The notes under the pieces were generated by a model. That model had not been told where the DNA came from, ran no database searches, and was given only the letters and a program-made list of their open reading frames with translations. This document shows positions 1-64,000 of a DNA stretch of 64,000 nucleotides, one piece after another; position 1 is the first letter of the stretch; each line of letters begins with the position of its first letter. This DNA comes from Mucilaginibacter sp. (GTDB lineage Bacteria; Bacteroidota; Bacteroidia; Sphingobacteriales; Sphingobacteriaceae), in contig NZ_JBCECK010000012.1 in assembly GCF_039207105.1 (NCBI RefSeq), forward strand, positions 2,632 through 66,631. Reading direction: 5' to 3'. The translations under genes were made by a program, and so were the position numbers.

Positions 1-1034
1 AAATGCGGGCCCGGTGTGTATCTGGAATCGGCAAAAATCCCGTAGCTTTTTGAATTGAGGATGAAGTTGTTGTAAATCAGGTTGTCTCCAAGTCCCAAAA
101 CTATAATGCCATCTCCGGGAGCATTTTTGATCAGGTTGTTGTAGCATTTGCCTCCGGTACCTTCACCTATTTGTATGCCGTTGTTTTGTCCGGTAGCAAA
201 AGGTTTTATCCCGGGAGTTTTAACTGTGTTGTTATAAACCTCGCATCCGGTAATGGCTGCACCAATCTGAATGCCTTCGCAACCGGTTGAGTCTGTAATG
301 TTTCTGTATACCTTTAGGTTTGTCACATCATGAGGTAAAACCTTACCGCATGAAAGTGATACCCCGTCGGTATAAAAAGAGTTACCTATATAAAGTCCTT
401 CACCTCCGGTTTGGTGCACGTAGTTGTTGTGGATGGTTAGATTTTTCATGGTAAAGTGACCACGCTGAGTAGCTACATCGCATGTAGGATCCGTTTTGGC
501 CATAATGCCTGCAAAGCCACTATTACGAACTTCAACATTCGAAATCTCAAAATCTGAGCTCCGATCATCCATCGTCATACCAATGTTACCACCGTTGATA
601 TTAAACCCATAGGTAATACCAGCAGCACCATTTCCCAGTACCCTGAAATACTGACAGTTTTGTGTTTTAAAGCAATATCCCGCGGTAATAGATGTTGAAA
701 AAGTCACTTTACCACCCTTATTGATAATGGTAATAGGTTTTCCGGAAATTCCCTTTAAATTTTTAAACAATATGGCACCCCTGGTTCCGGCAGGTATATA
801 TATTGTAGAGCCTGGAGGTACGGTAGTGCCGTCAACCATCCATTGACTGGGCATAATAGTATAAGAATTACCGGTAGTGGCATTTGTGGTCAGCCCCGAA
901 CTATCTGTATTCGGATCTGAAGTTGTTGAGCTTGGTGCCGGGTCGGTTTTAATGGTACTTTTAGTACACATTACAAATGATGATATAACCAGCATGCCGG
1001 CTATCAGGCGTATAAAGTAGTTTTTGTTTTTCAT
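1..1034 (-). CDS. Putative lipoprotein with right-handed parallel beta-helix repeats; 3' end lies beyond the window edge
   Basis: Not in the ORF track. Hand translation from ATG 1034 is open to base 1: MKNKNYFIRLIAGMLVISSFVMC-TKS (lipoprotein-like signal), a S/T/P linker, then repeats such as IHNNYVHQTGGEGLYIG, VYNNTVKTPG, CYNNLIKNAPGDGIIV. Confidence 0.8.
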   Translation of the reverse strand, partial: MKNKNYFIRLIAGMLVISSFVMCTKSTIKTDPAPSSTTSDPNTDSSGLTTNATTGNSYTIMPSQWMVDGTTVPPGSTIYIPAGTRGAILFKNLKGISGKPITIINKGGKVTFSTSITAGYCFKTQNCQYFRVLGNGAAGITYGFNINGGNIGMTMDDRSSDFEISNVEVRNSGFAGIMAKTDPTCDVATQRGHFTMKNLTIHNNYVHQTGGEGLYIGNSFYTDGVSLSCGKVLPHDVTNLKVYRNITDSTGCEGIQIGAAITGCEVYNNTVKTPGIKPFATGQNNGIQIGEGTGGKCYNNLIKNAPGDGIIVLGLGDNLIYNNFILNSKSYGIFADSRYTPGPH

Positions 1035-1272
1035 GTATAAATTAGGGGCAGATTGTAAAATGTATTTGATTTTCAGTACCAATGTATTTTGGCTTTGTAA
1101 AGCCAGTGATTATACGTTGGTTTTTTTATAATGTTGTTAAGGCAGTGTTAATAATACCAAATTGGTATGATTATGATAAAATATGGCCCGATATTACACA
1201 TTATTTGCTATTTTTTGCAAGGAAACACCCGGAGAAAGATTTTGTTTTGAAAATTTTAGTAATTTGATAAAT

Positions 1273-1314
1273 AAAAAACAGGGTGCGTTTCTCGAATGAG
1301 AACGCACCCTGTTT
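1273..1314 (-). terminator. Intrinsic terminator of msrA
   Basis: AAACAGGGTGCGTT/AACGCACCCTGTTT stem; A-tract on + reads as U-tract on -. Confidence 0.8.
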
Positions 1315-1347
1315 AAGGTTTTTAATAAAATTTTTAAGCCTTGTGTT

Positions 1348-1839
1348 TTAACTTAGTTTCCAATCAGGTCTTTCAAAGTGGCAGGTGTAGCCATAAGGGT
1401 TCTTTTGTAAATAATCCTGATGTTCTGCTTCTGCATCCCAAAAATCTGTGGCAGGTACTACCTCGGTAACTATTTTGCCAGGCCATACTCCGGAGGCTTC
1501 CATTTCTGCTATCAGTGCATTCGCGGTATCGCGTTGGCTATCACTTAAATAAAAAATAGCAGAGCGATAAGAGGTCCCGATATCATTACCTTGCCTGTTG
1601 CGTGTGGTAGGGTCATGTATCTGGAAGAAATATTCAAGCAGCTTGCGATAAGATAGCTGCTCCGGGTCAAATGTTATGGCTATGCCTTCTGCATGTGTTC
1701 CGTGATTGCGGTATGTAGCGTTGGGCACATCGCCCCCGGTGTAGCCTACTATTGTTGAAATAACTCCGGGGTAATGACGTATCAGTTCTTCTACTCCCCA
1801 GAAACAACCGCCGGCCAGAATGGCTTTTTCAGTATTCAT
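1348..1839 (-). CDS. msrA: Peptide-methionine (S)-S-oxide reductase MsrA
   Basis: GGCFWG catalytic motif, HDPT..NRQGND.G..YRS, EAEHQDY, C-terminal GYTCH. Confidence 0.96.
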
Positions 1840-1936
1840 GTTGCTTTATTTTTTAATTCATATAAATATACGATACAAGCGACTGAATGGCAAAAATAAT
1901 AGACTGATGTGCCATAACGATGACAAATGAAAACTA

Positions 1937-3805
1937 TCAATATCCATTATTTCCAAATTCATTAGAATTGATTATTGCATCCAGGAATGATTGCGGTATA
2001 GGGCGAACAACATGTTTCTTTTCATTAAAATTTAACGCTACCGATGGATTGGTTGACTGAAAATAAGCTTTAGTTAATTTGCCTGTACGTTTCAGATCAA
2101 TCCAGCGGGTATGCTCGCCGGCTAATTCGCGTGCCCTTTCGGCCAAAATAAAATCGATAGTCACTTCGGCAGGGGTAACTATCATTTCACTTTCGCGGCT
2201 TGTTATAGCGGCACGTTTACGGATCACATTAACATACTGCGCCGCTTTAGCCTGATCATTATTACTAAGCAGGGCAGCTTCGGCAGCAATCAGGTAAACC
2301 TCGCCCAGACGTATGATCGGGAAATCGCCCATCCAGTATTGGTTGGTATAGACCCACATTTTGCTGGAAAACTTTTTAAACGCCGGGAATATATTGATCA
2401 GGCTCGGCTCATTCGGAAAAGATGCAGGCAGTTTATAATCATTAGTGGCCGGGTCAAACAGATCTGTAGGGTCGGCAACCAGCATAGGCATTTTCTTTTT
2501 TACATCTGTTGGTATATTCCAATTGGGCGTAAACACGGCTAAGCCGGCATCGTTGGTCATGTTTTTTTGTTCTTCAAGCGTAGTTCCGGCAGGTAAAAAA
2601 TAGTCGGGCCCGCTGTAAAATGCTGTGGTATTCAAGATAGTTTTACCAACTATTGAAGCATCTTTTTGATAAGTTGTAGCCAACTGACTTGTTATTGGCT
2701 TATCAGCACTGGCGTAAAACTTATAAGTAAAGGTGTTGGCAAAGCGGGTATCTGGCGTGTTCTCTCTCGGATCAAAAATTTTGGTTAGTAAATAGCTGCT
2801 TGGCTTATATTGCTTAACATTTGAGCGGCCATAAAGTACACCTTTTTCCTGTGTGCCCCAATCGGCGCCACGGCCACCCAGATCAGGCTCATAGTACTGA
2901 CGGGTACGCCCCCTGTTATAACCTTCAGGATTTAAACCGGAAATCGCATCAATAGCTTGGAAAAACAAAAATTCAGGATTGTTCTTGTTATTCTTTCCAT
3001 CAAAAACCTTGGTAAAGCCCGATGTGGTGGCATCGCTCAAATAAAGCGAGCAACCGTATTTAGCCGGATTATTAATAAGTTCCTCGGCAGTTTCAAGCGC
3101 CAGCTTACCATACTGTTCTTTATCACCCAGACGGGTGCGTTGCAGGTAGGCCTTGGCCAGCATAGCATAGGCCGCTTTTTTAGTTACCCTGCCTCGTACA
3201 CTTTGCGATAAGGGCAAATTATCACAGGCAAATTTAAGATCAGAAATGATCAGGTCATAAAACTCTTTTTCAGAACTGCGTTTGGCCGATACCGCGCTTT
3301 GCTCAACCGCCGATGATTGTGTGCGCAAAACAACGCCACCAAATTGCTCAACCAGGTTAAAGTTTGCCCAGGCACGCCAAAAATAAGCCTCGGCGACTTT
3401 AGTATCTATTTCGGTTTGACTGCCATAGCCCTTTACGGTTTTTGAAAAAGTTATGGCCGTATTGCACAGGTTAATAGCCGAATACCAGCCGCCCCATATG
3501 GTTTTAATAGACCCTGTAGATGTGTTAAGCGTATTATCATATACGCAAAAGCCACTATCGTTAGCGCCATAGTTTATCCACAGATCGGTGCCCATTTCTG
3601 AGGGGCCAATAAAATCAACCTTGCCATAGAAAAAAAACATGTCATTATAACAAGCGTTGATCAAGCCTTCAAAGCCGGGTTTGTTATTGTAAGCTACATC
3701 AAGTGTGGTAGCACCGGGGTTGTACTCGTCAAGCTTTTTGCATGATGAGGCCAAAACTGCCCCGGTTGTAAATGCTACTATTATATATTTTCTTAAATTT
3801 TTCAT
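1937..3805 (-). CDS. susD: RagB/SusD family outer-membrane lipoprotein
   Basis: Lipobox ASSCKK; AEAYFWRA; FPIIRLGEVYLIAAEA; ILAERARELAGE..RWIDLKR; follows susC. ATG 3805 preferred over TTG 3811. Confidence 0.93.
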   Translation of the reverse strand: MKNLRKYIIVAFTTGAVLASSCKKLDEYNPGATTLDVAYNNKPGFEGLINACYNDMFFFYGKVDFIGPSEMGTDLWINYGANDSGFCVYDNTLNTSTGSIKTIWGGWYSAINLCNTAITFSKTVKGYGSQTEIDTKVAEAYFWRAWANFNLVEQFGGVVLRTQSSAVEQSAVSAKRSSEKEFYDLIISDLKFACDNLPLSQSVRGRVTKKAAYAMLAKAYLQRTRLGDKEQYGKLALETAEELINNPAKYGCSLYLSDATTSGFTKVFDGKNNKNNPEFLFFQAIDAISGLNPEGYNRGRTRQYYEPDLGGRGADWGTQEKGVLYGRSNVKQYKPSSYLLTKIFDPRENTPDTRFANTFTYKFYASADKPITSQLATTYQKDASIVGKTILNTTAFYSGPDYFLPAGTTLEEQKNMTNDAGLAVFTPNWNIPTDVKKKMPMLVADPTDLFDPATNDYKLPASFPNEPSLINIFPAFKKFSSKMWVYTNQYWMGDFPIIRLGEVYLIAAEAALLSNNDQAKAAQYVNVIRKRAAITSRESEMIVTPAEVTIDFILAERARELAGEHTRWIDLKRTGKLTKAYFQSTNPSVALNFNEKKHVVRPIPQSFLDAIINSNEFGNNGY

Positions 3806-3826
3806 TGTCAAAAAAAGTTTACCTGT

Positions 3827-6800
3827 TTAAAAAGATGCATTAAGGCCAAATACAATTTGTTTGTATAGCGGGAAACTGTCGCTGCCGCCTGTTTCCGGAT
3901 CAACATTTTTAAGCAGTTTGCTTTTAGCAAAAATCAAGGTGTTATAGGCCGTACCATAAACACGCAGTCTGCTCATGCCAATTTTGCCTGCTATATTTTT
4001 AGGCAGCGTATAACCCAGTGTTATATTTTTTATTTTGATGTACGAGCCATCAACCAGCGAAAGCGCCGAAGCATAGGTGGTATTAATAGTTGGGCCTAAA
4101 TAAGGTTGCGGAAAATCATTGCTTGCGTGTGTTGGTGTCCAGTAATTATAAAAGGCCGGCGGGGCAACAGCATTATAATAGCCCAGTAATTGCGCGTTAA
4201 TAGTTTGCCCGTAACGCATGGTGGCGAAGATTGACAGATCGAAAGCCTTGTAAACAAAGCTGTTTTGCAAGCCTATTGAAAAATTGGGTGTGCTGTGGCC
4301 TACAACCATACGGTCATCTGCCGAGTAGGGGTGAACCCCATTGTCTGATACGCCATTAACAACCTTGGGTACGGTTTGTAATTTGATGTCGCCTGGTTTT
4401 GCTCCGTATTTCGCGGCTTCGGTTTCCTCACCCAATTGCCAGATACCTGTTTTTTTGTAGCCGTAATAGATACTTTGCGGCAATTGCTGCCCTACAAACA
4501 GCAGGTTTGATATCAGTGCCGACGGCGCTAAGGAGTTACCCAGGTCAATTTTATCCAGCTTTTCTGTAGCATGGGTAAAGGTAAGGGAGGTATTCCATCT
4601 GAAGTTTTTTGAAATGATGTTGCGGCTGTTGATGGTTACCTCAATACCATTATTGCTTGTTTGGCCAATGTTTGAGGTAATGGTATACAAATTTTTGGCA
4701 TCATAACCGCCCGATGATGATGGTATGTTGCGCGGATAAAGCACGCCTTTGGTTTTGGTATAAAATACCTCGGTGGTAACATCAAGCCTGCCTTTAAACA
4801 TGGTCATATCTAAACCTAAGTTGGTACTGTATGATTTTTCCCAGGTCAGATCAGGGTTGCCTAAAGCTTGTTTTATTACATAGATAGGCAAAGCGGCACC
4901 GCTACCTAACGACATGTTAAATTCTGAAGTTCGCGAGGTAACCTCGGTGCTGCTTACATAAGCATTGATGTTTGCCGTACCAGCCACACCATAACCGGCA
5001 CGCAGTTTAAGATTATCCAGCCAGCCTTTGGTTGATTGCATGAAATCTTCATCGCTGATGCGCCAGCCTATCTGTCCCGACGGGAATGCCGCCCATTTTT
5101 TTACCAGTTGCGATGCGCCATCCCAGCGGTTGGTTAGCTGTACCAGATATTTACCTTTGTAACTATAATTTACACGCCCGGCAAATGATAGCTTATTTAG
5201 CTGTTTGTAAGTTGTGCCTTTGCCGGTTAGCGTTGTAAGGGCGCCCATGTTATAATACAGGTAGTCATTAAAATCAAGGCCCTGACCTGCTAAAAATGAA
5301 GTTTCTTCGCGCTGGTCGTTGTATGATGTGATACCGGTAATACTGAAGTTATGATCTCTGTTGAGCGTGAAATTGTAATTGGCAATGTTTTCCCACAGGT
5401 AGCCATAACCAGAGTTATTGGTATAGCTTGCCTCTTTGGTATTACGTGCTTCTGAAGCCAGGTTGTACGATAGCTCGTTGGCAAAATAACCATTGCGGGA
5501 TGATGCCAGGGTTACGCCCAGTTGCGACCGGATACTCAAATTAGTTATCGGATGAAACTCAATGTAAGGGTTAATAGCCGCGAATAAGCCTTTGGTATTA
5601 TTTACCAATACGCCCGGCGCATAGTTGGCAATAGGGCTTACGGTTGATACCTTATCAAGCGGGTACACATTGATATTGCCATTAGCATCATAAACATCGC
5701 CCAGCGGATAGGTGCCAAAGGCTTTGTTAATGCGGCTATTGGTTTGGTTATTATTACGCAGGTTGATGGTGGTTTGTAAACCCGCTTTAAATAAGTCACT
5801 AAATTTTACATCAACACCGCCACGTACATTGTAAAACGCGGTATTATCGCCCTGGTAAATGCCTTTTTCACCGATGTAGCCTAATGACATGTAAGCTTGT
5901 ACTGTTTCGTTGCCACCGCGCACAGCCACGTGATGGTTTTGTTGTACACCTCGCTTAAGGGTTTCATCAACCCAGTCAATCCATTTGTTTTGTTCAATAG
6001 CCGCAATGGCCGAAGCAGGAACGTTAGCATCGGCCAGCGATGACGGGAATTTGTTGTTGGTAGCAAAATACTTATCGCGGTTATATTGCACCCAGGCATC
6101 GCCAGATAGCGCTTTGGGATAAGAGGCAAAACCGTTCACGCCGTAATAACTATCCAGGTCGATCTGAACTTTACCTGATTTTGCCTTTTTAGTAGTGATG
6201 AGTATAACGCCGTTAGCACCTGCCGAACCATATATGGCGGTTGAAGAGGCATCTTTAAGTACATCTATAGACTCAATATCATTAGGGTTCAGGCTGGTGA
6301 TATTGCCGATGATGCCGTCAATCACATACAGTGGGTTTTGTGTAGCGCCACCAACAACCACACCATTTTGTATAATCTGAATAGAGCGGTTACCCCGCAG
6401 TAATACATTTGGAGCCGCACCGGTACTGCCATCCGTACGCTGAATATCTAAACCGGCAACACGGCCCTGCATAGCTTCAAGCGGGTTGCTCACCGGGTTG
6501 GCAGCAATATCTTCACCTTTTACTGAGGATACAGCGCCTGTAAGATCCTTTTTTTTCTGGGTACCGTAACCAATTACCACTATTTCGTCAAGGCCGGATA
6601 CGCCAAGCTCCATTTTTACCGAGATGGTGGTTTGGTTATTTACAGGAATTTCTTGTGTTTTATAGCCTACGAAGCTAAATACCAATATGCCGTTACCTTT
6701 AGGCAAAATGATTTTAAAATTACCCCTGGCATCGGTAAGCGCGGCCGAATTGCTGCCTTTTAGTTTTACAGTAACACCTGGCAGCGTTATCCCTTTTTCA

Positions 6801-7219
6801 TCAACTACGGTACCGGTAATGGTTACATCGGCTTTTGTGGTAACAGGTTTAATATTGGCAATTTGCGCTACAATTATGGTTTTATCCTGTATGCTGTAGC
6901 TTAAATTTTGGGCGGTTAAAATGTTATCAAGTACCTCTTTAAGCGGTTTATCCTTTACATCAATATTTACCGGCGATAAGCGATCCAGCATATCGGCGTT
7001 ATAAATAAAATTATAATCGGTTTGCTTATGCATGATGTTAAAAACATCTTCAAAAGTGGCCGATTTGATATGGATGGTAACGTTTTGAGCACGGGTTATG
7101 GCCGATGCCTGAAACACGCTTATTATGAGTAATGCGAAAATGAATTTCATAATAATCAGAATTTTTAAAAAATACAGAGCGGGTGGCCTGTATTGAAATA
7201 CGGAGTTATCTGTGTACAT
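3827..7219 (-). CDS. susC: SusC/RagA TonB-dependent transporter with N-terminal STN signalling domain
   Basis: STN-like N-terminus, carboxypeptidase-like domain, VVIGYGTQKKKDLTGAVS, IESIDVLKDASSTAIYGSAGANGVILITTK, C-terminal F. Confidence 0.95.
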   Translation of the reverse strand: MYTDNSVFQYRPPALYFLKILIIMKFIFALLIISVFQASAITRAQNVTIHIKSATFEDVFNIMHKQTDYNFIYNADMLDRLSPVNIDVKDKPLKEVLDNILTAQNLSYSIQDKTIIVAQIANIKPVTTKADVTITGTVVDEKGITLPGVTVKLKGSNSAALTDARGNFKIILPKGNGILVFSFVGYKTQEIPVNNQTTISVKMELGVSGLDEIVVIGYGTQKKKDLTGAVSSVKGEDIAANPVSNPLEAMQGRVAGLDIQRTDGSTGAAPNVLLRGNRSIQIIQNGVVVGGATQNPLYVIDGIIGNITSLNPNDIESIDVLKDASSTAIYGSAGANGVILITTKKAKSGKVQIDLDSYYGVNGFASYPKALSGDAWVQYNRDKYFATNNKFPSSLADANVPASAIAAIEQNKWIDWVDETLKRGVQQNHHVAVRGGNETVQAYMSLGYIGEKGIYQGDNTAFYNVRGGVDVKFSDLFKAGLQTTINLRNNNQTNSRINKAFGTYPLGDVYDANGNINVYPLDKVSTVSPIANYAPGVLVNNTKGLFAAINPYIEFHPITNLSIRSQLGVTLASSRNGYFANELSYNLASEARNTKEASYTNNSGYGYLWENIANYNFTLNRDHNFSITGITSYNDQREETSFLAGQGLDFNDYLYYNMGALTTLTGKGTTYKQLNKLSFAGRVNYSYKGKYLVQLTNRWDGASQLVKKWAAFPSGQIGWRISDEDFMQSTKGWLDNLKLRAGYGVAGTANINAYVSSTEVTSRTSEFNMSLGSGAALPIYVIKQALGNPDLTWEKSYSTNLGLDMTMFKGRLDVTTEVFYTKTKGVLYPRNIPSSSGGYDAKNLYTITSNIGQTSNNGIEVTINSRNIISKNFRWNTSLTFTHATEKLDKIDLGNSLAPSALISNLLFVGQQLPQSIYYGYKKTGIWQLGEETEAAKYGAKPGDIKLQTVPKVVNGVSDNGVHPYSADDRMVVGHSTPNFSIGLQNSFVYKAFDLSIFATMRYGQTINAQLLGYYNAVAPPAFYNYWTPTHASNDFPQPYLGPTINTTYASALSLVDGSYIKIKNITLGYTLPKNIAGKIGMSRLRVYGTAYNTLIFAKSKLLKNVDPETGGSDSFPLYKQIVFGLNASF

Positions 7220-7222
7220 TTG
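7192..7222 (+). promoter_or_regulatory. Antisense Bacteroidota housekeeping-type promoter overlapping the susC start codon
   Basis: Perfect -7 TACATTTG (7215-7222) containing the CAT of the susC ATG; -33-like ATTG (7192-7195) 19 nt upstream. Confidence 0.55.
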
Positions 7223-7227
7223 AATGT

Positions 7228-7312
7228 TAAGTGAATGTGTAACAAAAATTTATCTTGACATTGCTTATTAGCAACCGGGAGAGGGTGTTGGTAGCACCTT
7301 TTCCCTTGTTTA
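7228..7312 (+). ncRNA. Candidate cis-antisense sRNA (DonS-like) in the fecR-susC spacer
   Basis: Bounded by the + strand promoter and a + strand terminator; ends are approximate. Confidence 0.45.
7277..7311 (+). terminator. Antisense-strand terminator hairpin
   Basis: GGGAGAGGGTG-TTGGTAG-CACCTTTTCCC pairs fully on + using two G-U wobbles, which are A-C mismatches on -; followed by TTGTTT. Confidence 0.6.
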
Positions 7313-7333
7313 AGTTTATAGAGTGGGGTAATG

Positions 7334-8485
7334 TTATTTCATGACAATCACGCTCCTTCCCTCAATTTTAAAGTGAACCGTATTGGTTAGCTCCAGTTTA
7401 CTAAGCACTTTTTGAATATCTGTAAAGCGCGATACTGTTCCGCCAAAACGCATCTGGCTTACGTCGTCCTGGTATACAATATCTACATCGTACCATCTTG
7501 ATATTTTTTTCATGATGGTGCTTAATGGTTCATTATCAAACCGGAACAGACCGGTTTTCCAGGCAATAGCATTATCGGTATCAACGTTGTGGAGTTGTAT
7601 ACCCTTTAACCTGAGTACTGCCTGCTGCCCCGGAACTATAGTTTTTGAAATGCCCGAACTTGTAGCAGTTACCTTTATACTTCCCTGTATCAGTGTGGTT
7701 TTAGTAACCAATTCATCGTCATAGGCGTTTACATTAAAGTGAGTTCCTAAAACTTCGATACGCTGGTTGTTGCTGATCACGATGAATGGCATCTGCCGGT
7801 TATGGCTCACCTCAAAGTACGCTTCACCGGCTAATTCCACCTTACGTTCAGTTCCGGTAAACGCTACCGGGTATTTTAGTCTCGATGCTGAGTTTAGCCA
7901 TACGCGGGTCCCATCGGGCAGATAAACCTGGTATATACCTCCGCGCGGTGTTTCCATCACATTAAATTCAATGTTGTTTTGCACGTGCGGTGTAGCCGCG
8001 CTTTTATATACCAATTGTCCATTGGTAGTTTTGGATACGTTTGTCCCGGCTTGCCGGGCCAGCGTGCCTGCCGATTGATCGTCGAGCGTTATTTTTTTAC
8101 CATTAGCCAGCGTTAACACTGCTTTGTTACTACCATAAACAATGGGCCTGGGCTTTGCGGCAACCGTGCCTGCCTTATCTTTTAAGGCAGGATTGTATAA
8201 TACTTTATAAGCGATGATGCTTAAGGAAAGCAGCATTACAACTGACGCGGCTATGCTGTAGACATTGAAAAAACTGGTTCTGGAAGAATCTTGTTGTAAC
8301 CTGTCTTGAATATCATGATAGGCTGCTTTCTGATCATCCTCTGTCAGGTCATGGGTATTATCGGCATGATCAAAAAGATCATAGTACTCATCCAGAAAAG
8401 CCTTCTCGGCAGTCGAGGCGTTTCCGCTTGCAACTTTAGCAGCAATTTCCTGCAACTGTTTAATGTCTGGCTTTTTAGGGCTCAT
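7334..8485 (-). CDS. fecR: FecR family anti-sigma factor
   Basis: TM helix (SIAASVVMLLSLSIIAY); TPRGG.Y.V.LPDGTRVWLNSAS.L.YP; VLGTHFNVNAY; AWKTGLFRF. Confidence 0.93.
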   Translation of the reverse strand: MSPKKPDIKQLQEIAAKVASGNASTAEKAFLDEYYDLFDHADNTHDLTEDDQKAAYHDIQDRLQQDSSRTSFFNVYSIAASVVMLLSLSIIAYKVLYNPALKDKAGTVAAKPRPIVYGSNKAVLTLANGKKITLDDQSAGTLARQAGTNVSKTTNGQLVYKSAATPHVQNNIEFNVMETPRGGIYQVYLPDGTRVWLNSASRLKYPVAFTGTERKVELAGEAYFEVSHNRQMPFIVISNNQRIEVLGTHFNVNAYDDELVTKTTLIQGSIKVTATSSGISKTIVPGQQAVLRLKGIQLHNVDTDNAIAWKTGLFRFDNEPLSTIMKKISRWYDVDIVYQDDVSQMRFGGTVSRFTDIQKVLSKLELTNTVHFKIEGRSVIVMK

Positions 8486-8516
8486 ATTTAACTTTTAGAG
8501 AATTTAAAAACATATA

Positions 8517-8547
8517 AATAAGAGTATCCAAAAAAACGCGCGACTAA
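8517..8547 (-). promoter_or_regulatory. Candidate ECF promoter for fecR-susC-susD
   Basis: Minus strand TTAGTC..ACTCTT about 35 nt before the fecR ATG, positioned like the TAAGTA..CGACTT element before the second fecR. Confidence 0.3.
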
Positions 8548-8713
8548 AGGTTAGCACGGCTTTTGAAATCTTTTATTTAGTATTCGTTATAATTGGTTAC
8601 AGCGCCTTTTAAATAGAAAATAAGGCTTATAAATACATTGTCTGTATAAATTCAAAATCTCCTAAAAGAATTTTTATTTTTTTATAGGGGCGAAGAATCA
8701 GGAAATAATTTGC

Positions 8714-9289
8714 CTAACTGTACATTAAAATCAGGATCAGCAGCAAGTAATGGCTCAAATAAGCCTTAAGCCCGTTGAAGCTTGTAAGTAGCTGGTTTTG
8801 AACTGTTTTTTGCGATAGGTTTAACTGTTCACTAATATCCCTGGTTGATAGATCGTCCTGGTATTTGAGTTTGAATATCACTTTACGTTTTTCGGGCAAA
8901 GTATCCATCCATAATGCTATCAATCTTTGCAGGTCGCGCTCTTCAAACCAGCTTTCGGCGGTAAGCGGCGATAAAGCCATGCTCTCATAGGGTTCAATAA
9001 AATGTGCCGTATTGTTGCCTTTACCCAACCATGAATATATTTTGTACCGCACCGCGGTGTGTAAATAAGGTATCAGGTCTGTAATTTCTTTGGTTGAGCT
9101 TTTGTTCCACAGATCAGCAAAAACATCATGTATAATGTCTTTACAAACTTCTTTATCCTTTAAACGCTTGTATGCTGTTTTGTAAAGCTGGGCCCAGGTA
9201 CGGTCATAAATTTCGCTAAAAGCAAGCCTGTCGCCTTGTTTTAAAAAAGACAATAATTGCTGGTCACTATAGTGCGAATAAAAAGGCAT
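8714..9289 (-). CDS. ECF sigma-70 factor, Bacteroidota FecI-like type
   Basis: AFSEIYDR.W..LY..AY; DIIHDVFADLW; LPEKRKVIFKL; LSQKTVQNQL; directly upstream of fecR. Confidence 0.92.
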   Translation of the reverse strand: MPFYSHYSDQQLLSFLKQGDRLAFSEIYDRTWAQLYKTAYKRLKDKEVCKDIIHDVFADLWNKSSTKEITDLIPYLHTAVRYKIYSWLGKGNNTAHFIEPYESMALSPLTAESWFEERDLQRLIALWMDTLPEKRKVIFKLKYQDDLSTRDISEQLNLSQKTVQNQLLTSFNGLKAYLSHYLLLILILMYS

Positions 9290-9420
9290 AAAATTGGTTA
9301 AACAATATTACCTTTTTATAAACCCCAACTTTATACTATTTAATCAAGTCATTATATGAAGTTAGCATAAGTAATTTTGATAAAGCGCTCAAAATCTGTG
9401 TTCTGATGCTGATCGGTTTG

Positions 9421-9622
9421 TTATGATGCTATTCGCCCAGGATAATTTTTAAGATATAATTGTTTGTACGCTGATGGGGTCATACCAGTAATTTTTTTAA
9501 AGTGCCTGTAAAAGTTAGATACATTATTAAACCCGCAATCATAACAGATAGCATTGGTTGAGTGGCGGTTTTCAATTAACTGACGGCAAGCCTGACTTAT
9601 TCTGACCTGGATTAAAAACGCA
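9421..9622 (-). pseudogene. 3' remnant of an AraC family regulator (second HTH only)
   Basis: VRISQACRQLIE...ICYDCGFNNVSNFYRHFKKITGMTPSAYK; similarity stops abruptly near 9622 and no N-terminal domain or first HTH is encoded. Confidence 0.8.
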
Positions 9623-9651
9623 TTTGACCCATTAAAATAAAAACTCAAAAG

Positions 9652-10628
9652 ATGAAGAAATATATATTTACCTTACTCATGGGCATATCTGTGCTTTTGG
9701 GTTCCTGCAAAAAAGAAGGACCGAACATTTTTAATATGTTCACTGGCGTTACTTTTACTTTTCATGACAATGAGATATTACAGATTATAAACTGGTTAAT
9801 GATGGCGATGATGTGTGGATTGATTATACGGTTACGTCAGATCAGAATATGTACGGCATATCCTTACTGGAAGTGGGTACCAATACATCGGTGCGGAAAA
9901 TAGTTTTAGATGAATCGCGGCGCCGTAGCTTCTCGGAAATAATTAAGCTGAAAGCTACTAACAGAGTTGGCAAAACCAGTTACCGCCTGTATCCTACAGA
10001 TAAATTGGGCGTTTATATGGGCGATGGATATAAGGTTTTGACAATTGAGGTTAAAAATAACTTTGACCTCACAACCGAAAGGCCTGTTCAGTTTGCTGAC
10101 TCAGCCGCAGTAGATGCCGTAACCGGAAGCTTAACCTATACTGTACGCCCGCAGGCAAAAAGCTTTTTCTCCTTCGATGAATCAAAGGCTTACAGCTATG
10201 AAGAAGCCGGTTCAAATTCCGGGAAAATAGATGTAGGCATTTATATGAAAAGAACGGCAGTGAAAAACTCTGGCGGCGTTATAACCGTTACCGATAATTA
10301 TTTCGCTTATACACCTACCAGTATAAAACTGTCGACATTGCCATTTACCGGCTTCGACATTAGCACCTGGGAAAAAAGAAACACTCTTTTGGGTGTAACA
10401 ACTCAAAACTTAACCAATTTTATTGCGCTTAAAACGGGTACACAAATTATAACGGCTGCAACAGCTGCAAAAACTACCCAAACCAGCGTTGAAATCAAAT
10501 CAGGTATCATATTTTACTTCCTTTCGCAAGAAGGGCGATACGGTGCGGTTTACGTTGATAAGATAGGTTATGATAAGATAAACGGTTATTATGCCAACTT
10601 CCTGATCAAGTATGCCTATCCGCAATAA
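9652..10628 (+). pseudogene. Frameshifted PUL-type surface lipoprotein (about 325 aa if repaired)
   Basis: Frame 1 gives MKKYIFTLLMGISVLLGSCKKEGPN..FHDN; frame 3 opens after TGA 9771-9773 with DITDYKLVNDGDDVWIDY and runs to 10628; break at about 9771-9776. Confidence 0.72.
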
Positions 10629-10643
10629 GGATACTTCATTATC

Positions 10644-10681
10644 AAAAAAAGCCGCCTTGCAATGGAGCAAGGCGGCTTTTT
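10644..10681. terminator. Bidirectional intrinsic terminator
   Basis: AAAAAAA GCCGCCTTGC-aatgga-GCAAGGCGGC TTTTT between convergent genes. Confidence 0.88.
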
Positions 10682-10726
10682 AATTTTAGCACTTTTAGGA
10701 TTGTTTAGGTATTGAATATTATTCGG

Positions 10727-13207
10727 CTAATCCATATCGCCGGCAAAAATGTTAACCGTTCTTGTAAATGAACTGCCTGCTTTATCTGTAACCGTAAATT
10801 TAAAGGATGCCATTCCGGGCTTAGTCGGGTTAAACTGAGCCATGCCGTTTTTATCAATAGTAGCCATGCCGTTTATCGCATCAGTTATTTTATAAACGGG
10901 GCTTTTATCATAGCCACGGCTTAATGTTTTCAGATCTACGCTTACCGGCTTATTTGCATGAGTATAGTAATGTGTTGAGCTCAACCAGTTCAGGTAATTA
11001 TCAAGATTAGTAAAACCATCTTTATCCGCATCCGCGTTGGCATCTGCATAATCGCCTGATGCCGAGTGAATGTTCAGACCATGTAGTTTTTCCCACCAGT
11101 CGGGCAAGCCGTCATGGTCACTGTCAAATGAAGCGGAGCGGTGTACCTCTGGATAGTTTTCCCATCCGCCTACATCCTCCTGCGAATCAGGTAAACCCGG
11201 CAAACCCGATTTGCTCCCCTTTATGGAATAAGTGCCTTTCATGGTTTCATTAATGATGCGGGTATCGTGATCGTCAAAAACAGGCTGATTACAACCGACA
11301 TCAGATAATACATCTTTATAAGCATCTTCTGCACTTTGGGTAGTTACATAGGGGTCAAAAAATGGCTTATCTACAAAAGTTTTATAATTAACCTTGCCGC
11401 TTTCTGTTCTGCCGTCGGCTTCATTTTTCTCATCAAAATGGCCTGGCATAACATTGCCATCAAAATAATAGCGCTGCATGCCACCGCCGTAGCCTTCATG
11501 CTGGGCATTCAATGCATACATAAAAGTAGTAGCCGCGCCGGGTTTGTAATAATTACCCACAAAGTTTACCTCGCGGGCACCACCATCGGTGGCGCGGGTA
11601 GCCCAGTTGTATACAACATTGTTCCGGATATCCATTTTTCCCAGATAATCACCATCACCATTAACACCGCCTGCAAGGCTCCAGTTACGGCCAGAGCAAT
11701 GTGCCAGCAAATTATGATGAAAGCTTCCAACCTCGCCACCTATACTGGCGGCAAACCCGTGCGATTTGCCAACGGCGTAGTGATCATGCCCGGCTACGTT
11801 GAGCGCTTCGGCAATCAGGGTACGTTGTAAAGTGATGTTATGCGCCCCTCTGGAGCTGAATGACTCATCAATTGTCCAACTAATGGAACAATGATCAACA
11901 ATGCTGTTATCTGCACCGGTTATGCCCATGCCATCGTAGGTGGTACCTGTGCCAATGCGTACACGCATAAAACGGATTATGGCATCATCGGCTACAATTC
12001 CGAGCGGTGCACGGCTGATGCAAATACCCTTGCCCGGAGCTGTTTGCCCGGCAATGGTAATATAACGCTGATTAACCACCAAACGTGATTTTAACTGAAT
12101 GATGCCTGATACAGTAAATACTATTGTACGCGGACCTATATTCGCGGAAACCGCTTCCCGAAGGCTGCCCGGGCCGTCATCATTAAGGTTGCTTACCTCC
12201 ACTACCTTACCGCCGCGACCGCCGCGTGCAAAGCGGCCATAACCTTCTGCTCCTTTAAAAGCCAGCTGGCGTGTGCGGAAATACCACACATTGCCTTTGG
12301 TTATTTGGCCCTTAGCATCTATCTCGTCTACACGCCAGTAATAGGTAAGCATGCTGTACAGGTTTTGTGCCTGGTAGGTATCAGCTTTATAATTGCCTTT
12401 AAACAGATTTGATGAATGGCTGGCATTTGCAACTGTTGCTGAATCTGTACCCAAATACACATCGTGCGATGCTGCATTACCGGCTGCTGTCCAGTTTAAA
12501 GTCAGGTTGCCATTATCCGCATTAGCATGTTCGTTACCATTAACCGGTTGAGGTTTACGGGCTGCATAGAGGATATTGGGCGTATTGAATTCAAACCCAT
12601 TGATAATAACATTTTTGTTGGCGGCTGTTGAAGATTTATCTGCCTCAAACAAAATAACGATGTCCTTTCCCGCCTCAGCTTTAAGATGAAGATAAGCGGT
12701 TTTGCTATCGCTATTTTCGTGCACCCGAAAGGAGGGGATAAGCTTATCTACTTCAAGTTTTCCGTTAACATAAATGTTGATAGGGCCAAAGTTGTTGTTG
12801 CCGGTAATATTATTGTGGTAGGTAAGCAGGGTGTGTGACCCTGCGGGTAAGCCGCTAATGCGCATCTCAATACCACAGCCGGCATCACCACCCTTAACAG
12901 ATAAGCCGTCGCTCACCAGCCGCGCATAGTAAGGCGCCTGCACCCCGGTTTTATAATAATTGGTATTGAGGCCAGTTCCCGAGTCGCCGGTTTTTTTTAG
13001 TGTGATTTTTACTTTGCCTGTGGTAAACGAGCCTTCCAGTCCAGGTTTAACAGCCCAGGGTATGTACCCCAATTCATTTACTTCGGCAGCTTTGCGGTCG
13101 GCGGTATTTAAATCTACTTTAATAACAGGTGTTTGGGCTTGGGCCAGGCACCATGTTATACTACACAAAGTTGTAGTGATCAAATATTTAATACAGCGAT
13201 AGTTCAT
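10727..13207 (-). CDS. Multidomain pectate lyase (PL1, subfamily 2-like)
   Basis: Signal peptide; N-terminal module; AFKGAEGYG..ARGGRGGKV.EV.NLNDDGPGSLREA; DHCSISW.IDE; DSDHDGLPDWWE Ca-binding motif; Ig-like tail. Confidence 0.88.
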   Translation of the reverse strand: MNYRCIKYLITTTLCSITWCLAQAQTPVIKVDLNTADRKAAEVNELGYIPWAVKPGLEGSFTTGKVKITLKKTGDSGTGLNTNYYKTGVQAPYYARLVSDGLSVKGGDAGCGIEMRISGLPAGSHTLLTYHNNITGNNNFGPINIYVNGKLEVDKLIPSFRVHENSDSKTAYLHLKAEAGKDIVILFEADKSSTAANKNVIINGFEFNTPNILYAARKPQPVNGNEHANADNGNLTLNWTAAGNAASHDVYLGTDSATVANASHSSNLFKGNYKADTYQAQNLYSMLTYYWRVDEIDAKGQITKGNVWYFRTRQLAFKGAEGYGRFARGGRGGKVVEVSNLNDDGPGSLREAVSANIGPRTIVFTVSGIIQLKSRLVVNQRYITIAGQTAPGKGICISRAPLGIVADDAIIRFMRVRIGTGTTYDGMGITGADNSIVDHCSISWTIDESFSSRGAHNITLQRTLIAEALNVAGHDHYAVGKSHGFAASIGGEVGSFHHNLLAHCSGRNWSLAGGVNGDGDYLGKMDIRNNVVYNWATRATDGGAREVNFVGNYYKPGAATTFMYALNAQHEGYGGGMQRYYFDGNVMPGHFDEKNEADGRTESGKVNYKTFVDKPFFDPYVTTQSAEDAYKDVLSDVGCNQPVFDDHDTRIINETMKGTYSIKGSKSGLPGLPDSQEDVGGWENYPEVHRSASFDSDHDGLPDWWEKLHGLNIHSASGDYADANADADKDGFTNLDNYLNWLSSTHYYTHANKPVSVDLKTLSRGYDKSPVYKITDAINGMATIDKNGMAQFNPTKPGMASFKFTVTDKAGSSFTRTVNIFAGDMD

Positions 13208-13245
13208 CGTTATGATTTCTAGGTTTAAGGCAATTAAATCCGGAC

Positions 13246-14901
13246 TTATTTAGCTGCCTGATAACCAATTGGCACAACTGTTTTTAACGGAACCAAACTG
13301 TTCAGGTATATTTCAATATTGGTATAACCTCCACCATTTTTAGGATACAATGAAGCATCTGCAGCGTTTTTAGGATTCAGTGCATGTTTAAGCTCGTAAT
13401 CATCTGGCATGCCATCGTTATCACTGTCTTTGTAAGGTGTTCCTTTATATTCAGGATAACCGCCAACTTGCGCTACATCAGTAATAATGCCTTTTTTGTA
13501 TGAATCATCAGGCAGGCGGTGTTTAAGCATATCGCTTCCTTTAGAATTTTCCATACCATCTTTGTAAGCAATTTTACCGGTTTTAACCTGTTCAATTATC
13601 CGGGTATCAACAGCATCGCGCTTAGGTAAAAAGGCACCCACGTTGGTTAAAACATAACTATAAGCTTCTTTAGCTGTGATGAGGGTGAACTTAGCAGCCG
13701 GGAATGGCTCGTTTACACGAATGCTATCAGTTAGGCGGCCCGCATCGGGTCCATCACCAATTTGTATGCCACCCGCCCAGTTATCTTTAGTTACGGCATC
13801 GTTACCCTCAATAATATTTCCATGCGCGTAAACCTTGCCATAAGCGGTTTTAAAACCTTTATCGCGGCCAGGTTCAGGCTTTAATATGCGGTGGCCAATA
13901 GGCTTATCAAGCGGGGTAATGGGGCCGGGTTTGTAGTAGTTATTGATAAAGTTAAAAAACGAGCGGTTATCACCTCCGTCTGCACTTCTGTCCCACCAGT
14001 TGAACACGATGTTGTTAAAAAAGCCAAAATCGCCAAACATGCCTATAGATGGATTACGGCTGATATTATCGGCCCATAGGTTACGCATGAAGGTGCTGTT
14101 TAAACCGCCTATGGTGCTGCCAAAAGCGTGATTGTAGGTATCCAAGCCTTCGGCAAACATGGAGTTTTGTATGCTGATATTTACGGTAGGCAGCTTTTCA
14201 TCAACACCTTTGTTGCGGTAAATATGCCGATACATAGACATCACCTCATCTAATCCCCAACTGCCCGATACGTGATCGATCATGACGTTACCTATCGGGT
14301 TGCCGCCCAGCGCGTCATCCCGGCGTGTAACATCGGTTGCACCGCGCCTGAAGCGCATAAATCGGATCACCACATCATGCGTATCTATCCAGACAGATTC
14401 GCCTGCAATGCAAATACCATCACCAGGTGCGCTTTGTCCCTCAATGGTAACGTAAGGTGCTTTTATGCTGATATGTTGTTTTAGTTTGATAATTCCGGCT
14501 ACGTTAAACACAATGATACGTGCGCCGCCCTGTTCAAGAGCATCGCGTAAAGTACCGGGGCCTGAATCTTCCAGGCTTGTAACTACGATAACCCTACCAC
14601 CACGGCCGCCAAACGAATAGGCACCGCCACCTTCGGCACCCGGGAAAGCCGGGATTTTCGCCTGCGGCAGATCAGCAGGTTTTTCAGCCCAGGGAATGTA
14701 GGGCTTGCCGTTCTTTGCATCCTGCTGCATAGCGGTCTGAGCTTTTTGCCAGGCCTGGTCAGACAAGTTTTTGGTAACGTTATTTGCAGAATCAGTTTTG
14801 GCCTGTAACTCATGAGGAATTTTAGGATATTGAGCAAATACAGCCTGGGTAGTTCCCAATGAGCTTAAACCGGCAAGTAGTACGAAAAGAGCTTTTTTCA
14901 T
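13246..14901 (-). CDS. Pectate lyase (PL1, subfamily 2-like)
   Basis: Signal peptide; PAFPGAEGGG..SFGGRGG; DSGPGTLRDA; DHVSGSWGLDE; RNPS; DSDNDGMPDDYE. Confidence 0.88.
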   Translation of the reverse strand: MKKALFVLLAGLSSLGTTQAVFAQYPKIPHELQAKTDSANNVTKNLSDQAWQKAQTAMQQDAKNGKPYIPWAEKPADLPQAKIPAFPGAEGGGAYSFGGRGGRVIVVTSLEDSGPGTLRDALEQGGARIIVFNVAGIIKLKQHISIKAPYVTIEGQSAPGDGICIAGESVWIDTHDVVIRFMRFRRGATDVTRRDDALGGNPIGNVMIDHVSGSWGLDEVMSMYRHIYRNKGVDEKLPTVNISIQNSMFAEGLDTYNHAFGSTIGGLNSTFMRNLWADNISRNPSIGMFGDFGFFNNIVFNWWDRSADGGDNRSFFNFINNYYKPGPITPLDKPIGHRILKPEPGRDKGFKTAYGKVYAHGNIIEGNDAVTKDNWAGGIQIGDGPDAGRLTDSIRVNEPFPAAKFTLITAKEAYSYVLTNVGAFLPKRDAVDTRIIEQVKTGKIAYKDGMENSKGSDMLKHRLPDDSYKKGIITDVAQVGGYPEYKGTPYKDSDNDGMPDDYELKHALNPKNAADASLYPKNGGGYTNIEIYLNSLVPLKTVVPIGYQAAK

Positions 14902-15131
14902 ATCAGAATATAAATGTTTTTAGGGTCAATAATTGGATGTTGTTGATGGTGATGAACTTCTCCATAATTATTAGTTATCAAATATGCGGTCTATTTTGAT
15001 GTGAGCTATGTAGCATTTTTACCACAACTTATATGATATTATCTTACAGAATAAAATAGCTGCAAGTGAGAAAGCAGATCGCTAAATTAGGCGGATATTA
15101 TTGCAGTAAAACCAGATATATAACAGCATTT

Positions 15132-15923
15132 ATGAGAATAATGAAATTCAAATACCCTGCATTTTTGGCCATCTGTTTATGCGCCTTAGGTCTGATATCA
15201 TTCCTGTTAGCGCCAGTGCACATTACGGTTTATCTGGCCGGTGATTCAACTATGGCTAATAAAGCGATAAATACCTATCCGGAAACTGGTTGGGGTATGC
15301 CGTTCAGCGCTTTTTTTGATACCACAGTGACGGTGAAAAATGTTGCCAAAAACGGCCAGAGCACTAAAAGCTTTATAGCTGACGGCTCATGGGCTTATAT
15401 AGCTAATAATATAAAAAGTGGAGATTATGTATTGATCCAGTTTGGTCATAACGATGAGGTGCCTACCAAAAGAAATCACACTACCGAGGAGCAATTCGCA
15501 GAAAATTTAAACCGCTTTACTAACGAAATAAAAACCAAAGGCGCTAACCCGATACTTATTACTCCGGTAGCGCGGCGCAAGTTTGAGGGCGACCATATAG
15601 TAGGTACGCATGATGTATACTCAGAATTGGTACGGAAGGTAGCCCGGGAGCAACATGTGCCATTGATTGATCTGGATAAGGAAAGCCAGGATCTGCTACA
15701 AAAGCTCGGGCCTGATAATTCTAAATACCTGTTTAATTATTTAATCCCGGGCGAGCATCCAAATTACCCGGATGGAAAAGCTGATGATACGCATTTTAAT
15801 GAGTTAGGCGCACGCAAAATGGCCGAAATTGTGCTAAACGGTATTAAAGCGCTACATCTTGATCTTGCCGACAGAATAGTTAAAGGGCAAAACAAGCCGG
15901 TTGTAAATCCGCAGGTTAAATAA
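15132..15923 (+). CDS. SGNH rhamnogalacturonan/pectin acetylesterase (CE12-like)
   Basis: LAGDST, GWG, AKNGQS, LIQFGHND, DDTHFN motifs; ATG 15132 or 15141 preferred over GTG 15066. Confidence 0.88.
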   Translation: MRIMKFKYPAFLAICLCALGLISFLLAPVHITVYLAGDSTMANKAINTYPETGWGMPFSAFFDTTVTVKNVAKNGQSTKSFIADGSWAYIANNIKSGDYVLIQFGHNDEVPTKRNHTTEEQFAENLNRFTNEIKTKGANPILITPVARRKFEGDHIVGTHDVYSELVRKVAREQHVPLIDLDKESQDLLQKLGPDNSKYLFNYLIPGEHPNYPDGKADDTHFNELGARKMAEIVLNGIKALHLDLADRIVKGQNKPVVNPQVK

Positions 15924-15932
15924 TTAAAATAT

Positions 15933-16556
15933 TCAGCTCGCGTTAATCACCATCATTACATTATTCACAATAACATCGCACCGTACCAGGTTAAATTCAT
16001 ATAGTTCCCTTGGGTTCCATAATCGCTGTAGATCGGTACGCAGCATTTCCTTAGCCCTGTTAAGCCTCACCTTTATGTTTGACTCGGTAAGATCCAGCGC
16101 TTCCATAGTTTCGTTGGTACTCATTCCCTGTACCTCGCGCATCACAAATACTATCCTGTATTTTTCAGGTAGGGCAGCCACTGCTTTTTCCAGCACAAGC
16201 TTTAATTCTTTATTGATCAGCCCGCTTAAAGGCGTTTCATGATGTTCTTCGGTAAAAGGTGTTTCCATATGCAACTGTTCGGTTCTTTGGCCTCTTTTTT
16301 TATGTAATAAGCTTTCGTTGATCAGTATACGGGTAAGCCAGGTGCCAAAACTACACTGGTGCCTGAAACTGCCCAACTGCCGGTAGGCATTAATATAGGC
16401 TATCTGCATTACATCCTCGGCTTCTTTATCGTTTTGAACTATTGACAAGCTTATGCGATAAAGGCGTTCGTTGTACTTGCGCATCAGGTTTTCGTACAAA
16501 TCGGTTTCCCCTTGCAATACCCGGTTTATAATAGCTTCGTCGCTTAACTGATCCAT
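15933..16556 (-). CDS. ECF sigma-70 factor with a short C-terminal extension carrying RCD
   Basis: DAEDVMQ-like region 2, FGTWLTRILINESL, LPEKYRIVFVMR, NIKVRLNRAK, tail YEFNLVRCDVIVNNVM. Confidence 0.9.
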   Translation of the reverse strand: MDQLSDEAIINRVLQGETDLYENLMRKYNERLYRISLSIVQNDKEAEDVMQIAYINAYRQLGSFRHQCSFGTWLTRILINESLLHKKRGQRTEQLHMETPFTEEHHETPLSGLINKELKLVLEKAVAALPEKYRIVFVMREVQGMSTNETMEALDLTESNIKVRLNRAKEMLRTDLQRLWNPRELYEFNLVRCDVIVNNVMMVINAS

Positions 16557-16577
16557 GTATAAATATCGCTTTTAATT

Positions 16578-16658
16578 GGTAGAGTAACCGGAGCAAAAAG
16601 GGTTACAAAATGGTGAAAAATATATTTTGTAACCCTTTTTTGCGCAGCCTTCTCTAAC
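16578..16658. promoter_or_regulatory. Back-to-back ECF-type promoters forming an inverted repeat
   Basis: Plus: TGTAAC (16628-33)-N18-CTCTA; minus: TGTAAC (16607-02)-N17-CTCTA; arms 16593-16611 and 16624-16643. Confidence 0.6.
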
Positions 16659-16683
16659 TATCAGATACCAGATAAATAAGATC

Positions 16684-17061
16684 ATGAATACGACAATTAA
16701 ACAATTGCAAACTTTATTAAAGTTTACTTACGGTTTAGTGCCCATAGTAGCCGGGGCAGATAAGTTCACAAATATACTTACCAATTGGGGGCAGTATCTT
16801 GCTCCCTGGATGAAAGGTATGATGCCTTTTGGCGAACATACTTTTATGATGATAGTGGGTGTAATAGAAATTATAGCAGGTATTTTGGTGCTTGCTAAAC
16901 CCCAGATAGGTGCATGGATAGTAAGTGCCTGGTTATTATTAATAGCGCTGACGCTGATATCAGGAGGTAGTTATTTAGATGTTGCCGTGCGCGATATCGT
17001 AATGGCTATCGGAGCTTATGTACTTGCCAGGCTTTCTGTAGCAGAGGCGCGAATTGCATAA
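16684..17061 (+). CDS. DoxX-like small membrane protein
   Basis: Hydrophobic helices; LVPIVAGADKF; VGVIEIIAGILVL; DVAVRDIVMA. Confidence 0.72.
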   Translation: MNTTIKQLQTLLKFTYGLVPIVAGADKFTNILTNWGQYLAPWMKGMMPFGEHTFMMIVGVIEIIAGILVLAKPQIGAWIVSAWLLLIALTLISGGSYLDVAVRDIVMAIGAYVLARLSVAEARIA

Positions 17062-17066
17062 AAAAA

Positions 17067-17101
17067 CAAACCCGTGTCTGAGTGCCTTAGACGCGGGTTT
17101 G
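17067..17101 (+). terminator. Terminator between convergent DoxX-like and MFS genes
   Basis: CAAACCCGTGTCTGA/TTAGACGCGGGTTTG 15-bp stem with G-U pairs on +. Confidence 0.7.
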
Positions 17102-17122
17102 AGATCTCTTTTTATTGATCAA

Positions 17123-18349
17123 TTAATCATTAATGTCTGTTGCGCGGTTTTTATTTAATTTGGATAATATCAGCATCACAGCAACTGAAAACAATATGAA
17201 CACCAGATAACTATAGCTCAAATTATGTTCATCCTTAGCCGGAATAACGGCAACTACAACATAAGTAAGCAGCGAGAGGATCATATATACCATGCCACCG
17301 GTAAGTCCGCCAGACATGGCCGCGTTTTTAGGGAACCGGGCTAAGCAATAGCTGAAATAATTGTTATAAGTAAACCCGGCAGCTACGTGTATCATAAAGG
17401 CAAACAGTACCATCACATAAATATTGCTTACAAAGTTTACGGTAACAATCATGAGTATTACAACCAGCAGCTGTAACAAGGCATTAACGAATAGCTTACC
17501 AAAAAACGGCCGGCTGATCAATGCTTTACCTATAAAGCCGCCAACCATCCAGGCCAGCCCTAAAATGAGCGAACAATAGCCAGCAACCACAGGTGTGAAA
17601 TGAAAATGATGCTCAATAATAAAGGGCCCTGTCATGTTATACATGATCACCATTGAATAGGCAAAACTGAGCATCAGGATGCCCAGGCTAAAAGTGGTTG
17701 TTTTAATCATTTCGGTGTACAAACCGATTATTTTCCCCAAATGTAATTCAGTACGGTGACGGATGGTTTCGCCGCTATAAATAACTTCCAGCACGGCTAT
17801 AACAGCCGCCAGCGCTGCCAAAAAATAAAAATTTGACTGCCACCCAAATGTGGTTTGAAAATAGCCGCCTAAAAAGGGCGCCACTATTGGCCCTGCCGAC
17901 CAAATAATGGTAAACATACTGAGGTAATGCTTTAAGCGCTCGCCCTCATACACGTCTACAAAATAAGCTCTTTTGGCTATCACAATAATAGCTACAGCAA
18001 TGCCGTGAACAATACGCATAGCATAAATGATATAAATATTACGTGTGGTGGCAATAACTAAACTGGCCAAAATAAATACCACTAAAGCGCCCAGGCTAAA
18101 CTTGTACCGACCGTATGAGTCAAGGATACTACCCAGAAACAGTTGCGCCATACCATAGCTTATCAGGAACAATGTAAGGGTTAATTGAACCTGTATGCTG
18201 CTGATGTGCATATCAGCCCCCATGTTAGGTAATGAAGGAATATAGATGTCTGTAGCGAAACCCGAAAGCGGAAGTAAAGCAAACGCTAATATGGTAGAAA
18301 CAGATTTGTTTTTGAGCTCAGATGTTGTTGTTGCGGTTGTTGTAAGCAT
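17123..18349 (-). CDS. MFS efflux transporter, Bcr/CflA (DHA1)-like
   Basis: DIYIPSLP, GSILDSYGR, PIVAPFLGG, about 12 TM segments; ATG 18349 lies 6 nt after a -7 TAATTTTG. Confidence 0.87.
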   Translation of the reverse strand: MLTTTATTTSELKNKSVSTILAFALLPLSGFATDIYIPSLPNMGADMHISSIQVQLTLTLFLISYGMAQLFLGSILDSYGRYKFSLGALVVFILASLVIATTRNIYIIYAMRIVHGIAVAIIVIAKRAYFVDVYEGERLKHYLSMFTIIWSAGPIVAPFLGGYFQTTFGWQSNFYFLAALAAVIAVLEVIYSGETIRHRTELHLGKIIGLYTEMIKTTTFSLGILMLSFAYSMVIMYNMTGPFIIEHHFHFTPVVAGYCSLILGLAWMVGGFIGKALISRPFFGKLFVNALLQLLVVILMIVTVNFVSNIYVMVLFAFMIHVAAGFTYNNYFSYCLARFPKNAAMSGGLTGGMVYMILSLLTYVVVAVIPAKDEHNLSYSYLVFILFSVAVMLILSKLNKNRATDIND

Positions 18350-18464
18350 TTGCCGCAAAATTAACGATAGCTAAAATGAGGATTGTTTGCTGGAAGTAAT
18401 AATGACCTATTGTAAAAGGTCAATTTATAGAAGAAAGCTAATTTTAAGATTATGCAGAAAGGGT

Positions 18465-19028
18465 TTATTGATCATCAACTATGTTCCGAATGTCTGTTAT
18501 CAATTCTTTCAATCCGTTAGAAAAAGCATGATCCTGACAAGATAGCTCCCTGAAAATTGCTGTTTTAAATAACCTGCGGTAAAAGGCTAAATGGTTAAAA
18601 GGTACGATAGGATCATTTAGACAATGATAGAAGTAACATGCAGGTATGGGGGGCAGATGAGTATCGAAGTCCTTTTGAACAGCCCACTCGGAAGAATTCC
18701 AGCCGTCTTTGTTCCATTGCGGAGCAGCTACCAGGAACATTCCTCTGATCTGCAGGTTTGTCTGTGTTTCAGACAGATATTTCAGTAGGACTGACGCGCC
18801 CAAAGAATGGCCTACCAGGATAACAGGATCCGGGAGATTACTCAACTCCCGGTCAAGCATATCCCTCCAATGACGATAGGCGGGACGTTCCGGTTCGCTG
18901 ACAATCGGGAAAGTTATCTCATAATTGGTTCCCAGTGTATTGCGCAGATGCTCAACCAGGTCAAAACTACCCATTCCTTTCGCATGTTGAGCTCCTGCAC
19001 TGTGCGCAAAAAATATCGTGGTTTTCAT
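18465..19028 (-). CDS. RBBP9/YdeN family alpha/beta hydrolase
   Basis: VGHSLG nucleophile elbow, LVAAP, DPIVP, C-terminal DH. Confidence 0.82.
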   Translation of the reverse strand: MKTTIFFAHSAGAQHAKGMGSFDLVEHLRNTLGTNYEITFPIVSEPERPAYRHWRDMLDRELSNLPDPVILVGHSLGASVLLKYLSETQTNLQIRGMFLVAAPQWNKDGWNSSEWAVQKDFDTHLPPIPACYFYHCLNDPIVPFNHLAFYRRLFKTAIFRELSCQDHAFSNGLKELITDIRNIVDDQ

Positions 19029-19043
19029 AGGCTGTTATTTTAA

Positions 19044-19496
19044 TTAGCGGTTGCCGCCGGATTTTTGATTGTGTTGTTCGTAAAACTTCAATGCGTCTTC
19101 TATAAGGATACCGTTTATAGTCATCCCGCTGATATTGCAATCGTCAATTTGTAAACCGCGCAGGTCACAATCCATGATCTTGCTGCCCTGAAGGTCGCAG
19201 TTTTCAAATTTCAACGGGCGCTGCTTAGCAGCGGGATCATGAGCAGGATGGCCTGCAGGAGGCATGCCAATATTATGGATATGAGCCCCGCCAAGCTGTG
19301 CGCCGTCAATTTCCAAGTCGCTCATATTTGCATTTGTAATGCGGAGACCAGTGATGCTGACATCGTTAAACTTGGCCTGATTCATCATCATCTGCTCAAA
19401 TGTAGATCCGTTGAGTATGGATTGCTTCACATCCAGAATCTTTTTACTATCGGTTATTGTGATCAGATCATTCTGATTTTCTGCTGAGTTTTTCAT
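19044..19496 (-). CDS. Pentapeptide-repeat protein
   Basis: Repeats such as ANMSD LEIDG AQLGG and CDLQG SKIMD CDLRG LQIDD CNISG, split by a Pro/His-rich insert. Confidence 0.75.
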   Translation of the reverse strand: MKNSAENQNDLITITDSKKILDVKQSILNGSTFEQMMMNQAKFNDVSITGLRITNANMSDLEIDGAQLGGAHIHNIGMPPAGHPAHDPAAKQRPLKFENCDLQGSKIMDCDLRGLQIDDCNISGMTINGILIEDALKFYEQHNQKSGGNR

Positions 19497-19612
19497 AATA
19501 TATTTTATTGGTCAATCAAATATCCAGAATACGAATAAGAAAGAAGGGGTGTTAAAGCGACAAATAAGGAGGGTGTTTGGTACTGATCTCTTAAAAAAAA
19601 TAATTGAATGTA

Positions 19613-19643
19613 TTTGCTTTAATCGTTTAAAGTATTACATTTG
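19613..19643 (+). promoter_or_regulatory. lacI promoter with an operator in its spacer
   Basis: -33 TTTG (19613-16), 19 nt, -7 TACATTTG (19636-43); spacer holds CTTTAATCGTTTAAAG (19617-32). Confidence 0.72.
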
Positions 19644-19686
19644 AATTACAATTCCAATTTAACCAAATTATAATACCTTTATTTCC

Positions 19687-20700
19687 GTGAAAAAAGTGCT
19701 CCTCAAGGATATCGCTCAGCACGTAGGTGTATCAACTGCGTTGGTGTCGTACGTATTGAACGGACAGGCAGAAGAAAAGCAAGTAAGTAAGGAGAATGCG
19801 GAAAAAATAAGACTGGCTGCTATCGAATTAAATTATCAGCCCAATCAGGTGGCTAAAAGTCTGCGCACCCAAAAAACCCACACCATTGGCCTGGTAGTTG
19901 CCGATATCAATTACCGCTTCAGTACCGGTATAACACGCGCCATAGAAGCCGAGGCTAAACGCCGGAATTTCACGGTTATTTACGGCAGCAGCGACGAGGA
20001 TGCCCAAAAATTCAGCCAGCTTACTAATGTATTGGTCAACAGGCAGGTAGATGGTTTGATCTTAGTTCCGAGCGAGGATTCTGAAGAACAAATTGTGCTT
20101 TTACAGCAATCAGGTACTCCATTTGTATTGGTCGACCGTTATTTCCCTAATATTGATACCAACTATGTTGCGCTGGATAATTATCAGGCAACCTATGATG
20201 CTGTGTCATACCTGGTTAAAACCGGACACAAAAAAATCAGCTTTATCAATCTTGAAACCTCTCTTTTCCATTTGCTTGAACGCGACCGGGGATATAGAGA
20301 CGCTTTAAAAGACCATCACCTGGAAACGAACCCGGAATGGATGAGGCACCTGCGCCCGCAACACATCAAAGAAGATATGGAGTTAGCCACCAGGCAGCTG
20401 TTGGAAAGGGGAAACCCCAGCGATGCCGTATTGTTTGCTACAGATCGGCTATCCATAGCGGGCCTCAAACAGTTTAATGATTATGGTATACGTATCCCAA
20501 AGGATATATCGGTCATGAGTTTTGATGAAGCGGATGCCTTTGATCTGTTTTATTGTCCGATAAGTCATTCACGGCAACCGCTTGAAAAAATGGGAGAGGC
20601 TGCGGTGGATATCCTGGTTGACCTGATCAATAAAGAGAACACACACAAACAATTATATTTTCGAACCGATTTTATAGCAGGAAAATCCTGCAGGGAATAA
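19687..20700 (+). CDS. LacI family transcriptional regulator
   Basis: LKDIAQHVGVS.ALVSYVLNG HTH; YQPNQVAKSLR hinge; periplasmic-binding-protein-like core. Confidence 0.95.
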   Translation: MKKVLLKDIAQHVGVSTALVSYVLNGQAEEKQVSKENAEKIRLAAIELNYQPNQVAKSLRTQKTHTIGLVVADINYRFSTGITRAIEAEAKRRNFTVIYGSSDEDAQKFSQLTNVLVNRQVDGLILVPSEDSEEQIVLLQQSGTPFVLVDRYFPNIDTNYVALDNYQATYDAVSYLVKTGHKKISFINLETSLFHLLERDRGYRDALKDHHLETNPEWMRHLRPQHIKEDMELATRQLLERGNPSDAVLFATDRLSIAGLKQFNDYGIRIPKDISVMSFDEADAFDLFYCPISHSRQPLEKMGEAAVDILVDLINKENTHKQLYFRTDFIAGKSCRE

Positions 20701-20713
20701 TTTTTTTATCATC

Positions 20714-20733
20714 TGCCTTAATCGATTAAGGCA
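20714..20733. promoter_or_regulatory. LacI-type operator
   Basis: Perfect palindrome TGCCTTAATCGATTAAGGCA with central CG. Confidence 0.75.
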
Positions 20734-20797
20734 TGCAAATTAAATGATTTATAGCCATTAACTAACGGTAAACCGATGAGCAAGAAATTGAAATATT

Positions 20798-20815
20798 ACT
20801 TTAATCGATTAAAGT
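20798..20815. promoter_or_regulatory. LacI-type operator
   Basis: Perfect palindrome ACTTTAATCGATTAAAGT with the same TTAATCGATTAA core. Confidence 0.78.
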
Positions 20816-20880
20816 GGCGCCCACCTTAGTTATACACCACCAAGAACAAATTATGAACCCAATATTTAAACCTATTTTTT

Positions 20881-23800
20881 ATGAAGCAAATTTTAACAAT
20901 CATGTTGTTTTTTTTCTGTACCGGCTTATATGCCCAGCAGAAAACAGTAATCGGAACGGTTACTGACAAGGACCTGGGTAAGCCACTGGTAGGCGTTACC
21001 GTAAAAGCGGGTCAGGCTACGGTTATTACTGATGTTAATGGGAAATTCAGTGTAAACGCGGCTTTAAACTCCCAGATAACTTTTTCATACGTAGGTATGC
21101 AACCTTATACTTATGTAGTAAAAGATGTGCAGAACCCGGTTGTTATTGTAATGGAATATTTATCAGGAAACTTGAACGAAGTAGTAGTTACCGGGTACCA
21201 AAGCCAGAAGAAAGCCGACCTTACCGGCGCGGTATCTGTAGTAAAGATGACCGATATTAAGGATATTCCGCAAGGAAACGCTACAAAAGCCTTGCAGGGA
21301 AGGATTCCCGGTGTGTTCATTACCACTAATGGATCGCCGGAAGGTGGTGCCACCGTTCGTATACGGGGGATAGGCACGTTGAACAATAATGATCCGCTTT
21401 ATGTAATAGATGGTGTACCAACAACCCGCGGGCTCGAGGAGATCAATCAGGCCGATATTGAATCTATGCAGGTGTTAAAGGATGCGTCATCGGCTACCAT
21501 TTACGGATCACGGGCAGCAAACGGGGTAATTATTGTTACCACCAAAAAAGGGAAAAAAGGCATCAACCGTATTGATGTTAACGCCTCAACCTCATTACAA
21601 TACTACAATTCAAAATTATCCATGCTGAATACCCAGCAGCATGGTGAAGCCTACTTTAAAGCTTCGGTTAATGATGAAACTGATCCAAACAACAACCAGA
21701 TCTATCAGTTCGACTGGAATAAGGATTTTGCCAACCCTGTTTTAAACCAGGTGATATTACCTGAGTTTATTGATGGTGCTAAAACTATGAAACCTGCCAA
21801 TACCAATTGGTTTGATGAAATTGGCCAAACCTCGTTATTGCAGAATTATAATGTGGCCTTTAGCAACGGCGGCGAAAAAAACAACAGCTTTTTTTCGGTA
21901 AGCTATTATGATAACAAGGGCATTGTTAAAGAAACCCATACTAAAAAGGTTACGCTTAGGCTAAATTCAGATTACAGTTTTTTTAATGGCCGTTTAAAGG
22001 TTGGTGAAAACTTAAATACCAGTTTTATAAATGACAGGTTGATTGATGTTAACGGCGTTTTGTTTGGTGCCCTTGTTCAAAATCCCATTGTGCCGGTATA
22101 TACGGTTACCGGGGGATGGGGTGGCCCGGCAGCGGGCATGACCGACAGGCAAAACCCGGTACGCCTGATCCAGGATAATAAACAGAATCAAAGTTATTTC
22201 GGGAGAATAACCGGAAACGCTTATGCCGATCTTGCCATTATACAAGGCTTACATTTTAAAACAACCTTTGGGGTTGATTATGACGGTTTGTATGAAAGAA
22301 CCTTAAGAAAATCATATGTTTCCGGATTTTTGGTTGATCCCTCAAACCTTACTGCTAACTCGCAGAACTTTGATGGTAACCTTATCTGGCAAAACCAGTT
22401 GACCTATGATCTTGATCTCAAAAAAAGCAAGTTTAATTTCCTGGCCGGGCAGGAGTCTATCCATTACATGAACCAGAACTTTTTTGGTAGCAGGCAAGGC
22501 TATGCTGTAGAGGATATTAACTACGCTTACCTCGATGCCGGATCAACCAATATTCTGAATGGCGGTAATGGCGGCGCATATTCACTGCTTTCTTATTTCG
22601 GAAAGGCCAATTACACGTATGATAATAAATATATCGCATCGATAACCGTCAGGAGGGACGGCTCATCCCGCTTTGGGCAGGATAACCGGTATGGAACCTT
22701 CCCGTCGGCATCATTAGGCTGGCGTTTAAGCGAGGAGTCGTTCATCAAAAAACTCAACTTTATATCTGACCTGAAACTGCGTTATGGTTATGGCGAAACA
22801 GGTAATCAAACCGCAGGTAACTATGCCACTTATTCGCTGTATTCTGCCATTTACGGTACCGACCCTACATTTACCGCCGACCGGGGAACAGCCTATGATA
22901 TAACAGGAGCCGGGACAGGCACATTGCCATCAGGTTTTGTTAAGATACAGGAAGGCAATAATTCGTTAAAATGGGAGGGAACCAAAGAATCAAACTTCGG
23001 TATCGACTTTGGATTATTTGATCAAAAGATAACCGGTTCGGTTGATTATTTTGTTAAGAAAACATCTAACATATTGATTACCCCCGGCTACCTTGCTGTA
23101 ATTGGTGAAGGTGGCACCCGAACTTTTAATGGCGCCAGTATGCAGAATAAAGGTTTTGAGGCCCTGTTAAACTATGAAGGGCAGATCAGTAAAGACCTTA
23201 ACTTTTCGGTAAGCGCTAACATCGCCACTTTCCGTAACAAGGTTACCTTTTTGCCATCAGAGGTATTGACTGCCTATCCCGGTAACGGAAGCACTCAAAC
23301 CATTGTAGGGCATTCTATCAATTCAATTTTTGGTTACGTTGCCGATGGTTTGTTCACCAGCCAGCAGCAGGTTGATAATTCACCTGCGCAGCCGGGTAAA
23401 GGATTAGGCCGTATCAAGTATAAAGATCTTAACGGCGATAATAAGATTGATGATAATGACCGGACCTATATCTCGAACGGTAATCCGGACTTTACTTATG
23501 GTTTAAACTTTAACCTGTCATACAAAGATTTTGACATGTCGCTTTTCTTCCAGGGGGTGCACGGCATACAGGTATATAACACCTATAAAACCTATACGGA
23601 TTTCTCGTCCATCTGGCCGGGAACAAACTGGGGTACTCGTACGCTGAATGCATGGTCGCCAACCAATACATCGTCGAATATTCCGGCACTTACGCTGGTT
23701 GACAGGAATAATGAGAACAGGACATCTACCTATTATCTGGAGAACGGATCATATTTAAAGCTGCGCAACATCCAGATCGGGTATAACCTACGGAATGCGC

Positions 23801-23958
23801 TAAGCAGTATTAAAGTTCAGCGCGCAAGGGTTTTTATACAGGCCAATAACCTGTTTACGGTAAAAAGTAAATCATATACCGCGACAGATCCTGAAAATCC
23901 CGGTGGTGCTTACCCAATTCCGGCTATTACAACCATCGGTTTAGACCTGTCATTTTAG
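20881..23958 (+). CDS. susC: SusC/RagA TonB-dependent transporter (no STN domain)
   Basis: VVVTGYQSQKKADLTGAVS; IESMQVLKDASSATIYGSRAANGVIIVTTK; C-terminal LDLSF. Confidence 0.95.
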   Translation: MKQILTIMLFFFCTGLYAQQKTVIGTVTDKDLGKPLVGVTVKAGQATVITDVNGKFSVNAALNSQITFSYVGMQPYTYVVKDVQNPVVIVMEYLSGNLNEVVVTGYQSQKKADLTGAVSVVKMTDIKDIPQGNATKALQGRIPGVFITTNGSPEGGATVRIRGIGTLNNNDPLYVIDGVPTTRGLEEINQADIESMQVLKDASSATIYGSRAANGVIIVTTKKGKKGINRIDVNASTSLQYYNSKLSMLNTQQHGEAYFKASVNDETDPNNNQIYQFDWNKDFANPVLNQVILPEFIDGAKTMKPANTNWFDEIGQTSLLQNYNVAFSNGGEKNNSFFSVSYYDNKGIVKETHTKKVTLRLNSDYSFFNGRLKVGENLNTSFINDRLIDVNGVLFGALVQNPIVPVYTVTGGWGGPAAGMTDRQNPVRLIQDNKQNQSYFGRITGNAYADLAIIQGLHFKTTFGVDYDGLYERTLRKSYVSGFLVDPSNLTANSQNFDGNLIWQNQLTYDLDLKKSKFNFLAGQESIHYMNQNFFGSRQGYAVEDINYAYLDAGSTNILNGGNGGAYSLLSYFGKANYTYDNKYIASITVRRDGSSRFGQDNRYGTFPSASLGWRLSEESFIKKLNFISDLKLRYGYGETGNQTAGNYATYSLYSAIYGTDPTFTADRGTAYDITGAGTGTLPSGFVKIQEGNNSLKWEGTKESNFGIDFGLFDQKITGSVDYFVKKTSNILITPGYLAVIGEGGTRTFNGASMQNKGFEALLNYEGQISKDLNFSVSANIATFRNKVTFLPSEVLTAYPGNGSTQTIVGHSINSIFGYVADGLFTSQQQVDNSPAQPGKGLGRIKYKDLNGDNKIDDNDRTYISNGNPDFTYGLNFNLSYKDFDMSLFFQGVHGIQVYNTYKTYTDFSSIWPGTNWGTRTLNAWSPTNTSSNIPALTLVDRNNENRTSTYYLENGSYLKLRNIQIGYNLRNALSSIKVQRARVFIQANNLFTVKSKSYTATDPENPGGAYPIPAITTIGLDLSF

Positions 23959-23980
23959 TAGAACCTCAAAACTTAAGGAA

Positions 23981-25696
23981 ATGAAAAAATATTTATTATA
24001 CATTGCTTGTTTACTGGGAACGCTTGTTTCCTGTAAAAAGAATCTTAATGAGCAGCCACAGGGGGTGTTGGCAAGCGATCAACTCAATACACCTGTTAAC
24101 GTGGATAAAATGGTAACTGCGGCATACTCGTCGCTCGGTAACGAAAATCTGCATACCTCCAACAGCTTATGGCCCTGGGGCAGCATGCGGAGCGGCGATG
24201 CCTATAAAGGCGGCGATGGTGTGGGCGATAACAGCGAATGGAATGATTATGAAACTTTTGTAACCAACCAAAATACCAACAGCTTAACCGACCAGATGTG
24301 GGCGCAAATTTATAATGGCATTGCCCGTGTGAACAACGCGTTGTTGCGGGTTAATACCATTAGTCCGGCAGATTATCCACTCAAAACATCAAGACAGGGC
24401 GAAATGCGTTTTTTAAGGGCCAACTATTATTTCATGGGTAAAATTTTGTGGAACCGCATACCCTATATTGATGAGAACGTACCCACCACAGATTATATCA
24501 AAAAATCTAATGTGGAACTCACCAGCGATCAGCTTTGGGCTAAAATAACTGAAGATTTCAGATTTGCTGCCAATAATTTACCGGCAACTCAATCAGATAA
24601 AGGAAGGCCTAATAAGTATACCGCATTGGCTTATTTGGCCAAAACGTTGCTTTATCAGGCCTATACCCAGGATGATAATCATAATGTTACCGGTATTGAT
24701 CAGGCTAAGCTTAACCAGGTGGTATCCCTGTGCGATAGTGTGATCAACTATAGCGGTTATGCGCTGGCTGGCGATTTTGGTGATAACTTTCTGGCAGCGA
24801 CAGAAAACGGCCCGGAATCGGTTTTTGCCATTCAGTATTCAAAAAATGATGGTACCCAGTTTGGTCGTATAGATATGGGACATTCCTTAACCTATCCGAT
24901 GAATCCTGAATACGGTTGCTGCTGGCAGCATATCCCAAGTCAGGATCTGGTAAATAACTTTAAAACAGATGCAAACGGCCTGCCTATGTTTACCGGGTAC
25001 AATGATGTGGATGCAACTAAAGTCAGCGACTTTTTAAGTCAGACGTTTGACCCAAGGCTTGATCATACCGTGGGCATTCCGGGCCATCCGTTTAAATACG
25101 TGCCTACATTTGTTTATCAAACATCCTGGGCACGCGCATCTGCTATTTATGGCTTTTTCACCAGTATGAAGGATGATGCTGCTGCAAATGATCCATCCTT
25201 CCAGAAGATACCACCATTTATGTCGAGTTCTAAAAACTGGGAACTGATCAGGTTTGCCGATGTATTACTGTGGAAAGCTGAAGCATTGATTGAGTTAAAC
25301 CGGCCATTGGAGGCCCTGCCATTAATAAACATGGTTAGGCAAAGGGCGGGCAACAGTACGGCACGCTTGAAACAGGCCGACGGATCATTCATATCCAATT
25401 ACAAAGTAGGGACCTATCAGCCCGGTGTGAATTGTGTTTGGACGCAGGATTTTGCACGCCAGGCTATGCGCCGTGAACGCAGGCTGGAGTTTGCTATGGA
25501 AGGTAATCGCTTTTTTGACCTGGTAAGGTGGGGAATTGCAGATACTTACCTGAATACTTATTTTGCTTCCGAATCAACCAAGCGTACTTATCTTAAAACT
25601 GCTAAATTTACGAAAGGGCGCGATGAGTATTTACCTATCCCGCTTAACCAGATCAATTATAGCAAGGGATTATATAAGCAAAATCCGGGATTCTAA
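23981..25696 (+). CDS. susD: RagB/SusD family lipoprotein
   Basis: LVSCKK lipobox; GEMRFLRA; IRFADVLLWKAEA; RRERRLEFAMEG.RFFDLVRWG; QNPGF end. Confidence 0.94.
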   Translation: MKKYLLYIACLLGTLVSCKKNLNEQPQGVLASDQLNTPVNVDKMVTAAYSSLGNENLHTSNSLWPWGSMRSGDAYKGGDGVGDNSEWNDYETFVTNQNTNSLTDQMWAQIYNGIARVNNALLRVNTISPADYPLKTSRQGEMRFLRANYYFMGKILWNRIPYIDENVPTTDYIKKSNVELTSDQLWAKITEDFRFAANNLPATQSDKGRPNKYTALAYLAKTLLYQAYTQDDNHNVTGIDQAKLNQVVSLCDSVINYSGYALAGDFGDNFLAATENGPESVFAIQYSKNDGTQFGRIDMGHSLTYPMNPEYGCCWQHIPSQDLVNNFKTDANGLPMFTGYNDVDATKVSDFLSQTFDPRLDHTVGIPGHPFKYVPTFVYQTSWARASAIYGFFTSMKDDAAANDPSFQKIPPFMSSSKNWELIRFADVLLWKAEALIELNRPLEALPLINMVRQRAGNSTARLKQADGSFISNYKVGTYQPGVNCVWTQDFARQAMRRERRLEFAMEGNRFFDLVRWGIADTYLNTYFASESTKRTYLKTAKFTKGRDEYLPIPLNQINYSKGLYKQNPGF

Positions 25697-25715
25697 ACCA
25701 AACACTAAACTCAAT

Positions 25716-27089
25716 ATGAAATTAAAATCCAATGTCCTTCTTATCGCGGTTATTGCAGCAACCGGAGGTTTGTTATTCGGTTTTGATACCGGAGTTATTT
25801 CGGGCGCATTACCTTTTCTGAAACAATACTGGCAGCTTAGTGATGCCAGTATTGAATGGATCACTACTACGGTGCTCATTGGCGCGGTAGCAGGTGCTGT
25901 AACCAGCGGTAAGTTGTCTGACGTTATTGGCAGGAAAAAGATGATCATAGTTAACGCGATAATCTTTACTGTAGGTGCCTTGGGTTGCGCTTACGCGCCC
26001 AGCGTTACCGTGCTCATTATGATGCGTATCATCATAGGTTTTGCTATCGGTATTACTTCCTATGTGGTACCTATGTATATTTCCGAAATATCACCGGCTC
26101 GGGTAAGGGGGGCATTGGTTACACTCAATCAGTTGATGATTACGCTGGGTATCCTGCTATCATATGTTACCGATTACTGGTTATCAAATGACAATGATAA
26201 TGAAAGCTGGCGCTGGATGTTCCTGGTGGGTTTTGTACCGGCGGCTATTCTGCTTTTTGGAATGTTCTTTTTACCCGAAACACCGCGTTGGCTCATGAGC
26301 AAAAACAGGTGGGAAGAGGGAAAGAAAATATTGCTAAAACTGGAGGATGCCGACCTGGTTGATAAAACCATTGCCGAGCTGGAAGACGAGATCACCTTAT
26401 CGTCCAAAACTAAAGTATCAGCTGGCGAAATATTGAAACCGTGGCTGAGGGCTCCACTCATCATTACGGTAGGTATTTTCTTTTTTCAGCAATTTTCCGG
26501 GGTAAATACCATCATTTATTATTCGCCTATCATCTTCAAAATAGCTGGTATAGTGAGTAATACGGCAAGCATCATTCCGGCTATTATCATTGGCGGTGTA
26601 AATGTGCTGGCTTGTTTATTTTCGGTATTTATGCTGGATAAAGTGGGTCGGCGTAAACTGTATTTTATAGGTATTTTCGGTATGATACCATCGCTTGCAT
26701 TACTTGGCGCCTGTTTCCATTTCAAAGAGGCCTTGGGCTCAAGTTTGCCTGTATTCGCGGTGCTGAGCATTGTGTGTTATATTATTTTTATAGCTATTAG
26801 TCTGGCTCCGTTGGGCTGGCTGCTTATTTCTGAAGTGTTTCCGCTTAGCGTACGTGGCGTGGGCATGAGTATAGGCTCATTGGCTCACTGGGGCTTTAAC
26901 GCGGTTATCGCATTCACTTTTTTAAAACTGGTTAATACGCTTGGCATCGATTATACCTTCTGGAGCTATGCTATAATTTGTGTTATTGGCGCGGTTTGGG
27001 GATATTATTATATACCCGAAACCAAAGGAAAATCGCTGGAGGCTATTGAAAGTCATTGGCGTAACGGGGATAGTCCCAAAGAAATCTGA
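25716..27089 (+). CDS. Sugar porter family MFS transporter
   Basis: GGLLFGFDTGVISG; SDVIGRKK; PETPRWL; QQFSGVN; PETKGKSLE; ATG 25716 preferred over 25563. Confidence 0.93.
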   Translation: MKLKSNVLLIAVIAATGGLLFGFDTGVISGALPFLKQYWQLSDASIEWITTTVLIGAVAGAVTSGKLSDVIGRKKMIIVNAIIFTVGALGCAYAPSVTVLIMMRIIIGFAIGITSYVVPMYISEISPARVRGALVTLNQLMITLGILLSYVTDYWLSNDNDNESWRWMFLVGFVPAAILLFGMFFLPETPRWLMSKNRWEEGKKILLKLEDADLVDKTIAELEDEITLSSKTKVSAGEILKPWLRAPLIITVGIFFFQQFSGVNTIIYYSPIIFKIAGIVSNTASIIPAIIIGGVNVLACLFSVFMLDKVGRRKLYFIGIFGMIPSLALLGACFHFKEALGSSLPVFAVLSIVCYIIFIAISLAPLGWLLISEVFPLSVRGVGMSIGSLAHWGFNAVIAFTFLKLVNTLGIDYTFWSYAIICVIGAVWGYYYIPETKGKSLEAIESHWRNGDSPKEI

Positions 27090-27114
27090 TCTGCTTATTT
27101 ATAAACGATATCAA

Positions 27115-28590
27115 ATGAAAAAAATATTATTTACCTGTGCATTTGCCTTCATGGCGTGGTACGCGCAGGCGCAATTGGGGGTTAAATATGATCCTACTGT
27201 ACAATCAACCAAAAGCATACAGTACTTTAAGCCCAAAGGCAATCTCTTTGTTGGCGATTGTATCCCTTTTTCAAAAGATGGGGTATACTATTATTACTGG
27301 CTGCTTGACTCGGCTCATCATAAAAGCTTAAATGGTTTAGGCGGGCACCAATGGGCGCTCAGCAAATCAAGCGATCTGAAAACCTGGCAGCAATTTCCGC
27401 TGGTGCTCAAGATTGATGAGCCCTGGGAAAAATCAATCTGTACAGGCTCTGTGGTGTTTTATAAAGGTAAATATTATGCTTTTTATGCAACCCGTTTGCT
27501 TAATGATGGAAAGGTTAATGAGCAATTAAGCTATGCGATAAGCAAGGATGGAGTTAATTTTGAAAAACAGAAGCCTAATCCTTTTTATACATCGGCACCA
27601 GGCTACAGCAAGCGCGATTTCAGAGACCCGAAAGTTTTTGTGGATGAAAAAACAGGTGAATTTCATTTATTCGTATCCAGCTGGCAGGAAAACCCGGTGA
27701 TGAAAAATAACGGCGGCGCATTGGTTCACTTGTCATCCAAAGACTTGAAAACCTGGACCGTTCACGAACCGATACTAACAGGCCAGCCATCTACACCGGA
27801 ATGTCCTGATTACTTTTTCTGGAAGGGTTGGTATTACCTGGTTTACAGTGATAACAGCAATACTTCTTACGTAAAGTCACGTAAACCTTATGGCCCCTGG
27901 GAAGCTCCGCGTTACCAGGCTTTGAATGAGGATTGGTCTAACGTGGTTAAAACCGCTGAATTTAAGAACGGAAGGCGTATAGCTGCTGCCTGGGTTCCCA
28001 ATAGGTTTGAAAGCAAAGACCATAACGGAGAGATATTTGGAGGTAACTCCTTATTCAGGGAGGTAGGCCAGGAACCTGATGGTACGCTGACAACCAGATT
28101 TCCGGAAGAAATGATACCGGAGACAAGCGGAGCTCAGAACATTAAAATTGTTAACGATCTGCAATCAACATCACCTGACAACCACAGCATCAGCATCAAT
28201 TCGCCGGGAGGTGTAGGCTCAGCACATGTGGAGGATGTACCGGCAAATTGCCGTATTACCCTTGAAATTGAACCTATAGGGTTAAATGAAGAATTTGGCC
28301 TTTACTTGAAGTCGGGCGCCAGGGCCGAAGGCGGTTACAGGCTTAATTTCTCGGCTGCCAATAAAACAGTAAAACTTGGAAACACTACCATCGAGGGTGT
28401 AGACGGCTTGAATAAACCTATTAAGGTTGATATTGTGATCAAAGATGGAATTATTGATGTGGATGTAGATCATCGGCGTACCATTGTTAACCGCACCTAT
28501 GAACAAAACGGAAGTTTTGTTTGGTTTTATGCCAAGCATGGTCAGGTGAATTTTAAGTCAATCACGGTTAGTCCCCTTAAAGAAGATTAA
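27115..28590 (+). CDS. GH32-type five-bladed propeller glycoside hydrolase with C-terminal beta-sandwich, secreted
   Basis: Signal peptide; FVGDCIPF nucleophile region; CTGSVV; FRDPKVF; ECPD; ATG 27115 preferred over 26980. Confidence 0.82.
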   Translation: MKKILFTCAFAFMAWYAQAQLGVKYDPTVQSTKSIQYFKPKGNLFVGDCIPFSKDGVYYYYWLLDSAHHKSLNGLGGHQWALSKSSDLKTWQQFPLVLKIDEPWEKSICTGSVVFYKGKYYAFYATRLLNDGKVNEQLSYAISKDGVNFEKQKPNPFYTSAPGYSKRDFRDPKVFVDEKTGEFHLFVSSWQENPVMKNNGGALVHLSSKDLKTWTVHEPILTGQPSTPECPDYFFWKGWYYLVYSDNSNTSYVKSRKPYGPWEAPRYQALNEDWSNVVKTAEFKNGRRIAAAWVPNRFESKDHNGEIFGGNSLFREVGQEPDGTLTTRFPEEMIPETSGAQNIKIVNDLQSTSPDNHSISINSPGGVGSAHVEDVPANCRITLEIEPIGLNEEFGLYLKSGARAEGGYRLNFSAANKTVKLGNTTIEGVDGLNKPIKVDIVIKDGIIDVDVDHRRTIVNRTYEQNGSFVWFYAKHGQVNFKSITVSPLKED

Positions 28591-28595
28591 AATAT

Positions 28596-29570
28596 ATGTT
28601 ATTAGGATTTGATATTGGCGGCACCAAATGCGCGGTGATAATAGGTAAGGTTGCTGATGATAAAATTGTGATTGTGGATAAACGTGTTGTCGCGACTGAT
28701 AAGCCGGTTTATGAAATGATCGAACTGTTATTTGCAACGGCAGAAAACTTATTGTTGGAGCATCATTTATCAACCGGCGAATTAAAAGGCATAGGCATCA
28801 GTTGTGGTGGGCCGTTGAGCAGTAAAAAAGGACTTATTTTATCCCCGCCGAATTTGATTGGCTGGGATAAAATTCCCATAGTGCAAATGGCCGAGGAACG
28901 TTTTAAAATTAAAACCCTGCTGCAGAATGATGCTAATGCCTGTGCCGTTGCCGAATGGAAATATGGAGCAGGTAAAGGGATTGATAACCTGATATTTTTA
29001 ACCTTTGGTACCGGGATGGGGGCTGGTCTTATACTTAATGGCAAGCTTTACTCGGGGCCGTCAGATCTGGCTGGCGAGGTTGGTCATATTCGCCTGTCAA
29101 ACATGGGGCCTGTTGGTTTTGGCAAAGCGGGCTCATTTGAAGGCTATTGCAGTGGCGGCGGTATTGCCCAGTTAGGGCAGATAAAAGCCCGGGAAAAGCT
29201 ACAGGTTGGTGAAACGGTGAGTTTTTGCAAAACTATTGATGACCTGCCAAACATATCCGCGAAAACCATAGCTGAAGCAGCATTGCAAGGCGATGAAACG
29301 GCAATAGCAGTGTATAGGATGTGTGCTGAGTATCTTGGCAAAGGACTGGCCATGCTGATAGATGTTTTAAACCCCGAAATGATTGTGCTGGGTAGTATTT
29401 ACGGACGTGCCCGCCAATTATTGGAACCGGTAATGATGGAGGTTATTAAACAAGAAGCTTATGCCGAATCAGTTGATATGTGCCGTATTGTACCTGCGGG
29501 CTTGGGTGAAAGTATAGGTGATATTGCGGCTCTTTCGTTGGCATTAATGAGTTCGGATCAACAGGGGTAG
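28596..29570 (+). CDS. ROK family sugar kinase
   Basis: GFDIGGTK; GISCGGP; NDANACAVAE; TFGTGMGAG; GEVGH. Confidence 0.9.
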   Translation: MLLGFDIGGTKCAVIIGKVADDKIVIVDKRVVATDKPVYEMIELLFATAENLLLEHHLSTGELKGIGISCGGPLSSKKGLILSPPNLIGWDKIPIVQMAEERFKIKTLLQNDANACAVAEWKYGAGKGIDNLIFLTFGTGMGAGLILNGKLYSGPSDLAGEVGHIRLSNMGPVGFGKAGSFEGYCSGGGIAQLGQIKAREKLQVGETVSFCKTIDDLPNISAKTIAEAALQGDETAIAVYRMCAEYLGKGLAMLIDVLNPEMIVLGSIYGRARQLLEPVMMEVIKQEAYAESVDMCRIVPAGLGESIGDIAALSLALMSSDQQG

Positions 29571-29586
29571 TTGTATTTCATAGTTT

Positions 29587-29637
29587 AATTTTCAGCTATC
29601 CCAATGCCATAACGGCCACAGGGGATAGCTGAAAATT
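29587..29637. terminator. Bidirectional terminator
   Basis: AATTTTCAGCTATCCC/GGGATAGCTGAAAATT 16-bp stem between convergent genes. Confidence 0.78.
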
Positions 29638-29641
29638 TTTG

Positions 29642-31660
29642 TTACCAAATTTTTACCCTTTGATCATCGGGTTTGTAATTCTTATCGCCTGGTTGCACGT
29701 TAAAAGCTTTATAAAAAGGAGCAAAATTCATTAATGGGCCATTTACACGCCACATTGCCGGCGAATGCGGATTAGTGTTCACATAAGTACGAAGGAAGGC
29801 GTCTCTTGTTTTTACCCTCCATATTCTGGCTATTGACAGAAAGAAACGCTGGTCTGGTGTAAATCCATCAATTTTTTCAGAACCCTTTCCTAGCTGCGTC
29901 ATTTTAAATGCGTCATAAGCGATGGCAACGCCACCATTATCGGCAGTGTTTTCGCCCAATGTCAGTGCTCCCTTAATATGAACAGTGTCCAAAACAGTAA
30001 ATGAGGAGTACAGGTTAGCTAATTGCTTTGTTTTCTCACGGAACTTTTGGTAATCCTCCTTTGTCCACCAGTTTTTAACGTTACCATCCTTATCAAACTG
30101 CGCACCCTGATCATCAAAAGCATGTGTCATCTCATGGCCAATCACCATACCGATACCTCCATAATTGATCGCATCGTCAGCCGAAAAATCAAAATAGGGG
30201 AACTGCAAAATACCCGCGGGGAAAACGATCTCGTTTTTAGATGGATCATAATACGCTGTAACGGTAGCAGGCGTCGTGAACCATTCAGTTTTGTCTACCG
30301 GCTTGTTCAGCTTTGCCAGTTGAAATTGGTAGTCGTTTTTATTTAGCGAAAGCACATTTTCAAAGTATTCCGTTCTGTTGATCTGTACGTTATTGTAATC
30401 CCGCCACTTGTCAGGATAACCGATTTTTTTGGTTATAGTGTATAGCTTTTCCTTTGCTTTCTGCTTAGTACTGTCACTCATCCAGTCCAGATTATTGATC
30501 CTGTTTTCGAAAGACTTCTGGAGGTTATTCACTAATGCAAGCACACGTTTTTTTGCATCCTCGTTAAAATATCTTTTTACATACAACTGCCCCAAAGCCA
30601 TTCCCAGGTAGTTGTCCACATTTGCTGTCATAATTTGCCTGCGGGATTTTTGAGTGGCTTGCCCGGATAATACTTTATTAAATTCAAATGAGGCGTCAAT
30701 AAAAGGTTTACTGAGTATCTCAGCATAATTTTCGAGGATACTTGCCTTTAAATATACTTTCCAATCATTGATACTAACTGATTTTAGCATCGTGTTCAGC
30801 TTATCATAATAAGCAGGTTGGGCCACATCAATCGAATCGGTTGCGGCACCTAAGTCTGCAAGCAACGTACTCCAACCTATATTAGGTTGTGAGTTATTGA
30901 TAGCGGCAACAGCCATTTTATGGAAGTTGGCATTAACATCCCTTAGTTCAATATTGGTTTTATGTGATGCGGCAATTTGCTTCTCGATTTCAAAAGCTAA
31001 AGCTGCGTCCTTAATGGCAGTGGCGTGGCTATTCCCGGTTAATTCAAACAAAGTTCTGATATATTCTTTATAAGCTTGTTGAATGTGCAGGGTAGGTGAA
31101 TCGGTTTTAAAATAATAATCTCTATCAGGTAAACCGATGCCTCCCTGGTAAATATGCGCAATATTGATGCTGCTATTTTTATTGTCGGGAGCAATGCCCA
31201 AGCTAATGATGGAGCGATTGCCTGATTTTAATTCCCTTGCCACAAATTTGAGTAATGATGGTACATCATTAATGGCATCAATACCTGAGAGTATTGATTT
31301 AATGGGCTGATATCCGCGATGGTTGATCGTTGTCATATCCATACCTGACGCGTAGAAGTCGCCCACTTTTTGCTCAATGCTTCCCGCCGGGTTGTTGGTT
31401 TTTGAAACACTGTCCAGGATATTTTGCAACAGTATTTTTTGCGGGATATTCAGGAACGAATAAGAACCCACACCTGATTGATCGTCGGCGATTTTTACAG
31501 TATCATACCAGCGTGCATTAACGAAGCGAAAGAAATTATCACCTGGTTTAATTTGCGGGTTTAATCCGGCTACATCAACAAAACTTGTCTTTTGGGCATA
31601 TGAATAGTTCCATACGCTTAAAAATACTGCCGTTAAACACAAGCAAAATGACTTTTTCAT
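29642..31660 (-). CDS. pepO: M13 (neprilysin/PepO-like) metalloendopeptidase, secreted
   Basis: Signal peptide; GDNFFRFVN; NEIVFPAGILQ; HEMTH; GENTAD; PHSP. Confidence 0.9.
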   Translation of the reverse strand: MKKSFCLCLTAVFLSVWNYSYAQKTSFVDVAGLNPQIKPGDNFFRFVNARWYDTVKIADDQSGVGSYSFLNIPQKILLQNILDSVSKTNNPAGSIEQKVGDFYASGMDMTTINHRGYQPIKSILSGIDAINDVPSLLKFVARELKSGNRSIISLGIAPDNKNSSINIAHIYQGGIGLPDRDYYFKTDSPTLHIQQAYKEYIRTLFELTGNSHATAIKDAALAFEIEKQIAASHKTNIELRDVNANFHKMAVAAINNSQPNIGWSTLLADLGAATDSIDVAQPAYYDKLNTMLKSVSINDWKVYLKASILENYAEILSKPFIDASFEFNKVLSGQATQKSRRQIMTANVDNYLGMALGQLYVKRYFNEDAKKRVLALVNNLQKSFENRINNLDWMSDSTKQKAKEKLYTITKKIGYPDKWRDYNNVQINRTEYFENVLSLNKNDYQFQLAKLNKPVDKTEWFTTPATVTAYYDPSKNEIVFPAGILQFPYFDFSADDAINYGGIGMVIGHEMTHAFDDQGAQFDKDGNVKNWWTKEDYQKFREKTKQLANLYSSFTVLDTVHIKGALTLGENTADNGGVAIAYDAFKMTQLGKGSEKIDGFTPDQRFFLSIARIWRVKTRDAFLRTYVNTNPHSPAMWRVNGPLMNFAPFYKAFNVQPGDKNYKPDDQRVKIW

Positions 31661-31943
31661 AAGTTGAAAATTTGGTTAAAGATATTAAATTTTCATACTC
31701 CGAAAAAAAAGCAACCGAGCCGATATTTTTTATGCTTTCATATTGTTTTATTCGGGCTAAATACCGTGTTGAAAAAGTTTTTTAACTCATCAATATTACC
31801 GGAAATTAATATGTTTTTAGGGTTGTTGTTATTCAAAATGATACGAAAACGAGAATTTCTGCCCTGCTATAATAACAGAAGCCTTATTATATTTATCATA
31901 TTAAATAATATTTCTATCTCAGGAAATATTCGCCAACAAACCT

Positions 31944-32243
31944 ATGGAAAAACTTGAAAACGAGTTAGCTCAGGTTCGCCTTCAGTTAAAGCGTATTACG
32001 ACCTTTTCGAAACATAACAGCGATCTGCTGGCCGATATCGCTCATCAATACGATAATATTATTACGAAATTATATAAGGCTAAGCCTTCAATTTACCTGC
32101 AATCAAAACAGGATTGCTGCGCTGCTATAGGCAAGCTGGAATTATTGAGAAATCATGATGCTTTAACCAAACGAAATGCCTTCAATATCATCAAAAGGAC
32201 ACTTCTTCGATCAATAGCCAGAGACCTGATCATTATTAACTAA
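31944..32243 (+). CDS. Hypothetical 99-aa helical protein
   Basis: ATG after an A-rich leader, not overlapping other genes, followed by a hairpin; no recognisable motif. Confidence 0.5.
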   Translation: MEKLENELAQVRLQLKRITTFSKHNSDLLADIAHQYDNIITKLYKAKPSIYLQSKQDCCAAIGKLELLRNHDALTKRNAFNIIKRTLLRSIARDLIIIN

Positions 32244-32268
32244 CTACCTCTCTATATAGATTTTTAAG

Positions 32269-32307
32269 GAATATTTGGTAACCTAAATTATAGGTTACCA
32301 AATATTC
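32269..32307. terminator. Perfect AT-rich hairpin between convergent genes
   Basis: GAATATTTGGTAACCTA-aatta-TAGGTTACCAAATATTC (17-bp arms). Confidence 0.6.
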
Positions 32308-32347
32308 TCAGGATTGATATTCTGCATAAAACTCCCAAAATGTAATT

Positions 32348-34615
32348 TTAAGGCATTGGTGCTGCGGATGGGGGCGGCGAGCTTGCTCCCCAGTTTTTAT
32401 TGGCAACCGGCCCCATCACCAATTCCAGCGTACCGCCATTGGCGATGTCGCTATGGCTAAACCAGGGCTTGTCCCATACCTTTCCATTTAATTTGGCCGA
32501 TTGTATGTACTTATTATTGAATGAGGCATTCTGTGCCTTAATTTCAAAAAAATGGCCATTTCCTAAGTTTATTTTTACATACGGAAAGCAAGGGCTGCCA
32601 ATGTTATAGGTAGGAGATCCCGGTGTAACCGGGTAAAAGCCCATTTGGCTAAATACCACAAAAGCGGTCATGCCACCACCATCCTCATCACCTGGAACGC
32701 CCATCAGGTCATTCCGGTACCATTCATCCAGTAATGAACGAATGCGTTTTTGAGTACGCCAGGGAGCTCCCGCGTAATTGTATAAATACGGAATATGAAA
32801 GCTTGGCTCATTAGCCATAGAAAACATTCCTACGTTACCCGTATGATCGGGTAAAATATTGTAGAAACTCCAGCGCGACATAGGATAGGGTTCGTTAAAC
32901 ATATTTTCTAATGCGTCAACAAACTTTTCGTTACCACCCACCAGAGAAACCAGGTCGCCTATATTGTGCTGCACATCCCAGCGGTAAATGTAGCCGTTGT
33001 TTTCATCATAATATTCGCGGGCTCCGGGGCCACCTGAGGTGCGGTAATCCAGCGGTTCAATGAAATTGCCGTCTTTATCCTTCGGGTGAAAGAAACCTGT
33101 TTTCGGGTTAAAAACATGGCGATAATTGTACGAAGCACGGAGATAATGATCTGCGTCTTTTTTATTTCCCAATCCGAGGGCTATTTGCGAAAGGCACCAT
33201 TCATCAAAAGAAGTTCCGAGCGTGACTGCGATGGGCTGACGTTTTTCCCAGCTATTCACGTTTGCGACAGTTTCTTTTTCACCGGGTTTCAAAGCGGGGA
33301 AATAACCATTCTTTTTATAAAAGTCATCCAGCTCGCCTGCCGGTACCGCATGCGACCAGGGTAATAACGATTTATCTTCAATGGCGCCCTTACAAACTTC
33401 GTAAGCTTTTGCCAGATCAAATCCCCTCAGGCCTTTATTCCAGGCATCTGCAATGGTAGCCACGCCGTGATTGCAATTCATACCGCGATCGTCGCCGTCA
33501 ATACCAGGAAAGGTGGGCATCCAGTTTTCGCCGGTTTGTTGCGCCATCAGGATGTACGAACGCAAAATATCATTTTCGGCAGCTTTATTGATTAAAATGC
33601 GTAAAGGATGAGCTGCACGGTAGGTATCCCAAAGCCAATCGTCGGTAAAAAATGGGTGACCTTCGTCCTGATGCACTTTTCCGTCTGATGCGCTGAAATA
33701 CTGGCCATCTTCGCTGATGCATACCGGCCGTTCATAAGTGCGGTACAGCGATGTGTAAAAAACGGTAGTTTCTTTATCTGAGGCACCTGATGCCGCTATT
33801 TTACCCAGAGCCTCGTTCCAAATATTACGACCTTTTAAGGCTACGGCATTTACATCATAACCTTTAATTTCGCGCTCAAGGTTTTTCTTCGCCTGGTCTA
33901 CACTGATGAAAGATACACCGTAACGGATGCCTATCTTTTTTGTTCCGGCAGGATACAGCAGCGCTAAAGAAGCCGCGGGCTCGGCGTCCCATGTTACCTT
34001 GCCACTTGCGGGCACACCTGTTTTAACCGGAGCTACATCTGTTACCGCGTAAACATAAACAGCTGTTTTATTGTCCAACTCCTGATGACCGCTGATTACT
34101 TTGCCGTTTGCTTTTATTTGGCCGCGTCTGCAGTTAAATACAAGATAAGGTGCACCTTGTTTATCAAATGATATTTGATAAACAGCACTCTGATGCGAAG
34201 GCGCAAAGTCAACACCGATGTTTAATTCGTCAAGGTATACCTGATAACGGTAGGGGGTGACTTTTTCCTGATCGTAGCTTAAATTTAATTTTGGTGATAT
34301 GCCGCTTTCATCGCCCTGGTAAGGGTAAAAATTAAAGGTTGACCTGGAACGGTGATGAGTAACTATTAAAGGTAAGCCGCCCAGGTGGTTGCTGGTGTAA
34401 TCGTTACGTACCGGGAAAACACGCATCATGCTGTTGGGTAAGTGCGTAGTTGGATAGGTAGGTACCAGCATATGGCTGATGTTACCGATATAAGGGTTAA
34501 CGTAATCCACAGGCTCTTTGGCAGCAGCTTTTGGGAGTTTGGGTACATCGGCTGCTGTTGCTGTAAAAATTCCTATAAACCCTATAAGGGCTAATAACGA
34601 TTTGGCTTTGGTCAT
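32348..34615 (-). CDS. GH92 alpha-mannosidase
   Basis: VDYVNPYIG; WLWDTYRA; TLGTSFDEW; ANEPSFHIPY; GDEDGGGMTAF. Confidence 0.92.
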   Translation of the reverse strand: MTKAKSLLALIGFIGIFTATAADVPKLPKAAAKEPVDYVNPYIGNISHMLVPTYPTTHLPNSMMRVFPVRNDYTSNHLGGLPLIVTHHRSRSTFNFYPYQGDESGISPKLNLSYDQEKVTPYRYQVYLDELNIGVDFAPSHQSAVYQISFDKQGAPYLVFNCRRGQIKANGKVISGHQELDNKTAVYVYAVTDVAPVKTGVPASGKVTWDAEPAASLALLYPAGTKKIGIRYGVSFISVDQAKKNLEREIKGYDVNAVALKGRNIWNEALGKIAASGASDKETTVFYTSLYRTYERPVCISEDGQYFSASDGKVHQDEGHPFFTDDWLWDTYRAAHPLRILINKAAENDILRSYILMAQQTGENWMPTFPGIDGDDRGMNCNHGVATIADAWNKGLRGFDLAKAYEVCKGAIEDKSLLPWSHAVPAGELDDFYKKNGYFPALKPGEKETVANVNSWEKRQPIAVTLGTSFDEWCLSQIALGLGNKKDADHYLRASYNYRHVFNPKTGFFHPKDKDGNFIEPLDYRTSGGPGAREYYDENNGYIYRWDVQHNIGDLVSLVGGNEKFVDALENMFNEPYPMSRWSFYNILPDHTGNVGMFSMANEPSFHIPYLYNYAGAPWRTQKRIRSLLDEWYRNDLMGVPGDEDGGGMTAFVVFSQMGFYPVTPGSPTYNIGSPCFPYVKINLGNGHFFEIKAQNASFNNKYIQSAKLNGKVWDKPWFSHSDIANGGTLELVMGPVANKNWGASSPPPSAAPMP

Positions 34616-34756
34616 GAGTAGCTAATTTATAGGATAAATTTAGCAAGGTTTAATGAATCTTGAAGACAAATTACCGAATTGAAAAAATATTAAAAATGAT
34701 CAAATCCAATTTTGAGAATAAGCAACAGGGTAGGTATAAATGATTTTCGCTGTCGT

Positions 34757-35806
34757 TTACTTAACCGGGTTATCAAACAAAGGCACCGTGAACTGGCTAT
34801 CGCCGTCAGTTTCGTTTGCTTTGGCATAAGGTGAGAATGTGCGAACAGACAGCTCATTGTTTTTTACCGAGAATTTATACAAGCGCATTAATCCGTTGCC
34901 GCCATTTGGCCGGCTTTGATAATCGCTTAAAAAGGCTTTGATGGTATGGCCATTGTAGGTTTCAGCACGATATCCTTCTCCATTGTCGCCAACGTGGCCG
35001 CAAAGCATCATAAACAGATTCGGGTTGTCTTTTAAAGCCTCATAAATAGCCTTACCTTCTGCGTTGAATGGTGCCTGTGGGGTAAGAGACCCGGCTACAG
35101 GAGCATAGTACAGAATTGAGTGGCTCACCACAATAGCTTTGCGAGATGAATTTTTCTTAAGCACATCGTTTGCCCAACCGTATAATTTTGCCTGATCTTC
35201 ATTATGCGAGTCAAACTCCAGAAACAATACGATAAAATCTGCGCCACCGGCGGTAAACAAGTCATAGTGACTGTCATTATTATTGCCGTAATGGCCACCA
35301 TAATAAGGCCTGCCTTCAAAGTGCGGAACGCCAAAATATTTATTATACCCATTGGTAGTACCGCTAACCGGGTATTGCGACGGAAACTGATCATGATTAC
35401 CTACGCTTAGTCCATAAGGAATACTCACCGGGTTTTCTAAACCATACAATGCCGTTTTGGCCAGATACCATTCCGATCTGTTTGTTACCGGATTATCGCC
35501 ATGTTCGGTAATATCGCCCATGTGGGCAACGTAAGCGATATTTTCTTTCTGCTGGTTTTTTTGTATCCACTCAATCTGCGCTTTAAACATTTCAAAGGTA
35601 CCGCCAAGCTGTGCCTGAGCCAGGTAGTACTGGGTATCTGGTAATACGGCGATGCTAAAATCGCCAGGTTTAACCACGGCAGCAGTGCCAGGCACGTTCA
35701 GAACGGTATCAATCCATGTAGCAGCATTTGCCGCTGTTTGGTTACCAAGTGAAAGCATGCCTGTAGCCAATGATGCTAATGCTATATTTTTAAGTGATGT
35801 TGCCAT
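34757..35806 (-). CDS. Secreted calcineurin-like metallophosphoesterase
   Basis: Signal-like N-terminus; LPDTQ, GDITEH, VGNHD, VSH, LCGH motifs. Confidence 0.85.
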   Translation of the reverse strand: MATSLKNIALASLATGMLSLGNQTAANAATWIDTVLNVPGTAAVVKPGDFSIAVLPDTQYYLAQAQLGGTFEMFKAQIEWIQKNQQKENIAYVAHMGDITEHGDNPVTNRSEWYLAKTALYGLENPVSIPYGLSVGNHDQFPSQYPVSGTTNGYNKYFGVPHFEGRPYYGGHYGNNNDSHYDLFTAGGADFIVLFLEFDSHNEDQAKLYGWANDVLKKNSSRKAIVVSHSILYYAPVAGSLTPQAPFNAEGKAIYEALKDNPNLFMMLCGHVGDNGEGYRAETYNGHTIKAFLSDYQSRPNGGNGLMRLYKFSVKNNELSVRTFSPYAKANETDGDSQFTVPLFDNPVK

Positions 35807-35824
35807 TTTATGTTTTAAGATGAA

Positions 35825-35855
35825 ATCCCCCGTTGCTTGAAAGGCAACGGGGGAT
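35825..35855 (-). other. Intra-operon hairpin between susD and the phosphoesterase gene
   Basis: ATCCCCCGTTGC/GCAACGGGGGAT 12-bp stem with a weak U-tract. Confidence 0.6.
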
Positions 35856-35867
35856 AATAAGTTTTAA

Positions 35868-37406
35868 TTAATAACCCGGGTTTTGTGTAAGCTTTGTGTT
35901 CAGGCCTACCTCGGCCTGGGGTAGCGGGTATAGCAATTTATCGTTGGTAACGATGTATGAATCTGGTGAAATATAGCTGATCTGGGTTTTCAGCTTAACG
36001 CCAAAAGCATTCATTACCGTAATTGCATTGCCGGTACGCACCAGATCATGCCAGCGTTTGTTTTCAAAAGCCAGTTCAATGCGGCGCTCATGCAAAATAG
36101 AATTGCGCAAGGTTGTTTGGTCGGCGCCGGTTACAGCAGGCAGACCGGCACGGGCACGAACAGTATTTAACGCGATCAATGGCGATTTGCCCTGCTCGTT
36201 CTGAGCTTCGGCCAATAATAACAGGGCCTCGGAGTAACGATAGATCGGGAAATCATCGGCAGAACCTGATATGTAAGCCGGTGTATGCTCATATTTTTTA
36301 ACATAGGGCACAGCAGTTTTGCCGCTTGGCGGTCCGCTGTAGTTTACCACGCTTTTTGCAGCCGAATAAGTAAAATAGTTACTGCCATCGTATACTCCTT
36401 CGGCAATACCGATGGATGCATCAAGGCGCTTATCACCGGTTTCGTAACTACTGATCAAATCCTGGGTGGGGGTATTCCAACCACCAGTGGTGGTATTATC
36501 AATAGCCAGGGAAGTAATTAACGATGTGTTTTTACTGCGCGGCAGGAAATGAAAACACAATGAATCTGGCGTAGAGCCGGTGGCTGTTCCATCTAAAAAC
36601 TGCACCTCGAACAACGACTCTTTGCTGTTTTTATTGGCAGGTAAAAAGGTATCGGCATAATTGGCATTTAAACTGTATCCCATAGCCGCTAAGGTGTTTA
36701 ATTGTGTCTCAGCATCAGCCCAGCGTTTTAACGTTACGTAAACATCTGCCAGCAATACGGTAGCCGAACCTTTGGTAGCTACACCCGTTTGCGGAAACTT
36801 TGTTGGCACCGGCAGTTCGTTTATGGCATCTGTAGCATCAGCAATGATCTGTTTATATACATCATTTACAGACGAGCGTGGCAAAAAGGCATCCTCCGGC
36901 GTGGTCACTTCTTTAACAAACAGGGGGACACCACCAAACAACCGCACCAGTTTAAAATACATCAGCGCACGCAAAAATTTACATTGCCCATCATAGCTTT
37001 TCACCGAAGCATCGGGAATACCAGATGCGGTTTTCAGCCTTGTGATCACAATATTGGCACGTGAAATTACCAGATAAGTTTTTTGCCATTCGGCGGCTGT
37101 ATAGCTATCGGTTGAGGCATCCATAAAATCAGAAAGCTTTTCGCGATCTGTATATGCTGTACCCCTGTTATTTAAAAATGATTGATATATGGTGTTATCT
37201 GAGCGCATTTCAGAAAACAGGTAGTCCGTTGTAACTACATAGCGCAAAGCTGAATAAGCAGCCGTAACCGCCTGCCCAAACTGGGCATCGGTTTGGTAAT
37301 AGTTTTGATCGCTGTATGATGATTTGGGCGCTAAGTCAATAAAGCTTTTTTTGCATGAGGCTGCTGTCAATAATACCAGCCCCATCAAAATATATATTTT
37401 TTTCAT
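35868..37406 (-). CDS. susD: RagB/SusD family lipoprotein
   Basis: AASCKK lipobox; GQCKFLRALMYF; YRYSEALLLLAEA; ERRIELAFE..RWHDLVR; QNPGY end. Confidence 0.94.
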   Translation of the reverse strand: MKKIYILMGLVLLTAASCKKSFIDLAPKSSYSDQNYYQTDAQFGQAVTAAYSALRYVVTTDYLFSEMRSDNTIYQSFLNNRGTAYTDREKLSDFMDASTDSYTAAEWQKTYLVISRANIVITRLKTASGIPDASVKSYDGQCKFLRALMYFKLVRLFGGVPLFVKEVTTPEDAFLPRSSVNDVYKQIIADATDAINELPVPTKFPQTGVATKGSATVLLADVYVTLKRWADAETQLNTLAAMGYSLNANYADTFLPANKNSKESLFEVQFLDGTATGSTPDSLCFHFLPRSKNTSLITSLAIDNTTTGGWNTPTQDLISSYETGDKRLDASIGIAEGVYDGSNYFTYSAAKSVVNYSGPPSGKTAVPYVKKYEHTPAYISGSADDFPIYRYSEALLLLAEAQNEQGKSPLIALNTVRARAGLPAVTGADQTTLRNSILHERRIELAFENKRWHDLVRTGNAITVMNAFGVKLKTQISYISPDSYIVTNDKLLYPLPQAEVGLNTKLTQNPGY

Positions 37407-37433
37407 TATGCTCTTTTTAAGTTTTGATTTTGA

Positions 37434-40400
37434 TTATTTTATAGAGGCTGAAATACCTAATGAGAAAGTCCTTGGGATTGGATAGGCGTTTTCATCAATA
37501 CCGATACCTTGCGTTGGGTCTTGTCCGGTGAGGTTAATTTCCGGATTCATGCCTGAATAACCTGTAAATACAAATGCCTGTTGTACTGAGGCAAAAACGC
37601 GAAGCGATTTAAAAGCGATATTATTTTTAAACGGTATACTATAACCCAGCGAAATATTTTTGATGGCGAAGTATGAGCCGTTCTCTATCCATTGTGTGTT
37701 TACTTCACGGCCTATTGCTGTGGTACCTGTTTTAGTACGCGGGTAAATGCCCGAGCCCGGATCTTCAGGAGAACGCCAGTGGTCAAGCGCTGCCACCAGC
37801 GGCACACGTGAACCGTCCATATTGGTTTGATAAGCCCATTTTGCAGCATTCAGGATTTTCCCTCCTACAGAAAATGAGGTATGTATATTCAGGTCGAACC
37901 GCTTGTAGGTAAAGTTGTTGGTAAAACCACCTGTAAAAGTAGGGGTAGGGTCGCCGATAAATGTACGGTCGTTCACATCATCAATCACACCGTCGCCATT
38001 AAGGTCTTTAACTTTGATGGTTCCTACATCTGATGAGCCATTAGGCGAGGTAGCTGTTGCAAGGTACTTTGGTGAGTTGGCCAGATCGGCCGCGTCTTTA
38101 TACAAGCCTTCAAAAACAAAGCCGTAAAACTCACCCAAATGATGGCCAACCTGCTGGCGGAAATAATCGGATGTTACGGTATTATTTCTGCGGATGTAAC
38201 CAGGTGATACCAAACTCTTGATAATGTTACGATCAAATGAAATATTGAAAGCGCTGTTCCATTTAAAATCGCGGTTATTGATGTTAACAGTGTTGATGGT
38301 AATTTCATGACCCCAGAACGCCAGCTTACCAACGTTATCATAAACTGTTGTATAGCCCGATGAGGTTGGCAATGGCCTTGCCTGTATCAGGTGGTCAGAA
38401 ATTTTGTGATAATAATCATACGTCAAACTGATACGGTTTTTCAATAAGCTTACGTCAAAGCCCAAATCAAGTTGCAAACTGCGCTCCCATTGTAAATTGG
38501 CATTACCCAAATTGCTGATCGTAGTACCCTGTGTAATGGTATTATTATAATCGTAATAGTAATTTGAGGTAGTAGATTGCGCTACATAATTACTCGAAAA
38601 GAAGTTGTTACCTGTTACACCGTAGCTGGCACGAATTTTAAACAGATCTACGTTTTTAAAACGCTCCATAAATTTCTCGTCGCTTACTACCCAGCCTGCT
38701 GATACTGAAGGGAAATTACCGTATTTGGAATTTGCGCCAAAACGCGAAGATCCATCGTTACGGAATGCACCCTGCAATAGATATTTGCCTTGATAATCAT
38801 AGTTAATACGCCCGATGACAGATAACAATGAATAATCTGTATAGCTACTATTTCCGGTTACGCTTGTAGCCGCGGTTAAATATGGGATATCGTCATTAGG
38901 GAAGCCTAAGCCGGTTAGCGTATTAGCAGTTGAAGAATATTTTTGAACAGAATAGCCGCCTAATACCTGCAGGTGATGATCCTGATGAAATGTTTTCGTG
39001 TAGTTCAGGTATCCCTCGGCTGTATATGAACCATTATCTACCGAACTACTGGTACCGGTTGGGTTATTAGCTGTAGAAGTTACGATACCTGATTGATAAT
39101 AGTTACGTGTTTCGCCGCCTTTATCAACACCTACGTTTACCTTTAACATTAAGCCATTTAAAACCTCGTAATTCAAATAGCCATTTCCCAGTATGCGCGT
39201 GGTTTTATAATCATCATTGGTTAATTTAAACTGGGCCAGCGGATTAACATAGGCAACCATACCCGGCGAGTTTACTACACGGTTATAAGAACCATCGGCA
39301 TTGAAAGGGGAAATCAGGGGACTGGCTTCAAAAATACGCTCGAATAAGCCGCCCACACCATCGGTTGTTAAACGGTTATTATGGTCTAAACGGTAACTCG
39401 GCGCCAGGTTGAAACCGATTTTTAGCTTGCCATTAGCTACAGATACATCTTTATTGATTCGTGCGGAAAATAAGCGCGTGCCGGTGTTGATTAAAACACC
39501 CTGCTGGTCTGAGTAGCTTACAATAGCTGTTGAAGATGATTTTTCTGTTGCCGACTGAATAGTTACATCGTAGTTCTGGATAGGTGCGGTACGTGTAAGC
39601 AACTTATACCAGTTGGTACCGGTACCATAACTTGAGGGATCTACATCAAGGTAAGCGGCCTTGTAGTCATTAGCTATGTTATAATTTTTTTCATATAATA
39701 AACCATCCTGCGCGCGTTCTCTCATAAACTCGGCAAATTGCTCGGCGTTCATCACTTTTGGCACCTTGTTGCCAGGGATAGATTGTACACCGTAGTTAGC
39801 ATTAAATTCTACCGAAGTACCTGTACCCGGTTTAGCGTGGCGGGTTGTTATCAATATTACACCGTTTGATGCTCTTGAACCGTATAGGGCCGTGGCTGAA
39901 GCATCTTTTAGAATACTAAAGCTCTCAATTTCATCGGGGTTAATATTGTTGATGCTTCCGGTTATGGGCATTCCGTCAATTACAAACAGAGGTTGGTTAT
40001 CAGTAAAAAATGACGCGGCACCCCTGATACGGAAATCTATACCCCTGCCCGGCTGGCCGCTGCTTTGTACCACTGATACACCGGCCACTTTTCCTTCCAG
40101 TTGCTGTGCAAACTGTATTACCGGCATATCTTTTAAAGGAGCCGCGCTTAACTCAGTTATTGAACCTGTAATATCACGGGCACGTTGTTTACCATAACTT
40201 ACGGTAACCTCTTTAAGCAAGTTACCGCCTGTTAGGCTCACGTTAAGCGTAGCCGTTTTATTAGCTGCAACTTTTACATCCTTAGTTTCGTTTTTGGAGT
40301 AACCAACAAAAGTTACCTCAATGGTATAGGTGCCTTCGGGTACGGTAAGCGTGTAGTTGCCATCATTATTGGTCATTACGCCGGTACCTGTACCGGCAAT

Positions 40401-40826
40401 TTTTACCGATGCACCTGGTAAGGGCGCACCTGTTTCGTCGGTAATGCGGCCGGCAATTTTGCCTGAGCCTTGTTTAAATAACAGGATGTTTCCGGCTTCT
40501 TCTTTAAAACCGATGCCAGAGTATCTTAAAACGTTGGTGAGTACTGTTTCAAGAGGGGCATTGGTAAAGCTGGCGGGTTTTACATAAATATTTTTTAACC
40601 CGAGGTAGGCTTCATCGTAGGCAAATATCAGGTTAGATTTGCTTTCGATATTTTTAATTACTGTCGACAAATTTTCGTTGCCAACTGACACATTGATGCG
40701 GCTGTTAAGGCCCTGAGCCTTAACATTTGCTGCCTGCACATACAGCAGCCCAACGGTGAGCAGGATACTAAATGCTAAAATAGTAGTTCGCATAAATTGC
40801 TTCCATAACAGTGTATAGAAATTCAT
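37434..40826 (-). CDS. susC: SusC/RagA TonB-dependent transporter with STN domain
   Basis: STN-like N-terminus; IESFSILKDASATALYGSRASNGVILITT; WERSLQ; start uncertain (ATG 40826 preferred; track uses TTG 40901). Confidence 0.94.
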   Translation of the reverse strand: MNFYTLLWKQFMRTTILAFSILLTVGLLYVQAANVKAQGLNSRINVSVGNENLSTVIKNIESKSNLIFAYDEAYLGLKNIYVKPASFTNAPLETVLTNVLRYSGIGFKEEAGNILLFKQGSGKIAGRITDETGAPLPGASVKIAGTGTGVMTNNDGNYTLTVPEGTYTIEVTFVGYSKNETKDVKVAANKTATLNVSLTGGNLLKEVTVSYGKQRARDITGSITELSAAPLKDMPVIQFAQQLEGKVAGVSVVQSSGQPGRGIDFRIRGAASFFTDNQPLFVIDGMPITGSINNINPDEIESFSILKDASATALYGSRASNGVILITTRHAKPGTGTSVEFNANYGVQSIPGNKVPKVMNAEQFAEFMRERAQDGLLYEKNYNIANDYKAAYLDVDPSSYGTGTNWYKLLTRTAPIQNYDVTIQSATEKSSSTAIVSYSDQQGVLINTGTRLFSARINKDVSVANGKLKIGFNLAPSYRLDHNNRLTTDGVGGLFERIFEASPLISPFNADGSYNRVVNSPGMVAYVNPLAQFKLTNDDYKTTRILGNGYLNYEVLNGLMLKVNVGVDKGGETRNYYQSGIVTSTANNPTGTSSSVDNGSYTAEGYLNYTKTFHQDHHLQVLGGYSVQKYSSTANTLTGLGFPNDDIPYLTAATSVTGNSSYTDYSLLSVIGRINYDYQGKYLLQGAFRNDGSSRFGANSKYGNFPSVSAGWVVSDEKFMERFKNVDLFKIRASYGVTGNNFFSSNYVAQSTTSNYYYDYNNTITQGTTISNLGNANLQWERSLQLDLGFDVSLLKNRISLTYDYYHKISDHLIQARPLPTSSGYTTVYDNVGKLAFWGHEITINTVNINNRDFKWNSAFNISFDRNIIKSLVSPGYIRRNNTVTSDYFRQQVGHHLGEFYGFVFEGLYKDAADLANSPKYLATATSPNGSSDVGTIKVKDLNGDGVIDDVNDRTFIGDPTPTFTGGFTNNFTYKRFDLNIHTSFSVGGKILNAAKWAYQTNMDGSRVPLVAALDHWRSPEDPGSGIYPRTKTGTTAIGREVNTQWIENGSYFAIKNISLGYSIPFKNNIAFKSLRVFASVQQAFVFTGYSGMNPEINLTGQDPTQGIGIDENAYPIPRTFSLGISASIK

Positions 40827-40838
40827 ATTTTTGATTGC

Positions 40839-40948
40839 TTTTGTAAGTGTGAAATATTTGCTGGGCATTGCAAACCTGGATTCCCGTCCGTTGGTTTGCA
40901 AAAATTATTACACGGCGCTGTATTGACGTACAGGGCCGTTTGTTTTTT
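40839..40948 (+). ncRNA. Candidate cis-antisense sRNA (DonS-like) at the second fecR-susC junction
   Basis: -7 TATTTTTG (40826-33) overlapping the susC ATG, or AATATTTG (40853-60) with TTTG 19 nt upstream; internal hairpin 40868-40901; terminator 40912-40948. Confidence 0.42.
40912..40948 (+). terminator. Antisense-strand intrinsic terminator
   Basis: ACGGCGCTGTA-TTGACG-TACAGGGCCGT followed by TTGTTTTTT on +, opposite to fecR-susC. Confidence 0.68.
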
Positions 40949-40956
40949 CCGGAGGT

Positions 40957-41898
40957 TTAGTAGAGAGTTACTTCCTTGCCCTCCTTTCTGAAATGCGTGT
41001 TGTGAATCTGGCTAATCACTTTCAGTATCTGGTCTGCCGGTAAGTTGTGTTGAATACGAAGACTAAAGAGGTAACTGTGTACATGCTCATTTCCCGGCTT
41101 AAGCGATAAACCAAATATGTTATTGATTACCACTGCCAACTCCTGAAAATTAGCTTGCGATAGCGTAGTGTACCCTGTTTTCCAGCTTTGGGCATCGTTA
41201 GCATTGACACTTTGCTGGTGATATAGTCCTGTAACGGTGACGTAACTCAATTGCTGGCCGGGAAGTAACATGGCCAGGCATTTACCGCTTTTAACCACGC
41301 CTACCTTACCGGTAGCCACCGAAACCTGTATGTTATTTAATTTTTGATAGGAACGTATATTAAAAGAGGTTCCCAACACCTGTACATTTAATTTACCGGT
41401 ATGAACCACAAATGGATGTTGCGCATCTCTTTTTACTTCAAAAAAAGCTTCACCCTCAATCAGTTTGATTTCGCGCAGATGGCCTTTAAACTCAACAGGT
41501 ATCTGAATGGTACTGGCGGCATTAAGCCATACCACCGAACTATCAGGCAGGTTAATTTGCTTAAGCCCGTTGGTTGAGGTATGGATGGTAGTATAAACCG
41601 GTTGCTTTTTAGCCAGGCTAAGGGTTCGTAAATGGTAAAACATAAGCGATAAGCCGACAAAGACCAACAGGCTTGCCGCAATACGAAACATGGGCAATCG
41701 GAAAACAGAAGGCTTAGCCAAACCAGGTTTCACTTTGGCGTATATCATATTCCTGACGCGCTGCTTTTCAGCTTGGCTCAGATCCTGCTCCTTATCATTA
41801 TAGGAGTTGTACCAGGCTTCAATTAAGGCGTTCTCAGTTTCGTTAGCTTTACCTTTTGAGTATGCGGTTAGTTTTTTTCTTAATTTATCAATATCCAT
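40957..41898 (-). CDS. fecR: FecR family anti-sigma factor
   Basis: RIAASLLVFVGL TM; INLPDSSVVWLNAASTI; GEAFFEV; VLGTSFNI. Confidence 0.92.
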   Translation of the reverse strand: MDIDKLRKKLTAYSKGKANETENALIEAWYNSYNDKEQDLSQAEKQRVRNMIYAKVKPGLAKPSVFRLPMFRIAASLLVFVGLSLMFYHLRTLSLAKKQPVYTTIHTSTNGLKQINLPDSSVVWLNAASTIQIPVEFKGHLREIKLIEGEAFFEVKRDAQHPFVVHTGKLNVQVLGTSFNIRSYQKLNNIQVSVATGKVGVVKSGKCLAMLLPGQQLSYVTVTGLYHQQSVNANDAQSWKTGYTTLSQANFQELAVVINNIFGLSLKPGNEHVHSYLFSLRIQHNLPADQILKVISQIHNTHFRKEGKEVTLY

Positions 41899-41914
41899 AT
41901 CCCGGGTTATCAGT

Positions 41915-41946
41915 ATTAAGTCGCTGAAAACCCTTCGGGGTACTTA
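41915..41946 (-). promoter_or_regulatory. Candidate ECF promoter for the second fecR
   Basis: Minus strand TAAGTA..N17..CGACTT shortly before the fecR ATG. Confidence 0.35.
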
Positions 41947-41970
41947 TAATTAAGATGATCTTTATGTTAA

Positions 41971-42564
41971 TTATTTGTGAAGTAGTGGTAGCAGTAAAGC
42001 CAGATAGGTGAGGTGCTTTTCGGGATATTTTTCGACAATAACGATGCGTAAACGGCGCGTAGCCTCTGCAATATAATTTTTAACGGTTTGATCAGCCAGA
42101 CCCAATTCGCCGGCAATGGCTTTTACGGAAAGATTATCGCAGCGCAGCCTGTAAACTTTTTTTAGCATTTCGGGCATGCCGTTTTCCGCCTCTTCCAATG
42201 TTTTTTCCAGTTCAATGTAATCGGCAATGGCATCTATTGAATCTTCGAGCAGATTGATACGCTCCAGGGCATCCTGCATCCGAAGGTCGCTGGCCTGTTG
42301 TGAACGGAAATGACTGATCACACTAAAACGCACAGCACCGTGTAAATAATTTTCGATCGATGTATTAATGCTGAGCTTTTCGCGGCGTTGCCAGACTTTT
42401 ATAAATATTTCCTGAACAATATCCTGTGCAATTCCATCATCACCTAATCGGGCGAATGCAGCTTTGTAGAGTTTCTCCCAATAACGGTCGAACAAAACGT
42501 CGAAAGCAGCATGATCATTTGCTTTAATTTGTTGAAGTAAGGCTAAATCAGATGAATGCTCCAT
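41971..42564 (-). CDS. ECF sigma-70 factor, FecI-like
   Basis: AFDVLFDRYWEKLY; DIVQEIFIKVW; LADQTVKNYI; upstream of fecR; own -7 TAATTTTG at 42573-42580. Confidence 0.92.
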   Translation of the reverse strand: MEHSSDLALLQQIKANDHAAFDVLFDRYWEKLYKAAFARLGDDGIAQDIVQEIFIKVWQRREKLSINTSIENYLHGAVRFSVISHFRSQQASDLRMQDALERINLLEDSIDAIADYIELEKTLEEAENGMPEMLKKVYRLRCDNLSVKAIAGELGLADQTVKNYIAEATRRLRIVIVEKYPEKHLTYLALLLPLLHK

Positions 42565-42610
42565 TGACTAAGCAAAATTAAACATCCAATGTTAAGGCAA
42601 CTTTAATTCT

Positions 42611-42661
42611 AACGCGTCTCAAACTTGATGTTCAATTGTAACATCAAGTTTGAGACGCGTT
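42611..42661. terminator. 22-bp perfect hairpin after the decarboxylase gene
   Basis: AACGCGTCTCAAACTTGATGTT-caattgt-AACATCAAGTTTGAGACGCGTT; no U-tract. Confidence 0.55.
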
Positions 42662-42685
42662 TATACTATTAAGATCCGACTTTTA

Positions 42686-44104
42686 TTATTTATCCATTTC
42701 CTGCGTAATTGTGATTATAGATCCGATCAGTTCTTTCAGATCGCTTTGGGTTACCATTGGGTTCATGATGGAAGAACGCAAATACACCTGCCCGCCAATG
42801 GTTGTACTGACAATGTAAAAGTTTCCTTTATCCAATGTTCGTTTTAAGATTTGGCGGTTGAGCTCATCCAGGTCGCCTTTTCCCTCTGTAAAACGGTAAC
42901 AAACGATGTTTGCCTGCGGCTCACAGGCAAGTTCAAACTTTCCTGTGTCTTTTAATAAGCCTGCAAAAATTTTAGCCTGTCCATACAGGTGCTCGATGTT
43001 TTCCTGATAAATCCGGTCGCCATAAATTTTCATAATGGCGTAGGTATGCAGGATGGTCATTGGTTTGGTACACTCAAAAGTTTGTTTACCGGAATTGTAC
43101 CATTCATCGCTTTGTGAATCATCCCACAAGTATTGCGCATTTTGAGTAAAGGTATATCTGGAAAGTTTTTTATCCCGGAAGATCAGCGCAGTAGATAGGG
43201 AGGGTACCATCATCATTTTGTGAAAATCCACAATAATTGAATTGGCCCGCTCTATGCCATTCAAAAGATGGGCATAAGATGGCGAGAAAATGGCGGGTGC
43301 GCCATGCGCTCCATCCACATGAAACCAGATCTGATGTTTGTTTGCGAAATCTGCGATAGCTGCCAGATTATCATAGGCGCCGGTGGCCGTTGAACAAGCG
43401 CAACCTATTATACAGAAGACGTGTTTTGATTGTGCATTGGCATACAAGGTTTCTAATTGGGTAATATCAATATTGAATTGATCTGTTACCGGTATTTTTA
43501 TAACGTTTTCAAGCGGAATACCCATTACCGTGAAGGCCCTGCTGATGCTATAATGTGCTTCTTCGGATACCATAATCGCCAGCTCGTCTGCTTTAACCTG
43601 AGGATGTTGAAAGCAGTAATAGTTTCGGGCGGCTACTAAGGCCGTCAGGTTGCCGAGGCTTCCTCCCGAGGTTACCAGGCCGGAGGCTTCCTCGCCAAAA
43701 CCGAAATGTTTTGCCAGCCAGGCAATCACCAATTTTTCCATCGCGTTTCCTGCCATTCCCATTTCATACACGGCCATACCGTTATTTAGATAAGCAATGA
43801 TTGCCGATGTTAGGATGGTGACCGGCAAAGTTGGCGGTACCTGGTGGCCGAGGTAGCCCCGACTATGGAGATTGATTGATTTCGCCATGACGTTTTCGAG
43901 CAAATTCAATAAATTGGTATCTTCTCGGTTATCCAGGTCATTTTGCCAAAAGGCCAATTGATCTTCAGGTAATTCGAACTGAATGGTGTGTGGTATAGGT
44001 AATGTTTGCGCTTTTTTAAACGCCGACGTAAGGCTTTCGATTACTTGTAGACCAGCCTGATTGAAATGTTGCGGATCGTATGCCTGATTGATTATACTTT
44101 TCAT
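42686..44104 (-). CDS. Group II PLP-dependent amino-acid decarboxylase
   Basis: TSGGSLGN; AHYS; STATGAYD; HVDGAHG; DFHK (PLP lysine); ATG 44104 preferred. Confidence 0.9.
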   Translation of the reverse strand: MKSIINQAYDPQHFNQAGLQVIESLTSAFKKAQTLPIPHTIQFELPEDQLAFWQNDLDNREDTNLLNLLENVMAKSINLHSRGYLGHQVPPTLPVTILTSAIIAYLNNGMAVYEMGMAGNAMEKLVIAWLAKHFGFGEEASGLVTSGGSLGNLTALVAARNYYCFQHPQVKADELAIMVSEEAHYSISRAFTVMGIPLENVIKIPVTDQFNIDITQLETLYANAQSKHVFCIIGCACSTATGAYDNLAAIADFANKHQIWFHVDGAHGAPAIFSPSYAHLLNGIERANSIIVDFHKMMMVPSLSTALIFRDKKLSRYTFTQNAQYLWDDSQSDEWYNSGKQTFECTKPMTILHTYAIMKIYGDRIYQENIEHLYGQAKIFAGLLKDTGKFELACEPQANIVCYRFTEGKGDLDELNRQILKRTLDKGNFYIVSTTIGGQVYLRSSIMNPMVTQSDLKELIGSIITITQEMDK

Positions 44105-44135
44105 CTCATTTATTTTTTTACAAATCAAAAGGTTC

Positions 44136-44176
44136 TTATTAATAATAAAAAATACTTAATTTTGATTTATTAATAA
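44136..44176. promoter_or_regulatory. Candidate LysR boxes in the divergent spacer
   Basis: TTATTAATAA at 44136 and 44167; the first extends to TTAT-N5-ATAA (T-N11-A). Confidence 0.4.
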
Positions 44177-44190
44177 CAAAAACGCATAAG

Positions 44191-45069
44191 ATGGATGTCT
44201 CTGTTCTTCGGAATTTTATCACGCTTGCGGAAGAGTTAAATTTCACCAGGTCTTCTGGTAAATCTTTTATTGCACAGCCTGCATTAAGCCGGCAAATCAA
44301 AAACCTCGAAGATGAAGTTGGGGCACAATTGTTCATCCGCAATAAAAGGAATGTGGAACTTACACCGGCAGGCAAATACTTCAGGGATGAGGTTGAACGT
44401 ATGCTTCAGCAGTATGATTATGCCGTTAACAGGACAAAAAGCCTGCATCGCGGGGAATCCGGGGTGATCAGAATCGGCTATACCCATTCGGTCATGCAAA
44501 GTTTCCTTCCCGGACTCATTAAGCAGATCAATGATGTATTTCCAGATATCAGAATCATTTTACTGGAATTTAACAATGCCAGGCAGTACGAAGCTTTGAA
44601 GGATCGCGATATCGATATTGGGTTTTCGACAAATCCGGAGATACCGGAAGGATTTAAAAGTAAACTGATGGTTCGGGAAAACTTTGCGGTTGGTTTACCC
44701 AGAGATCATGTCATGACTTCGGATTCTTTTCGGTCACTTGCCGATTTGAAAAATGAAAAGTTTATTCTTGCTCCCAAGCGTGAAGGCCCGATGTATGTGG
44801 CGCTGATTGAGTCTATGTTTGTTGAGGCTGGCTTTTTACCACAAATCGTCCATGAAACGCCTTTTGCAGGCACGAGTATCAGACTTGTGGAAATGGGCGT
44901 TGGCCTGACGATTGAACCGCTGTCCAGTTTAAAAAATTACCCGGGAATAAAAGTGATCGAACTGAAAGATCTGACCCAGAAAGCTGAAATTGTGATGTTG
45001 TGGCAGCAATCGGCAGAGGACAATCTAATCGGAGTCATCGACCTGATCAGGGAACATCAGCTGATTTAA
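44191..45069 (+). CDS. LysR family transcriptional regulator
   Basis: LAEELNFTR..IAQPALSRQIKNLEDEVGAQLFIRNKRNVELTPAG. Confidence 0.94.
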   Translation: MDVSVLRNFITLAEELNFTRSSGKSFIAQPALSRQIKNLEDEVGAQLFIRNKRNVELTPAGKYFRDEVERMLQQYDYAVNRTKSLHRGESGVIRIGYTHSVMQSFLPGLIKQINDVFPDIRIILLEFNNARQYEALKDRDIDIGFSTNPEIPEGFKSKLMVRENFAVGLPRDHVMTSDSFRSLADLKNEKFILAPKREGPMYVALIESMFVEAGFLPQIVHETPFAGTSIRLVEMGVGLTIEPLSSLKNYPGIKVIELKDLTQKAEIVMLWQQSAEDNLIGVIDLIREHQLI

Positions 45070-45080
45070 TACCTTTATTT

Positions 45081-45953
45081 ATGGCTATCAAAACAAAAGA
45101 CCATAGCATAAAAGAAATAGATGTTATTGTTAATGCTGAACATTACCAATACACTGGTGAACGAATCAGTATCCCACTCCGACGGAATGATTTTTACAAA
45201 ATTTGGCTCATAGAAAGCGACGGACGGCTGTTGTTTGATGATAAGGACATTCTTATTGACAGACCGGCATTATTTTTCACAAATCCCTTAGTTCCGTATG
45301 CGTATGAAAGTTTAAGTGAAACCCGGACAGGTTACTGGTGCGTTTTTAAAAAGGAATTTCTGAATACATTTGAAATAAACAAAAACATGCGCGCCTCACC
45401 ATTATTTAACGCGGCCAATGTCGACGTTTATTTTCTTGATCAGGAGCAATTCGTAACCGTAAAGGCGCTTTTTAATATGCTGATCAAACAAGTAAACTCA
45501 TCATCTGCATTTAAAGAAGACATCATACGGAACTATATTTATTTGCTAATTTACGAGGGATTAAAAAATAAGGGCGTATCTTCTATTGGTCATCCTGTTT
45601 ATCCGGCAAGCCGTATTACAAATTCGTTTTTAGCGTTGTTGGAAAAACAGTTTCCGATACAGTCTCCGGAGCAACCTCTGCAAATCCGTACAGCAAGCCA
45701 TTTTGCCTCGCGGCTGGCTGTACATGTTAATCATCTGAATCATGTGGTTAAAGAGGTTACAGGGCATTCAACCACTTCGATCATTACTGAAAGAATGATG
45801 AATGAGGCAAGAGCCTTACTAAGATATAGTGACTGGAATATTGCAGATATCGCTTATGCTTTAGGATTTGAGTATCCCAATCACTTCAATAGTTACTTCA
45901 AAAAGCATGAAGGTGTTACACCTGCATCTTACCGAAATCAAACAAATATTTGA
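45081..45953 (+). CDS. AraC family regulator
   Basis: RRNDFYKIWLI; LAVHVNHLNHVVK; IADIAYALGFEYPNHFNSYFKK.EG.TP; ATG 45081 preferred over 45000. Confidence 0.92.
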   Translation: MAIKTKDHSIKEIDVIVNAEHYQYTGERISIPLRRNDFYKIWLIESDGRLLFDDKDILIDRPALFFTNPLVPYAYESLSETRTGYWCVFKKEFLNTFEINKNMRASPLFNAANVDVYFLDQEQFVTVKALFNMLIKQVNSSSAFKEDIIRNYIYLLIYEGLKNKGVSSIGHPVYPASRITNSFLALLEKQFPIQSPEQPLQIRTASHFASRLAVHVNHLNHVVKEVTGHSTTSIITERMMNEARALLRYSDWNIADIAYALGFEYPNHFNSYFKKHEGVTPASYRNQTNI

Positions 45954-46031
45954 TTTTTGTATCTATTCGTTTGAGGCTTGTATTGAATGCAAATCTTAGC
46001 ATACCTAATTTTGTACTTAAAAGTATAAAAG

Positions 46032-46934
46032 ATGTGGACTAAAGAAAATATCCCTGACCAAACAGGTAAAACGGTAATTATCACAGGAGCAAATACAGGA
46101 TTAGGATTTGAAGATGCGTTGGCTTTATATGAAAAAGGGGCAAACGTTATTATGGCTGTCCGTGATACCAATAAAGCACAACAAGCTGTTGATAAAATAA
46201 GAGCGAACGGCGGAAATGGCAATGTAGAAGCGGCCTTGCTTGATTTGTCAAGTCTGGAATCTGTAAAAGAATTTGCGGATAATTTTGTAAAGCAATATCA
46301 GCAATTACACTTACTCATTAATAACGCAGGCGTAATGATGTGCCCGCCGGCTAAATCAAAAGAAGGTTTTGAATTACAATTTGGCGTAAACTTCATCGGT
46401 CATTTTGCATTAACCGGTTATTTATATCCTTTATTAAAGAACACACCTCATTCAAGAGTTGTTACTTTAAGCAGTGGCGCCCATAAATGGGTTGATGACA
46501 TTGACTTTAGCAATCTGAAGTTAGAAAAAACATATGATCCAAGAAGAGAATATGGGATAAGTAAATTAGCTGATCTGCTATTTACGATTGAATTGCAAAA
46601 GCGCATTCGATCAGCAGGTGATCAAATTCTTTCACTTGCGGCACATCCGGGTATCACCAGAACAGATTTACAAAGACATGTAGATGATATTGACGTACAA
46701 CTGGCAAAATATCCTGTAGTAATGCAGCCCTGGCAAGGTGCGTTACCTACTTTGTATGCCGCAACTGCGCCCGGCGTTAAGGGTGGATCTTATTACGGTC
46801 CTGATGGGGAAAATGAATTGCATGGTTATCCGGCACTTGCAAAAATAGGTGATTCAGCGTTGAATGATGTTACCGCAAAAAAATTATGGCAGTATGCTGA
46901 GCAAATCACAGGAGTTGTTTACCCCGCTCAATAA
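46032..46934 (+). CDS. Short-chain dehydrogenase/reductase (retinol-dehydrogenase-like)
   Basis: TGANTGLG; NNAGVM; YGISK; AHPG. Confidence 0.92.
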   Translation: MWTKENIPDQTGKTVIITGANTGLGFEDALALYEKGANVIMAVRDTNKAQQAVDKIRANGGNGNVEAALLDLSSLESVKEFADNFVKQYQQLHLLINNAGVMMCPPAKSKEGFELQFGVNFIGHFALTGYLYPLLKNTPHSRVVTLSSGAHKWVDDIDFSNLKLEKTYDPRREYGISKLADLLFTIELQKRIRSAGDQILSLAAHPGITRTDLQRHVDDIDVQLAKYPVVMQPWQGALPTLYAATAPGVKGGSYYGPDGENELHGYPALAKIGDSALNDVTAKKLWQYAEQITGVVYPAQ

Positions 46935-46952
46935 TCATATCCGCGATCCAAG

Positions 46953-46992
46953 AAAAAACGGCTGTTTCGATTCCGAAAACAGCCGTTTTTTT
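46953..46992. terminator. Bidirectional terminator
   Basis: AAAAAACGGCTGTTT/AAACAGCCGTTTTTT. Confidence 0.88.
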
Positions 46993-47010
46993 GATTTAAG
47001 AGATTAACTA

Positions 47011-47481
47011 TTATAAATGTGCTCTTAACATCCAGGCCATTTTTTCATGCGTTTCCATCAGTCCGGTAACATAATCACTTGTACCTACATCCTTCATTTT
47101 TTCTGCAAATACAGTGATCAATCCGCGTAAACGAATAATGATGCTTTCGTGATCTCCGAGCAATTCTTTTATAAAGCCGGCGCTGTCATTTTTTTCCCGG
47201 AGTTGCTCGGTAAGGTGTGTTAAGTTTAAGAAAGATTGCAAAGTTGCAGGCGCATAATGCCCCAGTGAACGAATGCGCTCGGCAACGCCATCCATGATCT
47301 CATCAAGCTCATTATATTGTGATTCAAAAAATACATGGACAGTATGGAAATTGGGCCCTTCAATGTTCCAATGGGCATTTCTTGTTTTGGTGTATAGTAC
47401 ATATTCATCCGCAAGGATGTGATTTAGTTCATGAGCTACTTCGCTCAGTAATTCTTGTGGTATACCAATATTTGTTTTCAT
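47011..47481 (-). CDS. dps: Dps ferritin-like DNA protection protein
   Basis: HWNIEGPNF..VH..FE..Y...D..AERIRSLG; EKMAWML. Confidence 0.95.
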   Translation of the reverse strand: MKTNIGIPQELLSEVAHELNHILADEYVLYTKTRNAHWNIEGPNFHTVHVFFESQYNELDEIMDGVAERIRSLGHYAPATLQSFLNLTHLTEQLREKNDSAGFIKELLGDHESIIIRLRGLITVFAEKMKDVGTSDYVTGLMETHEKMAWMLRAHL

Positions 47482-47538
47482 TAATGGTTTTTATGTTTTT
47501 AACAGATATGTTTTTCAAGGTAGATGTTAAACTGTAGT

Positions 47539-48519
47539 TTAAAACAGGTGAGACCGTAATTCCGCAGCCGCGTGTAAGAACAACGATTTTACCTGTGGTA
47601 AATGTGCCAATGGGTTTAACAAACCGAAATCATGAATCACGCCGTTATAACGTATAGTAGTTACCTGCACGCCGGCTTCATCAAGCTTTCTTCCGTACGC
47701 CTCACCCTGGTCTCTGAGAATATCAGCTTCCGCAACCTGAATAAGGGCCGGGGGAAGTGACTTTAATTGTTCAATAGAGGCATTTAATGGTGAAAGGTGT
47801 ATTTGCTTCCTTTGTTCTTCATCTTTAGTATAAGCATCAAACATCCATTTCATTACCGGGGTTGTTAAAAAGCGATCTGCTCCAAACAGCTTGTACGATT
47901 CCCAGTCAAATGTGGCAGAGGTTACCGGCCACATCATGATCTGAAGTTTAATTTCCGGGCCGCCTTTTTCTTTGGCCTGGATCGCGGTTACCGCAGTCAT
48001 GTTTCCGCCTACGCTATTACCTACAACCGCAAGACGTGATCCGTCTACACCAATCTCCTGACCGTTTTCTGCAACCCATTTAGTTGCCGCATAAATTTCG
48101 TTAATGGCCTGTGGGTAATGTGCTTCCGGAGAGGGCGTATAATTCACGAAAACTCCCGCTGCACCCGAAAGAACAACAAGTTCGCGTACCATTCTTTTAT
48201 GAGTCGGGTAATCACCTAAAATCCAACCACCTCCGTGAATGAACATAAATACAGGCAGTATCTCTTTACTGCCTTCTGGCTTTACAATATTAAGTTTAAT
48301 TGTAAAGCCGTCTGCTGTGATTGTTTTTTCAGTTTCTTCAATTCCTGAATAATCAATCTCTACTGATTTCTGAGCATTGACAAGCACCTGTCTTGCCTCA
48401 TCATAGGGGAAGGTTTCCAGGCCAGGGCCGCCCGGACCGTTTAGTGCCTGTAAAAAATCTTTAGTGAGTTTGGAAAGCGCCTGGTCCTCCAGGACTGCTA
48501 CAGCTTGTTTGTTTTCCAT
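47539..48519 (-). CDS. HSL-family esterase/lipase
   Basis: HGGGW; GNSVGG; AEADILRDQG; IHDFG. Confidence 0.9.
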   Translation of the reverse strand: MENKQAVAVLEDQALSKLTKDFLQALNGPGGPGLETFPYDEARQVLVNAQKSVEIDYSGIEETEKTITADGFTIKLNIVKPEGSKEILPVFMFIHGGGWILGDYPTHKRMVRELVVLSGAAGVFVNYTPSPEAHYPQAINEIYAATKWVAENGQEIGVDGSRLAVVGNSVGGNMTAVTAIQAKEKGGPEIKLQIMMWPVTSATFDWESYKLFGADRFLTTPVMKWMFDAYTKDEEQRKQIHLSPLNASIEQLKSLPPALIQVAEADILRDQGEAYGRKLDEAGVQVTTIRYNGVIHDFGLLNPLAHLPQVKSLFLHAAAELRSHLF

Positions 48520-48564
48520 GTGATTTAATATTAAAGTGTTTAATAATCAATAATTTAATCCTTA

Positions 48565-50046
48565 TTAGCTTATTTTATGGCTGACATCTACATTCAGTCC
48601 TTTTGCAACGGCCATTCCCAGGTTCATATCTGCTCTGAACCAATGACATATCTGGCGGTTAATGATCTCCTCACGTTTTGGACCTGTAATACCGCTCATG
48701 GCAGTGACGATATTGTGGATGAGTCTTTCTTTGGCTTGTTCATCCATTAGCCTGAATAAATTTCCTGGTTGTGAGTAATGATCATTTTCGCCCTCAGCAT
48801 TACGGTCATACCAGTCAGCAACTGAGTTGTCAAGCGGTAAAGCCGGCTCTCCATAGCTGGAATCGGTGATGATGTTATCAAAGCTGTTCGGAGCATAATT
48901 AGGCGCACCGCCCTGGTTTCCGTCAACACGCATCTGTCCGTCACGTTCATAATTATTGACCATGAACGGGCAGCGGTTAACCGGAATTTGCTCATAATTT
49001 GCACCTAAACGGTAACGCTGGGCATCTGGATAGGATAAGATGCGCCCTTGCAGCATTTTATCAGGAGAAAACCCAATACCGTTCACAATACGAGCTGGTG
49101 CGAAAGCTGATTGCTCAACGTGGGCAAAATAATTATCGGCATTTTCATTAAGCTCCAGAGTACCCACGTCAATAAGGGGGAAGTCTTGATGAGGCCATGC
49201 CTTGGTTAGGTCAAAAGGATTGATATGATAGGTTTTTGCTTCGCTTTCTGTCATCACCTGGATTTTGAATTTCCATTTAGGAAAATCTCCTCTGTCAATA
49301 GCCGAAATAAGATCTTGCTGCGCGAAGTCAGGGTTTTCTCCACGCATTTGCTGCGCTTCTTCATTGTTAAAGTTTTTGATACCCTGCATGGTCAAAAAAT
49401 GATATTTTACCCAAACACGTTCGTTATTCGCGTTAATAAAGGAGTAAGTATGACTACCAAAGCCGTGCATATGTCGATGTCCGTAAGGTGTACCACGATC
49501 ACTCATAACAATTAATACTTGATGAAGTGTTTCCGGATTAAGTGAGAAAAAATCCCAGGTCATCGTCGGATTTTTACAGTTGGTATAAGGGTCACGTTTC
49601 TGTGTGTGAATAAAGTCACTGAATTTTTTAGGATCTTTAAGAAAAAAAACCGGGGTGTTGTTACCTACTATATCCAGGTTACCATCTTCCGTATAAAACT
49701 TGATCGCGAACCCGTGCGGATCACGTTCGGTATCAGCACTTCCTTTTTCACCTGCTACCAAAGAAAAACGCATAAATATTCTTGTTTGTTTGCCAATGGT
49801 ATCAAAAACTTTTGCTTTTGTATAGGCTGTAATGTCGTTTGTAACGGTAAAAGTTCCGTATGCGCCCGAGCCTTTGGCATGTACTACTCGTTCAGGAATT
49901 CTTTCCCTGTTGAAATGAGCCATTTTTTCGTGTAGTATGAAATCTTGTATTAATACTGGTCCGCGCGGGCCGGCAGTCATTGAGTTTTCATTCACATGCG
50001 AGGTGTAAGGGATACCTGAAGCGGTTGTTAGTTTTTTAGTTTCCAT
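48565..50046 (-). CDS. katA: Monofunctional small-subunit heme catalase
   Basis: [13 protein letters not shown]; VGNNTPVFF; [12 protein letters not shown]. Confidence 0.95.
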
Positions 50047-50241
50047 TGGTTTTAATTTGTATATTAAATATTTTGATAAAGCGGATATTTGAATAATTCA
50101 TAGCTGTTTTATCAATGTCAGATCCTCGCTAAGCTTGCCGGTATAACCGGATATAGCTATACGGCTATGCGTAATAAAGTAAACGCTGGTTCAATCAACA
50201 GGAACTGAAATTCCAGGTGTCCTCATAGGGCCCGTACAACA

Positions 50242-50296
50242 AAAGTCAATACATTTTTTGCTTCCAAACGTTGACCAAAGTCAATATATTTTTTTG
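50242..50296. repeat. Direct repeat upstream of katA
   Basis: AAAGTCAATA(C/T)ATTTTTT at 50242 and 50277 (35-bp period), with TTGACC motifs next to the second copy. Confidence 0.6.
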
Positions 50297-50370
50297 ACCT
50301 ATATCATCTTTCGCCTATTGGCGGCGTTGCAATTTTGGTTACGTAAAAGAAGATAGGCTATAATCAAAAA

Positions 50371-51567
50371 TTAATGTTCTTCAATAAAATGAGGCTTGGC
50401 AGCCTTTCTGCCAAAAATGGTCATCACGATTATCATTAGCATTAAGAAGTAAAAAGAGCTATGCCAGGACACATCCCAATCGTGCAATATCCCGAAAACA
50501 GGTGGCCCAAAAGCCGCTATCAGATAACCTATTGATTGTGCTTTTCCCGAAATTTTAATGGTTCCGTGCATCGTCTTGCTTTTCAGCGAGAAAAACAGAA
50601 TGGAAAGGCTAAAAGCTAATCCGCTTGACATGCCGATCAAAACAGCCGTCAGATAGATGTATTGTACTTTCAGTATAGTTAACATGCTTATCCCTATAAA
50701 CATTAGCAAACCAACACCATAGATCATCGATTTCTGGTCTTTCAGTTTAGATGCAATAACAGGGCTAATGAACATAACCGGCAGCATGGCCAACTGGATA
50801 ATCAAAAGCACCATTCCTGTTTCTGATTTTTTCATGCCGTAGTCAACCAACACTACAGGTAATAAAGCTACCAGGCAATAATAAACCAAAGACTGAATAC
50901 CCATAAAAATACTGATGTTCCAGGCCTGTTTTGACCGGAATACATTAAATCCGCTTTTAGGTGCCTCCGCAGTAGTTCTTTTTGAGGGTTTATGCCCACC
51001 GAAAAATGTTTCTATAGCAACAGCAAAAAGAGCCAGTAAAGCCCATGCTATCCAAACACTCAACGAACCTTTCCAGCCTGAATTTGTCCATTTTCCGATG
51101 GCAACGCTAAAGCCCGAAGCCAGGGCTGCCACTAAGTTCATCGCAACAGAAAATACGCCGGTCATCATGCCGACCTTTTCAGGAAACAGATTTTTGATGT
51201 AAGCAGGTGCTGTTACATTGCCGATACAAATTCCAAAACCCAGTAATAGTGAACCGAAGTATAACATGCCTACACTGCCGGAAGCCCGGAGGTATAAACC
51301 CATGATCAGGAATATCAGTGAATAAATTAAACTGTAATGAATATTCGCTTTAACGGCAATCCTGCTTACCAAAACAGAACAGCTTGCAAATACGATCAAA
51401 GGAATAGAAGTGAGTAAACTCCCCTGGATATTATTTAGCCCCAATGCTGCTTTTATTTCACTGAGTACCGGACTGACCGCCGTAATGGGTGAACGCAGAT
51501 CGCCTGCGATCAGTATAATGACTGCCACACTCAATATCGACAGCCCGATTTTATTTTTTTTGTCCAT
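50371..51567 (-). CDS. CynX/NimT family MFS transporter
   Basis: DLRSPITAVSP; LLTSIPL; WKGSL.VW; MGIQSLVYY; GYLIAAFGP. Confidence 0.88.
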   Translation of the reverse strand: MDKKNKIGLSILSVAVIILIAGDLRSPITAVSPVLSEIKAALGLNNIQGSLLTSIPLIVFASCSVLVSRIAVKANIHYSLIYSLIFLIMGLYLRASGSVGMLYFGSLLLGFGICIGNVTAPAYIKNLFPEKVGMMTGVFSVAMNLVAALASGFSVAIGKWTNSGWKGSLSVWIAWALLALFAVAIETFFGGHKPSKRTTAEAPKSGFNVFRSKQAWNISIFMGIQSLVYYCLVALLPVVLVDYGMKKSETGMVLLIIQLAMLPVMFISPVIASKLKDQKSMIYGVGLLMFIGISMLTILKVQYIYLTAVLIGMSSGLAFSLSILFFSLKSKTMHGTIKISGKAQSIGYLIAAFGPPVFGILHDWDVSWHSSFYFLMLMIIVMTIFGRKAAKPHFIEEH

Positions 51568-51597
51568 TTTAATTACGTTTATTTTACTAATAGTTTC

Positions 51598-51663
51598 TTC
51601 GGGCTGTATGCAATACCCATACAGCCCGAAACAAAATTAGTATTGGCGGTTTTATTAACTTTG
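51598..51663. promoter_or_regulatory. Divergent promoters plus a 13-bp leader hairpin
   Basis: -7 TAATTTTG on - (51632-39) and TAACTTTG on + (51656-63); hairpin TTCGGGCTGTATG/CATACAGCCCGAA (51598-51630). Confidence 0.6.
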
Positions 51664-51674
51664 CCAAAAATGAT

Positions 51675-52469
51675 ATGCAGAACGACAATCGTAAATCATT
51701 GGAAGGGAGTCAAGATAAGTATGCAGCTGATACCTTGACAGATACCTATGTATGGTATGAGGGTAATTGGCGACATGAGGAATATAAGCATACGCATCAG
51801 CGTTACCAGCTAACTTTTGTAGAGGAGGGGTACCAATATTTTTACATCGGGCAAAAAATATATCTTGTCCCGCAAAACCATGTTATCTGGATACCTTCGG
51901 GCTTGGCACACCGCGCCGCGTCTGAAGCAAAAACGGTCAATTTAATGCTGGTGTTGTTTAAATCCGTTCCCAATGAGGGTTTTTATGAGCAGGTGCACGT
52001 TTTTCCTGCACCTGCTGTATTAAAAGAAATGCTCTTGTACGCTTCCAAATGGAATAAGTTGGTTACTGAAGATGAAGAACAAGCGCTTTTTCTGAAAGCA
52101 ATGCTTAAAAGCCTGCCATATTTTTGCAATGAAAACAACGCCTTGCAAATTCCTGTACCTGCCGATATCCGTTTAATCCCTGTATGTAATTATATCAACG
52201 CCAATTATCAGTATAATTTTGATAGTGACGAACTTGCGGATATGGCAAAAATGTCTGTCCGCAGCTTACAGCGAATCTTTAAAAAAGAAACAGGTATTAC
52301 GCTGCAGAAATATATGCAGTTAATACGCATTTTAAAAAGCATTGAATTGATGGATATCAAACAATACACACTTAGTCAAATTGCTTTTAAGATAGGGTAT
52401 AAAAGTCTGTCGGCTTTTACTTCCTCGTATTTTGCTGTTATGAAATCAAAACCTAAATCAAGGAATTGA
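51675..52469 (+). CDS. Cupin-AraC regulator (NimR/YeaM-like)
   Basis: HTHQRYQL..VEEG; WIPSG..H; MSVRSLQRIFKKETG; GYKSLSAF; divergent from the NimT-like MFS. Confidence 0.9.
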   Translation: MQNDNRKSLEGSQDKYAADTLTDTYVWYEGNWRHEEYKHTHQRYQLTFVEEGYQYFYIGQKIYLVPQNHVIWIPSGLAHRAASEAKTVNLMLVLFKSVPNEGFYEQVHVFPAPAVLKEMLLYASKWNKLVTEDEEQALFLKAMLKSLPYFCNENNALQIPVPADIRLIPVCNYINANYQYNFDSDELADMAKMSVRSLQRIFKKETGITLQKYMQLIRILKSIELMDIKQYTLSQIAFKIGYKSLSAFTSSYFAVMKSKPKSRN

Positions 52470-52579
52470 TAACGTCATTGTGCGTTCAAAACCCTGGTTT
52501 TATCGTGTTTTGAAAAGGTTTAAATACGCGTAGCGGATAAATTCACAGTTTTTAATTAACTTAGGTGCCTATTTAATTT

Positions 52580-53875
52580 ATGTCTCCGATCCCTCCGTTT
52601 TTCAGCCGTATCCGTGAATTCGTGAGTGGTCCGCCGGGGGCATTCCCGTTAACGGTACGTATCTTTCATTCTGTGCTGGCCATCAGTATGGCAGCCCTGG
52701 CTTATAATGTTCCGTTAAATTTTGCGGTAGGTTTACCCAAGATCGCGCTGGCCAGCGCGGTTACCTTGGCATTAGTTGTTTATCTCTTTTATCTGTCTCG
52801 TTTCGGCGGGCGGACGACGCCGGCCAGGTTGGTGTATTGTTTACTGGGTACCAGTCTGTTTGTAGCCAATTTCTTTTTGAACTCCGGTATTGATGGCCCC
52901 ACAGGTTACTTCTTTGTGCTGATGCTGGTTGTGATGGTCGCCATTGTTCCTGTAAGCGAATATTGGTATTGGGTAGGCAGTAACGTCACCTTGCTGGCAG
53001 GTTTGCATTTGCTGCAGTTTATGCGCCCGGATTTAATTCCCTTTACTTATCAGCAACGAGCGGATCGTTTCATCGATATGACCTCAGCTTATATAACGGT
53101 TGTGGTTATTGTACTGGCCTGTTTTTATATTATCCGGAAACGTTATGACAGCGAGCGGCTGGAAGCCCAGCAGAATGCGGCTAAGCTGCGGGTATTGGAC
53201 GCGGAAAAAAATAAGCTTTTTTCAATTATCTCGCATGATTTGCGCAGCCCCCTGTCTTTGATACAAAACTATCTGGAAATGCTTGCTGAATTCGATTTGT
53301 CAGAAACCGAACGCCGGGAAATTAAAGCACAGTTACTCCAATCTACGCGCGGCACCTTAGATATGGTCAATAATGTACTGTATTGGTCAACCAGTCAGAT
53401 GAGCGGCGGAGAAGTAAAGAGGGCGCATCTGGTGTTGGCTGATTTGTTGTCGCCGCAACTGCAATTGTTTCAGGCCATTGCGGCCCGTAAAAATATCCGG
53501 CTGGAAAGCGTGTTCGCGGAAAACACGACCATCCTGAGCAGCGCTGATATGATTCAATTGATTATACGGAATTTGCTGAATAATGCCATCAAATTTACTG
53601 CCCCCGGTGGTCACATTTATTTGTATGCCAGCCGTAATGGTTCAACCTGTTTGTTGACTATAAAGGATAGCGGCAATGGAAAACCCGCCGCTTTGAGCGA
53701 AAATATCTTTGAATTGAGTTCCGGTACCGTCAAAGGCACCGCCAATGAAAGTGGTGTGGGCCTGGGATTGGTGCTATGCCGTGAATACACCATGCTGTTG
53801 GGTGGGCGCATCTGGTTTAATTGCGATGAAAAAAGCGGTACTACCTTTTTTGTGGAATTGCCCGCTACAAACTAA
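52580..53875 (+). CDS. Membrane sensor histidine kinase (orphan)
   Basis: Multi-TM N-terminus; SHDLRSP H-box; RNLLNNAIKFT; DSGNG; GVGLGL. Confidence 0.92.
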   Translation: MSPIPPFFSRIREFVSGPPGAFPLTVRIFHSVLAISMAALAYNVPLNFAVGLPKIALASAVTLALVVYLFYLSRFGGRTTPARLVYCLLGTSLFVANFFLNSGIDGPTGYFFVLMLVVMVAIVPVSEYWYWVGSNVTLLAGLHLLQFMRPDLIPFTYQQRADRFIDMTSAYITVVVIVLACFYIIRKRYDSERLEAQQNAAKLRVLDAEKNKLFSIISHDLRSPLSLIQNYLEMLAEFDLSETERREIKAQLLQSTRGTLDMVNNVLYWSTSQMSGGEVKRAHLVLADLLSPQLQLFQAIAARKNIRLESVFAENTTILSSADMIQLIIRNLLNNAIKFTAPGGHIYLYASRNGSTCLLTIKDSGNGKPAALSENIFELSSGTVKGTANESGVGLGLVLCREYTMLLGGRIWFNCDEKSGTTFFVELPATN

Positions 53876-53893
53876 TAAAGTACTTCGGTCATT

Positions 53894-55186
53894 TCATAGC
53901 CCGTCATCAGGCGATACACGTTTTAGAATATACGACAGTAAGACTGCAAACAAAACGTAGCCCGCAAAAATAAAATACCCGGGTTGCAATGAGGTTCCGT
54001 TAGTTGTGACCACATTCAGGAAGTTATTGTGGATATTCAGGCTGGCAAGCTGGCTTTTCAAGATGCCGTTCAAGCCGATATAGGTCATAAGCATACCGAC
54101 GATCATCACATCAGACATGTCCCATTTGCCCAATTCAAAAGTGAGATACCGAACTGTGCTGTTACGGGCCATCTTTTTGGGGCTGAGCACATAGACTCCT
54201 TTGGCGATGAGTCGCAAAAGGGGCAGTATTAGTATAAATAATAAAATAAGTATCCCAACTGCAATGGCGTCTGGTTTGGGCTGCCCGATCAACGTTTTAA
54301 CGATGCCAAGTATACTTTTGCTTTGATAAAATAGCACTTGGTTTTTAAATTCCACCTTGCCATTCAGTAATTCCAGATCCAGGGATTGGATGCGGGCATC
54401 CACTTCGATTACCGGTAAAAGGCTGCCCGTGATCAGCATTACGAACGCAAACAACAAGGAAAAAATGAATAGCGGTGTTTGTAAATGCACTTTCTTGTGC
54501 AGGGTAAACCAAAACAGCAGCGCAACCAGTACGCAACCCAGCATAATACACACATATTGAATGAGCTGCGTTTTAAGTGTGTCCAGCTTTTGATTGATAC
54601 GCTGGTTAAAGGCCTCCGGGTTTGATATCTTGTATTTTTTATACACATATTTGGTCACCTTGTAATTAGCCACACTGACGCTGTCATAGATCTGCCTTGT
54701 AAGCTGGTGTACTTTGCTGCCCGCAATGTTTTTCAGACGGGCTTCACTTTCGGGGCTACTAATCTTAGCCACAATGGTCTTGGCGAAGGGCCTCACCTGT
54801 GCCTGTAGTTCAGCTGAATCTACAAGTGTATTAAAGGCTAACTTTTTCAGCTTAGCACCAAGTCCTTTTTGCGGTTGGTTGATCTCAGCTACCGTTTTAC
54901 TCACCAGCCCATGCATTTCCTTTTCCACCATGATCAGGAGGTCTTTCTGCTGCGCTTTTGTGATATGGTAATCCTGTATTTGGTCGCTCAGCACAGCTGT
55001 GATACGGTCGCGCCATTGATCAATGGAGAACAACCCGAAAGTAACGCTGTTGGCCAGGCTGTAATCTTCTTTAACCTGCTCACGCTCGGCGGAGATGCTG
55101 GCCAGCCGGTAACCTGCATAAGCAGCTCCGGCCAGTAATAAACTAAGCCCGGCAAGCATGATTATATTTGATATCGTATATTTCAT
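53894..55186 (-). CDS. pqiA: PqiA-domain membrane protein with a large periplasmic helical region
   Basis: ILILPLLR; GKWDMSDV; LQPGY; about 6 TM segments. Confidence 0.75.
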   Translation of the reverse strand: MKYTISNIIMLAGLSLLLAGAAYAGYRLASISAEREQVKEDYSLANSVTFGLFSIDQWRDRITAVLSDQIQDYHITKAQQKDLLIMVEKEMHGLVSKTVAEINQPQKGLGAKLKKLAFNTLVDSAELQAQVRPFAKTIVAKISSPESEARLKNIAGSKVHQLTRQIYDSVSVANYKVTKYVYKKYKISNPEAFNQRINQKLDTLKTQLIQYVCIMLGCVLVALLFWFTLHKKVHLQTPLFIFSLLFAFVMLITGSLLPVIEVDARIQSLDLELLNGKVEFKNQVLFYQSKSILGIVKTLIGQPKPDAIAVGILILLFILILPLLRLIAKGVYVLSPKKMARNSTVRYLTFELGKWDMSDVMIVGMLMTYIGLNGILKSQLASLNIHNNFLNVVTTNGTSLQPGYFIFAGYVLFAVLLSYILKRVSPDDGL

Positions 55187-56488
55187 TTAGTGGGTATCAT
55201 GCGGGGTGATATATTTAAGAATAGTTGATAAGATCAACCCATACAGTACAAAACTGATAAAAACGATATAGCCCGGCTGTAACGCCGTATTATTGGTAGT
55301 GATCAGCGTTAACTCCTGGCCACGGATATTTAGTAAAGCAAGCTGTTTATCCAAAAGACCATTCAAACCGATATAGGTCATTAGTATAGCGATCACGATC
55401 ACATCGGCCATGCTCCATTTGCCTGATTGAAAAGCAAAATATTTGATGAAACGGTTTTCGGCCAGTTTCTTTTTACTGAGTAAATGAATGCCGGTGGAGC
55501 TGAGCTTAGTGACCGGGAACAGAATGCTGAAGCAAAGTATAAGTATGCCCACGGCAATCGAATCAAGAGCAGGCTGTTTTACCAATACCTCCACTACACC
55601 CAGAATACTCTTGCTTTCGTAAAACAGCACCTGGTCTTTAAATGTCACATGTTCACCCAGCAATACAAAATCCAGTGCTTTGATGCGACAGTCAACCTCG
55701 ATCATTGAAGCGCTCAAACCAACCGCGAGCAGGATAAACGCGAACATTAGCGACATGATAAACAACGTACCATGCAGCTCGGTACGCTTGCGCAAAATCC
55801 ACCATAAAGCCAGCACAGCGATAATACAGGCGAGCATTAAAAAACAAAAACGGTACATACTTACTCGAATTTCTTCTAACGTACGGTCAAGTTTCTGGTT
55901 TAACTCCTCTTTTGAATGAACCTGGTATTTTTTAAACATACTGTTAAACAGCGCATGATTGGCCTGCAAAGTGCTGTCTACACTTTCTGTATGCTGCAGT
56001 TCGGTAAACTTCCCCAGGGCCAAGTTACTCAACTTGGACTTTTGGTGGGGGTTGTCGGCCTTAGCGATGATGGAGCGGGCAAAAGCGGGAACCTGTGCCT
56101 TAACCTTATCAGTTTTGACAAAGGATTTGATAGCAAACTTTCGGATCTTTCCGACCAGACTTTTCGGTTTCTTCTCAACCATTGCCTCGGCCTTGTTGAT
56201 CAGGGCGTAAAGTACCGACTCAACCTCAGTTTGCAATTCCTGTTTCTGTTTGGAGGTCAATTTGAAATGTTTTACCTGCCGGTTCACGATGCCTGCAACC
56301 TCATCCCGCCATTGTTCTACAGACAAAAGACCATAAGAAATATTATTGACCGTGGAATGGTCAAGCTTGATCATTTCTTGTTGCTTAGATAGCTCGTGCA
56401 GTCTGTAACTAAAAAAGCCTTCCAGGCCCAGCAAAACAGCAAGACCAAGAATCAAAAGTATTTTCGGGAGATATTGCTTATTACTCAA
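55187..56488 (-). CDS. pqiA: PqiA-domain membrane protein (paralog, abuts the next gene)
   Basis: FSILFPVTK; GKWSMADV; LQPGY. Confidence 0.78.
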   Translation of the reverse strand: MSNKQYLPKILLILGLAVLLGLEGFFSYRLHELSKQQEMIKLDHSTVNNISYGLLSVEQWRDEVAGIVNRQVKHFKLTSKQKQELQTEVESVLYALINKAEAMVEKKPKSLVGKIRKFAIKSFVKTDKVKAQVPAFARSIIAKADNPHQKSKLSNLALGKFTELQHTESVDSTLQANHALFNSMFKKYQVHSKEELNQKLDRTLEEIRVSMYRFCFLMLACIIAVLALWWILRKRTELHGTLFIMSLMFAFILLAVGLSASMIEVDCRIKALDFVLLGEHVTFKDQVLFYESKSILGVVEVLVKQPALDSIAVGILILCFSILFPVTKLSSTGIHLLSKKKLAENRFIKYFAFQSGKWSMADVIVIAILMTYIGLNGLLDKQLALLNIRGQELTLITTNNTALQPGYIVFISFVLYGLILSTILKYITPHDTH

Positions 56489-56535
56489 GGCTTAAATAGT
56501 GATGACTGTTCTTATGTAGTAGTTAAAATATATAC

Positions 56536-56590
56536 AACATCATAATAAAACAAGGGCATCCTATTGATGCCCTTGTTTTATTATGATGTT
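56536..56590. terminator. 25-bp perfect hairpin
   Basis: AACATCATAATAAAACAAGGGCATC-ctatt-GATGCCCTTGTTTTATTATGATGTT. Confidence 0.65.
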
Positions 56591-56598
56591 ACAATGAT

Positions 56599-56754
56599 TT
56601 AAGCAGAGATCATCTGTAAAAAGGCTGCTTGCCTAATTTCAGGTTTCTGCATTTTTCTGATATCTTTTGCCAGTATGGATTTTAGTTCGCGGTCTATCGC
56701 TTTCAGTATGTTTTTTGTTTGGATTGCCGATATTTTTGTTGTTGTCCTTTTCAT
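56599..56754 (-). CDS. Small basic 51-aa hypothetical protein
   Basis: MKRTTTKISAIQTKNILKAIDRELKSILAKDIRKMQKPEIRQAAFLQMISA; A-rich leader; stop 8 nt before the hairpin; below the track cutoff. Confidence 0.55.
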   Translation of the reverse strand: MKRTTTKISAIQTKNILKAIDRELKSILAKDIRKMQKPEIRQAAFLQMISA

Positions 56755-56913
56755 AGCCGTAGTTTAGTTGTTTACTACTTATAGTAAATATAATGCCAAT
56801 GCTTAGGGAGATGCATAGGCGCATTTCCAAACACTGATTTTGTCTCGTTTACTATACACTTTATGTAATGATATATGTTAACCGGGCCAGATAAGAAACG
56901 GTCTTTTTATACA

Positions 56914-58083
56914 TTATCGCAGTAGGTTCATCAATAATTCGTCTTTCAATTGCCCGGCCTTTGCAGGCAGATCGCCGGGAAATAAGGTGCCGATATTGGT
57001 TGAAATAAAAACATAGGTTTTAGCGGCCGGGATATATAATAAGATACAACCTGCCCCAATGCCGCCGCCGGAATGCCCATAAGCCTGAATGCCGCCTGCT
57101 TCAAAAAACTCGAGGCCTAACCCGTAAACCGGTTTGCCGTCAGCACCGTTTACCCATTGGAGCATTTCTTTAAGCGAGGCTTTGGAAACCAGTTCTCCTT
57201 CCGTTCACCCTTTTAAAAATTTCACCGCGTCAACCGGTGTGCAAACTATTCCATCATCGCCGATATAAGATGCTACATTAGCACGTTGAATAGCTGAAAT
57301 ATTCGCGGGCTTACCTGTATTTAATACGTCCCAATAGGAGTCGGTCAGATTAGGGTAATGCAGGTAGTCAGGATCATTGCGGTAAAAGGTATTGCGGAGC
57401 CCAAGCTTTTCAAAAATGTGTTTCGCTATATAAGCAGCATGATCTCCGGTAATGGCATCGGCTATTACCGCAAGCAACTCATAATTGGTGTTGCAGTAAA
57501 CATGTTTTGAACCGGGTGCAAACATCGGTTCCTTACCTTTAATAGTGCCGATAACAAATTCGGTTGTCAGTTTGTGTGCCGGGTGCTCCATCACATAAGC
57601 AACAAAACCCGGATCGGTCGAGTATTCCGGTATTCCCGAAGTATGGTTCAGCAGCATGCGCACAGTGATAGCAGCCGCATTTTTTACTATGCCGGTGTAC
57701 TTTGCAGGCAAATACTTTTTGATAGGAGCGTCCAGATTTATCTTTCCCGCTTCCTTAAGCTGCATAATGGCTACTGCCATATAAGTTTTTGAAACGCTTT
57801 GCAGGTATTGCAGATCACAGTTTTCCATTGGCCTCTTCCGTTCTATGTTTGCATAACCCTCGGCACCGGCCCACCAACCATCCTTTTCAGAATAGACTGC
57901 CATGACGATGCCGGGTAATCCGGTTTTGACATATCTTTTCATAATGTCGTGCAGGCTATCTGATTTTGCATAGTTGTTATTAATTGGCACGACGATGCGG
58001 CAATTGTGGATGGTTTTGTTCTGTGCATTCAGGGTAATGATGTTCAAAATAACAGTAACCCAGGTTAGTAAAATCCTTTTCAT
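56914..58083 (-). pseudogene. Beta-lactamase-fold serine hydrolase interrupted by an in-frame TGA (57205-57207)
   Basis: Signal peptide MKRILL; SVSK; YCN; reading continues in frame KG*TEGELVSKASLKEMLQW to YGHSGG. Confidence 0.85.
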
Positions 58084-58101
58084 TTTGATAATTTTTTGAC
58101 G

Positions 58102-58222
58102 CAAAATTATTTTGGACACCTGCCGATATCAAGGATGAAGAATGTGTTTCCCGGTGAATTGTAGCAGGTTTTCCGCTGAAATGAAGTTGGGGTTGACGAG
58201 CTGTAATGAATTTGCCTTTGAA
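58102..58222 (-). promoter_or_regulatory. Serine hydrolase promoter with candidate LytTR repeats
   Basis: -7 TAATTTTG (58102-09), -33 CTTG 20 nt upstream; TTCA-core repeats at about 19-22 nt spacing directly upstream. Confidence 0.5.
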
Positions 58223-59044
58223 TTAAACCTGTTCAAACCAGTTTTTAAAGTCGGGTGCTTTTGTTCGGCTAACCTGTATTGAGGAGGGTAAATAATCGGA
58301 TCCGGAAATGCTGACGCTCAGCTTCCCGTTTTCGATCTTTGTATAGCCCCCAACGATGCTGCGTTGAACAATGTACTGCCTGTTCAACCTGAAAAATAGT
58401 TCCGGTGGTAACTGTTGCTCAATCCGGTCCAGCGACTTATCCAGCAAATACCTTTTTTCAGCGGTCGTAATCACCGCGGTGTAGTCATCATCGGCAAAAA
58501 ACGCTGCGATAGAATCAAACGCCAGCACCAGATGTTGGCGGCCATCTTTTACAGTAAAGCCTTCTGTCCTTACTTGTTTATCCGCTATCCTGAGCCGTTC
58601 CAACTGCCGCATGGCATGGTAATAATATAATGCAATGTAAATGCCGTTCAGTACAAAAAACCAGATCAGGAAAATAAACAAATCGTACCGGTAAAAGCTT
58701 GCCGGAACCGGTGCTTGCGTTGCTATCAGGTTTGCCAGTTCTGTTAAGATAATGATAACAACCAGGCCGGTTAATGATGTAAGTATGAGTTGTAGGGTGA
58801 TGCGTTTTAAGGGTCCGGATGCGTAAGGCATCTTTTTATCAAGGTATAGGATCACCAGCCTGAAGCACCACCATGCCGCGTAGCCATCCACAGTATCGAT
58901 AAGAAAAGTTATAAGGGTATGGGTATTAAAACTGATGTTGGTATAAGTGAGATAATAATTAAGTGCGTTGACCACAGGAATAAGCACCAGGAAAAAAGGG
59001 ACATCATGGTACCGGATCGGTTCTTCCTGTTTTTTTGATATCAT
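58223..59044 (-). CDS. Membrane-anchored LytTR regulator (4 TM + LytTR, no receiver domain)
   Basis: Four hydrophobic helices, then IAAFFADDDYT, SLDRIEQQLP..FFRLNRQYIV, VSR.KAPDFKNW. Confidence 0.85.
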   Translation of the reverse strand: MISKKQEEPIRYHDVPFFLVLIPVVNALNYYLTYTNISFNTHTLITFLIDTVDGYAAWWCFRLVILYLDKKMPYASGPLKRITLQLILTSLTGLVVIIILTELANLIATQAPVPASFYRYDLFIFLIWFFVLNGIYIALYYYHAMRQLERLRIADKQVRTEGFTVKDGRQHLVLAFDSIAAFFADDDYTAVITTAEKRYLLDKSLDRIEQQLPPELFFRLNRQYIVQRSIVGGYTKIENGKLSVSISGSDYLPSSIQVSRTKAPDFKNWFEQV

Positions 59045-59445
59045 GGCGAGCTTTACACTGAAATATTATTAAAGGGCTATATACAGAGGTGAATAATCGT
59101 TGACGAAAAAAAGCTTTAAGAATGTCTGGAAATCAGTAAAGCTTTTCTGATAAAGATAAATAATTTACAGGATAACGCTATCTGTAGAAAAATTGCTCAA
59201 AATACTTAGTCAATTCGGAGTAGGGTCGATATTCCACTTTCGCTTCCCGCCTAATGAAAAGGCGACTCAGCGGAGTTGGAGAATTATTGATATATGATCA
59301 ATTTAATTTTAAAGTAATGGGTATAAAATATTCTAAAACCGCACAGGTATATGTTCGGTTCTGTTACGATTTGTAATTCGGGATATTGTCTATGTTTTTA
59401 CATATCAGTAAGTTGTAAATTTGGAATAAGGATTGAGCATATAAG

Positions 59446-62400
59446 ATGATGAGAACCTATACATTTCATATTAACGCCTACGACTTTGCATTTTTTGGAG
59501 CTATTTTTCTTGGGCTGGGCCTTGCGCTGCTTTTGTGGTTTGTCCCAAAAATGAACAGGGCCGCAAACCGGTTCCTGGCTTTGGCGCTTATGGTGGTTGT
59601 GTTGTATCTGGCTCATATACTGGCTATGGATATCGGGCTTGATGGTTATATCGCTCGCTGGAATTGGTTGCCATTGCCACTCTCGCTCGCTTTTGGTCCG
59701 TTGATTTTCTTTTATGTACTCAAGCTAACCCGGCCTGCATATCAATACCGGCTGAAGGATTTATTGCACTTTATTCCGTTGTTGTTTGAATTAGGTGTTC
59801 ACGGTTTGGAGATCAGGGAAAGTGGGAGAGCGGGATCGGGCACTTATACTAAGATGCTCTTTCAGCAGGTGAACCTTATTATACAGGCGTTTGCGTTGAT
59901 CTCGGTCATGATATACCTGTATTTTTGTTACGTACTTATCGAACGTTTTTACCGGCGTATAGAATTTAAAAATAATGACAGGTGCCGCTACGAAATGAAA
60001 TGGTTACATCACTTGCTAATTGTTTTCGGCTTTTTGTGGCTGTTGTGGCTACTCGTGGTAACCGTTGACTATTTTTATTACCACGATCAATCGGGTGCGC
60101 AAGCCTATTATCCACTATATCTACTTTTGGCGATAGTCTCGATCCGGACGGCTGCTATCGCATTTCTGAGGCCGGATGCCGGTTTAACTTCCGTTGCCCA
60201 ACCTGTTTTTAAGCCGGCGCCGCCAGAAGAGTCAAAGCGAAAAGGTACCTGGCTGAAGGGCATACTAAAGACTAACCAGTACTATCTGGATCCGGATCTT
60301 AGTTTACGCTCCCTGTCTGAAAAACTTGAACTGCACCCCAATGAACTGTCGCGGATATTGAATACTATACTTAAAAAAAGCTTTAACGACTTCATCAATG
60401 AATACCGCGTGGCAGCGGTTACCCAAAAAATGCTTAACCCGGCTTATGATCATTTAACCTTGCTGGGTATCGCGTTTGAATCGGGCTTTAATTCTAAAAC
60501 TACTTTTAACCGTACTTTCAAACAGTTGACCGGTAAAACCCCTGTCGAATATAAAAATGCTCTAAAAAAAGAGGGCCCATATTATAATTTGGAACGTCCG
60601 ACCCGTTTTGCGACGGTATTTTCGTATCAGCAAACGACTCCCAGGTGGAGCGATGTGAAATTAAATCGCAAAACAATGATCAAAAATTACTTCAAAATAG
60701 CCTGGCGTAACCTGTTGCGCAATAAAAGCTATGCCGCTATCAATGTTACCGGATTGGCTATAGGTATCGCGGCCTGCCTGCTGATATTCCTGGTTATTCA
60801 GTTTGAAACAAGTTTTGATAGTTTCCATGCCAATAGGGACCGGATCTATCGTATTGTTACGGTAAATAGTGGCCCTGATGGTGTTCATGCCGGATCGGGA
60901 ACACCATTGCCACTGGGGGAGGGATTAAAGCTTGATATTCCGCAAATCAAGCAGCTATCCAATATTATGCTGAATGGCGGTTCGCATTTTTCTATTCCGG
61001 CTGGGAGCGATGGTGCTGTGGTGAAAAAATTTAAAGAAGATCTGGCTTACTATGCTGACCCTGGTTTCTTTCAGATTTTTAATTTCAAATGGCTCGCAGG
61101 AGATAAACTTACTGCCTTATCCGAACCCAAAACGGTGGTATTAACCCGTGACGAGGCTGATAAGTTTTTTGGCGATTGGCGTACGGCAATGGGGAAAATA
61201 GTGCGTTACGAAAATAAGCGCGATTTGAAAGTGACCGGTATATTAGAGAATATGCCGGTAAATACCGATTTTCCGATGAAAGTGGCTATCTCCTGGCTCA
61301 CACTTATTGAAAAGGATGGGGATTTGAGCGGTAATGCCCAGGATTGGGTAAGTACTTTCGGCGACAGGAACTGCTATGTTGTTTTACCCCCGGGCCTCAG
61401 CGAAAAGCAGATGAACACCGAGTTGGGTTCCTTAGCCAAAAAACATATTCCGGCACCTTATAATAAAAACCAGACCTATCGATTACAGCCATTGAAAGAT
61501 ATGCATTATACCACCGATGTGGATGTTTACAGTGGGCACCCGTTTAGTAAACAGCTGATTAGGGTGATCAGCTTAATTGGCTTGTTCCTGCTGGTGATAG
61601 GCTGCGTTAACTTTATCAATCTGGCAACTGCGCAGGCTGTAAATCGCTCCAAGGAGGTGGGAATACGCAAGGTGCTGGGCAGTAACCGGTATCAGCTCCT
61701 GCTGCAATTTATTACCGAAACATTGATTATTACGCTGTTTGCTGTTGTACTGGCTTCTGTGCTGGCGCTTATCGCGTTGCCTATGCTGAACAGCCTGCTG
61801 GATGTGCGGTTGAGCAGCGGTTTCCTGGCAGATCCGGTAGTGATATTGTTTTTAGCGGGTGTAGTTATCGGTGTTACTTTTTTTGCCGGGTTTTATCCTG
61901 CGCTGGTTTTATCCGGATTTAACCCGATAGCGGCACTGCGAAATAAGATCAATGCCGGTAGGGCAAGCGGAATTTCATTGCGCAGGGTATTAGTGGTGAC
62001 CCAGTTCTGCATAGCCCAGTTCCTGGTTATCGGAACGCTGGTATTAATATACCAGATGAATTATTTTAAGAACAAATCCCTCGGCTTTAATAAAGATGCG
62101 GTAATTACAGTACCTTTTCCACGTGATAGTGCCGGTAGGGCGCGGGTTAGCGCCTTGAAAGACCAGCTATTGCAGCAGCCGGGAATAAAAGCGGTTAGCA
62201 CCAGTTTATATGCGCCGTCTGATAATGGTGGTTGGTTCAGCGATTTTAAATTTAACAATTCAGATAAGCAGGTTGATTTTGGGGCTTGCCTGAAATGGGC
62301 CGATGTCGATTATTTCAGGTTATACGATATTCAGTTTTTAGCCGGTGGGTTATACCCTAAATCAGACACGATATCCGGCTATGTGGTGAACGAGACCCTG

Positions 62401-63105
62401 ATCCATAAACTGGGTATTACCGATCCGAAACAGGCCATAGGTAAAAACATCATGCTCTGGAATAATAAGAACCTGAGGGCCGAAATCACGGGCGTGGTGA
62501 AGGATTTCAATACCAGATCGCTTCGTGGAGAAGTACCGCCGGTATTGATGGCGCCGTGGAAAGAGCAGTATGCCAAGTTGAATATAAAGGTTCGTCCCCA
62601 AAACCTGCGGCAAACTATGGCAGGTGTTGAAAGCTTGTGGAACAAAACTTACCCCGAAGGGGTGTATGAATACCAGTTTTTGGATAAAACCATAGCTCAT
62701 TTTTATAACAGTGAAGAGCAGCTATCCACGCTGTTCAAAATATTCGCCGGTATAGCCATCTTCATTTCCTGCCTTGGATTGTACGGCCTGGTGTCATTTA
62801 TGGCGGTACAGCGCACCAAAGAAGTTGGTATACGTAAAACATTAGGGGCCTCTGTGGGGCATATCGTGTACTTGTTTTCCAAAGAATTTACAGTGCTTAT
62901 CGTCATCGCGTTTGCGATATCAGCTCCGGTTGGCTATTACTTTATGCACAAATGGCTACAGGATTTTACCTACAGGATCACTATCGGGCCTGATATATTT
63001 ATCCTGTCCATATTAGCATCGGTCATCATTGCCTGGGCAAGCGTAGGTTATAAAGCGGTGAGGGCGGCGTTGGCTAACCCTGTAAAGAGTTTAAGGAGCG
63101 AATAA
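59446..63105 (+). CDS. Fusion of a 7TM sensor-AraC regulator (aa 1-~375) with a MacB/FtsX-type ABC permease (aa 411-1219)
   Basis: YYLDPDLSL..LS; SFNDFINEYRV; IAFESGFNSKTTFNRTFK..TG.TP; then MIKNYFKIAWRNLL, NFINLATA...RSKEVGIRKVLG, RTKEVGIRKTLGAS, ANPVKSLRSE; single open frame. Confidence 0.9.
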   Translation: MMRTYTFHINAYDFAFFGAIFLGLGLALLLWFVPKMNRAANRFLALALMVVVLYLAHILAMDIGLDGYIARWNWLPLPLSLAFGPLIFFYVLKLTRPAYQYRLKDLLHFIPLLFELGVHGLEIRESGRAGSGTYTKMLFQQVNLIIQAFALISVMIYLYFCYVLIERFYRRIEFKNNDRCRYEMKWLHHLLIVFGFLWLLWLLVVTVDYFYYHDQSGAQAYYPLYLLLAIVSIRTAAIAFLRPDAGLTSVAQPVFKPAPPEESKRKGTWLKGILKTNQYYLDPDLSLRSLSEKLELHPNELSRILNTILKKSFNDFINEYRVAAVTQKMLNPAYDHLTLLGIAFESGFNSKTTFNRTFKQLTGKTPVEYKNALKKEGPYYNLERPTRFATVFSYQQTTPRWSDVKLNRKTMIKNYFKIAWRNLLRNKSYAAINVTGLAIGIAACLLIFLVIQFETSFDSFHANRDRIYRIVTVNSGPDGVHAGSGTPLPLGEGLKLDIPQIKQLSNIMLNGGSHFSIPAGSDGAVVKKFKEDLAYYADPGFFQIFNFKWLAGDKLTALSEPKTVVLTRDEADKFFGDWRTAMGKIVRYENKRDLKVTGILENMPVNTDFPMKVAISWLTLIEKDGDLSGNAQDWVSTFGDRNCYVVLPPGLSEKQMNTELGSLAKKHIPAPYNKNQTYRLQPLKDMHYTTDVDVYSGHPFSKQLIRVISLIGLFLLVIGCVNFINLATAQAVNRSKEVGIRKVLGSNRYQLLLQFITETLIITLFAVVLASVLALIALPMLNSLLDVRLSSGFLADPVVILFLAGVVIGVTFFAGFYPALVLSGFNPIAALRNKINAGRASGISLRRVLVVTQFCIAQFLVIGTLVLIYQMNYFKNKSLGFNKDAVITVPFPRDSAGRARVSALKDQLLQQPGIKAVSTSLYAPSDNGGWFSDFKFNNSDKQVDFGACLKWADVDYFRLYDIQFLAGGLYPKSDTISGYVVNETLIHKLGITDPKQAIGKNIMLWNNKNLRAEITGVVKDFNTRSLRGEVPPVLMAPWKEQYAKLNIKVRPQNLRQTMAGVESLWNKTYPEGVYEYQFLDKTIAHFYNSEEQLSTLFKIFAGIAIFISCLGLYGLVSFMAVQRTKEVGIRKTLGASVGHIVYLFSKEFTVLIVIAFAISAPVGYYFMHKWLQDFTYRITIGPDIFILSILASVIIAWASVGYKAVRAALANPVKSLRSE

Positions 63106-63231
63106 GGTTTAGATAATACATCAAAATTTCCCTAATCATATCAAATCGCTGAATAGATTGACGATATGCGAGGGTATTTGTGTTGTCTTTTTTCCATACA
63201 CAGTAATTTACCGGATAAAGGTTTTAGTACG

Positions 63232-64000
63232 TTAATTTATAAATACTTCATCGGTAAACACCCATGCCGGTTTCCCCTTAGCCGGATGCCAGGCAGGCAT
63301 ACTTTTAAGAGAAGTGGCCAACAGTTTAATACAGGATATCGGCTGTACAGACTTTAACTTACACTTCAGATTAATGGTAGTGGGAGTGTCCTGCTTTTGA
63401 GGTGGCGCGGTTTTAATTGTACCTATCAATTTTAAATGCTCCTCATCCGGGCCGCCCCATACTTCTACCTGGGCTGGCAAGAAAATACGTGCATTAATTT
63501 TGCGCATTGAATTTAAACCGAGGCTGTGTATGGTTACAGGAGTACGGAACCACATGAGCATCCCCAGATCATGTTGGGAGGCAAGCCATTTGTTGTTGCC
63601 ATTATCTTCGCCGCCCATTTCCTTGTCTATAATGGTTTTGGGCCCATCAGCTTTATACCGGCCATCCGGCTGTTTAATAAAGGCTACACTATCTGGCGTA
63701 TAGGTGCATTTGTATACTTTAAATTCAACGGTATCACTACCAATCCAGCCGGGTTTAAAAGCTCTTGCCTTTATCAACGTGCTTTGGGTTAAATCAACTC
63801 CGGGTTTATATAACGTGGCGTTAACGCTATCGGGCACGCTGCCGTCTGTCGTATAACGTATATCAACACCTTTTACCGGATTGGCAAGTTGCAGCTGGTA
63901 TCGTTGTTTAAATACCACTGCTGTGTTTTTTAACTGAGGGTTGGTTAATTTTATAGCTTTACCATCATCTTTAAACCCGGTTAAAAATTTAAGGGTTTTG
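63232..64000 (-). CDS. 3' part of a larger gene: Fn3-associated/chitobiase-C-like domain plus discoidin-like domain; 5' end beyond the window
   Basis: Frame open from 63999 (KTLKFLTGFKDDG..); IRYTTDGSVPD; IKARAFKPGW; WVFTDEVFIN. Confidence 0.8.
   Translation of the reverse strand, partial: KTLKFLTGFKDDGKAIKLTNPQLKNTAVVFKQRYQLQLANPVKGVDIRYTTDGSVPDSVNATLYKPGVDLTQSTLIKARAFKPGWIGSDTVEFKVYKCTYTPDSVAFIKQPDGRYKADGPKTIIDKEMGGEDNGNNKWLASQHDLGMLMWFRTPVTIHSLGLNSMRKINARIFLPAQVEVWGGPDEEHLKLIGTIKTAPPQKQDTPTTINLKCKLKSVQPISCIKLLATSLKSMPAWHPAKGKPAWVFTDEVFIN

What the first reader, a model, noticed from the sequence alone, without database searches (positions are those of the whole stretch)
40826..40948. Same antisense promoter-terminator architecture at the second fecR-susC junction
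Seen: with different primary sequence, a -7 TATTTTTG again overlaps the likely susC ATG (alternative AATATTTG with TTTG 19 nt upstream). A 9-bp internal hairpin (40868-40901) follows, then a hairpin with a TTG-starting loop and TTGTTTTTT on +. I saw no equivalent hairpin plus U-tract before the LacI-controlled susC. Inference: independent recurrence points to a conserved element tied to ECF/FecR PULs, and the TTG loop may be a protein or RNA recognition site.
Basis: partly seen in the sequence, partly recalled or inferred. Interest (0 to 1): 0.65.

Follow-up and report, generated by a model that had tools for sequence, protein, structure and literature searches.

The report
DonS-like antisense RNA gene facing susC
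The 130-base gap between an anti-sigma gene (fecR) and a sugar-uptake gene (susC) in this Mucilaginibacter genome very probably holds a gene for a ~105-base RNA read from the opposite strand. It is built like the DonS antisense RNAs that restrain glycan-utilisation loci in gut Bacteroides, and it is one of about 20 such units in this genome.

Summary
On the + strand there is a TATTTTTG -7 box (40826-40833) whose first T pairs with the A of the susC ATG. A 9-bp hairpin follows (40868-40901), then a GC-rich hairpin (40912-40939) running into TTGTTTTTT.

It is not chance:
- The box sits at the susC ATG in 20 of 28 FecR-linked susC genes, in 0 of 32 other susC genes and in 0.6% of all genes.
- 20 of 24 long fecR-susC spacers carry an antisense-facing hairpin plus T-tract.
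- Non-Watson-Crick positions in the stems are G·U on the antisense strand 25 times and on the sense strand once.
- In 18 distinct Mucilaginibacter orthologues the box is invariant and all three hairpins covary.
- The same layout occurs in Pedobacter, Parapedobacter, Larkinella, Cyclobacteriaceae and Tannerellaceae.

Best reading: a DonS-like, PUL-associated cis-antisense sRNA gene, made from a housekeeping-sigma promoter, about 105 nt long, with an intrinsic terminator. It is a new member of a kind known from Bacteroides. This scan has already flagged the same design in other genomes.

The suggested TTG-loop recognition site is not supported. No transcript data could be obtained, so expression and the repressive mechanism remain inferred.

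The parts
40790..40825 (+). Conserved block upstream of the -7 box. It is the upstream part of the antisense promoter. On the other strand it is the first 12 codons of the annotated susC ORF, up to a second in-frame ATG at 40793-40791.
   Evidence: This is the most conserved stretch of the locus. Taken as 40790-40838, nucleotide identity to orthologues is 88-100% for seven of the eight compared (73% for the most distant, L009), against 55-89% for the fecR 3' end, the RNA body and the next 150 nt of susC. No canonical -33 TTTG lies at 17-21 nt. The -33 motif was also not found in Flavobacterium johnsoniae (PMC7366714).
40826..40833 (+). -7 box TATTTTTG (TAnnTTTG) of the Bacteroidota housekeeping sigma factor. 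It is interlocked with the susC ATG (40826-40824 on the minus strand).
   Evidence: Read. It is invariant in 10 aligned orthologues and in 11 further genus hits. The same box sits at -7 or -3 of the ATG in 19/27 (20/28) FecR-linked susC genes, against 0-1/33 others and 0.6% of all genes. Variation falls only on the two 'n' positions.
40839..40948 (+). Predicted antisense small RNA, about 105-110 nt. The 5' end is predicted about 5 nt after the box and has not been mapped.
   Evidence: The covariance model built from orthologues matches exactly 40839-40947 (101 bits). Predicted lengths at 17 junctions of this genome are 74-114 nt. There is no conserved ORF: the 22-codon TTG frame is broken by indels in orthologues.
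40843..40861 (+). 5' hairpin of the RNA (GUAAGUGU / AUAUUUGC), rich in G·U pairs.
   Evidence: MFE folds of all orthologues. In helix 1, 91-92% of cells are paired and 2 pairs have double changes. Its G·U pairs would be C·A mismatches on the sense strand.
40868..40901 (+). It carries an apical GGA/UCC stem.
   Evidence: In helix 2, 4-6 of 9 pairs change on both sides (GCAAACC/GGUUUGC, GCAGG/CCUGC, GCAAAU/AUUUGC).
40912..40948 (+). Intrinsic terminator of the antisense RNA: hairpin 40912-40939 plus U-tract TTGTTTTTT. It ends 9 nt before the fecR stop codon.
   Evidence: In helix 4, 6-7 of 10 pairs change on both sides. The window's G/G mismatch is a U·G wobble on this strand in L001, L002 and L004-L006, which is a C·A mismatch on the sense strand.
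40957..41898 (-). fecR (anti-sigma factor), upstream neighbour.
   Evidence: Pfam FecR and FecR_C.
37434..40826 (-). susC-like TonB-dependent transporter, the presumed target.
   Evidence: Pfam CarboxypepD_reg, Plug and TonB_dep_Rec.
41971..42564 (-). ECF sigma factor gene of the cassette.
   Evidence: Pfam Sigma70_r2/r4_2/ECF. A housekeeping-type TTG-N17-TAATTTTG lies 8 nt before its ATG.

Best explanation
The fecR-susC spacer encodes a DonS-like, PUL-associated cis-antisense small RNA.

Anatomy:
- RNA polymerase with the housekeeping sigma factor starts at the + strand promoter, whose -7 box TATTTTTG is interlocked with the susC start codon.
- It transcribes away from susC, across the whole spacer.
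- It stops at a hairpin plus U-tract 9 nt short of the fecR stop codon.
- The product is a roughly 105-nt RNA with a 5' hairpin, a long central hairpin, an A/U-rich linker and a terminator.

Inferred function (not shown): the RNA, or the act of making it, holds down susC and the downstream PUL genes while leaving sigma and fecR expression untouched.
- One route is perfect pairing with the spacer/leader part of sense transcripts, whether fecR read-through or ECF-dependent. The duplex would reach to about 13 nt before the AUG, inside the ribosome landing zone of these Shine-Dalgarno-poor mRNAs, and would be a substrate for double-strand-specific RNases.
- The other route is head-on transcriptional interference or promoter occlusion.

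Either way the unit sets a threshold on the self-amplifying sigma/anti-sigma/SusC signalling loop. Each ECF-type PUL carries its own private copy.
For: Shown by sequence analysis:
1. The exact layout is present.
2. The box is position-specific and specific to FecR-linked susC. It is at 19/27 of them, against 1/33 other susC (Fisher p = 2e-8) and 24/4135 of all genes (p = 4e-34). The one exception turned out to be FecR-linked. Sense-strand TAnnTTTG is almost absent from the junctions.
3. An antisense-facing hairpin plus T-tract is in 20/24 long junctions, against 141/400 other co-directional spacers and 13/35 other susC leaders. Sense-facing ones are in only 6/24.
4. Strand of the RNA: in stems chosen by a strand-neutral rule, 25 interior non-Watson-Crick positions are G·U on the antisense strand and 1 on the sense strand (p = 8e-7). 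In orthologues the count is 31 against 9.
5. Covariation: on an unfitted MAFFT alignment, 89% of cells are paired and 13/28 pairs have double changes, reached by 0/500 shuffles; slid controls give 32-48%. With 18 distinct orthologues it is 90% and 16/28.
6. The promoter block is the best-conserved stretch of the locus.
7. Predicted lengths are 74-114 nt at 17 junctions. Mapped B. thetaiotaomicron PUL-associated antisense RNAs are 81-140 nt, use the canonical promoter, have terminators, and for some the 'TSS overlaps start codon' (PMC7366714 supplement).
8. The design is also present in Tannerellaceae, Pedobacter, Parapedobacter, Larkinella and Cyclobacteriaceae.

From the literature:
- DonS-family RNAs are 78-128 nt, divergently encoded to susC homologues, and negatively affect their expression.
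- Insertions in anti-sigma genes are polar on downstream sus genes, so read-through transcripts exist in Bacteroides (PMC2709373).
Against: - There is no transcript evidence.
- There is no canonical -33 TTTG at the usual distance.
- The promoter block overlaps the annotated first 12 codons of susC. Part of its conservation could be protein-coding or a sense-strand signal.
- The ECF-dependent sense promoter could not be located, so it is unknown whether the induced susC mRNA overlaps the RNA at all.
- The mechanism of DonS itself is unknown (PMC11697453).
- The junctions of one genome are paralogues and the orthologues are kin, so the counts overstate independence.
- 4-8 FecR-linked junctions lack the box, and short-spacer junctions in other families lack the unit entirely.
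Confidence: 0.75

Rival explanations
1. The unit is real, but it acts mainly at the DNA level. The housekeeping-sigma promoter interlocked with the susC start, and the ECF-dependent susC promoter or read-through polymerase, exclude each other by promoter occlusion or collision. On this view the RNA is largely a by-product.
For: - The box sits in only two exact registers relative to the ATG (CAAAnnTATG or CAAATGTA) across several families.
- The most conserved part is the promoter, not the RNA body.
- Paralogous RNA bodies have diverged beyond detection while box and terminator persist.
- The DonS mechanism is unknown.
Against: - The RNA's three hairpins are kept by compensatory changes, and its 5' part is well conserved. 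That is not expected of a by-product.
- A dedicated terminator gives a discrete small RNA.
- The sense promoter was not located, so the overlap is conjecture.
Confidence: 0.15
2. The features belong to the sense strand. The hairpins would be leader or processing structures of the fecR-susC mRNA, or a terminator for fecR. CAAAnnTA would be a sense signal, such as a translation-start context or an ECF promoter or start-site element.
For: - At this locus the hairpin is also followed on the sense strand by a moderately U-rich GUGUAAUAAUUUUUG, so it could work in both directions.
- The box overlaps the start codon. TCAAA precedes nnTA in about half of the loci, which resembles some ECF -10 elements (my recollection, untested).
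- A TTAACC motif lies 10-18 nt upstream in 8-9 paralogues.
Against: - G·U against C·A asymmetry is 25:1 and 31:9 in favour of the antisense strand.
- On the sense strand the hairpins are preceded by A-tracts (mean about 5 of 8) and mostly not followed by T-tracts (about 2 of 8).
- The six invariant positions and the two free positions of the motif are exactly those of TAnnTTTG.
- Other susC genes lack the motif (0/32), although they need the same translation start context.
Confidence: 0.06
3. Chance: AT-rich leaders throw up TAnnTTTG and hairpin/T-runs often enough, or the hairpins are a repetitive extragenic palindrome unrelated to the PUL.
For: - TAnnTTTG is not enriched in the window overall (66 against about 76 expected).
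- A loose box-plus-terminator rule finds 919 sites genome-wide.
- About 35% of ordinary spacers contain a weak antisense 'terminator'.
Against: - The enrichments are position-specific.
- The box is invariant and the stems covary in 18 distinct orthologues.
- The GGRGTG..CACYCC hairpin motif occurs 8 times in the genome, 6 of them in these junctions and none in other intergenic DNA.
Confidence: 0.02

Closest known systems
DonS of Bacteroides fragilis and the DonS family of PUL-associated cis-antisense sRNAs (Cao et al. 2016, J Bacteriol 198:2410, as described in PMC7366714 and PMC11697453)
   Same: - It lies between the anti-sigma gene and the susC homologue of an ECF-sigma-controlled PUL.
- It is encoded divergently to susC.
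- The size class matches: 78-128 nt reported, about 105 nt predicted here.
- There are many private copies per genome, one per PUL.
   Different: - The host is a soil Sphingobacteriia (Mucilaginibacter), not a gut Bacteroidales.
- The PUL is a GH92/metallophosphatase locus of unknown substrate.
- No expression or repression data exist here.
- Sequence relatedness to DonS could not be tested: the paper is not held and no DonS sequence was available.
- There is no Rfam family.
B. thetaiotaomicron PUL-associated antisense RNAs BTnc009, BTnc055, BTnc077, BTnc123, BTnc249, BTnc252 (Ryan et al. 2020, PMC7366714)
   Same: - They use the canonical housekeeping promoter (PM1).
- They are 81-140 nt long.
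- They have predicted Rho-independent terminators.
- For BTnc055 and BTnc252 the start site overlaps the susC start codon. This is the interlock seen here.
   Different: - Those were mapped by dRNA-seq and Northern blot; this one is predicted only.
- Here the -7 box, not the start site, overlaps the ATG. The predicted start therefore lies about 13 nt upstream of the AUG in sense coordinates.
FopS family of trans-acting sRNAs of B. thetaiotaomicron (PMC11697453)
   Same: They are small RNAs that repress SusC-type glycan transporters.
   Different: - FopS RNAs are paralogous, sequence-related and act in trans by imperfect pairing with the chaperone RbpB.
- The units here are cis-encoded, mutually unrelated in sequence and perfectly complementary to their own locus.

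Membership tests
DonS-like PUL-associated cis-antisense sRNA | Located in the spacer between the anti-sigma gene and the susC homologue of an ECF-sigma-type PUL | tested here: met
   Pfam shows ECF sigma, FecR, SusC (Plug/TonB), SusD and GH92 in one minus-strand cluster. The unit occupies the 130-nt fecR-susC spacer.
DonS-like PUL-associated cis-antisense sRNA | Own housekeeping-sigma promoter (TAnnTTTG -7 box) on the strand opposite to susC, at or near the susC start | tested here: met
   TATTTTTG at 40826-40833 (+). It is invariant in all 21 orthologous loci examined (18 distinct sequences) and specific to FecR-linked susC genes. The -33 element was not found.
DonS-like PUL-associated cis-antisense sRNA | Discrete small transcript of roughly 80-140 nt ending at an intrinsic terminator | tested here: met
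   By prediction only. The hairpin at 40912-39 plus U-tract gives about 105-110 nt. Other junctions give 74-114 nt. The terminator stem covaries and carries antisense-only G·U pairs.
DonS-like PUL-associated cis-antisense sRNA | The antisense RNA is actually transcribed | not testable with these tools
DonS-like PUL-associated cis-antisense sRNA | Represses the cognate susC/PUL | not testable with these tools
   This needs genetics. It is inferred only from B. fragilis DonS and from anti-correlated expression in B. thetaiotaomicron.
DonS-like PUL-associated cis-antisense sRNA | Sequence or structure homology to DonS or the BTnc RNAs | not tested
   No reference sequences were available. Even paralogues within this genome are not detected by the locus-specific covariance model. 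The family is therefore defined by layout, not by sequence.
Any Rfam family | Match at gathering score | tested here: not met
   There were 0 matches in the window at gathering threshold. Only two chance-level hits (E 5.6 and 8.6) appeared in 40600-41100.

The most novel reading that the evidence does not exclude
The interlock of a housekeeping-sigma -7 box with the susC start codon is kept in only two exact registers (CAAAnnTATG or CAAATGTA) across Sphingobacteriia, Cytophagia and Bacteroidia. This may mark a phylum-wide DNA-level toggle. On that reading the housekeeping polymerase sitting on the antisense promoter, and ECF-sigma-driven or read-through polymerase, exclude each other at the same few dozen base pairs. 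The small RNA would be a secondary, locus-private reinforcement. It would be a mechanistic answer to the still unknown mode of action of DonS-type RNAs.
Probability: 0.15. Interest if true: 0.7.

Novelty: new member of a known kind. Interest (0 to 1): 0.45.

Why it matters
DonS-type antisense RNAs have been shown experimentally only in two gut Bacteroides species, and their mechanism is unknown.

This analysis adds four things:
- The same unit is a standard fitting of ECF/anti-sigma/SusC cassettes in a soil Sphingobacteriia, with about 20 copies.
- It is conserved with covariation across the genus.
- It recurs in other classes of the phylum whenever the fecR-susC spacer is long.
- No Rfam model or routine genome annotation captures these genes.

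It also gives a sharp, testable anatomical rule: the -7 box is fused to the susC ATG, and the terminator abuts the fecR stop. That rule could be used to annotate these RNAs phylum-wide and to design experiments that separate RNA pairing from transcriptional interference. This scan has already reached the same reading at other genomes, so the single locus adds breadth rather than a new principle.

Tried and rejected
- Cao et al. 2016 (PMC4999932) is not held, so DonS details come from papers that cite it.
A model of this locus's orthologues (R1) finds only itself in the genome. I answered the question with feature statistics instead.
- First attempt at iterative HMM building timed out. It was replaced by plain phmmer.
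- The first energy comparison of the two strands was biased, because I picked each hairpin by its antisense energy. It was replaced by a strand-neutral stem finder.
- TTG-loop enrichment test: negative.
- Alternative promoter TTTG-N19-AATATTTG: rejected as not conserved.
- Search for the ECF-dependent sense promoter by spaced dyads and k-mers: inconclusive. It gave only a TTAACC motif 10-18 nt upstream of the box in 8-9 paralogues and GAAC-N14-16-TTAA in 3-5.
- Small ORF on the + strand (22 codons from a TTG): rejected because the frame is broken by indels in orthologues.
- Repetitive palindromic element: rejected.

Full report
**Context.** The window is part of contig C12 of a 6.0-Mb, 41% G+C draft genome. 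Orthologous loci identify it as a Mucilaginibacter (Sphingobacteriaceae). Around the finding all genes are on the minus strand: ECF sigma (41971-42564), FecR anti-sigma (40957-41898), SusC-like transporter (37434-40826), SusD (35868-37406), a metallophosphatase and a GH92. A second sigma/FecR/SusC/SusD cassette lies at 9289-1937. A LacI-linked susC lies at 20881 (+).

**Observation.**
- TATTTTTG lies at 40826-40833 (+). It shares T40826 with the susC ATG.
- The alternative AATATTTG lies at 40853-40860, with TTTG 19 nt upstream.
- The 9-bp hairpin spans 40868-40901.
- A hairpin at 40912-40939 has loop TTGACG and is followed by TTGTTTTTT.
- As RNA the + strand folds better than the sense strand: -43.3 kcal/mol (z -3.7) against -28.6 (z -2.1).
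- The LacI-type susC leader has neither box nor antisense U-tract. It carries two LacI-type palindromes.

**Is it more than chance?** One TAnnTTTG means little by itself: there are 66 in the window against about 76 expected. I therefore laid out the whole genome, called ORFs, and found 32 FecR genes and 79 SusC/TonB-receptor genes with phmmer. These include 27 fecR-to-susC junctions.
- On the sense strand most long junctions show an A-tract followed by a GC-rich hairpin soon after the fecR stop, and CAAAnnTA at the susC ATG.
- An antisense-facing hairpin plus T-tract is present in 20/24 long junctions. The figure is 141/400 for other co-directional spacers and 13/35 for other susC leaders. Sense-facing ones are present in only 6/24.
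- CAAAnnTA lies within -10..+1 of the ATG in 19/27 FecR-linked susC genes, 1/33 others and 24/4135 of all genes (p = 2e-8 and 4e-34).
- The single exception, at the start of contig C85, has a FecR C-terminal fragment directly upstream (E = 2e-22). The true contrast is therefore 20/28 against 0/32.
- The motif varies only at its two free positions (TG, AA, TA, CT, TT, AG). It occupies two registers, CAAAnnTATG or CAAATGTA.
- Sense-strand -7 boxes are almost absent from the junctions.

**Which strand is the RNA?** A first comparison of fold energies was biased by how I picked the hairpins. I repeated it with a strand-neutral stem finder.
- Of the interior non-Watson-Crick positions in the best stems, 25 are G·U on the antisense strand (C·A on the sense strand), 1 is the reverse and 12 are neither (binomial p = 8e-7).
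- The stems are preceded on the sense strand by A-rich octamers and are mostly not followed by T-rich ones.

**This locus across species.** Ten Mucilaginibacter orthologues, with FecR 41-85% identical, were aligned.
- The -7 box is invariant.
- The 49-nt promoter block 40790-40838 is 88-100% identical in seven of eight comparisons and 73% in the most distant one. The fecR 3' end, the RNA body and the next 150 nt of susC are 55-89%.
- The alternative box AATATTTG is not conserved.
- Each orthologue's predicted transcript folds into the same four parts: 5' hairpin, long central hairpin, A/U linker and terminator.
- On the unfitted MAFFT alignment, my 28-pair structure is 89% paired, with 13 pairs changed on both sides. 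None of 500 shuffles reached this. Slid controls give 32-48%.
- G·U cells number 31 on the antisense reading against 9 on the sense reading.
- A covariance model of these sequences finds one copy in 12 of 61 Mucilaginibacter genomes. Every strong hit lies between fecR and susC orthologues, antisense to both, with TATTTTTG just upstream.
- With 18 distinct sequences the structure is 90% paired, with 16/28 pairs covarying. That alignment is fitted to the model.

**Paralogues and breadth.**
- The model detects no other junction in the same genome. The roughly 20 units are therefore private to their PULs in sequence and share only the layout.
- Box-to-terminator distances predict RNAs of 74-114 nt at 17 junctions.
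- Among more distant FecR loci, spacers fall into two classes. Short spacers of 10-30 nt (mainly Prolixibacteraceae, Sunxiuqinia, Odoribacter) carry nothing.
- Long spacers carry the box at -7 or -3 of the ATG plus an antisense terminator in 9 of 18 cases. These are in Pedobacter, Parapedobacter, Larkinella, Cyclobacteriaceae, Litoribacter, Tannerellaceae and one MAG.

**Comparison with what is known.**
- Ryan et al. [quoted passage not shown]
- Their supplement lists mapped B. thetaiotaomicron examples of 81-140 nt. These use the canonical promoter PM1 and have predicted terminators, and two are annotated 'TSS overlaps start codon'.
- The housekeeping -7 consensus TAnnTTTG is established for the phylum. 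The -33 motif was not recoverable in Flavobacterium johnsoniae, so its absence here is not disqualifying.
- The mechanism of DonS is stated to be unknown.
- Martens et al. 2009 show that ECF-sigma genes are primed from housekeeping promoters, and that insertions in anti-sigma genes are polar on the downstream sus genes. In agreement, the sigma gene here has TTG-N17-TAATTTTG 8 nt before its ATG.
- Rfam has no matching family.
- Other entries of this scan reach the same reading for other genomes. I treated them as leads only.

**Mechanism.**
- Shown: a conserved, strand-specific, promoter-to-terminator unit on the + strand, specific to FecR-linked susC genes.
- Inferred: it is transcribed into a ~105-nt RNA complementary to the whole spacer up to about 13 nt before the susC AUG.
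- Inferred: the RNA, by pairing with read-through or ECF-driven transcripts, and/or its transcription, by collision or occlusion, lowers susC/PUL expression without touching sigma and fecR. This would set a threshold on the positive-feedback signalling loop.
- I could not locate the ECF-dependent sense promoter. The choice between pairing and interference stays open.

**The TTG loop.** It is not conserved among orthologues and not enriched relative to ordinary terminators. A subset of terminator stems does share GGRGTG..CACYCC. That motif is confined to these junctions and probably reflects paralogy.

**Verdict.** This is a new, so far unexpressed-in-evidence, member of the DonS-like antisense RNA kind. 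Its value is mainly in showing how regular and how widespread the design is.

Noticed in passing
window 7192-7334 (+ strand); genome contigs C1, C16, C17, C20, C21, C25, C52, C57, C7, C9 and others: The first fecR-susC junction of the window has the same unit: TACATTTG at 7215-7222 built on the ATG, and a hairpin plus U-rich tail. About 17-20 junctions genome-wide have it too, with predicted RNAs of 74-114 nt.
   Followed up: yes
own genome, susC paralogues on C1, C12 (window 7219), C17, C21, C25 (two), C57: Many FecR-linked SusC ORFs begin MYK... and have a second in-frame Met exactly 69 nt downstream, followed by a classical signal peptide (IMKLT...). GC-rich hairpins lie between the two ATGs. 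The first ATG lies inside the -7 box (CAAATGTA) and may not be the real start codon. At this locus a second ATG lies 33 nt downstream (40793).
   Followed up: partly
own genome, 10-18 nt upstream (sense) of the box in 8-9 junctions: There is a TTAACC(C/T)AAAC motif, in some loci with GAAC 14-16 nt further upstream. It is either an ECF-dependent promoter element or the conserved 5' end (GGUUAA) of the antisense RNAs. It is absent from the locus of this finding.
   Followed up: partly
window 20715-20732 and 20799-20814 (+): Two LacI-family operator-like palindromes (GCCTTAATCGATTAAGGC and CTTTAATCGATTAAAG) lie between the LacI gene and its susC. This is consistent with repressor control instead of an antisense unit.
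   Followed up: no
window about 42611-42661: A long, near-perfect inverted repeat of about 22-bp arms (AACGCGTCTCAAACTTGATGTT / AACATCAAGTTTGAGACGCGTT) lies between the upstream 480-aa gene and the ECF sigma gene. No clear U-tract follows it. Its function is unknown.
   Followed up: no
window 42573-42580 (- strand): A housekeeping-type promoter, TTG-N17-TAATTTTG, lies only 8 nt before the ECF sigma ATG. This implies a very short leader, and it matches the 'primed by housekeeping transcription' model for Bacteroides ECF-type PULs.
   Followed up: partly
loci L015-L080 (Prolixibacteraceae, Sunxiuqinia, Odoribacter and others): FecR-SusC spacers across Bacteroidota are bimodal. Short spacers of about 10-30 nt have no room for an antisense unit. 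Spacers of more than 85 nt carry one in about half of the cases.
   Followed up: partly
L023, L028, L078, L079 and own contigs C20, C7, C106: Terminator hairpins of these units in distant taxa share a sequence theme: GGRRATGTTGGNRGCATYYCC or GGAGTG..CACTCC. In this genome that motif occurs almost only in fecR-susC junctions.
   Followed up: partly
L093 (G059:C28:75032-75154): The covariance model gives a weak second hit (E = 4e-5) in one Mucilaginibacter genome. It has no FecR/SusC homologue of this locus nearby. It may be a diverged paralogue or a false positive.
   Followed up: no

What the first reader, a model, noticed from the sequence alone, without database searches (positions are those of the whole stretch)
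59446..63105. One-polypeptide sensor-regulator-transporter: 7TM-AraC fused to a MacB/FtsX permease
Seen: one uninterrupted 1219-aa frame joins seven hydrophobic segments, a complete AraC double HTH, a 35-aa linker and a full permease beginning MIKNYFKIAWRNL. No ABC ATPase gene is adjacent. Known: membrane-bound AraC regulators and MacB-type permeases are normally separate genes. Inference: the fusion is topologically compatible, since the AraC domain and the permease N-terminus are both cytoplasmic. It may couple transport or mechanotransmission directly to DNA binding, a flux-sensing one-component system akin to BceAB-BceS but in a single chain. I do not know of a characterised example.
Basis: partly seen in the sequence, partly recalled or inferred. 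Interest (0 to 1): 0.8.

Follow-up and report, generated by a model that had tools for sequence, protein, structure and literature searches.

The report
Membrane AraC regulator fused to permease
One intact gene of this soil bacterium really joins a seven-helix membrane domain, a DNA-binding AraC regulator and a complete ABC-transporter membrane subunit; the fusion is kept in dozens of Mucilaginibacter species, its regulator half has been swapped among different transporter copies, and I found no study of it.

Summary
Window 59446-63105 (+) is one open 1219-aa frame. It holds a 7-helix membrane domain (aa 11-241), an AraC double HTH (262-375), a 35-aa linker (376-410), and a complete duplicated MacB/FtsX-type permease starting at Met411.

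It is not a strain-specific stop loss. More than 100 protein clusters at 51-80% identity carry the same architecture, including closed Mucilaginibacter chromosomes, and this genome holds three fused paralogs. All parts are under purifying selection.

The new result is that the two halves have discordant histories. N-terminal identity is almost uncorrelated with permease identity (r=0.26), and fused and unfused permeases are interspersed on the permease tree (at least 26 changes). The switch point lies in the linker and conserved permease start, so the 7TM-AraC module behaves as a cassette recombined onto different permease paralogs.

The linker DNA shows 40% fewer synonymous changes than expected, site-fixed rare codons and an invariant internal ATG. 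This fits a retained internal start, or a conversion hot spot.

No ATPase gene is adjacent, but the coupling-helix motifs are invariant and candidate ATPases lie elsewhere in the genome. The proposed function, a membrane-tethered regulator coupled to a type VII ABC permease, is inferred and untested.

The scan has not found this fusion on other DNA.

The parts
59416..59423 (+). TAAATTTG, a match to the Bacteroidota -7 promoter consensus TAnnTTTG, 30 nt upstream of the start codon. It is followed by the leader GGAATAAGGATTGAG.
   Evidence: A similar box and leader (TAAGTTTG ... GCGATTGAG) lie upstream of a fused paralog group (L026). Only 8 upstream regions were compared, so this is weak.
59446..63105 (+). 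Whole fused gene, 1219 codons plus TAA.
   Evidence: The N-terminus MMRTYTFHIN aligns with the homologs' consensus start.
59476..60168 (+). Seven-helix membrane domain (aa 11-241), N-terminus outside and C-terminus inside. It has no Pfam family and no significant solved-structure match.
   Evidence: Model helices. K+R is concentrated in loops 1, 3 and 5 and after TM7. No Pfam hit. Foldseek gives only generic GPCR/rhodopsin hits, E 0.02-0.1. dN/dS is 0.20.
60229..60570 (+). AraC/XylS-type DNA-binding domain with two helix-turn-helix units (aa 262-375).
   Evidence: HTH_18 and HTH_AraC score above their cut-offs. Foldseek matches AraC-type DNA-binding domains 3oou, 6swi and 3lsg at TM about 0.8. 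14 residues are invariant across fused and stand-alone relatives. dN/dS is 0.11.
60571..60675 (+). 35-aa linker (aa 376-410). Its length is fixed in most homologs, it carries conserved motifs, and it is predicted disordered. Its DNA has a deficit of synonymous change and site-fixed rare codons.
   Evidence: Alignment. pLDDT below 50. dS is 0.45 against about 0.95 elsewhere. Synonymous differences over aa 376-425: 109 observed against 183 expected. Site-fixed codons include CCA 42/44, TCT 24/28, AGA 28/29, GTA 32/34, TCG 34/38 and TTA 55/55. No conserved RNA pairing.
60676..60678 (+). Internal ATG (Met411). It is the start codon of unfused paralogs and is invariant in all fused genes. In this window A stands at -3, -6 and -11 to -13.
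   Evidence: 64/64 and 69/69 sequences. Invariant in alignment A1. Sequence read.
60676..63102 (+). Complete duplicated type VII (MacB/FtsX-type) ABC permease (aa 411-1219). It has 8 TM helices in two pseudo-repeats, each with a periplasmic MacB_PCD domain.
   Evidence: Pfam. ADOP TIGR03434 aligns end to end at 417-1219 but scores below its cut-off. Model helices. The best solved match is E. coli YbbP 9GE6, E 2e-15, followed by MacB, LolCDE and BceAB.
61642..61683 (+). First coupling-helix motif NRSKEVGIRKVLGS (aa 733-746), between TM2 and TM3.
   Evidence: Position. The residues N, R, E, V, G, R, K, V and G are invariant in 60 fused homologs. Its role as the ATPase docking helix comes from knowledge of MacB/YbbP (PMC12646458).
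62809..62850 (+). Second coupling-helix motif QRTKEVGIRKTLGA (aa 1122-1135), between TM6 and TM7.

Best explanation
SHOWN. This is a genuine, selected gene of a Mucilaginibacter-type genome. It encodes a 15-TM protein with three parts. The first is an N-out 7TM domain of an uncharacterised family. The second is a cytoplasmic AraC DNA-binding domain held between two flexible tethers. The third is a complete single-chain (pseudo-dimeric) type VII ABC permease. It belongs to a family of such fusions in Mucilaginibacter and a few other Bacteroidia. In that family the 7TM-AraC module acts as a cassette that recombination at the conserved junction has repeatedly moved onto, or removed from, different permease paralogs.

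INFERRED. The protein works as a membrane-tethered one-component regulator kept at 1:1 with a permease. The permease is powered in trans by a shared MacB/LolD-type ATPase. The 7TM domain, and possibly the neighbouring permease helices, sense a membrane or envelope-active compound. The AraC domain then switches transcription, most simply of its own gene or of paralog and ATPase genes. This would resemble BceAB-BceS signalling, but in one chain and without phosphotransfer. The linker DNA probably also keeps a working internal start at Met411, so that permease alone can be made as well.
For: - Intact frame and domains.
- Conservation: more than 100 fused clusters at 51-80% identity; 65 intact fused ORFs in other assemblies, including closed chromosomes; three fused paralogs in the own genome; about 20 fused representatives at the 50% clustering level.
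- Purifying selection in every part: dN/dS 0.06-0.25, linker 0.49 on a halved dS.
- Topology.
- Modularity: the correlation of N-terminal identity with permease identity is 0.26, with pairs at 82%/31% and 51%/88%. AU tests reject each half's clades with the other half's data (p 6e-4 and 5e-9). At least 26 fused/unfused changes occur among 110 permeases. The switch point lies at aa 380-440.
- ATPase dependence: both coupling-helix motifs are invariant, and ATPase genes lie beside unfused paralogs at C120 and C281.
- Independent function of both halves: stand-alone 7TM-AraC relatives are widespread, and there is a clean unfused permease 74% identical to this one.
- Internal start: invariant ATG, synonymous deficit, fixed rare codons and no conserved RNA structure. 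In Bacteroidia, initiation depends on A-3 and low structure (PMC6847099).
Against:
- The linker is predicted disordered and the whole-chain model has pTM 0.46. No contact between the 7TM domain and the permease can be claimed, and a floppy tether is a poor mechanical coupler.
- Frequent loss and swapping of the module shows that the permease does not need it.
- No conserved neighbours or target genes were found. Orthologs sit in different contexts, so the regulon is unknown.
- The clades for the AU tests were chosen after seeing the identity table.
- The loci were sampled by the fused gene, which biases the fused/unfused ratio.
- The synonymous deficit could come from gene conversion at the junction rather than from a start signal.
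Confidence: 0.55

Rival explanations
1. Artefact or strain-specific accident. On this reading a sequencing or assembly error, or a recent stop loss, joined two neighbouring genes, and no full-length protein is selected for.
For: The genome is a fragmented assembly (325 contigs), and the reads could not be inspected. One related copy (L020 9834-11428) does carry a frameshift inside the linker.
Against: The same uninterrupted architecture, with the same linker length in most of them, occurs in more than 100 protein clusters and in 65 sequenced loci, including closed chromosomes. The linker and both flanking domains are under purifying selection. No case was found of an adjacent but separate 7TM-AraC gene and permease gene in the same orientation.
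Confidence: 0.02
2. Two proteins from one gene are the point. On this reading the fusion is mainly a regulatory arrangement. The linker DNA is an internal promoter and/or translation start, so cells make mostly free permease from Met411 plus a minor full-length form. The N-terminal module acts as an ordinary membrane AraC regulator whose C-terminal permease is incidental.
For: The internal ATG is invariant. Synonymous changes over aa 376-425 number 109 against 183 expected. Rare codons are fixed site by site, including GTA-ATT-TCG (a TAnnTTTG-like TAATTTCG) and AAA-TTA-AAC just upstream of the ATG. There is no conserved RNA structure. In this window A stands at -3, -6 and -11 to -13, and A-3 and low structure favour initiation in Bacteroidia (PMC6847099). 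Unfused paralogs start at exactly this Met.
Against: No stop codon separates the parts, so every ribosome that starts at 59446 makes the full-length chain. The linker keeps a fixed length and conserved residues, which an untranslated signal would not need. The -7-like box has one mismatch, and the only upstream TTTG lies 25 nt away, not the usual 19-21 (read, compared with recalled consensus). Gene conversion at the junction could produce the same synonymous deficit.
Confidence: 0.3
3. The chain is cut after synthesis. On this reading a protease cleaves the disordered linker or the pre-HTH tether, separating the regulator from the permease or releasing the AraC domain from the membrane, as in regulated proteolysis.
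For: Both tethers (aa 242-261 and 376-410) are predicted disordered. The linker carries conserved motifs that could be a recognition site.
Against: Freeing the AraC domain needs two cuts. No protease gene is conserved nearby. Stand-alone relatives keep the AraC domain tethered to the 7TM domain, so membrane-bound action is the family norm.
Confidence: 0.08
4. The AraC fold has been re-used as a cytoplasmic regulatory or plug domain. On this reading it modulates or replaces the ATPase at the permease's cytoplasmic face and does not bind DNA.
For: No ATPase gene is adjacent in any of the loci inspected. The domain sits next to the permease's cytoplasmic face.
Against: The AraC domain is the best conserved part of the N-terminal module (dN/dS 0.11). 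It shares its invariant HTH residues with stand-alone relatives that have no permease. The ATPase-docking coupling helices are invariant. ATPase genes of the right type exist in the genome.
Confidence: 0.05

Closest known systems
E. coli YbbP of the YbbAP-TesA type VII ABC system (PDB 9GE6; PMC12646458)
   Same: It is a single-chain, internally duplicated MacB/FtsX-type permease with two periplasmic Porter/Sabre-type domains and two coupling helices. It is the best structural match to the model (E 2e-15).
   Different: YbbP has 10 TM helices (TM5 and TM6 link the repeats), whereas this model has 8. YbbP is encoded next to its ATPase YbbA and works with the hydrolase TesA. It has no N-terminal 7TM domain and no DNA-binding domain. 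Sequence identity is 13%.
ADOP family duplicated orphan permeases (NCBIfam TIGR03434)
   Same: End-to-end alignment at aa 417-1219. Both are about 800 aa with two FtsX units, form large paralog families in tandem arrays, and usually have no ATPase gene nearby.
   Different: The score is 309 bits against a cut-off of 622, so this protein is not a member by NCBI's rule. The ADOP definition names no fused regulator (recalled from the family description).
BceAB-BceS 'flux-sensing' modules of Firmicutes (PDB 7TCG, 8G3A)
   Same: A type VII ABC permease is physically coupled to a transcription-controlling sensor. BceB appears among the structural matches.
   Different: In Bce the sensor is a separate histidine kinase that signals by phosphotransfer to BceR, and BceB has 10 TM helices and one extracellular domain. 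Here the DNA-binding domain is in the same chain, there is no kinase, and the coupling is unproven.
Membrane-bound one-component regulators (ToxR, TcpP, CadC)
   Same: The DNA-binding domain is tethered at the cytoplasmic face of the membrane and must find its operator from there.
   Different: Those proteins have an N-terminal OmpR-type winged helix, one TM helix and a periplasmic sensor. Here an AraC double HTH lies between a 7TM domain and an 8TM permease.
Stand-alone 7TM-AraC proteins of Bacteroidota, Balneolaceae and Acidobacteriota (about 370-410 aa, uncharacterised)
   Same: They are homologous over aa 5-376 at 25-40% identity (up to about 50% for two 381-aa library entries that may be fragments), with the same seven helices followed by the AraC domain.
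   Different: They end just after the HTH, with no linker and no permease. Their neighbours vary; a beta-lactamase-fold gene is present in 4 of 23 loci.

Membership tests
AraC/XylS transcription regulators | C-terminal-type DNA-binding domain of about 100 aa with two helix-turn-helix units | tested here: met
   HTH_18 scores 52.1 bits (cut-off 33.6) and HTH_AraC 32.4 bits (cut-off 26.6). Foldseek gives TM about 0.8 to AraC-type domains 3oou, 3lsg and 3w6v.
AraC/XylS transcription regulators | Sequence-specific DNA binding and transcriptional control | not testable with these tools
   Only conservation is available: dN/dS 0.11 and invariant HTH residues.
Type VII ABC transporter permeases (MacB/LolCE/FtsX superfamily) | FtsX 3-helix C-terminal unit preceded by TM1 and a periplasmic MacB_PCD domain | tested here: met
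   Both Pfam domains are present twice and above their cut-offs. The fold matches YbbP, MacB, LolCDE, HrtB and BceB.
Type VII ABC transporter permeases (MacB/LolCE/FtsX superfamily) | Coupling helix between TM2 and TM3 that docks an ABC ATPase | tested here: met
   The motifs NRSKEVGIRKVLGS (aa 733) and QRTKEVGIRKTLGA (aa 1122) are invariant in 60 fused homologs. Actual docking was not tested.
Type VII ABC transporter permeases (MacB/LolCE/FtsX superfamily) | A cognate ABC ATPase, fused or encoded alongside | tested here: inconclusive
   There is none in the locus or on the contig. Six LolD/MacB-type ATPase genes lie elsewhere in the genome, two of them next to unfused paralogs (C120:2709-3359 and C281:1444-2103).
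ADOP duplicated orphan permease (TIGR03434) | Score above NCBIfam's curated cut-off | tested here: not met
   309.4 bits against 622.3.
YbbP-type permease | 10 TM helices, with TM5 and TM6 linking the two repeats | tested here: not met
   The model shows 8 TM helices in the permease part, with the repeats joined by a cytoplasmic loop. This rests on a model only.
Bce-type detoxification/flux-sensing module | BceB-type permease paired with an intramembrane-sensing histidine kinase and response regulator | tested here: not met
   The chain has no kinase domain. The histidine kinase at 52580-53875 lies 5.5 kb away and is not linked to the gene in orthologs.

The most novel reading that the evidence does not exclude
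The family is a self-contained, single-chain sensing transporter. On this reading the 7TM domain and the working permease jointly gate a membrane-tethered AraC domain, giving true substrate- or flux-dependent transcription without a kinase. The 7TM-AraC-linker unit would be a portable regulatory cassette that recombination plugs onto any permease paralog at the conserved Met411 junction. Its linker would serve both as a peptide tether and as an internal start signal, so one gene yields regulator-permease and free permease in a tunable ratio.
Probability: 0.2. Interest if true: 0.8.

Novelty: new variant of a known kind. Interest (0 to 1): 0.6.

Why it matters
Transporters that also act as sensors are usually multi-protein systems (BceAB-BceS, LysP-CadC), which makes the coupling step hard to isolate. 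Here a DNA-binding domain and a complete type VII ABC permease sit in one chain, with natural unfused, split and module-swapped variants available as controls. That gives a compact system for asking whether transporter activity can be read out directly as transcription.

It also gives a first handle on two large uncharacterised groups. One is the 800-aa 'orphan' duplicated permeases that fill Bacteroidota and Acidobacteriota genomes (about 30 copies in this genome). The other is the widespread 7TM-AraC regulators.

The cassette-like exchange of a regulator module among paralogs is an unusual mode of family evolution in its own right.

Tried and rejected
2. 'Rosetta stone' arrangement of a separate 7TM-AraC gene directly upstream of a permease gene. 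Five candidates from read-through matches turned out to be tandem permeases, unrelated neighbours or a contig end. Among 23 stand-alone loci, only one has permease genes close by, and those are convergent.
3. Linker derived from a common upstream element of unfused permease genes. The upstream regions of 24 unfused copies in this genome show no similarity to the linker DNA. The clean unfused relative in strain X4EP1 shares only the first 18 nt of the permease ORF.
4. Conserved RNA structure in the junction. RNAalifold found 0 pairs in 29 sequences.
5. TTAGAATTT direct-repeat clusters as an AraC operator. They occur upstream of array permeases but also at many unrelated places (23 clusters), and not upstream of this gene.
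6. Beta-lactamase-fold genes as the conserved partner of stand-alone 7TM-AraC. Found in only 4 of 23 loci.
7. Conserved neighbourhood of orthologs. There is none.
8. A structural relative for the 7TM domain. Foldseek gave only non-significant generic 7TM hits, and there is no Pfam match.
9. Upstream motif search for autoregulation sites. My start-codon picking recovered only 8 upstream regions, too few to judge.
Full report
OBSERVATION

Window 59446-63105 (+) is a single open frame of 1219 codons. Pfam finds an AraC-type double HTH (HTH_18 at aa 290-371, HTH_AraC at 337-369), two MacB_PCD stretches and two FtsX stretches, all above their curated cut-offs. NCBIfam aligns the ADOP 'duplicated permease' model end to end over aa 417-1219, but at 309 bits against a cut-off of 622.

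The permease begins MIKNYFKIAW at Met411, nt 60676.

An AlphaFold model of aa 1-380 (pLDDT 85.4) shows seven long helices followed by the AraC domain. Lys and Arg pile up in loops 1, 3 and 5 and after helix 7 across 64 homologs. This gives an N-out/C-in topology and puts the AraC domain in the cytoplasm, on the same side as the N-terminus of MacB-type permeases.

No ABC ATPase gene is near. The neighbours are a divergent LytTR regulator, a beta-lactamase-fold protein, a DUF2231/cytochrome protein and a DUF1501 protein. No LolD/MacB-type ATPase gene lies on the contig.

IS IT AN ACCIDENT?

It is not an accident. A search of the large protein collection returned more than 100 clusters of 1150-1250 aa with the same three Pfam domains, at 51-80% identity over 100% of the query. 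Most are from named Mucilaginibacter species.

A scan of species-representative genomes gave 65 complete fused ORFs, including closed chromosomes (Mucilaginibacter sp. SMC90, Mucisp86, McL0603). These often stand in tandem arrays of two or three fused genes. The window's own genome has two more fused paralogs at 41% and about 37% identity, besides about 30 unfused 800-aa paralogs in arrays.

In a sample of 120 genomes of the same family, fused genes were found in 4 of the 6 genomes of the genus (one has at least 12 copies) and in two other genera. In a 400-genome sample of the phylum, one further family has it. At 50% clustering there are about 20 fused representatives.

Across 106 homologs the linker keeps its length, apart from a 4-residue deletion in a few. 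It carries recurring motifs (P-S-Y-N-L-G, V-I-S, E-T-x-P-K-W, K-L-N-R-N-x-M), and Met411 is invariant.

Nei-Gojobori estimates on 16 pairs give these dN/dS values: 0.20 for the 7TM domain, 0.11 for the AraC domain and 0.06-0.12 for the permease parts. The linker has dN 0.22, which is like the 7TM domain. One related copy (L020) does have a frameshift inside the linker, a natural split variant or an error.

WHAT THE PARTS ARE

The full-length model (aa 9-1208, pLDDT 72.6, pTM 0.46) gives eight TM helices in the permease part, arranged as two repeats, each with a periplasmic domain. The pre-HTH tether (aa about 242-261) and the linker (aa 377-411) are both low-confidence coils.

Foldseek ranks E. 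coli YbbP first (9GE6, E 2e-15), then MacB, the pneumococcal 5XU1 transporter, LolCDE, YtrEF, HrtBA and BceAB. YbbP is the recently solved single-chain duplicated type VII permease of the YbbAP-TesA lipid-extraction complex. It has 10 TM helices and two coupling helices that dock two YbbA ATPases (PMC12646458). The protein here has 8 TM helices.

Its two coupling-helix motifs, NRSKEVGIRKVLGS at aa 733 and QRTKEVGIRKTLGA at aa 1122, are invariant in 60 fused homologs. I take this as evidence that an ATPase still docks. The genome holds six LolD/MacB-type ATPase genes, two of them directly beside unfused paralogs (C120, C281), so a partner acting in trans is plausible.

The 7TM domain has no Pfam family and no significant solved-structure relative; only generic GPCR/rhodopsin-like hits appear at E 0.02-0.1. 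It is homologous to a widespread family of stand-alone 7TM-AraC proteins of 370-410 aa in Bacteroidota, Balneolaceae and Acidobacteriota. Identity is mostly 25-40%, and up to about 50% for two 381-aa entries that may be fragments.

THE UNEXPECTED RESULT: THE TWO HALVES HAVE DIFFERENT HISTORIES

Across 64 fused genes, the N-terminal 420 codons are more alike than the permease parts, both in residues and at third codon positions (entropy 1.0-1.4 against 1.6-1.9).

Pairwise N-terminal identity stays at about 45-80% whatever the permease identity (r = 0.26). Tandem neighbours in L042 are 82% identical in the N-terminal module but 31% in the permease. L034 and L067 are 88% identical in the permease but 51% in the module. 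Even this gene's closest relatives (permease 77-85%) have 7TM domains only 54-65% identical.

AU tests reject a permease-supported clade with the N-terminal data (p 6e-4), and reject the L042 pair with the permease data (p 5e-9). The groups were picked after seeing the identities, so these p-values are descriptive.

On a tree of 119 permease domains, fused and unfused copies are interspersed. That tree needs 30 changes, of which 25 are forced by well-supported branches. After removing copies too near a locus edge to judge, and one copy with an N-terminal remnant upstream, 26 changes remain among 110 rows; label shuffles average 33.

An unfused permease of strain X4EP1 is 74% identical to this one and has a clean promoter region with no trace of the module.

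In discordant pairs, the identity profile switches between aa 380 and 440. This is the linker and the very conserved permease start, whose DNA is nearly identical even among unfused paralogs.

The simplest reading is that homologous recombination at this conserved stretch moves the 7TM-AraC-linker cassette between permease paralogs, and sometimes deletes it. The direction of each change, gain or loss, cannot be read from an unrooted count.

THE LINKER DNA

Synonymous divergence halves in the linker (dS 0.45 against about 0.95). Controlling for amino acid, codons with the same residue in both members of a pair show 109 synonymous differences over aa 376-425, where 183 are expected from the same residues elsewhere in the gene. 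The deficit holds for nearly every amino acid.

Individual sites are fixed on codons that are rare overall: Pro378 CCA 42/44 (overall share 0.16), Ser379 TCT 24/28 (0.10), Arg383 AGA 28/29 (0.10), Val391 GTA 32/34, Ser393 TCG 34/38 and Leu406 TTA 55/55 (0.18). RNAalifold finds no conserved pairing.

The ATG is invariant. In this window A stands at -3, -6 and -11 to -13. In Bacteroidia, initiation is tuned by A-3 and low structure, because Shine-Dalgarno pairing is not used (PMC6847099).

The conserved GTA-ATT-TCG reads TAATTTCG, one mismatch from the -7 consensus TAnnTTTG, but I see no well-spaced -33 element. Gene conversion at the recombination hot spot is an alternative cause of the deficit. 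I put the internal-start reading at about 0.3 and treat it as compatible with the main explanation.

HOW IT MOST LIKELY WORKS

Shown: the protein is a selected single chain with the AraC domain tethered in the cytoplasm between a 7TM domain and an ATPase-competent type VII permease. The two halves can each exist alone and are exchanged freely.

Inferred: it is a membrane-bound one-component regulator kept next to a permease. The 7TM domain, perhaps together with the permease helices, senses a membrane or envelope compound, and the AraC domain changes transcription. The most likely targets are its own gene, which has a TAAATTTG -7 box 30 nt upstream, or paralog and ATPase genes. ATP is supplied by a shared ATPase.

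Tight mechanical 'flux sensing' is possible but not favoured, given the disordered tether and the free swapping and loss of the module. The regulon and the ligand are unknown. Orthologs have no common neighbours. The hint that some stand-alone relatives sit by beta-lactamase-fold genes holds in only 4 of 23 loci.

COMPARISON AND NOVELTY

The permease half is a member of the MacB/FtsX type VII superfamily. It is ADOP-like and YbbP-like but meets the formal definition of neither. The DNA-binding domain is a standard AraC domain. The arrangement resembles BceAB-BceS in logic, and ToxR/CadC in being a membrane-tethered regulator, but it is a member of neither family.

Databases annotate these proteins only as 'ABC transporter permease'; JGI adds 'AraC-like DNA-binding protein'. 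Four literature searches found no description of the fusion.

The scan has noted other MacB/FtsX fusions to ectodomains in other genomes, but not this one. I class it as a new variant of known kinds, with an additional evolutionary oddity: a regulator cassette exchanged among paralogs.

VERDICT

Interest is 0.6.

Noticed in passing
58223-59044 (-) and 57205-58083 (-): A 273-aa protein with a C-terminal LytTR DNA-binding domain lies divergent from the fused gene, and a 292-aa beta-lactamase-fold protein follows it. Three stand-alone 7TM-AraC relatives in other genomes also have beta-lactamase-fold genes next to or near them, but this held in only 4 of 23 loci.
   Followed up: partly
G000:C126:8287-8322, C126:13247-13303, C215:6530-6591, C94:5795-5816 and 19 more (outside the window): Clusters of 3-7 direct repeats of TTAGAATTT / TTAGAGTTT / TTAGGTTTT fill the intergenic gaps of the tandem unfused permease arrays. 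They also occur at other places in the genome. Their nature (operator, terminator or REP-like element) is unknown.
   Followed up: partly
L020:9834-11428: In Mucilaginibacter flavidus, one copy of the family has a frameshift inside the linker. This leaves a 397-aa 7TM-AraC ORF and, in another frame, the rest of the linker followed by the permease from its ATG. It is a natural split variant, or a sequencing error.
   Followed up: partly
59416-59445: The leader TAAATTTGGAATAAGGATTGAG upstream of the start resembles the leaders of fused paralog groups in other species (TAAGTTTGTAACAGCGATTGAG in L026; GGAACAGCGATTGA in L018; GGAACAGTGATTGA in L023). It may be a shared promoter or leader element of the cassette.
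   Followed up: partly
53894-56374 (-): Two abutting paralogs of 430 and 395 aa each carry a single PqiA domain, with no MCE/PqiB gene next to them. Another first-stage note (e1-5279693) also flagged this.
   Followed up: no
L097:2090-5722: In M. celer, the ortholog of the fused gene sits beside genes with LmuB_C and MC3 Pfam hits, which look like part of a defence system. In M. kameinonensis (L096) it sits between a TonB-dependent receptor gene and efp. The gene therefore has no fixed address.
   Followed up: no
L070 (QFQQ01000035.1): A contig labelled as a Citrobacter freundii MAG carries a typical fused gene of this Bacteroidota family. The contig is probably mis-binned.
   Followed up: no
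P0205 (983 aa): This representative has a 7TM-AraC module (30% identity, aa 22-365) followed by about 600 further residues that are not the permease. It may be another kind of fusion of the same module.
   Followed up: no

What the first reader, a model, noticed from the sequence alone, without database searches (positions are those of the whole stretch)
59446..63105. One-polypeptide sensor-regulator-transporter: 7TM-AraC fused to a MacB/FtsX permease
Seen: one uninterrupted 1219-aa frame joins seven hydrophobic segments, a complete AraC double HTH, a 35-aa linker and a full permease beginning MIKNYFKIAWRNL. No ABC ATPase gene is adjacent. Known: membrane-bound AraC regulators and MacB-type permeases are normally separate genes. 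Inference: the fusion is topologically compatible, since the AraC domain and the permease N-terminus are both cytoplasmic. It may couple transport or mechanotransmission directly to DNA binding, a flux-sensing one-component system akin to BceAB-BceS but in a single chain. I do not know of a characterised example.
Basis: partly seen in the sequence, partly recalled or inferred. Interest (0 to 1): 0.8.

Follow-up and report, generated by a model that had tools for sequence, protein, structure and literature searches.

The report
Conserved receptor-AraC-permease fusion gene family
One gene really does encode a seven-helix membrane receptor, a DNA-binding switch and a transporter-like membrane machine in a single protein; the fusion is old, conserved in hundreds of soil-bacterium genes and unstudied, and the DNA of its joint is unusually constrained.

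Summary
The 1219-aa frame at 59446-63105 is real. It encodes a 7-TM receptor-like module, an AraC double HTH (280-375), a 35-aa tether (376-410) and an 8-TM duplicated MacB/FtsX permease (411-1219). It is not a strain-specific stop loss. The same genome has two more fused paralogs, 111 of 200 species genomes of the genus (Mucilaginibacter by homolog names) carry the junction, up to 17 or more copies each, and at least 930 non-redundant public proteins have it. It is rare outside a few Sphingobacteriaceae genera. The fused N-modules and linkers have one origin, but permease modules have since been lost or swapped at invariant Met411. Both permease halves keep the ATPase-coupling helices, yet no ATPase lies on any fused-gene contig, so a shared trans ATPase is likely. 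New here: the linker is the deepest minimum of synonymous divergence in the gene in two independent ortholog groups, although its amino acids are relaxed and it is predicted disordered. Some DNA or RNA element is embedded there, possibly an internal promoter or start for a permease-only product. The best reading is a membrane-integrated one-component regulator coupled to a transporter-like sensor; that mechanism is inferred, not shown. No paper describing the architecture was found.

The parts
59416..59423 (+). Probable -7 promoter box TAAATTTG (Bacteroidetes TAnnTTTG type), 22 nt upstream of the start codon
   Evidence: Exact motif at this position. The surrounding block GTTGTAAATTTGGAAC is conserved in most of 16 orthologs. 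The paralog group has an equivalent TAGGTTTG/TAAGTTTG box. Promoter function is inferred from the published consensus (my own knowledge), not tested.
59446..60180 (+). N-terminal 7-TM receptor-like module (residues 1-245), predicted N-terminus outside and C-terminus inside
   Evidence: Seven confident helices in AlphaFold2. Positive-inside charge pattern. Best structural matches are GPCR-type 7TM bundles (Z 15.9, rmsd 3.5 A, 224 aligned), only modestly above the helical-bundle background. No Pfam family.
60181..60282 (+). Juxtamembrane segment: flexible stretch (246-259) plus the helix preceding the HTH (261-277)
   Evidence: pLDDT below 50 at 245-259, helix at 261-277.
60283..60570 (+). AraC/XylS-type DNA-binding domain with two helix-turn-helix units (residues 280-375)
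   Evidence: Pfam HTH_18 and HTH_AraC above cut-off. PDB 3oou by sequence and by structure at Z 13.5, rmsd 2.2 A. Among the most conserved parts of the protein (entropy 0.67; pN/pS 0.13).
60571..60675 (+). 35-residue linker (376-410): fixed length, predicted disordered, with conserved P378, Y380, W401, K405, N407 and R408
   Evidence: Essentially gapless in 116 fused homologs. pLDDT 29-40 alone and in the full-length context. pN/pS about 0.55.
60565..60669 (+). Embedded nucleotide-level element: unique minimum of synonymous divergence (codons 374-408)
   Evidence: pS 0.377 against 0.648 gene-wide, with the next-lowest window at 0.547 and z = -6.3. Replicated in the independent C71 ortholog group: 0.172 against 0.442. 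Site-level Fisher p = 0.004 and 0.0002. Both groups keep the same codons at the P-x-Y-N-L motif. Its nature is unresolved.
60676..60678 (+). Met411 codon: start of the permease module, invariant ATG, and the joint at which modules separate or swap
   Evidence: Met in 116 of 116 fused homologs and in all 33 orthologs examined at the DNA level. It is homologous to the start codon of the unfused paralogs. Tree incongruence places module exchange at this joint.
60676..61950 (+). Permease half 1 (411-835): connecting helix, TM1, periplasmic domain 1, TM2, coupling helix CH1, TM3, TM4, CH2
   Evidence: MacB_PCD 431-660 and FtsX 710-827. Aligned to MacB 5gko, including the CH1 motif. CH1 and CH2 are at least 95% conserved in the family. 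Secondary structure.
61951..63105 (+). Permease half 2 (836-1219): TM5, periplasmic domain 2, TM6, CH1', TM7, TM8, CH2', then the stop codon
   Evidence: Second MacB_PCD and FtsX stretches. ADOP model aligned to the C-terminus. Second CH1 motif and the C-terminal NPVKSLRSE are conserved. Secondary structure.

Best explanation
This is a genuine, anciently fused and selectively maintained gene. It encodes a membrane-integrated one-component regulator with 15 TM helices. A 7-TM receptor-like module places an AraC-type DNA-binding domain on the cytoplasmic face. A flexible 35-residue tether joins that domain to the connecting helix of an 8-TM duplicated MacB/FtsX (type VII ABC) permease with two periplasmic domains. 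This is the topological position that the ATPase domain and its 'skirting loop' occupy in MacB. SHOWN: the architecture; its conservation (at least 930 non-redundant proteins, more than half of the species sampled in the genus); a single origin of the N-module plus linker; purifying selection on every part; retention of both ATPase-coupling helices in both permease halves; and absence of an ATPase in cis. INFERRED: the permease half works with a shared MacB-type ATPase encoded elsewhere (about 5 such ATPases against about 33 permease paralogs in this genome). The protein binds DNA while anchored in the membrane. Conformational changes of the membrane and periplasmic modules, driven by ligand binding or by the ATPase-powered mechanotransmission cycle, modulate the AraC domain, so that gene expression follows what the transporter-like module encounters. 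The targets are unknown; no conserved neighbour exists, so the unit is self-contained. An additional DNA or RNA element is embedded in the linker codons. Its most economical reading is a retained promoter or translation-initiation region that also allows the permease to be made alone from Met411.
For: - Frame and domains.
- Conservation: three fused paralogs at 35-41% identity in one genome, all open. The junction is present in 111 of 200 species genomes of the genus, 5 of 37 genera of the family and 3 of 179 genera in an even draw of the phylum. 930 clusters reach E<=1e-60 on the junction region.
- Linker: fixed length with conserved residues; pN/pS 0.13 in the AraC domain, 0.08 in TM1 and 0.55 in the linker.
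- Structure: 7 TM helices plus AraC, then 8 TM helices plus 2 periplasmic domains, with a disordered linker.
- ATPase coupling: CH1 and CH2 are at least 95% conserved and align to MacB CH1, with definitions from PMC8277102. No ATPase lies on the fused-gene contigs or within 10 kb in two other genera. There are five MacB-type ATPases in the genome, two of them beside unfused paralogs.
- Origin: fused N-modules are monophyletic at 95/96.
- Embedded element.
- Precedents for sensing through a type VII ABC permease and for DNA binding at the membrane: PMC4513084, PMC9169098, PMC7888679.
Against: - No experiment or expression data exist for any family member, and no RNA run holds the gene.
- Nothing shows that the AraC domain binds DNA, that it responds to the permease, or which ATPase (if any) partners it.
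- The linker is predicted disordered, so tight allosteric coupling through it is not obvious.
- Unfused permeases nested among fused ones show that the permease works without the regulator, so the fusion may serve co-expression rather than signal coupling.
- No operator or regulon could be identified, and neighbours are not conserved.
Confidence: 0.55

Rival explanations
1. Two-in-one gene. The fusion mainly packages a regulator and a permease together, and the linker codons double as an internal promoter, leader or translation start. Cells would then make both the full-length protein and a free 809-aa permease from Met411, with little or no allosteric coupling between the AraC domain and the permease.
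For: - The linker is the deepest synonymous-divergence minimum in two independent ortholog groups, while its amino acids are relaxed and it is predicted disordered.
- Met411 is invariant and homologous to the start codon of about 30 unfused paralogs.
- Linker length is fixed, as promoter geometry would require.
- Two boxes matching the TAnnTTTG consensus at 5 of 6 positions sit at conserved codon positions. One resembles the gene's own promoter core, sharing the 10-mer AATTTGGAAC.
- Unfused permeases are the sisters of fused ones, so the permease functions alone.
Against: - There is no exact TAnnTTTG in the linker and no well-spaced -33 TTG.
- The linker DNA is unlike the AT-rich leaders of unfused paralogs.
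- Third codon positions before Met411 show no A bias.
- If only a free permease were needed, selection would not keep the frame open in more than 900 proteins over a fixed 35 codons.
Confidence: 0.3
2. Assembly artefact or strain-specific stop loss. Two normally separate genes, a 7TM-AraC regulator and a permease, are read as one only in this metagenome bin.
For: The window comes from a metagenome bin. Independently built contigs break at 60653-60671, at a paralog-conserved sequence. A few relatives carry broken or truncated copies: G018, G024:C15, and the stand-alone 381-aa form in G010.
Against: Colinear full-length fused orthologs at 68-80% identity occur in many genomes, including closed single-contig ones. 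There are two further fused paralogs in the same genome and 930 fused clusters in public data. The linker is homologous, fixed in length and under purifying selection.
Confidence: 0.02
3. The AraC-like domain no longer binds DNA. It serves as a cytoplasmic structural or regulatory domain of the membrane complex, for example occupying the ATPase docking side of permease half 1 or bridging the 7-TM and permease modules.
For: The domain is tethered to the membrane on both sides, which restricts access to DNA. It sits where the NBD sits in MacB. It is very uniform across paralogs (entropy 0.67), which is unusual if each paralog had its own operator.
Against: Both HTH units score as canonical AraC/XylS, fold confidently and superpose on a solved AraC-type domain at rmsd 2.2 A. 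Stand-alone 7TM-AraC relatives exist without any permease. Membrane-anchored AraC-output regulators are common in this phylum (hybrid two-component systems; my own knowledge, plus PDB 12aw). Both CH1 motifs are conserved, which argues that both ATPase docking sites are still in use.
Confidence: 0.08

Closest known systems
BceAB-BceRS antimicrobial-peptide sensing and resistance modules (Firmicutes)
   Same: An FtsX-domain (type VII ABC) permease serves as the sensor. Its transport activity, not just ligand concentration, is converted into a transcriptional response (flux sensing; PMC4513084, PMC9169098, PMC10314905).
   Different: Bce uses four separate proteins: ATPase, permease, histidine kinase and response regulator. 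BceB has 10 TM helices and one extracellular domain. Here there is no kinase or receiver, the DNA-binding domain is covalently joined to an 8-TM permease with two periplasmic domains, an extra 7-TM module is present, and the ATPase is not encoded nearby.
MacB / LolCDE type VII ABC transporters
   Same: The 4-TM unit with a large periplasmic domain between TM1 and TM2; the major coupling helix in the TM2-TM3 loop and a minor one after TM4; an N-terminal amphipathic connecting helix (PMC8277102; alignment to 5gko).
   Different: MacB carries its ATPase at the N-terminus and works as a homodimer. Here two permease units are fused in one chain, there is no ATPase in cis, and an AraC domain with a 35-aa tether sits where MacB has the NBD and skirting loop.
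ADOP family duplicated 'orphan' permeases (NCBIfam TIGR03434)
   Same: The same duplicated MacB_PCD-FtsX-MacB_PCD-FtsX layout of about 800 aa, large paralog families, and usually no adjacent ATPase.
   Different: The score of 309 bits is below the family cut-off of 622, so it is a related but distinct clade. ADOP proteins lack the N-terminal 7TM-AraC extension.
Membrane-integrated one-component regulators (CadC/ToxR type) with a transporter co-sensor (LysP-CadC)
   Same: A transcription factor that binds DNA while anchored in the membrane, with a transporter feeding it information (PMC7888679, PMC6320335).
   Different: CadC and ToxR have an N-terminal winged-helix domain, one TM helix and a periplasmic sensor, and LysP is a separate protein. 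Here the DNA-binding domain is AraC-type, lies in the middle of the chain and is anchored on both sides by polytopic modules.
Stand-alone 7TM-AraC membrane regulators and hybrid two-component systems of Bacteroidota
   Same: The same 7-TM plus AraC module occurs as proteins of 375-410 aa in relatives and in many AlphaFold DB clusters. Hybrid two-component systems likewise end in a membrane-anchored AraC output (my own knowledge; PDB 12aw matched).
   Different: None of these carries a permease. All are uncharacterised as far as I could find. The fused N-modules form their own clade.

Membership tests
AraC/XylS transcription regulators | C-terminal-type DNA-binding domain of about 100 aa with two helix-turn-helix units | tested here: met
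   Pfam HTH_18 at 52 bits (cut-off 33.6) and HTH_AraC at 32 bits (cut-off 26.6). Seven helices at 261-376 with pLDDT of about 85-90. Superposes on 3oou at Z 13.5, rmsd 2.2 A, 105 aligned.
AraC/XylS transcription regulators | Sequence-specific DNA binding and transcriptional control | not testable with these tools
   No operator or regulon could be derived, and neighbours are not conserved.
MacB/FtsX (type VII ABC) permeases | 4-TM unit with a large periplasmic domain between TM1 and TM2 | tested here: met
   MacB_PCD and FtsX are each found twice above cut-off. The AlphaFold2 model shows TM1, a beta-rich domain, then TM2-4, twice over.
MacB/FtsX (type VII ABC) permeases | Coupling helices for the ATPase: CH1 in the TM2-TM3 loop and CH2 after TM4 | tested here: met
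   The motif R-x-K-E-V-G-I-R-K-x-L-G in both halves aligns to MacB RTQEIGVRMAVGA. NP-x-x-(A/S)-L-R follows TM4 and TM8. All are at least 95% conserved in 116 homologs. Definitions come from PMC8277102.
MacB/FtsX (type VII ABC) permeases | A cognate ABC ATPase, fused or encoded in the same operon | tested here: not met
   No PF00005 hit on contigs C12, C71 or C4, nor within 10 kb of orthologs in two other genomes. A trans partner cannot be tested here.
ADOP duplicated permease (TIGR03434) | Score above the curated subfamily cut-off | tested here: not met
   309.4 bits against a cut-off of 622.3, although the alignment covers model positions 6-803 of 803.
Bce-type sensing transporter modules | 10-TM BceB-type permease with a single extracellular domain, paired with an intramembrane-sensing histidine kinase and a response regulator | tested here: not met
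   There are 8 permease TM helices and two periplasmic domains and no kinase or receiver domain in the protein. The neighbouring LytTR gene is not conserved with the paralogs or with the Olivibacter ortholog.
ToxR/CadC-type membrane-integrated one-component regulators | N-terminal winged-helix DNA-binding domain, a single TM helix and a periplasmic sensor | tested here: not met
   The DNA-binding domain is AraC-type, lies internally and is flanked by 7 and 8 TM helices. It works like this class only in being membrane-anchored.
GPCR-like / bacterial 7TM receptor modules | Seven-helix bundle with N-terminus outside and C-terminus inside, homologous to a described 7TM receptor family | tested here: inconclusive
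   The topology and helix count fit. The top 47 PDB matches are GPCRs at Z 13.5-15.9, but helical bundles reach about 13 by arrangement alone. No Pfam 7TM family matches.

The most novel reading that the evidence does not exclude
The 105-nt linker is dual-coding. Besides the protein tether, it holds a functional DNA element: an internal promoter and leader, perhaps with an operator bound by the protein's own AraC domain, which is made and inserted into the membrane right next to its own gene. One locus would then form a self-contained circuit. The full-length receptor-regulator-permease senses, and it then drives production of a free permease from invariant Met411. The same joint would serve as the breakpoint at which regulator and permease modules are shuffled among the dozens of paralogs.
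Probability: 0.25. Interest if true: 0.8.

Novelty: new variant of a known kind. Interest (0 to 1): 0.62.

Why it matters
Soil Bacteroidota and Acidobacteria carry dozens of 'orphan' duplicated MacB-type permeases per genome, and their substrates, ATPase partners and regulation are unknown. This family ties such a permease covalently to a transcription factor, which is a natural 'Rosetta stone'. It says these permeases are linked to gene regulation, and it offers a tractable handle: find the AraC operator and regulon, and the function of the permeases should follow. Mechanistically, it would be the most compact form yet of transporter-coupled signalling. Bce-type systems need four proteins, whereas here sensor, transducer and DNA-binding output are one chain anchored by 15 TM helices. 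The constrained linker DNA, replicated in two ortholog groups, is a concrete and testable case of a regulatory element hidden inside an inter-domain linker of a fused gene.

Tried and rejected
- Overlapping ORF in the linker: rejected. All five other frames carry stops in every ortholog.
- Conserved RNA structure: not supported. Consensus fold is -3.8 kcal/mol and single-sequence z-scores run from -0.6 to -2.2. There is no Rfam match at E<=1 apart from one chance lncRNA hit.
- Intrinsic terminator in the linker: one weak 5-bp hairpin at 60603-60616, at chance frequency and absent from the second ortholog group.
- Sigma-70-type promoter scan: nothing in the linker, and the scan does not suit this phylum.
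- Exact TAnnTTTG in the linker: none.
- Linker as a copy of the leaders of unfused paralogs: no similarity.
- Conserved neighbour or operon partner: none. The LytTR gene next to the window copy is not found beside the paralogs or the Olivibacter ortholog.
- Stand-alone 7TM-AraC genes next to permeases (a split form): not found in the four loci examined.
- Pfam family for the 7-TM module or the linker: none, even at E<=10.
- Complex prediction of AraC plus linker (262-410) against the permease (411-1219): no verdict, score 0.00 with controls not run. This is no evidence either way.
- Expression: no RNA holder is listed for the gene.
- Source-run contigs: no listed piece bridges 60653-60671, which proves nothing.
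- Literature: four searches found no paper on the fused architecture.
- Failed calls: searches (bad reference; placeholder sequence) carry no information.


Full report
OBSERVATION. The window holds one uninterrupted frame at 59446..63105 (+) of 1219 codons. Pfam finds HTH_18 (290-371), HTH_AraC, two MacB_PCD stretches and two FtsX stretches, all above their curated cut-offs. NCBIfam aligns residues 417-1219 end to end with the ADOP duplicated-permease model, though below its cut-off at 309 against 622 bits. Hydropathy shows six strong hydrophobic segments and one weak one in residues 1-245, with a positive-inside pattern that fits N-terminus out and C-terminus in. AlphaFold2 gives seven confident helices there. 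The linker is residues 376-410, and the permease starts at Met411 (nt 60676-60678) with MIKNYFKIAWRNL. No ABC ATPase lies on the 69-kb contig.

NOT AN ARTEFACT OR A ONE-OFF. The same genome (6.0 Mb, 325 contigs, a leaf-litter metagenome bin) has two more fused paralogs with open frames: C71 (1239 aa, 41% identical) and C4 (1159 aa). It also has about 30 unfused 800-aa permease paralogs, many in tandem arrays. Scoring only the junction region against public proteins, the best 120 hits all carry HTH_18, MacB_PCD and FtsX in about 1200 aa. They are named Mucilaginibacter, Olivibacter, Parapedobacter or Pseudosphingobacterium. At E<=1e-60, which only proteins matching both sides can reach, 930 clusters at 90% identity remain. 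In species-representative genomes the junction is found in 111 of 200 genomes of the genus, with up to 17 or more copies each. The junction is also found in 5 of 37 genera of the family, but in only 3 of 179 genera in an even draw of 400 genomes from the phylum. A few copies are decayed (G018, G024:C15), and one close relative is a stand-alone 381-aa 7TM-AraC (G010). Contigs built independently from the source run match the window exactly where they cover it. They break at 60653-60671, where paralog-conserved sequence begins. Fused orthologs in closed genomes cover that gap in the argument.

ANATOMY AND SELECTION. In 116 fused homologs the linker is essentially gapless, so its length is fixed at 35 residues. 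P378, Y380, W401, K405, N407 and R408 are each at least 90% conserved, and Met411 is invariant. Among 14 orthologs, pN/pS is 0.13 in the AraC domain, 0.08 around TM1, 0.18 in the periplasmic domain and about 0.55 in the linker. The linker is therefore constrained but relaxed. A near-full-length model (residues 11-1210; pLDDT 72.7) shows 7 + 8 TM helices and two beta-rich periplasmic domains, with a linker of pLDDT 29-40 that reads as a flexible tether. The 7-TM module superposes best on GPCR-type bundles (Z 15.9, rmsd 3.5 A, 224 residues aligned; the top 47 rows are all GPCRs). That is only modestly above what helical bundles reach by arrangement alone, so I call it receptor-like and do not claim homology. 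AlphaFold DB shows the same 7TM-AraC module in many uncharacterised membrane 'HTH araC/xylS' proteins.

THE PERMEASE STILL LOOKS ATPase-COUPLED. In MacB the major coupling helix lies in the TM2-TM3 loop and a minor one follows TM4. The ATPase joins TM1 through a skirting loop and an amphipathic connecting helix (PMC8277102). Both halves of this protein keep the CH1 motif, aligned to MacB RTQEIGVRMAVGA, and the CH2 motif, each at least 95% conserved across the family. The genome has about five MacB/LolD-type ATPases, two of them beside unfused paralogs, against about 33 permeases. A shared ATPase supplied in trans is the likely arrangement; this is inference. The AraC domain plus tether occupies the position that the ATPase domain plus skirting loop has in MacB.

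ORIGIN. All N-modules from fused proteins form one clade (95/96), with the G010 stand-alone gene as sister, and the linkers are plainly homologous. The junction therefore arose once. The permease modules tell a different story. In a 36-row tree, 'fused' needs at least 4 changes, and each fused gene of this genome has an unfused sister: C12 with C19 (99/93), C71 with C126 (100/100), C4 with C94 (100/100). The two trees also disagree on how the fused genes relate to each other. Modules have thus been lost or swapped repeatedly at the Met411 joint. It follows that the permease half can function without the regulator.

AN UNEXPECTED NUCLEOTIDE-LEVEL CONSTRAINT. Across 15 orthologs (68-80% identical), a sliding 35-codon Nei-Gojobori scan has one deep minimum of synonymous divergence, exactly on the linker. 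pS is 0.377 at codons 374-408, against 0.648 gene-wide and 0.547 for the next-lowest non-overlapping window (z = -6.3). Individual codons are frozen: Val391 is GTA in 14 of 14 sequences, Ala389 GCG in 10 of 10, Ser393 TCG in 9 of 9 and Arg377 CGA in 11 of 11. The C71 paralog's own ortholog group (19 sequences) replicates the result, with 0.172 against 0.442 gene-wide and 0.295 for the next lowest. Codons with a fixed amino acid are fixed at the DNA level far more often in the linker than elsewhere (p = 0.004 and 0.0002). The two groups are only about 41% identical as proteins, yet they use the same codons at the P-x-Y-N-L motif and share a TAAT(A/T)T(T/C)G-like box 33 nt further on. I excluded an overlapping ORF. 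I found no convincing RNA structure or Rfam family, no general terminator and no likeness to the leaders of unfused paralogs. The genes' own promoters carry perfect TAnnTTTG boxes: 59416-59423 in the window, conserved in orthologs, with an equivalent box in the second group. The linker boxes match that consensus at only 5 of 6 positions and lack a well-spaced -33 element, although one shares the 10-mer AATTTGGAAC with the gene's own promoter core. An internal promoter, leader or start for a permease-only product is therefore the most economical reading. It would also explain the invariant Met411 and the fixed linker length. It remains unproven.

MECHANISM. The best-supported reading (confidence 0.55) is a membrane-integrated one-component regulator. 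Its AraC domain is held at the membrane between a 7-TM receptor-like module and a transporter-like sensor that works with a trans ATPase, and conformational changes of the membrane and periplasmic parts set its DNA-binding output. The main rival (0.30) is that the fusion chiefly co-packages regulator and permease, and that the linker's hidden element lets the permease be made separately. The two readings are not mutually exclusive. A non-DNA-binding structural role for the AraC domain (0.08) and an artefact (0.02) are unlikely.

COMPARISON AND NOVELTY. It works most like Bce-type flux-sensing modules (PMC4513084, PMC9169098, PMC10314905) and like membrane-anchored regulators with transporter co-sensors such as CadC-LysP (PMC7888679, PMC6320335). 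It fails the defining features of both families, having no kinase or receiver, no winged helix and no single-TM layout. It is a MacB/FtsX-type permease by fold and coupling helices, but it lacks a cis ATPase and falls below the ADOP cut-off. Automatic annotation already labels some members as 'permease subunit/AraC-like DNA-binding protein', so the architecture is visible in databases. Four literature searches found no description or characterisation of it. I rate it a new variant of a known kind: lineage-restricted, abundant there, and with an additional unexplained feature in its linker DNA.

Noticed in passing
G000 contigs C126, C94, C215 and C120 (for example L009 and L004); not in the window: The short intergenic leaders inside tandem arrays of unfused permease paralogs are built from repeated TTTAGRRTTT-like units. 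20 of the 212 genome-wide matches fall in the 5.8 kb of the 29 permease leaders, and 9 leaders have at least one. This could be a shared regulatory element or a stop-rich spacer.
   Followed up: partly
window 56914-58119 (-): A beta-lactamase-family (PF00144) gene appears split. One 304-aa ORF (57205-58119) covers profile positions 3-231, and a separate 83-aa ORF (56914-57165) covers positions 261-312. This suggests a frameshift or stop, or an assembly error.
   Followed up: no
window 58223-59044 (-): The divergent neighbour is a 273-aa protein with a C-terminal LytTR DNA-binding domain and no receiver domain detected. LytS-type kinases and a LytTR response regulator also lie 2-5 kb upstream of the M. 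kameinonensis ortholog, but not near the paralogs or the Olivibacter ortholog. The synteny is weak and possibly coincidental.
   Followed up: partly
window 59446-59451 versus orthologs L044-L058: The window gene starts with ATG ATG, whereas most orthologs have a TTG start at the homologous position (reading LKTYTFHIN). The 5' end is otherwise conserved.
   Followed up: partly
L029 (G018:C1:4464000-4474000) and L030 (G024:C15:738000-748000): Decayed copies of fused genes. G018 has the frame broken inside the AraC region and again near the permease start. G024:C15 is interrupted about 170 residues into the permease. The family turns over by pseudogenisation as well as duplication.
   Followed up: partly
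window 53894-56488 (-): Two tandem genes of about 430 aa, each with a PqiA-like domain, sit close to catalase (48565-50046) and a Dps/ferritin-like gene (47011-47481). This may be an oxidative or envelope-stress neighbourhood.
   Followed up: no
window 60672-60714: In the source run's assembly graph, several short contigs with different upstream sequence converge on the conserved permease start (loose end AAAAAACCTCTG at 60672). This shows how paralog-conserved sequence fragments assemblies at exactly this joint.
   Followed up: no
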